DNA of 25,137 nucleotides from an uncultured virus (IMG/VR IMGVR_UViG_3300032291_001634) (lineage: Duplodnaviria; Heunggongvirae; Uroviricota; Caudoviricetes): IMG/VR virus record IMGVR_UViG_3300032291_001634, one strand, 5' to 3'. The notes under the pieces are model-generated. The model made no database searches. It was not told the DNA's origin and saw nothing but the letters and a program-made list of their open reading frames with translations. Positions 1-25,137 of this stretch are shown one piece after another (position 1 is the stretch's first letter; every line of letters begins with the position of its first letter). The translations under genes were made by a program, and so were the position numbers.

Positions 1-466
1 TGTTAATTGTACGAGTTGCTGAAGTGATTGTTCCAGTACCAATGTTGATTGTTTGTGAAGCAGTACCAAAGTTTCCAGTACCAAGATTAATTGTTTGGTT
101 TGTTCCAGTACTAGACGTACCAGTAAACAAGTTAACAGTTTGGGTGTACCCCCCCAGTGTTCCTGTGTTTCCTATGTTTACATCATAAGCACTGGTTGCC
201 AGGTTTAATGTTCCAGCAGCACCAAAAGCGTTTACTGTAGTTGCTGTTGTATTTAGTAAATCAAAACTTGTAGAGGGGGTAGTAATGCTTGTAGTTATTG
301 CTGGAGAAGTAGTTCTAGCAATAGTTGACGCAATTCTGGCATCGGCGACTGTTCCGCTAGAAATATTAGAGCCATTTAATGAAGTAAGGCTTGCCCCAGA
401 ACCAGAGAACGTAGTTGCGGTAATTGTACCCTCGGAGGTTACATTAGTTTTAAATAATCTAGCCAT
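1..466 (-). CDS. Tail-fibre-like protein, N-terminal part (runs off the window)
   Basis: Not in ORF track; ATG at 466 gives MARLFKTNVTSEGTITATTFSGSGASLTSLNGSNISSGTVADARIAS... open to position 1. Thr/Gly/Ser-rich with repeated T(I/V)N(L/I)G motifs also seen in the neighbouring fibre. Confidence 0.75.
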   Translation of the reverse strand, partial: MARLFKTNVTSEGTITATTFSGSGASLTSLNGSNISSGTVADARIASTIARTTSPAITTSITTPSTSFDLLNTTATTVNAFGAAGTLNLATSAYDVNIGNTGTLGGYTQTVNLFTGTSSTGTNQTINLGTGNFGTASQTINIGTGTITSATRTIN

Positions 467-475
467 GGGCTAATA

Positions 476-2776
476 CTATCCTACGACGACGAGTGTGTAG
501 TTGCTTAGTGTAGTTGTGGCTGCAAAAGTGGCGGTAGCAACTGTGCTAGTTACAGTGATGTCTGTCTCTACCAAAGTAGCAGTTGAGGTTGAAGTGTCAT
601 AAACCTGAGCATGAACTAGGTTCGACCCAAGACCGTGAGTCAAAGCAATAGTAGTTCCTGAACCAGTTCCTACAAGAGATACCTTACGAGCAACAACACC
701 AACGTTAGTAGGTAGGTCAGCATAAGCAAGAGCCGAAGCAGACAATGAGCCTGAAGCACCCGCTCTAACAAACCCAGATGTTCCTACTGTTGGAACTCTA
801 ACATCACCTGTGATAGTAGTAGTAGTGCTTGAACTTCCACCGATGTTGATTAGGTTTGTAGCCGAGGTTTGAACGTTAGCACCAAGGTTGATTGTTTGAC
901 CTGCACCAGTTGAAGATGAGGTAGTACCAATAGTAATTGTTCTAGTACCAGTAGAGTGTGTTCCAGCACCTATGCTAAGGGTCGAAATGACATCACCAAC
1001 AGTTAGCGTTTGCACAGAAGGTAGTAGGTTAAATGAACTGCTTGCAGTTGTAAGGCTTGTTGCTACAGCAGGACTAGTAAAAGTCTGTACACCAGTAAAG
1101 GTCTGTGCGGCGTCTGTTCTAGCAATAGTGGCTGAGGTTCCAGGGAACGTCATAGTAGTTGAGTCAGTACCTGCAAGAGTAAGAGTGTTGCTAACGCTTA
1201 GGGTCTTAGCGTTAGTTACTGTCAAAGTACCAGTTGAAGAAGTAACTGTAAGACCATTATAAGTTTTTCCTGTTAGAGCAGAGGCAATTCGACCATCCGC
1301 AACAGTTCCAGTAGTTATTAAACCACCAGATAGGTTGTCAATACTTACTGCACCAGAAGAGACCGAGAACTGTGCGGCTGGGAATGAGGCAATACCAACA
1401 GTAGTGGTAGTCGCATTAGGGACAGCCCCAGCACCAGAGAACTGGGTGTAAGAAACAGCGTCAGTGCCAATCTTTACAGAGTAAGTAAGGTCTGCTCCAG
1501 TACCTGAAGTTGCAGTTCCCTTTACAGTCTGAACGAACTGGTCACCAGCGTAAGTGTTTCCACCAATAACGTAAACAAGGTCACCAGCAGAAAGGTCACC
1601 AAAGTGGCTGTTGTCAGCATCAGTAGAACGAGTAAGGACTGCGGCTGTTCCAACAGCACCAGCAGTGGTAACTACATAAATACCGTTAGCAATAGAGGAC
1701 GCACCAGCAGCAGCAGTAACACCGTCTTTTACAAGAACACGGTCGCCCAGAGCAAGAGTTACAGAAGTGTCTAGTGTTACTACACCAGTAGCAGAGTAAG
1801 TAATGGTTGCACCAACACCTGTACCACCATCACCTGGAGGGTTAGCAGTAGTTGAACCAGCAGCATAAACACCAGCAATAGTTCCAGTGGTTGCAGCAAC
1901 AACAGCATCGTGGATGTTGACACCAGTAGAAACGTTATCTACATAAGCTTTAGTTGCTGCATCAGAAGCGGCTGTAGGAGTTCCAACGTTAGTGACACGG
2001 TTGCTTCCCATAGAAACAGTTTGTGTAGAGGCAATTGTTAATCCATTCAACGTACCAACTGAAGTCAAAGAAGATGCGGTTACACCAGAATTAAGCGTAT
2101 TTCCTGTAAGTGTGCCAGCAGCAGCTGTTACAGTTATGTCAGAAGAACCGTTAAAAGAAACACCGTTAATGTTACGGGCAGTAGCTAAGGTAGTAGCTGT
2201 AGATGCGTTTCCTGTGAGGGCACCGGTGAAAGTAGTTGCGGCAATAGAACCTGTACCAGTAATGTTGTTGGCACCCATTGCAAGGGTTCCACCCATAGTC
2301 AACCCAGTAAGGGTTCCAACGCTAGTAAGGGAAGACGCTGTTACGCCAGAGGCTAAAGTAGAGCCAGTAAGAGTTCCCGCAGCAGCGGTTACAGTGATGT
2401 TTGCAGAACCGTCAAAAGAGGTTCCGTTAATTGTTCTTGCAGTAGCAAGAGCTGTGGCAGTAGATGCGTTTCCTGTAAGAGCACCAACAAAAGCAGTAGA
2501 AGTAACTGAAGAAAGGCCAGTAAAGGTAGTTACAGCAGAGCCGTTTACGGTTACAGCTGTTGAACCAATAGTTACTGTACCACCGCCAACAGCCACCCAA
2601 GAAGTTCCGTTAAAGATGTACAGGGCACCATTATATGATGAAATTTGACCAGTAACTGCTGTACCTGACCCATTAGGGTTAGTAGTCCCTGTAGGAGCAG
2701 AGCCCCATGCTTGAATCTTTGCGTTAAGCAGGACGTTGTTACTAAGATTGAGGTCCGTCAAAAATGACTTTGCCAT
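476..2776 (-). CDS. Tail fibre / virion fibre protein (766 aa)
   Basis: Extremely T/G/S/A-rich; ATARTINGTSFDGSANIT fibre repeats, DAATKAYVD motif, C-terminal THGLG motif; downstream of the neck gene. Confidence 0.8.
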   Translation of the reverse strand: MAKSFLTDLNLSNNVLLNAKIQAWGSAPTGTTNPNGSGTAVTGQISSYNGALYIFNGTSWVAVGGGTVTIGSTAVTVNGSAVTTFTGLSSVTSTAFVGALTGNASTATALATARTINGTSFDGSANITVTAAAGTLTGSTLASGVTASSLTSVGTLTGLTMGGTLAMGANNITGTGSIAATTFTGALTGNASTATTLATARNINGVSFNGSSDITVTAAAGTLTGNTLNSGVTASSLTSVGTLNGLTIASTQTVSMGSNRVTNVGTPTAASDAATKAYVDNVSTGVNIHDAVVAATTGTIAGVYAAGSTTANPPGDGGTGVGATITYSATGVVTLDTSVTLALGDRVLVKDGVTAAAGASSIANGIYVVTTAGAVGTAAVLTRSTDADNSHFGDLSAGDLVYVIGGNTYAGDQFVQTVKGTATSGTGADLTYSVKIGTDAVSYTQFSGAGAVPNATTTTVGIASFPAAQFSVSSGAVSIDNLSGGLITTGTVADGRIASALTGKTYNGLTVTSSTGTLTVTNAKTLSVSNTLTLAGTDSTTMTFPGTSATIARTDAAQTFTGVQTFTSPAVATSLTTASSSFNLLPSVQTLTVGDVISTLSIGAGTHSTGTRTITIGTTSSSTGAGQTINLGANVQTSATNLINIGGSSSTTTTITGDVRVPTVGTSGFVRAGASGSLSASALAYADLPTNVGVVARKVSLVGTGSGTTIALTHGLGSNLVHAQVYDTSTSTATLVETDITVTSTVATATFAATTTLSNYTLVVVG
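2036..2497 (-). repeat. Internal duplication of ~67 aa in the fibre protein (two copies ~261 nt apart)
   Basis: GALTGNASTATALATARTINGTSFDGSANITVTAAAGTLTGSTLASGVTASSLTSVGTL versus GALTGNASTATTLATARNINGVSFNGSSDITVTAAAGTLTGNTLNSGVTASSLTSVGTL. Confidence 0.9.
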
Positions 2777-2785
2777 AATTTTTCC

Positions 2786-3238
2786 TTAAGATAAGTAAGC
2801 GGTAGCGTAAACCGCAATTGAGAATGTAATGGTTAGACTGTTATTATTAGTGTAAACTACTGTTCCAAAATATTCTGTACCAACGTTATCAACCACCATT
2901 ACGTTTGGTTGATACCCTAAATTGTGAGTAATGTTCCAAGTATCTCTTGCATCAGCAGGAGTATAGACAAAAGAGCCACCAGAAGTTCCAGCGGGTCCTT
3001 GTGGTCCAGTAGAGCCTGTTGCTCCAGTAGGACCAGTAGCCCCTGTGTTTCCTGTGGCTCCAGTAGGGCCTCTTTGTCCAGGAACTCCAGGAAGTAAAGT
3101 AATATCAATTACTTGATTTGCTTGGTCGTTTGGTATTCCAAAATCTAAATCGGTATAGTTTGGTGGTGGAGTTACCACATCAGGAGTGTTGTCCTGAAGT
3201 AAAGCGATATCTTTTTCGGGTAAAGGTAGCGGTGACAT
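2786..3238 (-). CDS. Collagen-like (Gly-X-Y) virion protein
   Basis: GVPGQRGPTGATGNTGATGPTGATGSTGPQGPAG run plus C-terminal WNITHNLG small beta domain. Confidence 0.85.
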   Translation of the reverse strand: MSPLPLPEKDIALLQDNTPDVVTPPPNYTDLDFGIPNDQANQVIDITLLPGVPGQRGPTGATGNTGATGPTGATGSTGPQGPAGTSGGSFVYTPADARDTWNITHNLGYQPNVMVVDNVGTEYFGTVVYTNNNSLTITFSIAVYATAYLS

Positions 3239-4530
3239 TATATCACTGTGGTCCTAGAACGGGCAGTGAAGAAGTTTCCGCCCTTTATCTCGACTTCACC
3301 TTCAACACCTACAGTTGAAAGAGACCAGTATGTTCTTTCAGCTAGTCTTAGAGTTTGTTCCTTACTCAAAGAAATAGTAAAGGTGTAGTCTTTTGTTACG
3401 TTTGTATCTACTTGACCAGCTAGTACAGTTAAGGCTAGAGCTGTAGTTGCAGTTCCAGTAATGGTAAAAGTAGAGTTAGCTGGGTTACCATTAAGAATAG
3501 TGTATGTACCGTTTACTGTGTCATCAACGTCTGTAATAACTACTGAGTTTCCAGTGCTTAGACCATGGGCAGCACTAGTTGTAATAGTAATCGTTGTACT
3601 TCCAGAAGTTCTAGAGGCACCAGTAATAATATCAATTCCAGCAGTATTTACATCAAGAGTAAAGTTTTGGACTACAAGTACTGAGCCGCGCTGGTTAAGA
3701 AGTTTAGCTGTAAACGACTTTCCAGCATAGTTGCCATTAAAGTCTAGTGAAGTACTGAATGAGCGGCCCTGGTAAGCAGTAAGCTCTCCAGCTTCTGTAG
3801 GCCATTCAACTGGCTTGTCTCCATAAGTAGGTGCCGGAACATCTGACCTTTGTGGGTAGGAGCGGTCATCAACTTCTTGAGGCTTATACATAGGCACATA
3901 TCGGCCAGTAGCTTTAGAGATTCGTCTAAGGCTAAATACGTCAATCTTGTACATACCGACACCAAGGTGTGTACAAAGCTCACGGTATTGATTTTGACGA
4001 GTTTGAACCATGTCCATCAGTTGACGGAAGCGTTGTGCACGAGGAATGGTTACGCCATCTGGAGCTTGAATGTCAATATCAAAAGCAGAGTCAGTCGCAA
4101 GAGTGTATAACGCAATAGTAGTAGCATAAATAGCTACTGGGTATTCTTCAATGAAAGGCAGGGTACCAATACCCTCTTTGCGACCCAAGGAGTCAACATG
4201 ACCAGTAGAGTGTTGTGCTAAAGCGTCTCCAACAATAGTGGCTAGCTCTGCACCAGTAAAGTAACGGTAGTAGCTACCGCTAACAGTAACCTCTGTCATG
4301 TCCGCAAGAACAGTCCCTGTTACTAACACTCCGGTAGATTCTTCAACATAACTAGTGCTAGTAATATCAGTGGTACCGGCATATACAACAACGGTAGTTG
4401 CGTCTAGAGGAGCGTAGTGTAATTTAAAACGGTTGGTAGTACCATCTGCAACAAATTTAGTTACAAAAGATTTGCCAACGTCGCCAAGCTCAAGGCGAAC
4501 TCTGTCAACAAGGCTAGAAATTGTAGCCAT
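3238..4530 (-). CDS. Putative head-tail adaptor / neck protein with an added beta-rich domain
   Basis: N-terminal LVDRVRLELGD helix typical of adaptors; position after the capsid genes; strong GGAGG RBS. Confidence 0.6.
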   Translation of the reverse strand: MATISSLVDRVRLELGDVGKSFVTKFVADGTTNRFKLHYAPLDATTVVVYAGTTDITSTSYVEESTGVLVTGTVLADMTEVTVSGSYYRYFTGAELATIVGDALAQHSTGHVDSLGRKEGIGTLPFIEEYPVAIYATTIALYTLATDSAFDIDIQAPDGVTIPRAQRFRQLMDMVQTRQNQYRELCTHLGVGMYKIDVFSLRRISKATGRYVPMYKPQEVDDRSYPQRSDVPAPTYGDKPVEWPTEAGELTAYQGRSFSTSLDFNGNYAGKSFTAKLLNQRGSVLVVQNFTLDVNTAGIDIITGASRTSGSTTITITTSAAHGLSTGNSVVITDVDDTVNGTYTILNGNPANSTFTITGTATTALALTVLAGQVDTNVTKDYTFTISLSKEQTLRLAERTYWSLSTVGVEGEVEIKGGNFFTARSRTTVI

Positions 4531-4587
4531 TAATCCTCCAAAGTCTTATATAACTATGTTCTCTTAAAAGTGCGTAAAATTCATGGT

Positions 4588-4634
4588 AAAAAGTCCGCCC
4601 TGCTGGTGAGGAGGGCGGGACCAGCAGGACGGAC
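4588..4634 (-). terminator. Intrinsic terminator after the capsid operon
   Basis: Minus strand GTCCGTCCTGCTGGT-loop-ACCAGCAGGGCGGAC followed by TTTTT. Confidence 0.8.
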
Positions 4635-4650
4635 AGCTTGGGGAGGCGTA

Positions 4651-5031
4651 CTACTGACGCCAGACGTAACCAAGTCTTTCTAGGTGCTCAGCAAGAGCAC
4701 GAGGAACAGAATAACGAACTCCAGCTTTGAACGTATAGTTCTGTGGGGCACCGTTAATAACTCCAAATGTCATGTCTTCGATATCATGGTGAGTACGAAT
4801 AATAACTTTATCGTTATTTACTGCTACGCCAACTTCTTCGATTTCATCAATCAAAAGTGGCTGACTTGGGTTCTTTGGGTCAAACACGTCATTTTCAAGG
4901 CTGATAGCCTCTGCCTGACGTGAGATAGAAATTTCTTCTTGGCGAGCTTGCAGCTCGGCCGCGTTGCGCTTTGCAGCATCTTCTGCTGCACGTCCTGTTG
5001 CGTCCTGTGGACTAGTGGGTTTATTTGCCAC
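4651..5031 (-). CDS. Conserved hypothetical, probable head-associated protein
   Basis: 126 aa ORF, AAGGAG RBS, GTG start, directly after the major capsid gene. Confidence 0.65.
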   Translation of the reverse strand: MANKPTSPQDATGRAAEDAAKRNAAELQARQEEISISRQAEAISLENDVFDPKNPSQPLLIDEIEEVGVAVNNDKVIIRTHHDIEDMTFGVINGAPQNYTFKAGVRYSVPRALAEHLERLGYVWRQ

Positions 5032-5070
5032 GATATTATTCTCCTTGTTATTTGTTTATTTGTTTGTGTT

Positions 5071-5092
5071 GGGGGGCCTCGAAAGGCCCCCC
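5071..5092 (-). terminator. GC-rich hairpin after the major capsid gene (no U-tract; stabiliser or weak terminator)
   Basis: GGGGGGCCT-TTCG-AGGCCCCCC on the minus strand. Confidence 0.6.
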
Positions 5093-5112
5093 TCGACGAA
5101 AGGGTTTGGCTA

Positions 5113-6261
5113 TTAGTTGGTGTAAACCTTGTTGATAGCCTGGTCTGTGATGATACCTAGACCCCAGATTGCGTACCATGCTAGTGCGTGCTCACGACCG
5201 AAGTCTAGAACACCACCATCACGAAGCTCAACTGGTAGAGCGATTGCGTGACCAAATGCGTTGTCACCAATCATGATTGACTCGTATACGTCAGCAGTGT
5301 TTCCAGTTGCACCAGTTAGGTAACCAGCTAGAGCAGTGTAATCTGCTGCTTCTGGGTTTCCACCATTACCAGGACCAGAGTTGGTCTTTGGCTTGCTGGC
5401 ACCGGTGTATGAGTACTGGTCAGCTAGAGCACCTGCAGCTGTTGAAGTGGTGTAACCAGCCTGGTTAGCAGCCAACTTCTTAACCTGAGTGGTCTCGATG
5501 AATACGACGTCGTATAGACGACCGATTTCACCTAGCATGAAGTTACCTGGAGCAGCGTACTTGGTTACTTCGATAAACTCTGGGTTTGAGCGAAGGTCAC
5601 GAGACTGCTTTGGGTGGATGAACTGTACGTAGGTCTCACCAATACGAGGGATGTTCTTGCCAGCAAGGACAAGAGCTGAGTCCTTGATTGCACCAGTGGT
5701 CAACTTGTGGTTACCATCTAGAGAACCAATAGAAGTACCAACGGTACCTTCATCGTAGTTAGTGAATGCGCCACCAGTGATACCTGTGCGGTCGTAACCG
5801 AAGGTAGCTGAGGTAGCAGCAGATAGTGTGTCACGAGCCTGTACGTCTAGGTACTGGGCCATGTGGCGACCTAGCAAACGTGAAGCAGAAGCCATGATGT
5901 CGTCGAACGAAGCGTTCAGTAGCAGTTCTGAAACTGCAACTGCATAGCCGTGCTCAGCAACGGTGATAGCAATCTGCTCTGCGGTTAGAGCGTTGGTTGA
6001 CATACGGACACCTTCAGTCAGTGGAGTTGGGTCCACTGTGAAGTTTTTGTAGCGAAGGAAGTTAACACGCAGACCTGGTGAAACACCAAGCTCTGTCTTC
6101 TTAACTGCAAACTGCTCAAAACGAAGAATAGGCATCGCCTGGAACAGAATTTCCTTCGACCAGATAGTTTGGATAGCCTGCGATAGCTGACTATTCGAAC
6201 CTGAATATGCGGTAGGCGCGCCAGCTAGGGCAGCGGTACCGGTAACAGCAGAACCTGCCAT
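5113..6261 (-). CDS. Major capsid protein, N4-gp56-like family
   Basis: WSKEILFQAMPILRFEQFA, TPLTEG, GEIGRLYDVVFIETT and DFGREHALAWY motifs; position after the scaffold; AAAGGAG RBS. Confidence 0.9.
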   Translation of the reverse strand: MAGSAVTGTAALAGAPTAYSGSNSQLSQAIQTIWSKEILFQAMPILRFEQFAVKKTELGVSPGLRVNFLRYKNFTVDPTPLTEGVRMSTNALTAEQIAITVAEHGYAVAVSELLLNASFDDIMASASRLLGRHMAQYLDVQARDTLSAATSATFGYDRTGITGGAFTNYDEGTVGTSIGSLDGNHKLTTGAIKDSALVLAGKNIPRIGETYVQFIHPKQSRDLRSNPEFIEVTKYAAPGNFMLGEIGRLYDVVFIETTQVKKLAANQAGYTTSTAAGALADQYSYTGASKPKTNSGPGNGGNPEAADYTALAGYLTGATGNTADVYESIMIGDNAFGHAIALPVELRDGGVLDFGREHALAWYAIWGLGIITDQAINKVYTN

Positions 6262-6362
6262 TTTTTGCTCCTTTCAGAAGCGGTCGTTAGATTATTGATT
6301 TAGGGGTGTTGCGGATTATATGGCTGTTATGAAACTTTTATAACAACGCATAACTTCCATAT

Positions 6363-7118
6363 TTATCCAAAGAGCCCTTGTCCACTGTTTTTACCTGAGC
6401 CAAGTAGCTTAGCTCTATTCTTCGCATAGTCTGCCATTGACATGTTATTGATGTCATTAGGTGAGTACGTACGTGAGTCCGAGTCGTTGTCGAGGGGTCC
6501 GGAAGCTGGGCTCGTAATACGAGTTCCAGCCATTTCCTTGCGGCTCTGCTGTGCAACTTGCGCAACAGAATCGAAGATTTTCGCAGAGCGTTCTTTTAGA
6601 CCAGCGATGCTCTGCTCGATTTCATCGCGGGTATTACCAGAAATTAGGTCTACTAGTTCTGGAATGATGTTTTCGCGTTCTGATTCAAGGCGCTGCTGGC
6701 GGTATGCCGACAGCTCTTGGAACTCACGCTCACGTTCAAGAAGTGCGAAAGCCTTTTCGCGTTCTTGACGTTCAAAGTCAAGTTTGGTTGCCCACTCTTG
6801 CTCCTTCTTAGCAAGCAAGTCACGAACTTCAAGTTCTGCTTCTTCTTGCTTCTTACGCTCAGCTACACGCTCAGAATCACGAGCCTGACGCTTTGCTGTA
6901 CGTTCAGCTTCTAGAGCTGCACGTTCCTCACGTTCTTTTTTAAGAATCGCAAGTTCTTCCTGCAACTTTTCTACCTGTGGGTACAGTTTTGCCTTTTCCT
7001 GAGCACGGGCCTTTGCAATATCATCGGCTGTGAACTGGCTTTGCAATACTATCTCCTCAGCAAAAGCTGCATCAGTAATTGATTCAGTAGATTCTACTAC
7101 TTCTAGGTTTTCATCCAT
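6363..7118 (-). CDS. Capsid scaffolding protein
   Basis: Charged coiled-coil protein between portal and capsid; C-terminal MSMADYAKNRAKLL helix. Confidence 0.8.
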   Translation of the reverse strand: MDENLEVVESTESITDAAFAEEIVLQSQFTADDIAKARAQEKAKLYPQVEKLQEELAILKKEREERAALEAERTAKRQARDSERVAERKKQEEAELEVRDLLAKKEQEWATKLDFERQEREKAFALLEREREFQELSAYRQQRLESERENIIPELVDLISGNTRDEIEQSIAGLKERSAKIFDSVAQVAQQSRKEMAGTRITSPASGPLDNDSDSRTYSPNDINNMSMADYAKNRAKLLGSGKNSGQGLFG

Positions 7119-7247
7119 TATTATTCTCTTTTCATTCTCTTGGTCGTTTTCCGTATTAATGCCACATGACCTTGTCAGTTGTTACTTATTAGGTAACAAG
7201 ATAAGTATATTTTGTTACTTAATTAAATAATGCCTTAAACTAAAGCA

Positions 7248-8978
7248 TTAATCTTTGTCAACTGCTCTGCGTGCAGGAATTTGTGTTCCATACGCTCCAG
7301 CTACCAAAGAATTCCTTATTTCATCTTCACCTTGCAGTTGCTCTTGAGCTACTGCTTGGTCTGCTTCCGCAGCTATTCCTGAACCTTGTGGGCCCAGTTG
7401 TCCATCACCCATTACATCTCCATTACCCATCATTAGTGGGTCCATAGGAGTAGCAGTACCATCAGGTCCTACCATCATTCCAGTTAGGTCCATTAGTTGC
7501 TTAGAAATTTGAGCACGTACAAGGTTTAGAGAACCTTCAGACTTAGCGTCTTCAATAAGCTCTGTACGAATTTCTTGTAGCTTCTCTTCTGGGAACTCTT
7601 CTCCAAGGGCACGCAAAGCGCCTTCCTTAGACTCAAGACCCATTGACATTTTTTGCTGAAGCTCGTTCAGCATAACAATCTTGTCTAAGGGTAGAGGTGG
7701 CTCAAAATGAACGTAGTTAGCATAAGTAAGTTCGTCATTAGGGTCTAGTTGTGGAAGCTGACCTGGTTTAATAGGCCCATCTTCTTCTGGGTTATAGACC
7801 ATAGTTTCTGGCTCTTTGATAGCCAAGTTTAGAATAACTAGTTCGTTAATTCTTTCTAGGCCCTTACCATACTGTGAAGATTTCTGTGACCAACGGTTCA
7901 TCAAAGGCTGGAACTGAATAGAAAGTGCAACACCTGAAGTGTTAGATATAGGCTGTGACTGTCCCAGAGCTGATTCTGGAATGTTCATCATCTCGTGCAT
8001 GGAGCGCTTTAGGGTCTCAAGGTACTGCAGAGCTCCCTGAATACCTGCGCCACCACCTTCAAGGTTAAATACCTGTGCATCCTTAGGAAGACCACCCCAG
8101 ACCTTCTTTGCACCCTTTTCAAGGTTAGATGCCTTGGCACCAACAATTACAGTTACAGGGGCTGCGTGGTAGTTAATGATATCCGCAATATCTGTAGAGA
8201 TTTCATTATAAGCACGGTTAATAGTAATAATATCATGCGCATCTGACAACCCCCATGGAGAACCAGAAACTGGGATATTTGGAATGTGTACGACAGGAAT
8301 CAAACCTAGTGGGTTTGGACGGCTATCAATAAGCTCATCATTTACATACTCTTCAATTACATCATCAGTAAGAATTTCAGTATAAGTAAAGACCTGGCGG
8401 GTACCTTCTAGTGAGGTTCCCCAGAAACGATACTTTTGCTTGAAACGAAGCAAACGCTCACGGTCATGTGGGTGGAACTCAGGAAAACAAAACGCAGGGT
8501 TTAGCGGAAGAATACGTACACGGCCTGGGTGAACACGGCCAATAGTATCTTGCCATTCTTCTTCATAAGCTACTTTAACAAAGCAGTCTCCAGTAATACC
8601 GCCAGTTTGAGCCATCTCAAAAAGAACACGCTGTTTGTTGTTGTCAACTTCCCAAACTCGCTCTAGACGGTCTGGAATAATAGCCTCGGTGGCTTTAGGG
8701 GAACGGAAGTGAACTCCATTACCAAATGTAAATCTAGCTAAGTAGTCAATAAATGCACGGTAATAGTTTACCGCAATCTGCATTTCGCCCTGCTCACGGC
8801 GATAACCCCAGTGGTGGCCAAGGTACATAGCCCAGTTAAGTGAATAGCGGTTTAGACGAGGACCGTGTACCTCAAACTCTTCATCCGCAAGCTCTACAAG
8901 TCCCAGAGGAGAGATGCTGATAGTAAGGTCAGATGACGCAGCTCTATATGACGGTGGGGAAAAATCTAAAAATGACAT
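7248..8978 (-). CDS. Portal protein (SPP1 gp6-like)
   Basis: 576 aa; NPLGLIPVVHIPN...WGLSD and SNTSGVAL motifs; position between terminase and scaffold. Confidence 0.9.
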   Translation of the reverse strand: MSFLDFSPPSYRAASSDLTISISPLGLVELADEEFEVHGPRLNRYSLNWAMYLGHHWGYRREQGEMQIAVNYYRAFIDYLARFTFGNGVHFRSPKATEAIIPDRLERVWEVDNNKQRVLFEMAQTGGITGDCFVKVAYEEEWQDTIGRVHPGRVRILPLNPAFCFPEFHPHDRERLLRFKQKYRFWGTSLEGTRQVFTYTEILTDDVIEEYVNDELIDSRPNPLGLIPVVHIPNIPVSGSPWGLSDAHDIITINRAYNEISTDIADIINYHAAPVTVIVGAKASNLEKGAKKVWGGLPKDAQVFNLEGGGAGIQGALQYLETLKRSMHEMMNIPESALGQSQPISNTSGVALSIQFQPLMNRWSQKSSQYGKGLERINELVILNLAIKEPETMVYNPEEDGPIKPGQLPQLDPNDELTYANYVHFEPPLPLDKIVMLNELQQKMSMGLESKEGALRALGEEFPEEKLQEIRTELIEDAKSEGSLNLVRAQISKQLMDLTGMMVGPDGTATPMDPLMMGNGDVMGDGQLGPQGSGIAAEADQAVAQEQLQGEDEIRNSLVAGAYGTQIPARRAVDKD

Positions 8979-9220
8979 TACTTATCGTCCTTATTTTTGC
9001 CTCGGTTATGCTCCATCACTTCTCTGCGATGTTCTAGAACTCTCTTCATTAGAGACTTACGTTCTGCAATCTTTTCACTATCCTCAAATCTTCCACCAAG
9101 TTCTAGGTAACGTTGGTGAACCCAGTGGCTTGCGCCTGGGGAAGGATAAATTCTATATTTAGCTTTAGCTTGTCCTACGACCATAGCATAAAGCTTTTCA
9201 TTCAAAGGTACTTCTGCCAT
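8978..9220 (-). CDS. Small basic conserved protein (resembles DUF5872-type proteins)
   Basis: AKAKYRIYPSPGASHWVHQRYLELGGRF; GAGGAG RBS; family recalled, not searched. Confidence 0.55.
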   Translation of the reverse strand: MAEVPLNEKLYAMVVGQAKAKYRIYPSPGASHWVHQRYLELGGRFEDSEKIAERKSLMKRVLEHRREVMEHNRGKNKDDK

Positions 9221-9233
9221 AATTCTCCTCTAA

Positions 9234-9271
9234 TCGAAGACACCCCACCCTTGCGGGCAGGGGTCCATCGA
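9234..9271 (-). other. Intergenic hairpin with GCAA (GNRA) tetraloop
   Basis: ACCCC-TG-CCC-GCAA-GGG-T-GGGGT flanked by TCGA...TCGA on the minus strand. Confidence 0.5.
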
Positions 9272-9279
9272 AGCCCTAA

Positions 9280-9675
9280 TTAGTCCTGAACGACTGTTGC
9301 ATTAAGACGCATAGTGCGTCCGCCTGAAACAACCTTGGTCTCAATAACCTGCTCAGCGTTGTTTGAGAATGAGCCATGAGCAAATTCTCCTAGGAATGTT
9401 GGTGCCTCTGTCCAAGCAGCTGAACCTACGTGAGCACGTTCGCTCATGGTCTCTTCAGCAGTCTTAGTGTGGACAGGTGCGTTACGGTTTGGACGACCAG
9501 GAGCAGCAGCAAAGCCACTCATGATTCCAGTCTGAAACTCAGTTGGAACGTCAGTGTCAGTAGCGACACCTTCTTCAAAGCGAAGAGGGCCACGACGCTC
9601 AGGGTTACCTGACATCTTCATTTCATAGCCTTGAGGTGCGCGTTCAGGGAACTGTGGTTGTGGGGCGATACCCAT
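9280..9675 (-). CDS. Conserved hypothetical virion/morphogenesis protein (likely start ATG 9675)
   Basis: AAAGGAG RBS before MGIAPQPQFPER; lies between terminase and portal. Confidence 0.65.
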   Translation of the reverse strand: MGIAPQPQFPERAPQGYEMKMSGNPERRGPLRFEEGVATDTDVPTEFQTGIMSGFAAAPGRPNRNAPVHTKTAEETMSERAHVGSAAWTEAPTFLGEFAHGSFSNNAEQVIETKVVSGGRTMRLNATVVQD

Positions 9676-9769
9676 GGGAACTCCTTTAAAGTTAGGTTGG
9701 AAAGGAACTAGTATTTCCAATATCTAGTTTGGCTGTTTTATCGAAATATTTCATAGTCAACTCAGATTT

Positions 9770-11428
9770 TTAGAAAAAAGCTGAATTTGATACTTCAACC
9801 TCTGGCATTACTAGGGACTGGGTTAGAGAACAAGCAATAGCTAAAGAGTCTACAAAGTCATCGTGGGCGTAGGATTCATCCGGAGCTTCGACTACAAAGT
9901 TTGGTCCTTTATATTTTATTTCAGCGTCTGTCATTTGCTGTATAAAACGTTTATGTACTCTTAGTCTACGTGTTTTTGCATGATTTGGGTAGCTAAGCGA
10001 ACGTCTTTGTATTAAAGCTTGTAAATGTTTAAATCTCTTAGATTGTTCGCTCTGGCTAGAGGTTAGGGGGAATACATCTGAACGTCCCAATAGTAGCTTA
10101 AGACGTTGGGCTACTGCGTCACCAACACCATTTGCGTCAACTCCAACTGCAAGCACGTCATAGTTAGAAAGGAAGTTTACTATTTGGAAGTATTGTTCTT
10201 CCCAGTCGTCGCCTTGTATTTCGAGCCAGTTAAGGACGCGGTGGTCAAAATAGCCAAACTCATCGGGTCTGTCCCAGTCCACCCAGACAACTGTGACAAC
10301 AGTGGAGTCCATTTTACGAGCAGGGTCGATTCCGACCACAACAGGGGTTTTATGCCATGTTTTGACGAGCTCTTGAGATGTGTCACCAAGCTCATCCAAT
10401 AAGGCAGTCGTAACAAACATGCCTCGTTCAAGTAGCCATTTGCAGTTGTACGACATTTGGAACTCATCTGAATCTTCTCCAATTCTTAACATCTCTTGTT
10501 TAATAAACGTTTTATAGTTTGTGTTGACCTTAGATACATCTTTCCAGTCCCATTGGAAATGGTTCTGTCTTCTGCCTCTTTCAGTCTGTAGTCTTTTGTT
10601 TAATTGAATAGCTTTATAGAAGTTATTCTTAGAGGTTGTTGGTGTGCCCGTCTTTACCATAATACCTGCATAGTAAGCTAGCATAGGTGCAATAGACTTA
10701 GACACAACAAAGTCATCTGCTTCCTGACACTCATCAATAACGATAAGATGGAACGACTTAGACTCAATCTTTGCTCTAGGGTTTGCAGTCATCATTGTTA
10801 TGCTACTGCCTGAGTTCTTTAGTCTAACCATTCTAGTTACACCACCGATTTTAGCAGCTTGGTCATCAATCTCTGGGTCACCTAGTAGCTCTTGTGCACG
10901 CTCAGATGTCAAACGGCTAACTGTACGGCCAAATAGAGTTTCGGCCTGGCCTTCAGTAGGAGCAAATAGTCCTACCCAAATTCCATTTTTATATTTATCT
11001 AAAAGCTCAGGATAGAGTACTGAAAGCTTAGGAAGTAGAACCATTAATGTGGCTACTGTGTTAGCAATTGTTTCAGATTTTCCTGACTGACGTGAAGCTA
11101 ATGCAGTTATTTCGTCACCTTTACCAATTAGAACAGCCTCAATAATTCTTTTAGCCAGTGGTTGTTGGTAATCATGTAAAGAGTGGCCTACTAGCCCTTC
11201 CATAAAAAGCATAATCTTATCAATTAATCGGTCAATAAAGTCCTGAGAAAAGACGTCTTCTTCTTCATCTTCTTCTTCAAATTCTTCAAGGTCTTCTAAG
11301 TTGCGATAAAACTCAGGGTCTATTTCTTCAAACTGCTCTTCTTCAGCATAGTCTTCTTCTACAGGGTCTAGGTCCCATGCAGAGGAGTCAAACTCTTGAT
11401 TATCTTCGTACTCTTCTTCAGGATTCAT
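9770..11428 (-). CDS. terL: Terminase large subunit
   Basis: Walker A SRQSGKS, Walker B LIVIDECQ, motif III TGTP, RNase H-like nuclease GIDPAR...HDDFVDSLA. Confidence 0.95.
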   Translation of the reverse strand: MNPEEEYEDNQEFDSSAWDLDPVEEDYAEEEQFEEIDPEFYRNLEDLEEFEEEDEEEDVFSQDFIDRLIDKIMLFMEGLVGHSLHDYQQPLAKRIIEAVLIGKGDEITALASRQSGKSETIANTVATLMVLLPKLSVLYPELLDKYKNGIWVGLFAPTEGQAETLFGRTVSRLTSERAQELLGDPEIDDQAAKIGGVTRMVRLKNSGSSITMMTANPRAKIESKSFHLIVIDECQEADDFVVSKSIAPMLAYYAGIMVKTGTPTTSKNNFYKAIQLNKRLQTERGRRQNHFQWDWKDVSKVNTNYKTFIKQEMLRIGEDSDEFQMSYNCKWLLERGMFVTTALLDELGDTSQELVKTWHKTPVVVGIDPARKMDSTVVTVVWVDWDRPDEFGYFDHRVLNWLEIQGDDWEEQYFQIVNFLSNYDVLAVGVDANGVGDAVAQRLKLLLGRSDVFPLTSSQSEQSKRFKHLQALIQRRSLSYPNHAKTRRLRVHKRFIQQMTDAEIKYKGPNFVVEAPDESYAHDDFVDSLAIACSLTQSLVMPEVEVSNSAFF

Positions 11429-11662
11429 TTATGCCCTAGTTTGCAATTCTTTTATAATAGCAAGGAGTGCTTCTGCACCTAGCAGAGCTTCATCAAGGGA
11501 GTCTTGGCTTTTGTTGCTTTGATAGTGTGTAATTTCTTTACCAATTACAAACAACGCGTTTTCAGACCATAGGACTAAATCAGACGTCCCAATCCCAGAC
11601 ACCCTCTTCTGTAGCTTGGTGGTTGGCTGGTATCCAGCCTTTTTCTTCTTGAAAATCTTCAT
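11429..11662 (-). CDS. Hypothetical protein (77 aa)
   Basis: Helical ORF whose stop abuts the terL start. Confidence 0.6.
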   Translation of the reverse strand: MKIFKKKKAGYQPTTKLQKRVSGIGTSDLVLWSENALFVIGKEITHYQSNKSQDSLDEALLGAEALLAIIKELQTRA

Positions 11663-11906
11663 CAGTTAGTACCCGTCCTTGTATCGCGTTATTTAATGCC
11701 GACTCTTCGTCTATTTGTTGTCCAGTCCATATACCAAAGACTACTGCTTTATGAAATGGAAGTCTAAAAATTAATGGTGTAGCTGTACGAAATGGGTCTT
11801 TAATTTCTTGAGTCCATCCTCGTACTACTAGTTTATACCCCCATTTTACAGGAAAGTCTATAAACTGTATAAATCTTTTTGTTCCGATGTCGTGTGTCCG
11901 TGGCAT
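11580..11906 (-). CDS. Hypothetical protein (likely start ATG 11906, MPRTHDIG)
   Basis: AAGGA RBS just after the upstream stop; overlaps the next gene by 83 nt. Confidence 0.6.
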   Translation of the reverse strand: MPRTHDIGTKRFIQFIDFPVKWGYKLVVRGWTQEIKDPFRTATPLIFRLPFHKAVVFGIWTGQQIDEESALNNAIQGRVLTDEDFQEEKGWIPANHQATEEGVWDWDV

Positions 11907-11913
11907 GTGTTCC

Positions 11914-12876
11914 TTATGGTCGTCTAGTTTTTCCTGCGTTTCTATTTGGGTTATACCCACCCTGTTTAGCAGCTTTATTCAAATCTCTTCTACGTTTAGC
12001 TCTAGTGTTTTGTCCAGAACCAATTGAAGGTCTTCCAGTGTTCTGGTTAATTGTAGCAGTTTTATTACGATGATAAATCTGAGCTGTTCTTGCAACTTTA
12101 TATATAAACTCTTGAGCTGTAGGGCTCAAGTTACTCATGTCTGCAGGACCATGTTTGTAAGCTAAAAGTTTACCGTCCATAGCTTGTCCACCGTTTTTAG
12201 TTTTACGGTTAAGCATTGGGCCTTTTGAAAAGGAATCGTGAAATTGAATCCATACAGAAGGTGGTACATCATAATAATTATAAAAGGTTCCATCACGAAA
12301 TACAACTGTTATTACACCTGTGTCTGTTTCTGGGTTATAGTCGTAACCTGCGGCTACTGTCCTTGGACGTCTCCAGTTTGTTGTTGAAGTGGGGATATCA
12401 GCTAGAGCTGAGGCAGCAGCCGGAGTTCCCTTATAAGTCCAACCAGACCTTTTACCTTGTGTTCTTTCTGGGGTCTCATACCCTGAACGTAGGTAGTAAT
12501 CAGCTGTGTAGCCTGCCTCATAGGGCACACCATTTTCATCATAAAACTCGTCTGGTTCTCCGGATAACTGTCTAACCAATGACCTATTTTTAGTCTGAGT
12601 GTTATTTATATTAAAAATAGCTTGTTGAATTTTAGCTTTATTGGAAGCTGTAGTTTCTGAGTCTAATCCACCAAGAAACCCTCGTTCATCATACGTTTCT
12701 CCGGCTAAGGCTCGTGCCGTACGAATTACATCTACGTCTGCAATAGGAGACTCAGAAATTTCTTTCATTACGCGTTTACTTGCGCCAAGTTGTTTACCAA
12801 CTGTATCAAATGCTTGAACGCCTGAACTCCCCAAGGCAAGTTTACCTTGGTTACTAGAGTTCAGGCGTTCAGCCAT
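11914..12876 (-). CDS. KTSC-domain-containing protein with basic flanks
   Basis: GYDYNPETDTGVITVVFRDGTFYNYYDVPPSVWIQFHDSFSKG matches the KTSC pattern. Confidence 0.7.
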   Translation of the reverse strand: MAERLNSSNQGKLALGSSGVQAFDTVGKQLGASKRVMKEISESPIADVDVIRTARALAGETYDERGFLGGLDSETTASNKAKIQQAIFNINNTQTKNRSLVRQLSGEPDEFYDENGVPYEAGYTADYYLRSGYETPERTQGKRSGWTYKGTPAAASALADIPTSTTNWRRPRTVAAGYDYNPETDTGVITVVFRDGTFYNYYDVPPSVWIQFHDSFSKGPMLNRKTKNGGQAMDGKLLAYKHGPADMSNLSPTAQEFIYKVARTAQIYHRNKTATINQNTGRPSIGSGQNTRAKRRRDLNKAAKQGGYNPNRNAGKTRRP

Positions 12877-12892
12877 TATTTAATACCTGTGG

Positions 12893-13594
12893 TTAGCTAG
12901 CAGCTGCGTATGGAGTTACTTCAACAGTTGAAGAAGTTGTCTGGTTTGCAGCAGTACCTGAGCCGTATGCTACAGACTTGATAGTTCCACCAACAGCAGT
13001 TAGACCTGCAACAGTTAGACCTGTAGTAGACAAGGCACCTGAAGTGGTAGTGGTAAAGGACACTGTGTTAGTAGCGGTTGCAATAACTGTCCAAGTACCG
13101 TTAAGAGCGGTGTCTGGAGATACTAGGCTTGCAATGGTAATCTTAGTGCCTACTGGGTACTTAGCTCCTGCACCTGAAGAGGTAACGGTAGCTGTAGTAC
13201 CAGTACGAGATACTGCAGTAATAGTTGATGCAGCGTTAGTTGCAGCGGTTGCGTTAGTTGTTACGGTTGCAAAGCCTGCATCCTTAAGTGCGTCAGTAGC
13301 CAAAGCAGTAGTTAGACCAACAACAGTAGGAACCTTCAAGAAGATTTCATCGTTCTGAATACCATCTGCTGGGCTGTCGCTGTCTACTGCTGAACCGTCA
13401 GTGTTTTCTACGTATAGAGGGTAGCCATTCCAGCCAACCTGTGCGATTACGTGGTTGTCTAGAGCAAAGTTTAGACGACCTGTTGCTGTGTCTGGACGCT
13501 GGTCGTTTGGCTGTAGAGGAAAGTTACCCCATACAAAGTCAACGACTACGTTTCCTGCATCATCTAGCAGGTTTCCATTATTATTTGTTGCCAT
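12893..13594 (-). CDS. Virion protein with PASTA-like domain (likely start ATG 13594)
   Basis: VPTVVGLTTALATDALKDAGF resembles a PASTA N-terminus; T/A/G-rich insert. Confidence 0.6.
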   Translation of the reverse strand: MATNNNGNLLDDAGNVVVDFVWGNFPLQPNDQRPDTATGRLNFALDNHVIAQVGWNGYPLYVENTDGSAVDSDSPADGIQNDEIFLKVPTVVGLTTALATDALKDAGFATVTTNATAATNAASTITAVSRTGTTATVTSSGAGAKYPVGTKITIASLVSPDTALNGTWTVIATATNTVSFTTTTSGALSTTGLTVAGLTAVGGTIKSVAYGSGTAANQTTSSTVEVTPYAAAS

Positions 13595-13596
13595 TT

Positions 13597-13839
13597 TTAT
13601 TCTTCTTCCTGATTGCAATCATGGGTGTTAAGTTCATCCTCGTAAAGAATGTCACCGCAGTATTTACAGCGAAACATTCTAATATCGTCTAGTGCTTCGT
13701 GTAAAGAGTCGGATTGTGGAAACTCGTCTTCTGCCCTAGGATTCTGCGCGAAAATCTCAGGAGGAAAGGGTCCACGAGGAGTAGAGTAGCCGCTAGGAAC
13801 GGTGTGTCCCTGAACAGCAAACTTACGAATGAGAGGCAT
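13597..13839 (-). CDS. Small zinc-finger-like protein
   Basis: CKYC...HDC at the C-terminus. Confidence 0.65.
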   Translation of the reverse strand: MPLIRKFAVQGHTVPSGYSTPRGPFPPEIFAQNPRAEDEFPQSDSLHEALDDIRMFRCKYCGDILYEDELNTHDCNQEEE

Positions 13840-13903
13840 TTACCCAACCTTCTTTAAGTCTAATACTAGAGTGCAGCATTTTGACATATTTTTCAGCCTA
13901 AAT

Positions 13904-14632
13904 TTAAACAACTTGTATGTTTGGTCTTTCAGCGTTTAAAACGTTTAGTTCTTCTCTTGTAGGTGTCTGTAAGTTCTTTCCCAGTCCACCTCTACGAACA
14001 TACGTCTTAGTAATTGGAGCTGGGTATTTTTCAGTTGCAGTTTGTGATGTAGGTGTAATAGTTTGAATTACACGGTTATCTGACTGAAGCATCTGTTGAC
14101 GAGATAAAGCAGAATTATATTCTAAATTGGTGTTTTTCCAATCAGCATATGCTGGGTTTGACACTGTTCTGCCATTAACTCGTCTTCCAATAGCAGGAGA
14201 TGTTTCAGATGGTCTGCCAAAAGGACGATTAACAGGTCTTGCTGAAGCTAATGTCTGGGCTTTACTTTCTCTGATAATCTTGCCGTCAGGGCCTTTGGCA
14301 AAACTAATTCTTGCTCTGTCCTGGGCTACTACTGGAGCTCGTTTATTACGGCCCCTACTGTCTTTTCCAACAACTACTACAGGTCCTCCACCAATACGGT
14401 ACATATCATTATCATGTCTAGTATCGGCTACTCTTTGCCCTAAAGCTGCTAATGGTTTAGTTCTCTTTAATCTGTCTGCAGCTTCTTGTCTTTCTTGAGT
14501 TGCAGTTTTTGGGGCTTTATTTTGAGTCCACTTAAGAAATTGTTCACTCATTCCTGCTCTAGGAACTTTAATCTTACTAAGGTTACCCTTGCTAGGAAGC
14601 CTGTATTGAACTGTTGCTGGTGCACTAGCCAT
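13904..14632 (-). CDS. Basic, probably disordered hypothetical protein (possible internal virion protein)
   Basis: 242 aa R/K/P-rich ORF coupled to the upstream gene. Confidence 0.6.
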   Translation of the reverse strand: MASAPATVQYRLPSKGNLSKIKVPRAGMSEQFLKWTQNKAPKTATQERQEAADRLKRTKPLAALGQRVADTRHDNDMYRIGGGPVVVVGKDSRGRNKRAPVVAQDRARISFAKGPDGKIIRESKAQTLASARPVNRPFGRPSETSPAIGRRVNGRTVSNPAYADWKNTNLEYNSALSRQQMLQSDNRVIQTITPTSQTATEKYPAPITKTYVRRGGLGKNLQTPTREELNVLNAERPNIQVV

Positions 14633-14972
14633 TTACTTTATCCTCAATCTTTTTAAACCGTTTATTGCCGTCTTCAAATCTAGAATCAATCTGCTCAAGT
14701 TTCTTTTCAACTCGATTTATTGCATCTTTCATAGAAGAGCCGCCGTTACGCTTTAATTCACCGTCAATACGGTTTAAGCGCTCCATGACACCAGGCACGG
14801 CGGAACGACCAGGTGCTGCAGGTTCTCCTGCCCAATCTCTCATAAAAGTATCCCAGTTATCCATAAGAGCGTGTAGACGGACGCATAGAGGCTTTAAAAG
14901 TCTCCAAAGCATTCCAAGTGCAGTTCCAACTGTTATAGCTCCTGCGGCCCAATATAAAGCGATTTCTTGCAT
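14625..14972 (-). CDS. Single-TM membrane protein, holin-like / lysis-cassette associated
   Basis: N-terminal TM, ELKRNGGSSMKDAINR motif and C-terminal coiled coil; close to the endolysin. Confidence 0.6.
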   Translation of the reverse strand: MQEIALYWAAGAITVGTALGMLWRLLKPLCVRLHALMDNWDTFMRDWAGEPAAPGRSAVPGVMERLNRIDGELKRNGGSSMKDAINRVEKKLEQIDSRFEDGNKRFKKIEDKVNG

Positions 14973-14973
14973 A

Positions 14974-15090
14974 CTACTTGATTCCCTTTTTTACTCGGTA
15001 GCCCCCACCAAAACCTTCTTCCATAGGACGTCCTGGCCCAGCCCACGAGATTTGTGAGCTGAGGGCAGGATGTCCTAGAGAACCTTGCAT
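14974..15090 (-). CDS. Putative 38-aa peptide MQGSLGHPALSSQISWAGPGRPMEEGFGGGYRVKKGIK
   Basis: Fills the gap exactly: 4 nt after the endolysin stop and 1 nt before the next ATG. Confidence 0.45.
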   Translation of the reverse strand: MQGSLGHPALSSQISWAGPGRPMEEGFGGGYRVKKGIK

Positions 15091-15094
15091 TTAT

Positions 15095-15628
15095 TTATGC
15101 CTTTTTAGTAGGCACAACTTTCTTTACTGCTGATACAACTTTTGCAGCAACAGTTTTCTTAGGTTCTACTGTGAAAAGAGTTAGAGGGTCAACTAGGCGC
15201 TCAAATGGTAGCAAGTGTGCTTCTACTCCTGAGAAGTTCTTACCCATTGTTGCTACAGTCATGTGTAGGTGAGCACCAGTTGATGCAGAACCTGACGGGG
15301 TGTTTCTTCCGCCACCAACTAGACCTAGTACAGTCTGTCCACCAACAACCTTGTCACCCTTCTTTAGGGTTGACTCCTTTGCCAAGTGTGCGTAAAGAAT
15401 CCAGTGCTTACCATCTTTTGATGAGTGAACAATGAAGTGGCCTAGAACGTCTGACCAGTCTGATAGACCGACAGTTCCGTCACAGATTGCCTTGATAGGT
15501 GAGTTCTCCTTTGGAGCCCAGTCCTGTCCACGGTGTGGACGTCCGTTGCGGTATGGTGCTAGATTACCTAGCTCATCTCCACGAGTCTTTGGTGGAAATG
15601 GCTCGTAATACTTTAGTTCTTCTGACAT
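15095..15628 (-). CDS. M23 family peptidase, probable endolysin
   Basis: HRGQD (HxxxD), YAHL and STGAHLH (HxH) motifs; basic C-terminal tail; GAAAGGA RBS. Confidence 0.9.
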   Translation of the reverse strand: MSEELKYYEPFPPKTRGDELGNLAPYRNGRPHRGQDWAPKENSPIKAICDGTVGLSDWSDVLGHFIVHSSKDGKHWILYAHLAKESTLKKGDKVVGGQTVLGLVGGGRNTPSGSASTGAHLHMTVATMGKNFSGVEAHLLPFERLVDPLTLFTVEPKKTVAAKVVSAVKKVVPTKKA

Positions 15629-15662
15629 GTTAATCCTTTCGAGGGTATATGTCTATTGTCGC

Positions 15663-15830
15663 TTATTCGTCGTTGTTTCGCAGTGGAAAAGTAACCAACC
15701 AGATAACGGAAGAGATAATGATACCCCAACCGACTACCTCTTTAGCGGTACCTTCCAGAACAATCCAAGCAACAAACATACCCAGCAAGGTCCAAATCTG
15801 ACCTATGATGTCGTTAAAGAAATTCTTCAT
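15663..15830 (-). CDS. Small 2-TM membrane protein (55 aa, likely start ATG 15830)
   Basis: MKNFFNDIIGQIWTLLGMFVAWIVLEGTAKEVVGWGIIISSVIWLVTFPL; starts 1 nt after the upstream stop. Confidence 0.7.
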   Translation of the reverse strand: MKNFFNDIIGQIWTLLGMFVAWIVLEGTAKEVVGWGIIISSVIWLVTFPLRNNDE

Positions 15831-15831
15831 A

Positions 15832-17487
15832 TTAGTTCTTTCTACTAGATGTTGAACTAGCGGCAGCGGCTGCTGCACTAGTGGCTGCTCCTGCGGCTGC
15901 CTGTACTGCTGCACCAACAGCAACTACAGACACGAGTACTTGTTTCTCTGCCATCTCACGCACTTTAGGCGACATGTCAGCACCGATGTTACCCGCAAAG
16001 TTAAATGCGTCTGTTAAACCAACAGCAAGGTTTCCAATAAGTGGAATTGCCGCTAATGCTTCATCTACAACAATATCGTCTGCTTGTGCAGCAACCATAA
16101 GTTGCTCAAGAGCTTCTTGGTATTCCTCAGACCCAGGCTCCGCTGTTTCAAAGGTTTCGTAAGCTACTGCCTTAAGCTCAGCTACTTCCTCAGTAGTTAA
16201 CTCAGAAGGGTCAATAGTAGAAGGGTCAACTTCAGTAATACTAGGAACTTCAGGTTCTACTGGCTCAGGAACAACTGGTGGCTCTGGCTCAGGTTCAGGC
16301 TCTACGGGAGGGTCAATAGGTGGGTCTACTGGAGGAACAACTATAGGCGTTGCATCAATAACGTCTTGTTCTAGACCAGCTATTGCGTTATTTGCTGCTA
16401 GCTCCCTAGCAATGGCTACTGCCTGTAGGGCTACTGCTTCGTCATACTTTTGTTGTGCAATATTTTTTACAGAGACTTTATCCAGCAAAATGGCTAAAAG
16501 AACTTCATCTTTTACTAAAGGAGCTACAGCACCAGGAATTAGTTCTGTAACAAAGTAAGTTTCGTAAAACCAAGTAGTTACTTCTTCCCAAGTGCTGACA
16601 TCTTCCCAGGTAGTAACTTCTTCATAGGTAGTCTCTGTTACGGTACGCTCTCCAAACCAACTTGGAGGAACAATAGTAGCTCCAGTATCAGCGGTTGAGT
16701 AATAAAGCCAAACATTTGCTCCACCACCATTTTCGTAGTAATACAAGGTGGTTGGGTAAAGAATGCCAGCTCTAATCCACATAGGCTCAGAAGTTGTCCC
16801 GCCGCCGCCTTTGTCGTACCAGTCATTGATAAGATTCATGCCAGCAATAGTCAGCTTGACCCCGTCATCCCCTGGAGCATAGAAGCTGTACCAACCATCA
16901 GTTGGCACCATAATGTTTCCCTCAAATGCTACAAGAACGTCCTCTGACTTACCAGAGTTCAGTACTTGTCCGCCACCCCACTGGAAGTTAATGTTTGGAA
17001 CATTCTGGGTATTTAGTGGAGTTTCGTTTACCGTTGGAAGTGGGGGAGCATTGTTGTACCCCTGGCGATTATATGATGTAGCAGTCAACCCACCTGGAAC
17101 TAAAGTAGTCGTAGTGTGCTCAACAATTGTAGTTGTAGGTACGCGTACGGTCTTTAGTACTAATTCAGTTTTAGGAACCAGACGTGTGTACTCAACCTCG
17201 TGGGTAGGGTGAACCCAAGTAGGGTCTGGCACTAGGTTTGTATCGTAGTTGCTCTGTGCGGTCTCTGCGTTTGTAGTAGCAGAGTTTAGCTCAGTCAAGT
17301 TGTTGGCTACTGTTTGGTCTGCTAGTTCCCTATTTAGGGTAGCATTAACTACCTCTTGCCTACCTGAAACAAGGGCGGCTTTGGCTTCTTCTAAAGTTTG
17401 GGCATACGCTGGCGATACAAATAGTAAAGGGAAGAAAGCGACAAATAATACCCCGAATAGTGCTGCGTATTTACGCAGGCTACTCAT
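15832..17487 (-). CDS. Exported PA14-domain protein with coiled coils, Pro-rich linker and C-terminal hydrophobic segment
   Basis: Signal peptide ending AYA-Q; NINFQWGGG, APGDDGVKLTI, INDWYDKG, YYENGGGA PA14 motifs; PEPEP linker. Confidence 0.8.
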   Translation of the reverse strand: MSSLRKYAALFGVLFVAFFPLLFVSPAYAQTLEEAKAALVSGRQEVVNATLNRELADQTVANNLTELNSATTNAETAQSNYDTNLVPDPTWVHPTHEVEYTRLVPKTELVLKTVRVPTTTIVEHTTTTLVPGGLTATSYNRQGYNNAPPLPTVNETPLNTQNVPNINFQWGGGQVLNSGKSEDVLVAFEGNIMVPTDGWYSFYAPGDDGVKLTIAGMNLINDWYDKGGGGTTSEPMWIRAGILYPTTLYYYENGGGANVWLYYSTADTGATIVPPSWFGERTVTETTYEEVTTWEDVSTWEEVTTWFYETYFVTELIPGAVAPLVKDEVLLAILLDKVSVKNIAQQKYDEAVALQAVAIARELAANNAIAGLEQDVIDATPIVVPPVDPPIDPPVEPEPEPEPPVVPEPVEPEVPSITEVDPSTIDPSELTTEEVAELKAVAYETFETAEPGSEEYQEALEQLMVAAQADDIVVDEALAAIPLIGNLAVGLTDAFNFAGNIGADMSPKVREMAEKQVLVSVVAVGAAVQAAAGAATSAAAAAASSTSSRKN

Positions 17488-17747
17488 TACTTGTCTTTTT
17501 TAGATTCTGCTAAAGCTGCTTCAGCTGAACTAGCAAACGCTACGTTAATTTCGTCTTTGTCCAGTTGTCCATCAACAACGTATGCACGAGCCAAAGACTC
17601 TGCTACTTCCATAATTCCAACAAAAGCTGCAATTGAAGCGGACTGCCATAGCTGGGCACCAAAGACTGAACCAGCGGCTAGCACACCGCTGACCTTTAGA
17701 ATTACAAGAGCAATAGTTCTTTTAAATATAATGAAGAAAAGTTTCAT
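17487..17747 (-). CDS. Small membrane protein (2 TM)
   Basis: Hydrophobic segments then DGQLDKDEIN; stop/start overlap with the PA14 gene. Confidence 0.7.
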   Translation of the reverse strand: MKLFFIIFKRTIALVILKVSGVLAAGSVFGAQLWQSASIAAFVGIMEVAESLARAYVVDGQLDKDEINVAFASSAEAALAESKKDK

Positions 17748-17839
17748 TTATGACCTCTAACTAATATTAAGATTCTACAGATTGTGCTGAAATTAGTAAG
17801 GGGATTGTGTTTTCTATATAAGGATACAAAAAAAGTTTG

Positions 17840-18199
17840 TTAATTACTTGGCATACCATTTAATCCAGAAGGATTACCAGTAACTCTAGTGTCTAGCCCA
17901 GCATCTTTAGCTAGTTGCATTGATTTTTGCTGTACTCCACTTAGATTTTTTACTGCACCTAAATTTGAGCCTGGCTCTAGTGATGCTGGGCTTACGTTAA
18001 GTTGACCGGATACAGAGTACGGCCACTGATAAAAAGCAAAAGTAGCACCAGTAGGTTCTCCTCTAGTTGAGCCTGGAACAGCGTATGGGCCAAGACCGCT
18101 AGCCAATTCTAGATTAGAGTCATCATATTGACCAAGGTCTGTAGCTTGTCCTGCATACATGCCCTTTGTGCGTTCTGTTAACTTACGTTGAGCTGGCAT
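17840..18199 (-). CDS. Hypothetical protein
   Basis: 119 aa ORF translationally coupled to the upstream ORF. Confidence 0.6.
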   Translation of the reverse strand: MPAQRKLTERTKGMYAGQATDLGQYDDSNLELASGLGPYAVPGSTRGEPTGATFAFYQWPYSVSGQLNVSPASLEPGSNLGAVKNLSGVQQKSMQLAKDAGLDTRVTGNPSGLNGMPSN

Positions 18200-18405
18200 T
18201 ACTGTCTGCCTGTGTATTCAACTTCTTTTGCACCTGAAGATTTATTTGGAGACATGCCTTCAAACTTTTGGTCTTGGTCGCTAGTTCCGTCATATTTAGG
18301 GTTGTCTTTAATAGCAATACCTTTATCACCCATTGAGCCGCTTTTATTTTCACTCTCTGGATTATAGTAAAATTCTTGCTTATAGCTTTTACAACCTGCA
18401 CACAT
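18199..18405 (-). CDS. Hypothetical protein (MCAGC N-terminus)
   Basis: GGAG RBS; coupled to the downstream ORF. Confidence 0.6.
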   Translation of the reverse strand: MCAGCKSYKQEFYYNPESENKSGSMGDKGIAIKDNPKYDGTSDQDQKFEGMSPNKSSGAKEVEYTGRQ

Positions 18406-18445
18406 AGTTTAACTCCATTAATCTTTAATATAAACATTATGACAG

Positions 18446-18482
18446 AAGTTAAGAGCCCCGCCAGTGTAAACCAGCGGGGCTC
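18446..18482 (-). terminator. Intrinsic terminator after the NlpC/P60 gene
   Basis: GAGCCCCGCTGG-TTTACA-CTGGCGGGGCTC then TTAACTT. Confidence 0.7.
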
Positions 18483-18487
18483 ATTTC

Positions 18488-19045
18488 CTATAAAGTAGGG
18501 ATAACTCTTACAAACCTAATCTGACTATTTTTGTAGTTAGACAGGCGTTCTATAACAGTTGTTCCACGTGCTTGATTAGCGTGTACAATTTTTCCGTTGC
18601 CGATGTATATTGCGGCATGATAGAAGGAGGTGTAACCTTTGTATGCAAATACAACGATATCTCCGAGTTTAGGCTTCGACACTCTCGTGCCTACATGGCC
18701 TTGCTTATTTGCGGAATGTGGTAGTTCTAAACCGAATCGTTCATAGGTCCAACGGACCATACCTGAACAGTCCCATCCACGGGGACTAGAGCCAGAAAAC
18801 ACGTAAGAAGTTCTTCCTACACGAGTCTTCAGGTATTTAATTACTTTTTTCATCTGAGCAGTATTACGTTTAGTTTTAGCTTCTTTAATCAGAGTCTGAG
18901 TACTAAATGTTTTTACTTTAACAGTTGTTTCTTTTACGGTGGTACTAGGTGTTACTAATGCGTTCTGTGAATCTGCGATTACTGCAGATGCAGAACAACC
19001 AGCTAATGTTAAAATTACGCTGGCTATTAATACGTACTTTTTCAT
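18488..19045 (-). CDS. NlpC/P60 (C40) cell-wall peptidase, lipoprotein
   Basis: Lipobox LAGC; YVFSG...WDCSG catalytic Cys; YHAAIYIGNGKIVHA. Confidence 0.9.
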   Translation of the reverse strand: MKKYVLIASVILTLAGCSASAVIADSQNALVTPSTTVKETTVKVKTFSTQTLIKEAKTKRNTAQMKKVIKYLKTRVGRTSYVFSGSSPRGWDCSGMVRWTYERFGLELPHSANKQGHVGTRVSKPKLGDIVVFAYKGYTSFYHAAIYIGNGKIVHANQARGTTVIERLSNYKNSQIRFVRVIPTL

Positions 19046-19126
19046 TTGGCGACCTTACCTTTCCTGGGTAGTTAGCACTGGGGTCGTTTATTGTCGAAGT
19101 GACATTCTCTATTAAGTTATATAAAC

Positions 19127-19155
19127 ACCCTAGCATAGATGTTTGTGTTGGGCAA
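19127..19155 (-). promoter_or_regulatory. Putative housekeeping-sigma promoter for the NlpC/P60 gene
   Basis: TTGCCC-N17-TAGGGT with extended -10 TG. Confidence 0.5.
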
Positions 19156-19158
19156 CTG

Positions 19159-19494
19159 CTAACTAAGTAAGTAGTCTAAAAGCTCAGGATTGTCTTTAAA
19201 CGTCATTAAAAGAGTTTCTTCGTACATTCCAATGAAGTAATGTTCTGTGTCCTCAAAGTTTAGCTTAGTACTCATTTTACTTCCAGTAAAGAAAGTAAAA
19301 CGAATAGCATGGAGAATCTCATGCATAAGTACTTGTTTCTTACGAGTATCTGAAGCGTCTTTATCAAGAACAATCATATTACGACGTTCTAGTGTATAGC
19401 CATAGTTGTCTTCATAAAGCATTCCATCTTCTTTAGAGGTGTGCTCTACTACAGTCCATATTTGAGTACCGATAAGAATAGTTTCTGGAATCAC
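19159..19494 (-). CDS. HEXXH metallopeptidase-like protein
   Basis: VLMHEILHAI...TEHY; GTGA overlap with the upstream gene. Confidence 0.7.
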   Translation of the reverse strand: MIPETILIGTQIWTVVEHTSKEDGMLYEDNYGYTLERRNMIVLDKDASDTRKKQVLMHEILHAIRFTFFTGSKMSTKLNFEDTEHYFIGMYEETLLMTFKDNPELLDYLLS

Positions 19495-19664
19495 CTGTCA
19501 GACCCCCATCCAGAGCCTTTGAAGGTAAGTGATGGTGCAGAGAAGATACGGGTCATATCTTTATTGCACTTTAAGCATTTTGGTGTTTTACTTTCTTCAG
19601 AGATAGCAACTACCTGACTTACAGTTTGCTCACAGGTTTCACAAGTGTACTGATAAGTAGGCAT
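19491..19664 (-). CDS. FmdB-family zinc-ribbon protein (57 aa)
   Basis: Not in track; MPTYQYTCETC...PKCLKCNKDMTRIFSAPSLTFKGSGW. Confidence 0.85.
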   Translation of the reverse strand: MPTYQYTCETCEQTVSQVVAISEESKTPKCLKCNKDMTRIFSAPSLTFKGSGWGSDR

Positions 19665-19666
19665 GG

Positions 19667-19774
19667 TTAAGCCTTAACTAACTTGCGCTTAGTCGGGTCC
19701 CAAATCTTAGGGTGCTTCTTAGAAGCCTTACCATTTGGACGACTGTCGTTACGTGCACCTTTTGGTTTTGCCAT
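19667..19774 (-). CDS. Small basic peptide (35 aa)
   Basis: Not in track; MAKPKGARNDSRPNGKASKKHPKIWDPTKRKLVKA; AGGA RBS; tight packing. Confidence 0.65.
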   Translation of the reverse strand: MAKPKGARNDSRPNGKASKKHPKIWDPTKRKLVKA

Positions 19775-19798
19775 GTTGTTTTCCTATCTGTTGTTGAG

Positions 19799-19870
19799 CT
19801 GACCTTCCTGGACTCGAACCAGGAACCTTAGAGTTAACAGCTCTCTGCTCTGCCATTGAGCTAAAGGTCA
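19799..19870 (-). tRNA. tRNA-Asn (GTT), CCA not encoded
   Basis: TGACCTT/AAGGTCA acceptor, GCTC/GAGC D-arm, CT-GTT-AA loop, CCTGG-TTCGAGT-CCAGG T-arm, G discriminator. Confidence 0.93.
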
Positions 19871-19930
19871 TAGTGCCAGATGCGCTCTGGCGGGCGGTCT
19901 ACGTTTTCTTGCGATGGCGAAACACACCAG

Positions 19931-20013
19931 TGGACTGCGAGGAATCGCGCCTCGGCAACTCCATACGGAGCACCTCTCGCTACTTTATCCATGGTAGTCA
20001 AGTAGCACAGTCC
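19931..20013 (-). ncRNA. Non-canonical tRNA-like RNA
   Basis: GGACTG/CAGTCC-A acceptor-like stem, CGAGG-CGCGATT-CCTCG T-like arm, two internal hairpins, no normal D or anticodon arm. Confidence 0.55.
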
Positions 20014-20111
20014 TATAGCCCCTTAATCGTTTGTGATGAAGAAGGGTGACTATTGCTGGAATCGCCCGAAGGTTATTCCGATACTCCTTCAGCAAAGGCT
20101 GACGAGCTATA
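20014..20111 (-). ncRNA. Putative structured RNA with C(UUCG)G tetraloop
   Basis: TATAGCTC/GGGCTATA closing stem; GAAGG/CCTTC; GGAAT/ATTCC; CC-TTCG-GG. Confidence 0.45.
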
Positions 20112-20151
20112 CCAGTTTTTCTGCTAAGCATTAGGCACTGACAAGCCTACG

Positions 20152-20222
20152 CTGATTCTCTAGGCGTCGAACCTAGGCTAACGGTGTTGGAGACCGCTGT
20201 GCTACCGTAACACTTAGAACCA
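20152..20222 (-). tRNA. tRNA-Trp (CCA), CCA end not encoded
   Basis: TGGTTCT/AGAATCA acceptor, GTGT/GCAC D-arm, GCGGT-CT-CCA-AC-ACCGT, CTAGG-TTCGACG-CCTAG, G discriminator. Confidence 0.9.
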
Positions 20223-20226
20223 AAGC

Positions 20227-20298
20227 GTAACACATTTCAAACAGTTCTTCGAAGTTATCGCTGGGTCTTCCCTGCAATAAACTGCCTTAGTGCGTTAC
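20227..20298 (-). ncRNA. Putative structured RNA (three-way junction)
   Basis: GTAACGCA/TGTGTTAC, GGCAGTT/AACTGTT, TATTGC/GCGATA, GGG-AAGA-CCC; G.U pairs favour the minus strand. Confidence 0.45.
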
Positions 20299-20373
20299 TT
20301 GATAGCGATAGGCATTGGAGGGCTACTGTTGCCCAGTGCTCTGGGTGACTCCATAGTGTGCGTCATCTATCCG

Positions 20374-20453
20374 TGGACCAGCACAGAATCGAACTGTGGT
20401 CTTACAGATTCCTACTGGAGGCTTTGTTCTGCAATCGACACCATTTCTAGCCC
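20374..20453 (-). ncRNA. Minimal tmRNA tRNA-like domain (TLD-only RNA, 80 nt)
   Basis: GGGCTAG/CTGGTCC-A with G3.U70; stemless D-loop AAATGGTGTCGA; helix TTGCAGA/TCTGTAA; GAC linker; CACAG-TTCGATT-CTGTG. Confidence 0.75.
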
Positions 20454-20458
20454 TAACA

Positions 20459-20488
20459 ACCTGGGTACCGTTTCCTGCGTACCCAGGT
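20459..20488 (-). other. 10-bp hairpin between hsp20 and the RNA operon (terminator for hsp20 and/or leader hairpin)
   Basis: ACCTGGGTAC-N10-GTACCCAGGT followed by TGTT. Confidence 0.6.
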
Positions 20489-20500
20489 ATTTATGTAATT

Positions 20501-20528
20501 AGTATACACCAAAATTACTTAATGTCAA
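20501..20528 (-). promoter_or_regulatory. Near-consensus promoter for the RNA operon
   Basis: TTGACA-N16-TATACT overlapping the end of hsp20. Confidence 0.65.
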
Positions 20529-21048
20529 TTACCTTAGGCTTCTTTTCTTCTGGTAGTTCTTTATTAAAAGTAATTACTAACATACCGTTGTCTAGTTCAG
20601 CACCAGCTACTACCCAGTATTCAGCAATAGCAAGAGATAAAGTAAAGTCTCTAGTAGCAATACCTTGATATAGTATTTCTCCCTTAGCCTTACTCTCCTT
20701 GTTACCTTGAATAGTAATAGTAGAATCTTTAACAGTAATAGTAATTTCTTTTTTACTAAACCCAGCAACAGCTACATTGAGTAGGTTAGTCTCATCATCC
20801 AATTGAACAATGTCATATGGAGGATAAGTAGGTTTATTGTTAGTGATTTCTTTGAGTTGGTCAAGAAGTGGAGACCAGCCAATAGATAGGCGGTCTAGAC
20901 GGGGAAACAGGTCAGCAATAGTAGCTACCTTTTTAGTTTCTGTTTGCCACTTCTTGTAGCTATCCTCATGGATTTTAGGACCCCAAGGTTCATAGGGATT
21001 CTTCTTGTGTTTATCCCATGGGTCATTTGAATATGGTTGTATATGCAT
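20515..21048 (-). CDS. Hsp20 / alpha-crystallin small heat-shock protein (IbpA-like)
   Basis: TYPPYDI, VAVAGF, YQGIATRDF, AELDNGMLVI, ELPEEKKPKVIDIK. Confidence 0.95.
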   Translation of the reverse strand: MHIQPYSNDPWDKHKKNPYEPWGPKIHEDSYKKWQTETKKVATIADLFPRLDRLSIGWSPLLDQLKEITNNKPTYPPYDIVQLDDETNLLNVAVAGFSKKEITITVKDSTITIQGNKESKAKGEILYQGIATRDFTLSLAIAEYWVVAGAELDNGMLVITFNKELPEEKKPKVIDIK

Positions 21049-21105
21049 TTCTACTCCTTAGACGTAGATTGTTATTTATGATACCCAATTGGCGTATCTA
21101 TATTT

Positions 21106-21134
21106 ATATTATATACTTAATGACTACTTGTCAA
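21106..21134 (-). promoter_or_regulatory. Putative promoter for hsp20
   Basis: TTGACA-N17-TAATAT (overlapping TATAAT at N15). Confidence 0.6.
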
Positions 21135-21137
21135 GCT

Positions 21138-21749
21138 TTACTTATATCTATAACTGCCTGTTTCTGGCTCACCATCATCCTGCATTTCTGGGTCAGGATT
21201 ACGTACGTAAGTTAGTCTTTGTGGGACGTAGTCCTCAGTTAGCTTCATTAATAAAGCTGTTTTTTTGCTTTGATTAGTAAAAAAGGTATCCGCTTGATGT
21301 AGTATGCCTCCAGGCTTAAATTCTGCTGCAGTGCGTGCAGCAAGCTCACCAGGTTGGTTTGATAGCTTTTTAAGAGCGTCTAAGTGCTGTCTACCAGACA
21401 ATACTGCATTACCTACAGACGATACTCTATCTGAAAGGGTTTGGTTATCTGGGTCAGGAGAGTGGTTGCCCAAACCATTAAAAACTCCGCTAGTTGAGTT
21501 TCCACGGTATAAACTTAAACCAGCATTACCAACGCCTTCTACTGCAGCGTTGTGTTTAAAGTGGCTTTGGTCACCTAGCACATGCTTTAATTGAGAAGGA
21601 AATGGGGCATTACGTCGAACATCCGCATCTAACATGCCTTTTATAATATGTGCTCCACGATGTTTGTTTTCATCAAACCCAGGCAGTTGATTTTCTGGTG
21701 AGTCAGGAATCCACCCTTCTGCAGGGGGGTTAAATTTTGCCTTAGCCAT
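21138..21749 (-). CDS. Hypothetical protein
   Basis: 203 aa ORF, AAGGA RBS. Confidence 0.65.
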   Translation of the reverse strand: MAKAKFNPPAEGWIPDSPENQLPGFDENKHRGAHIIKGMLDADVRRNAPFPSQLKHVLGDQSHFKHNAAVEGVGNAGLSLYRGNSTSGVFNGLGNHSPDPDNQTLSDRVSSVGNAVLSGRQHLDALKKLSNQPGELAARTAAEFKPGGILHQADTFFTNQSKKTALLMKLTEDYVPQRLTYVRNPDPEMQDDGEPETGSYRYK

Positions 21750-21761
21750 TATTTCCTTTTA

Positions 21762-22022
21762 TTATTTTAGATGTGGGTGGGCATCCCACCACTCTTTAAC
21801 TACCTTAGATACAAAGTCTTCTCTTGGTTCTTGAGTTGATTCAACTTTAGGCGCATTAGACAGCTGCTGGGATGCGGCAGGGTGAGCTTGTTCTGTAGGA
21901 CCATTCTCTGCTACATCACGTTCTTTGGCCTCACGTACTTTACGCTGATTAGGAGTTTCTGGCCATGAACCTGTACGTTCATAATGTTCTTTACGAGCCC
22001 AGTAGGCTGCATCTCTAGCCAT
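21762..22022 (-). CDS. Hypothetical protein
   Basis: 86 aa ORF, AAGGA RBS. Confidence 0.65.
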   Translation of the reverse strand: MARDAAYWARKEHYERTGSWPETPNQRKVREAKERDVAENGPTEQAHPAASQQLSNAPKVESTQEPREDFVSKVVKEWWDAHPHLK

Positions 22023-22071
22023 AGCTATCCTTGTTCAACGACGGGAGGCACTTTTTCGGCCCCGGCTATTT

Positions 22072-22578
22072 TTAGCGGATTGGTCCTCTGATGTTACGAG
22101 TCTTCTTTACGCTTCCTGCTGCTTTAGCTTCTGGGTAAAGGTTGGTGTTGCTTGGGACGCCTCTACGCTGATTTGACTGGCGAACCATAGTCTTGCCTTC
22201 AGCGATTGAACGAGCTGCTGGGTCCATAGCTGCAAGGGCTTGGTCTCTACCTTTTACACCTGGAGTTAGTGGTGCTTGTGACTCTAGCCTTGATAGTTTG
22301 GCACGTGGGTTACGTCTTTGGCGCTTTTCAGCTTCAGCAGATGCACTGACGTGTCCAGACTCTACTAGGAAACGACCAGTTCCACTGTGTACGTAGTCCT
22401 TGTGGCCTTGCATTAGTCTAGTGTCTGTTTGCATACGGTAGACTGCTCCTGGGCTGTATGCTGGCTTACCGTTGTCTTTTTTGATACCAGAGTAGTAGTC
22501 TCTAGTTGCGTTAATCATTCCACCAGTTGCTACTGGGGAGTAAAGGTCTGTTGCTGCGCTTCTGTCGCGTCCTGCCAT
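22072..22578 (-). CDS. Basic hypothetical protein
   Basis: 168 aa R/K/G-rich ORF, AAGGA RBS. Confidence 0.65.
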   Translation of the reverse strand: MAGRDRSAATDLYSPVATGGMINATRDYYSGIKKDNGKPAYSPGAVYRMQTDTRLMQGHKDYVHSGTGRFLVESGHVSASAEAEKRQRRNPRAKLSRLESQAPLTPGVKGRDQALAAMDPAARSIAEGKTMVRQSNQRRGVPSNTNLYPEAKAAGSVKKTRNIRGPIR

Positions 22579-22607
22579 GGTTTATCCTTAATCTTAAGTC
22601 TGTATTT

Positions 22608-22634
22608 AGTTTATACCTAAATGTGTGGTATAGT
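22608..22634. promoter_or_regulatory. Divergent promoter region at the strand switch
   Basis: Plus strand extended -10 TGgTATAGT (22626-22634); minus strand TAAACT (22608-22613); AT-rich. Confidence 0.5.
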
Positions 22635-22667
22635 ATGTCAAAATATAGATATAACGAAGGATTGATT

Positions 22668-23015
22668 ATGGCTAAGAAACCAATTACCGCTTCTGCAAGT
22701 GATTTTAAGACCCGCCTAATGGCTCACCCAGCAGTACTGGGAGCTACAGGACTTTTTGCGGGAGGTGCTGGTAAAGGTGTTGGAGAGCCTAGAGTTGACC
22801 CTACTGGTACAATCCAACCTTTCTTTGACCTAACTAATGCCCACCCTAATGGCGCCCCTGCAGTTGGTGCAGCTATTGGTGTTGGTGCTGGATTAGTTAC
22901 TGCTGTAGTTGCTCAGCGTCGTCAAGCTAAGAGGTACCACGAGCAGAAGAATGCTGTTGCTAGAACTGCTAGCCTAAACCCTAAAATCCTAAAGAACTAC
23001 AAAAGCCCTAGGTAA
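22668..23015 (+). CDS. Gly/Ala-rich membrane protein (likely start ATG 22668)
   Basis: GAAGGA RBS; AVGAAIGVGAGLVTAVVA TM followed by RR. Confidence 0.65.
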   Translation: MAKKPITASASDFKTRLMAHPAVLGATGLFAGGAGKGVGEPRVDPTGTIQPFFDLTNAHPNGAPAVGAAIGVGAGLVTAVVAQRRQAKRYHEQKNAVARTASLNPKILKNYKSPR

Positions 23016-23037
23016 TCCTTAAAACGCCCCTGCCATT

Positions 23038-23325
23038 ATGAATCCTTATACACAGGACATGTCTTGCCCCGGGAAATGTGGGCAATCTATAACCTATAAT
23101 AAAAGCAAAGACACCTGGTCTCATGCAGGTCTACACGACAGTTCTTGTCCATTTCATCAATATGAACCTATGGACCACAGACATGTGTTAGATATTAGGT
23201 GGGGTAGACTTAAATTCAATGACCAGGGTGAAATTGAAGAGGTAAAAAGGGAACCTGAGCCTGTTCCTGAGCCTAAATTAGCTGATGTAATCAGTCTGGC
23301 TCAATATCGTAAGAAAAAATCTTAA
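23038..23325 (+). CDS. Hypothetical protein with possible Zn ligands
   Basis: CPGKC...H...C; C-terminal ADVISLAQYRKKK. Confidence 0.6.
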   Translation: MNPYTQDMSCPGKCGQSITYNKSKDTWSHAGLHDSSCPFHQYEPMDHRHVLDIRWGRLKFNDQGEIEEVKREPEPVPEPKLADVISLAQYRKKKS

Positions 23326-23332
23326 AAAACAC

Positions 23333-23361
23333 TTGACAAGCTCTTAACTAGGTTATAGATT
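23333..23361 (+). promoter_or_regulatory. Housekeeping-sigma promoter, probably giving a leaderless transcript
   Basis: TTGACA-N17-TAGATT with ATG 6 nt downstream. Confidence 0.65.
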
Positions 23362-23367
23362 AGCCGT

Positions 23368-23454
23368 ATGAAGTTAATTGAGCAGTTTTATCTCCTATCA
23401 ATGAAACACTCTCTACGGGCCTCACAAGGGCTTACAGGGGCATTCTATGCCTAG
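23368..23454 (+). CDS. Putative leaderless 28-aa uORF overlapping the HNH start
   Basis: MKLIEQFYLLSMKHSLRASQGLTGAFYA. Confidence 0.35.
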   Translation: MKLIEQFYLLSMKHSLRASQGLTGAFYA

Positions 23455-23953
23455 ACCGACACCGCCATGTGGAACTAGGGCCGGTTATCGTCTTCATGTT
23501 AGGGTGCAGGGGCGTCCTAAGGATGAATGTGAGCTATGTCACACAGCAGAAGTGCAGTATTGGCGTGACAAAAGAAATCCAGAACATCCGGATTACCGTG
23601 GAAATATAATAAATAAAATCTCTAGACGTAGGCGCTTCCTTAAGAAGCACGACTTACCTAAAATAAACTACAGGCTACGTGACGAAACCATCTCCAAACG
23701 CGATAAACGTAGATGGGGTTGGGAGCACTACACTACAGAGATGATACTAGAGCGTTGGGGCACCATTTGCTATCTTTGCAACGAAGAGATAGACTTAGAA
23801 GCACCAAGAAGAAGCTCCATAGGATTACACCTAGACCATGTAATACCAATAGCAAAGAAGGGCTGTGACATCATAGATAACGTAAAACCAACTCATGCAC
23901 ATTGCAACCTCGCCAAATCAGACAAAATGTGGCTAAATGGCGAACTCGTTTAG
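23447..23953 (+). CDS. HNH endonuclease with N-terminal Zn-binding motif
   Basis: CYLC...HLDHVIPIAKKGCDIIDNVKPTHAHCNLAK; N-terminal CGTRAGYRLH...CELC. Confidence 0.92.
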   Translation: MPRPTPPCGTRAGYRLHVRVQGRPKDECELCHTAEVQYWRDKRNPEHPDYRGNIINKISRRRRFLKKHDLPKINYRLRDETISKRDKRRWGWEHYTTEMILERWGTICYLCNEEIDLEAPRRSSIGLHLDHVIPIAKKGCDIIDNVKPTHAHCNLAKSDKMWLNGELV

Positions 23954-23959
23954 GCTACT

Positions 23960-24325
23960 GCCCTAGCTAGAAGGGCTCAACCGTGTTTTCTACCTGGCGA
24001 CTCTCCTAGAACTTTGCGTTAGGGCTAGTAGAATTGGTTATGGCATACTATAACTATCACGCCTAACGGCTAATCAAGCGTTAGGTATGTCCCTAGTATC
24101 TAGGCGTAATCGTGTAAGGGTTGCCTAGATACACGCTTAGGCGTTAGCCCTAGTGTCTAGTAATTGCTAGATAAAGACTAGGGCTAACGCTTCTATGTGG
24201 TTTATCTCCACGCCTAACGCCACGACATACCCTAGGCATTAGGGCTAATCTCTCCCTAGTGTCTAGCGTATGTCGTGTTGTTTAGACATACGGGGCAACA
24301 ACCTAACTAACAACCGTTAGTTAGG
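23960..24325 (+). repeat. Array of ~8 long hairpins built from recurring CCCTAGT(A/G)TCTAG and CGCCTAACG motifs
   Basis: For example 14-bp GCGTTAGCCCTAGT/ACTAGGGCTAACGC (24141-24190) and 10-bp stems at 24096-24132, 24221-24277 and 24302-24325. Confidence 0.8.
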
Positions 24326-24355
24326 CAACCTTATTACTCAAGGAGAGTGATAGCG

Positions 24356-24841
24356 ATGGACACTACAACATCGCAAACAGTAGTAGTTGCTGATTCAACT
24401 ACAACCGATGATGTGGCTACCCTATTGGGTTTCTTTACATCATCAACCGTTGCTGACGCTATTAAGCGTCATCCTGAGATTCGCGAGATTCTTCTCGCTG
24501 ACTTAGGACCACGACTAGAGGCAACTCTAGAAGTCAACGGTACCGTCTACACTGTGCCAAGTGCGGCGCAAGAACTAGCTACGCTCTATGTAGCAGGTAA
24601 AGCAATGCACAAGGCTACAGGGGGCAACGCTAAGTTGTTGTTGAAGTTCTTGGAAGAGAACGACTACGTCAACGTCAACCCAGAAGACGCTAAGAACGGC
24701 GCCTGCTGGTTGGAACCGAACGATGCAGTGTTGTTCATGACCCTAGATGACTGGTTCAAAGAACTAGGCATCAACCGTAGTCGTGGCTCACAAGGCATTT
24801 GGGGTCTAAAGAACCTCAAGGACGACGAGTCAGCCGAGTAA
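24356..24841 (+). CDS. Hypothetical early-type protein (start ATG 24356 or GTG 24347)
   Basis: AAGGAG RBS; first gene after the hairpin array. Confidence 0.7.
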   Translation: MDTTTSQTVVVADSTTTDDVATLLGFFTSSTVADAIKRHPEIREILLADLGPRLEATLEVNGTVYTVPSAAQELATLYVAGKAMHKATGGNAKLLLKFLEENDYVNVNPEDAKNGACWLEPNDAVLFMTLDDWFKELGINRSRGSQGIWGLKNLKDDESAE

Positions 24842-24860
24842 TTCGGCTACTGCTCATCAC

Positions 24861-24908
24861 ACGGGCAGGCTAAGTGAGTCTATCACCAGACTTACGAAGC
24901 CTGCCCGT
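24861..24908 (+). other. Long interrupted hairpin (terminator or RNase III-type site)
   Basis: ACGGGCAGGCT-AA-GTGAGTCT-loop-AGACTTAC-GA-AGCCTGCCCGT. Confidence 0.65.
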
Positions 24909-24935
24909 TGCTGTTATCAAGTATAACGGCACACA

Positions 24936-24978
24936 GCCCTAGGGCAAGAGCGTAGGGGTTCAATGCCCCCCTAGGGCA
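24936..24978 (+). ncRNA. tRNA minihelix-like element (acceptor stem plus T-arm only)
   Basis: GCCCTAGG/CCTAGGGC-A and GGGG-TTCAATG-CCCC, 12 bp in total. Confidence 0.5.
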
Positions 24979-25001
24979 CGCTCAAGTAGAAAGGAGCCAC
25001 T

Positions 25002-25136
25002 ATGGCTAAGAGCAAGAAGCAGCGCAGAAAGGAGCGTAAGGCTATTATAGCTAAGCGTTCTTATACTGCTCGTTATGGAAAGTATTCTTGGGAAGAAGAA
25101 TTTCTAGCGGAATACTACAAGGCTAAAGGAAAGTAG
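25002..25136 (+). CDS. Small basic protein (44 aa)
   Basis: AGAAAGGAG RBS; MAKSKKQRRKERKAIIAKRSYTARYGKYSWEEEFLAEYYKAKGK. Confidence 0.7.
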   Translation: MAKSKKQRRKERKAIIAKRSYTARYGKYSWEEEFLAEYYKAKGK

Positions 25137-25137
25137 T

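What the first reader, a model, noticed from the sequence alone, without database searches (positions are those of the whole stretch)
20374..20453. Phage-encoded mini-tmRNA: intact tRNA-like domain with no mRNA-like domain
Seen: minus-strand GGGCUAG AAAUGGUGUCGA UUGCAGA [19 nt] UCUGUAA GAC CACAG UUCGAUU CUGUG CUGGUCC A. Established: G3.U70 plus A73 are the AlaRS identity elements. A stemless D-loop of form A..GG...CGA, helix 2a and a 3-nt GAC linker are hallmarks of the tmRNA TLD and its SmpB-binding surface (E. coli: GGGGCUG AUUCUGGAUUCGA...GAC GCGGG UUCAACU CCCGC CAGCUCC A). Here the pseudoknot and tag-ORF region is replaced by 19 nt. It is the first RNA after a near-consensus promoter. Inference: an alanylatable SmpB/EF-Tu ligand that cannot tag proteins. 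It could be a sponge or dominant-negative inhibitor of trans-translation, a tag-less rescue RNA, or a decoy for tmRNA/tRNA-cleaving defence toxins. I know tag-less tmRNAs only from some mitochondria, not from phages.
Basis: partly seen in the sequence, partly recalled or inferred. Interest (0 to 1): 0.9.

Follow-up and report, generated by a model that had tools for sequence, protein, structure and literature searches.

The report
Phage tag-less mini-tmRNA gene
This phage carries a real 80-base gene that copies only the alanine-accepting, tRNA-like end of the bacterial ribosome-rescue RNA (tmRNA); the type is already known from mycobacteriophage DS6A, but turns out to be widespread and unannotated in phages.

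Summary
Window 20453..20374 (minus strand) is an 80-nt tRNA-shaped RNA. It has a 7-bp acceptor stem with G3.U70 and A73, a stemless D-loop, a 7-bp helix capped by a small hairpin in place of an anticodon arm, a GAC linker and a T arm.

It is not chance. A covariance model built from it finds full-length copies in 12 of 29 syntenic sources. Across 94 distinct variants, 98.8% of cells pair and 19 of 22 pairs change on both sides (0 of 500 shuffles).

No relative carries a full tmRNA at this place. ARAGORN and Rfam call it neither tRNA nor tmRNA.

My model hits the published 'TLD only' tmRNA of Mycobacterium phage DS6A (58 bits) and an unannotated copy in Streptomyces phage BRock (45 bits). Rfam's own tmRNA model scores the BRock copy above its cut-off (64.5 bits). 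So the element is a new member of a known but little-studied kind, not a first.

Most likely it uses host SmpB, AlaRS and EF-Tu to compete with host tmRNA and block tagging. That function is inferred from the literature, not tested here. G3.U70 (92 of 94) and A73 (94 of 94) are nearly invariant, which suggests charging matters.

This scan reported the same family before on other DNA (e1-6070413, e1-6075687, e1-6077507).

The parts
20374..20453 (-). Mini-tmRNA (TLD-only tmRNA), from mature 5' G1 (20453) to discriminator A73 (20374). CCA is not encoded; the next bases are CGG.
   Evidence: Sequence. Model R1 scores 112.8 bits. Same family as the DS6A TLD-only tmRNA.
20447..20453 (-). Acceptor stem, 5' strand GGGCUAG. 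It pairs with 20375-20381 (CUGGUCC) and includes G3.U70.
   Evidence: In A4, pairs 1-3 are nearly invariant (G-C 92/94, G-C 94/94, G.U 92/94), while pairs 4-7 covary freely.
20435..20446 (-). Stemless D-loop AAAUGGUGUCGA.
   Evidence: It aligns with the 5' end of a full phage tmRNA (L076) and with the DS6A and BRock copies; GG..U.GA is kept. Its invariance among the 91 pattern-found members follows from the search pattern itself.
20402..20434 (-). Helix-2-like arm. It comprises the 7-bp helix UUGCAGA/UCUGUAA (20428-20434 with 20402-20408) and a 19-nt insert (20409-20427). The insert has an A-rich internal loop and the 3-bp hairpin CCU-CCAGU-AGG.
   Evidence: All 7 helix pairs and 2 of 3 hairpin pairs change on both sides. 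The AAAG-CCN..NGG-A module is also present in 7 of 7 cultured actinophage copies.
20399..20401 (-). GAC linker between the helix and the T arm.
   Evidence: It aligns to GAC in the beta_tmRNA and tmRNA_permuted models and to GGAC of the full tmRNA L076.
20382..20398 (-). T arm: CACAG-UUCGAUU-CUGUG.
   Evidence: All 5 pairs change on both sides.
20501..20528 (-). Sigma-70-type promoter TTGACA-16 nt-TATACT, overlapping the end of hsp20.
   Evidence: 11 of 12 matches. The same module is kept in relatives. This is a consensus match only; transcription was not shown.
20459..20488 (-). Leader hairpin, with stem ACCUGGGUAC/GUACCCAGGU, between the promoter and the RNA.
   Evidence: Read. Related hairpins follow hsp20 in relatives whether or not the RNA is present. 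Its role (5' stabiliser, processing site or weak terminator) is inferred.
20151..20222 (-). tRNA-Trp (CCA), same strand, 151 nt downstream. Probably in the same transcript.
   Evidence: ARAGORN; Rfam tRNA 46.9 bits.
19798..19870 (-). tRNA-Asn (GUU), same strand, last gene of the small RNA island.
   Evidence: ARAGORN; Rfam tRNA 64.6 bits.
20515..21048 (-). hsp20 gene immediately upstream. It serves as the synteny anchor.
   Evidence: PHROG 432, Hsp20, E 5e-32. 28 related loci were found with it.

Best explanation
Identity (confidence about 0.9). The element is a phage gene for a 'TLD-only' tmRNA. It keeps the tRNA-like domain of tmRNA: an acceptor stem with the alanine identity set G1-C72, G2-C71, G3.U70 and A73; a stemless D-loop; a GAC linker; and a T arm. 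The two halves are joined by a short helix-2 stub capped with a small conserved hairpin. It has no pseudoknots and no tag reading frame. It belongs to the same family as the DS6A TLD-only tmRNA.

Mechanism (confidence about 0.55; inferred, not shown here). The RNA is transcribed from the promoter at the end of hsp20, together with tRNA-Trp and tRNA-Asn. Host tRNA-processing enzymes cut it out and the host CCA-adding enzyme completes it. It then binds host SmpB and is charged by host AlaRS. It competes with host tmRNA for SmpB, EF-Tu and stalled ribosomes. Because it has no resume codon, tagging of stalled nascent chains for proteolysis is blocked. It therefore acts as a dominant-negative inhibitor of trans-translation during infection.
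For: Structure and reality:
- The helices and motifs are present as described.
- Covariation is strong: 19 of 22 pairs compensate, 98.8% of cells pair, and 0 of 500 shuffles reach this.
- The 94 distinct variants came from IMG/VR, metagenome and genome contigs plus two GenBank phage records (DS6A and BRock).

Family link:
- R1, built only from hsp20-phage copies, hits DS6A JN698994.1:28474-28561 at 58.2 bits and BRock KX925554.1:97139-97224 at 44.8 bits. A genuine BRock tRNA-Ala scores only 22.3 bits.
- Rfam tmRNA RF00023 matches the BRock copy end to end at 64.5 bits (cut-off 47) and the DS6A copy at 43.2 bits.
- On the window copy itself, the best hits within the tRNA clan (Rfam clan CL00001) and its relatives are tmRNA families, not tRNA.

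Alanine identity:
- G3.U70 is present in 92 of 94, A73 in 94 of 94 and G2-C71 in 94 of 94, while pairs 4-7 vary freely. None of these positions was in the search pattern.
- 7 of 7 cultured actinophage copies, found without the pattern, have G3.U70, A73 and C74.

No partner of its own:
- SmpB (PF01668) was found in 0 of 5 phage records, three of them complete.
- RF-1/ArfB and Pth were found in 0 of 5.
- Neighbouring genes differ between phage groups. The RNA must therefore use host factors.

Function, from papers (passages read):
[quoted passage not shown] - Peptidyl transfer to a TLD-only tmRNA is described in vitro (PMC3895274, citing Shimizu and Ueda 2006).
Against: - The window copy is not called by ARAGORN or by Rfam at gathering thresholds. 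RF00023 found nothing at the element in three complete relatives, even at E <= 1. tmRNA ancestry therefore rests on a chain through the DS6A and BRock homologues and on shared motifs.
- No expression, processing, CCA addition, charging or SmpB binding was shown. The public runs gave only contigs, and the single contig over the element looks like DNA of a relative.
- Two gut-phage variants have A3-U70. The cited experiment found inhibition without charging. So near-universal G3.U70 does not prove that charging is required.
- I could not read Mao et al. 2009 itself.
- 17 of 29 syntenic sources lack the RNA, so it is dispensable cargo.
- The conserved insert hairpin has no role in this model.
Confidence: 0.55

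Rival explanations
1. Tag-less rescue RNA. The charged RNA, with host SmpB and EF-Tu, enters stalled ribosomes and accepts the nascent chain on its alanine. Host factors (ArfA/RF2, ArfB or Pth) then release the chain untagged. Ribosomes are freed during infection, and products of cleaved phage or host mRNAs are not sent to proteolysis. Repeated rounds might add several alanines.
For: The alanine identity set is nearly invariant (G3.U70 in 92 of 94, A73 in 94 of 94) while the rest of the acceptor stem varies. A pure SmpB sponge would not obviously require this. TLD-only tmRNA accepts peptidyl transfer in vitro (PMC3895274 passage). CDS-less tmRNAs of mitochondria and plastids are thought to help with incomplete mRNAs (PMC11915505 passage).
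Against: No phage-encoded release factor or hydrolase was found (0 of 5 genomes for PF00472 and for PF01195). The cited experiment reports inhibition of tmRNA, also by a non-chargeable form. Nothing here shows entry into ribosomes.
Confidence: 0.22
2. Decoy, or donor for a non-ribosomal process. The RNA would soak up a host defence enzyme that attacks tRNA or tmRNA acceptor ends or elbows. Alternatively it would supply alanine to an aminoacyl-tRNA-dependent transferase.
For: It travels with phage tRNA genes, on the same strand and within 400 nt, in 20 of 59 viral loci. Phage tRNA islands are a usual place for counter-defence RNAs (established knowledge, no call). The conserved insert hairpin has no role in the SmpB model.
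Against: No conserved neighbouring transferase or nuclease partner was found. No known defence targets the tmRNA TLD, as far as I recall (not searched specifically). The tmRNA-specific D-loop and GAC linker point to SmpB rather than to a general tRNA-binding enzyme.
Confidence: 0.1
3. A degenerate tRNA (tRNA-Ala-like pseudogene), or a mere RNase P/Z punctuation signal for the operon.
For: It sits where tRNA genes sit, sometimes 2-5 nt from a tRNA. Real tRNA-Ala genes give weak hits to the model (15.9-22.3 bits).
Against: No tRNA call by ARAGORN or by Rfam, even at E <= 10. There is no anticodon arm. A pseudogene would not show 19 of 22 compensating pairs and invariant loops over 94 variants. 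In 39 of 59 viral loci there is no tRNA within 400 nt to punctuate.
Confidence: 0.04

Closest known systems
'TLD only' / 'standard, no CDS' tmRNA of Mycobacterium phage DS6A (tmRNA Website tmID 11587; PMC4131195, PMC11915505; Mao et al. 2009 as cited there)
   Same: Same length class and the same architecture, element by element: an acceptor stem with G3.U70 and A73 followed by C, a stemless D-loop, a 7-bp helix, an A-rich loop with a 3-bp hairpin, a 3-nt linker and a T arm. It matches my model over its full length at 58.2 bits. It is likewise phage-borne, has no phage SmpB (no RF-1/ArfB or Pth either), and is unannotated in GenBank.
   Different: About half the bases differ. The D-loop has one extra base, the linker is CAC instead of GAC, and G+C is 67% against 49%. 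The host and phage type differ: DS6A is a temperate mycobacteriophage, while this is a 93-kb freshwater phage whose capsid is 60% identical to that of Streptomyces phage BRock.
Canonical bacterial tmRNA (SsrA, Rfam RF00023)
   Same: It has a tRNA-like domain with the alanine identity set, a D-loop without a stem, a GAC linker before the T arm and a helix 2 leaving the domain. It aligns with the ends of a full-length phage tmRNA (L076). Homologues score with RF00023.
   Different: It has no pseudoknots, no resume codon and no tag ORF. About 19 nt stand where a full tmRNA has about 300 (L076 is 361 nt). It cannot act as a messenger. The window copy does not reach Rfam thresholds.
CDS-less tmRNAs of jakobid mitochondria and Mallomonadaceae plastids (PMC11915505 passage)
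   Same: They are reduced to little more than the tRNA-like domain and have no tag frame.
   Different: The organelle forms co-occur with an SmpB of their own compartment and are vertically inherited host components. The mitochondrial ones are permuted, two-piece genes (recalled, not tested). No Rfam mt-tmRNA hit was listed for the window.
tRNA-Ala
   Same: A G3.U70/A73 acceptor stem and a T arm. It lies in tRNA islands and probably uses the same processing enzymes.
   Different: It has no D stem, no anticodon arm and no anticodon. ARAGORN and Rfam tRNA models do not call it. A true phage tRNA-Ala scores 22.3 bits on the family model, against 45-114 bits for members.
Laboratory TLD-only tmRNA constructs (Shimizu and Ueda 2006, as cited in PMC3895274)
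   Same: The same concept: a tRNA-like domain alone which, with SmpB and EF-Tu, can accept the nascent peptide in vitro.
   Different: Those are engineered truncations of E. coli tmRNA. This is a natural, evolving gene family with a conserved extra hairpin.

Membership tests
tmRNA (SsrA) in the strict sense | tRNA-like domain: 7-bp acceptor stem with G3.U70 and A73, and a T arm with a GUUCRA-type loop | tested here: met
   Sequence. Kept across the family: G3.U70 in 92 of 94 and A73 in 94 of 94.
tmRNA (SsrA) in the strict sense | D-loop without a D stem, and a GAC-type linker before the T arm (the surface that published structures assign to SmpB; recalled) | tested here: met
   It aligns with the full tmRNA L076 and with homologues that RF00023 matches. 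GAC plus the T arm aligns to beta_tmRNA and tmRNA_permuted.
tmRNA (SsrA) in the strict sense | mRNA-like domain: resume codon, tag reading frame and stop codon | tested here: not met
   Only 19 nt lie between the helix strands. The possible GCC...UAA frame is not kept: the third base before the GAC linker (the U of UAA) is T in 54 and C in 37 of 94, and loop length varies between 4 and 5 nt.
tmRNA (SsrA) in the strict sense | Pseudoknots (PK1-PK4) | tested here: not met
   There is no room for them. The insert forms a single 3-bp hairpin.
tmRNA (SsrA) in the strict sense | Score at or above the Rfam tmRNA gathering threshold | tested here: not met
   Window: no hit at gathering, best 12.5-13.1 bits. 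Relatives G002-G004: none at the element. Homologues: BRock 64.5 bits, which passes; DS6A 43.2 bits, which is below 47.
tmRNA (SsrA) in the strict sense | Alanylation by AlaRS, and binding of SmpB and EF-Tu | not testable with these tools
   These need biochemistry. Only the sequence determinants are present.
TLD-only ('standard, no CDS') tmRNA, DS6A type | Little more than the tmRNA tRNA-like domain, in standard (unpermuted) order, without a tag CDS | tested here: met
   Definition from passages of PMC4131195 and PMC11915505.
TLD-only ('standard, no CDS') tmRNA, DS6A type | Homology to the DS6A sequence | tested here: met
   The family model built without DS6A matches DS6A over its full length at 58.2 bits, E 3e-16 on the whole genome.
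TLD-only ('standard, no CDS') tmRNA, DS6A type | Inhibits host tmRNA when expressed | not testable with these tools
   Reported for a similar molecule in papers I saw only through citing passages. Mao et al. 2009 is not held.
tRNA | Cloverleaf with D stem, anticodon arm and anticodon | tested here: not met
   ARAGORN makes no call. Rfam tRNA gives no hit at E <= 10. No 7-nt anticodon loop is present.
Two-piece (permuted) tmRNA | Gene order: acceptor piece first, then coding piece | tested here: not met
   Both halves of the acceptor stem flank the element in standard order. The tmRNA_permuted hit covers only the 3' half, at 13.1 bits against a cut-off of 47.

The most novel reading that the evidence does not exclude
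The phage mini-tmRNAs are not mere SmpB sponges. They are charged RNAs that act on the ribosome, and selection keeps the full AlaRS identity set because alanine transfer is the point. On this reading, phages run a tag-less (or alanine-only, possibly iterative) rescue pathway that frees ribosomes without marking the products for proteolysis. The conserved A-rich loop and CCN..NGG hairpin in the insert would be a new functional module, for example one that positions the RNA or recruits a release factor in place of the missing message.
Probability: 0.25. Interest if true: 0.7.

Novelty: new member of a known kind. Interest (0 to 1): 0.45.

Why it matters
Trans-translation is the main ribosome-rescue and quality-control route of bacteria. 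A natural, compact inhibitor or re-director of it, carried by many unrelated phages, bears on three things: how phages take over translation, what SmpB and AlaRS actually need to recognise, and how this pathway, which is also a drug target, can be blocked.

The practical gains are these:
- ARAGORN and Rfam miss this form. Phage surveys that rely on ARAGORN (PMC9004378) would therefore not have counted it.
- The latest tmRNA database lists only 9 'standard, no CDS' sequences (PMC11915505). Against that, one narrow pattern found 91 distinct variants here.
- The gene is present but unannotated in culturable, harmless systems, namely 8 Streptomyces phages, where its function can be tested directly.

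Tried and rejected
- **Tag ORF in the insert.** The window reads GCC UCC AGU AGG AAU CUG UAA. I rejected this because the frame is broken by 1-nt loop-length changes, the UAA is CAA in 37 of 94 variants, and the substitutions follow base pairing rather than codons.
- **attP fragment of a host ssrA gene.** Rejected. Both halves of the domain are present and covary, and the three complete relatives have direct terminal repeats.
- **Full tmRNA in relatives, or a deletion artefact.** ARAGORN finds no tmRNA in 28 loci. RF00023 finds none in three complete genomes.
- **The 17-mer scan.** 12 of the 26 loci from contigs not already held were chance matches without the fold. One of them, in contig G005, happens to lie in a phage contig that carries a genuine full tmRNA elsewhere. 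That tmRNA was used only for comparison.
- **The genome-contig scan.** 8 of 10 matches were chance.
- **blastn against cultured phages.** The 1-kb region found only tRNA-Asn, and the 80-nt element found nothing.
- **Public RNA runs.** Three runs held only small shares, all kept as contigs. One 151-nt contig covers 20373-20461 exactly but continues into the flank of a relative, and its run is only guessed to be RNA. This is no evidence of transcription or of RNA ends.
- **Conserved protein partner.** SmpB, RF-1/ArfB and Pth are absent from the five phage records searched for each (G001-G003, G004 and G005 for SmpB; G002-G004, BRock and DS6A for RF-1/ArfB and Pth). The neighbours fall into unrelated modules: replication, capsid, methylase and tail.
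- **Supplement of PMC11915505.** A search for the list of no-CDS sequences found no occurrence in the one file held, so I cannot say whether any of the nine is of this subfamily.
- **Mao et al. 2009** could not be read.
- **Literature searches** for a described widespread phage mini-tmRNA family found none in the held library.

Full report
**1. The observation**

In order, the parts are:
- acceptor strand GGGCUAG
- a 12-nt stemless loop AAAUGGUGUCGA
- helix strand UUGCAGA
- a 19-nt insert
- helix strand UCUGUAA
- linker GAC
- T arm CACAG-UUCGAUU-CUGUG
- acceptor strand CUGGUCC
- discriminator A

G3 pairs with U70. CCA is not encoded; the next bases are CGG.

A promoter-like site, TTGACA-16 nt-TATACT (11 of 12 matches), lies at 20528..20501 and overlaps the stop codon of hsp20. 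A 10-bp hairpin (20488..20459) sits between it and the RNA. tRNA-Trp (20222..20151) and tRNA-Asn (19870..19798) follow on the same strand.

The window is phage DNA. It encodes a major head protein, portal, large terminase, Hsp20 and tail fibre proteins. Its head protein is 60% identical to that of Streptomyces phage BRock.

**2. Is it more than chance?**

The single-sequence fold is unremarkable (z = -1.5). The case for reality is comparative.

Using Hsp20 as an anchor, I fetched 28 related viral loci with 60-100% amino-acid identity. A covariance model (R1) built from nine copies finds full-length matches of 107-114 bits in 12 of 29 sources, counting the window. These copies show compensatory changes in all four helices and keep G3.U70.

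The other 17 sources have something else at that place: nothing, a tRNA-Trp, a tRNA-Thr, another RNA or an ORF. None has a full tmRNA. ARAGORN finds no tmRNA in 28 loci, and RF00023 finds none in three complete genomes with terminal repeats. The element is therefore optional cargo of a variable RNA island. It is not a deletion artefact.

**3. Breadth of the family**

- A 17-letter pattern found 14 further copies in viral contigs outside the hsp20 synteny. One of them lies inside a seven-tRNA array.
- A gapped pattern (D-loop, 20-50 nt, linker plus T loop) found 59 stretches in viral contigs, of which 58 fold. These included contigs whose record names carry 'human gut metagenome' or 'fermentation metagenome'. 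It found 10 in 185,579 species genomes, of which only 2 fold, both on 4-kb MAG contigs.
- After removing duplicates there are 116 distinct matches. 91 of them have at least 6 acceptor pairs and at least 4 T-stem pairs. Most of the 25 rejects look like chance matches.

On 94 distinct rows (the 91, plus L252, DS6A and BRock), 98.8% of cells pair, against 37-51% with slid partners. 19 of 22 pairs change on both sides, and 0 of 500 shuffles reach the observed values.

Two caveats apply. The alignment was fitted to the model. The invariance of the D-loop, of AGAC and of the T loop among the 91 follows from the search pattern.

The following positions were not in the pattern, so their conservation is informative:
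- G1-C72 in 92 of 94
- G2-C71 in 94 of 94
- G3.U70 in 92 of 94 (the other two are A-U)
- A73 in 94 of 94
- C74 in 68 of 94
- an encoded CCA in 19 of 91
- an A-rich internal loop and a CC..GG hairpin in the insert

**4. What it is**

ARAGORN and Rfam do not call it as tRNA or as tmRNA. When only the element is searched, the best hits are tmRNA families on its 3' half, not tRNA: beta_tmRNA at 12.5 bits (E 0.017) and tmRNA_permuted at 13.1 bits.

The decisive link came from the literature and from cultured phages.
- PMC4131195 lists 'Mycobacterium phage DS6A (TLD only)'. It says that a similar molecule, chargeable or not, strongly inhibits tmRNA, perhaps by titrating SmpB (Mao et al. 2009). I read these passages.
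- PMC11915505 counts 9 'standard, no CDS' sequences. It repeats that the DS6A form inhibits the endogenous tmRNA in E. coli.
- Model R1, built without DS6A, matches DS6A at 28474-28561 over its full length at 58.2 bits, with the same parts in the same order.
- R1 also matches an unannotated stretch of Streptomyces phage BRock between tRNA-Cys and tRNA-Val at 44.8 bits. BRock's genuine tRNA-Ala scores 22.3 bits.
- Rfam's tmRNA model matches the BRock copy end to end at 64.5 bits, above its cut-off of 47. It matches the DS6A copy at 43.2 bits.
- blastn with the BRock copy finds it in 8 Streptomyces phages (10 records). Nine of the ten records have nothing annotated there and one has a 'hypothetical protein'.
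- All 7 cultured copies that I aligned have G3.U70, A73, C74 and the AAAG-CCN..NGG-A insert module.

The ends of the window copy also align with the ends of a full 361-nt phage tmRNA, L076.

The window element is therefore a member of the DS6A-type TLD-only tmRNA family. Its descent from tmRNA is supported through homologues and shared motifs, not by a direct Rfam hit.

**5. What it is not**

- It is not a messenger. The possible six-codon frame in the insert is not kept.
- It is not a tRNA, because it has no anticodon arm.
- It is not an attP remnant, because both halves covary.
- It has no phage-encoded partner. SmpB, RF-1/ArfB and Pth are absent from the five phage records searched for each (three complete relatives among them; BRock and DS6A for RF-1/ArfB and Pth). 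Its neighbours belong to unrelated modules in different phage groups.
- A same-strand tRNA lies within 400 nt in 20 of 59 viral loci. In the other 39 the RNA stands alone.

**6. How it most likely works**

Shown here: the fold, its conservation, the alanine identity set, the family link to DS6A, and the lack of a phage SmpB.

Inferred: the RNA is transcribed with the tRNAs, processed by host RNase P and 3' enzymes, and completed with CCA by the host enzyme. It then binds host SmpB and is charged by AlaRS. It competes with host tmRNA, so that stalled chains are not tagged.

The inhibition itself is taken from citing passages. That a TLD-only RNA can accept the peptide in vitro is taken from PMC3895274.

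The near-invariance of the identity set suggests that charging matters in nature. This fits less well with a pure sponge, and it keeps the tag-less-rescue rival alive. Two natural A3-U70 variants, and the reported activity of a non-chargeable form, argue the other way.

Expression could not be tested. The public runs gave contigs only.

**7. Novelty and verdict**

It is a new member of a known, little-studied kind.

What is under-appreciated is its spread. One narrow pattern found 91 distinct variants, against 9 catalogued 'no CDS' sequences. It is also invisible to ARAGORN and Rfam, and unannotated in culturable Streptomyces phages. I found no paper in the held library that describes this spread. 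Supplements of the tmRNA database paper that I could not search usefully may list some members.

Earlier agents of this scan reached the same reading on other DNA. I re-derived the DS6A link independently with my own model.

Noticed in passing
window 19929-20017 (-), between tRNA-Trp and tRNA-Asn: This non-coding stretch is conserved (72-88% identity) in three other phage loci (L008, L085, L246). It folds into a multibranch structure closed by GGACUG/CAGUCC (MFE -34.9 kcal/mol, z = -1.7).
   Followed up: partly
window 20223-20373 (-), the spacer between the mini-tmRNA and tRNA-Trp: This 151-nt spacer has no counterpart in any other fetched locus except the near-identical contig (L001/L060/L126). 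Relatives carry a different sequence at this place.
   Followed up: partly
window 20459-20528 (-) and the equivalent places in L009, L010, L016, L018, L020-L022 and L028: The module 'end of hsp20, then a consensus promoter, then a strong hairpin' is kept in relatives, while the cargo behind it varies. The cargo can be the mini-tmRNA, tRNAs, another RNA or an ORF with its own Shine-Dalgarno sequence.
   Followed up: partly
KX925554.1:97143-97220 (BRock); also LuckySocke, GiJojo, Tomas, Naboo, Riptide, Alone3 and pSt2308: Eight cultured Streptomyces phages carry an unannotated mini-tmRNA. In the six I looked at (BRock and five relatives) it lies within the phage's tRNA cluster; in the five relatives the nearest upstream tRNA is tRNA-Val, and in BRock it lies between tRNA-Cys and tRNA-Val. 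In GiJojo a 'hypothetical protein' is annotated over it.
   Followed up: yes
L076:1501-1861 (virus record G005, 117-kb contig): This unrelated phage contig, pulled in by a chance 17-mer match, carries a full-length one-piece tmRNA (RF00023, 160 bits) with an encoded CCA.
   Followed up: partly
L074:2527-2606: On a 4.6-kb contig binned to an archaeal MAG (probably phage DNA), an apparent tRNA-Ala (anticodon loop CUUGCAA) lies about 110 nt downstream of a mini-tmRNA copy.
   Followed up: no
L116/L056 and L097/L042 (viral contigs of the L084-L127 neighbour group; a near-identical contig is named 'human gut metagenome'): These two variants have A3-U70 instead of G3.U70 and a weaker helix 2 with a C-A mismatch. 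They may be natural non-chargeable forms.
   Followed up: partly
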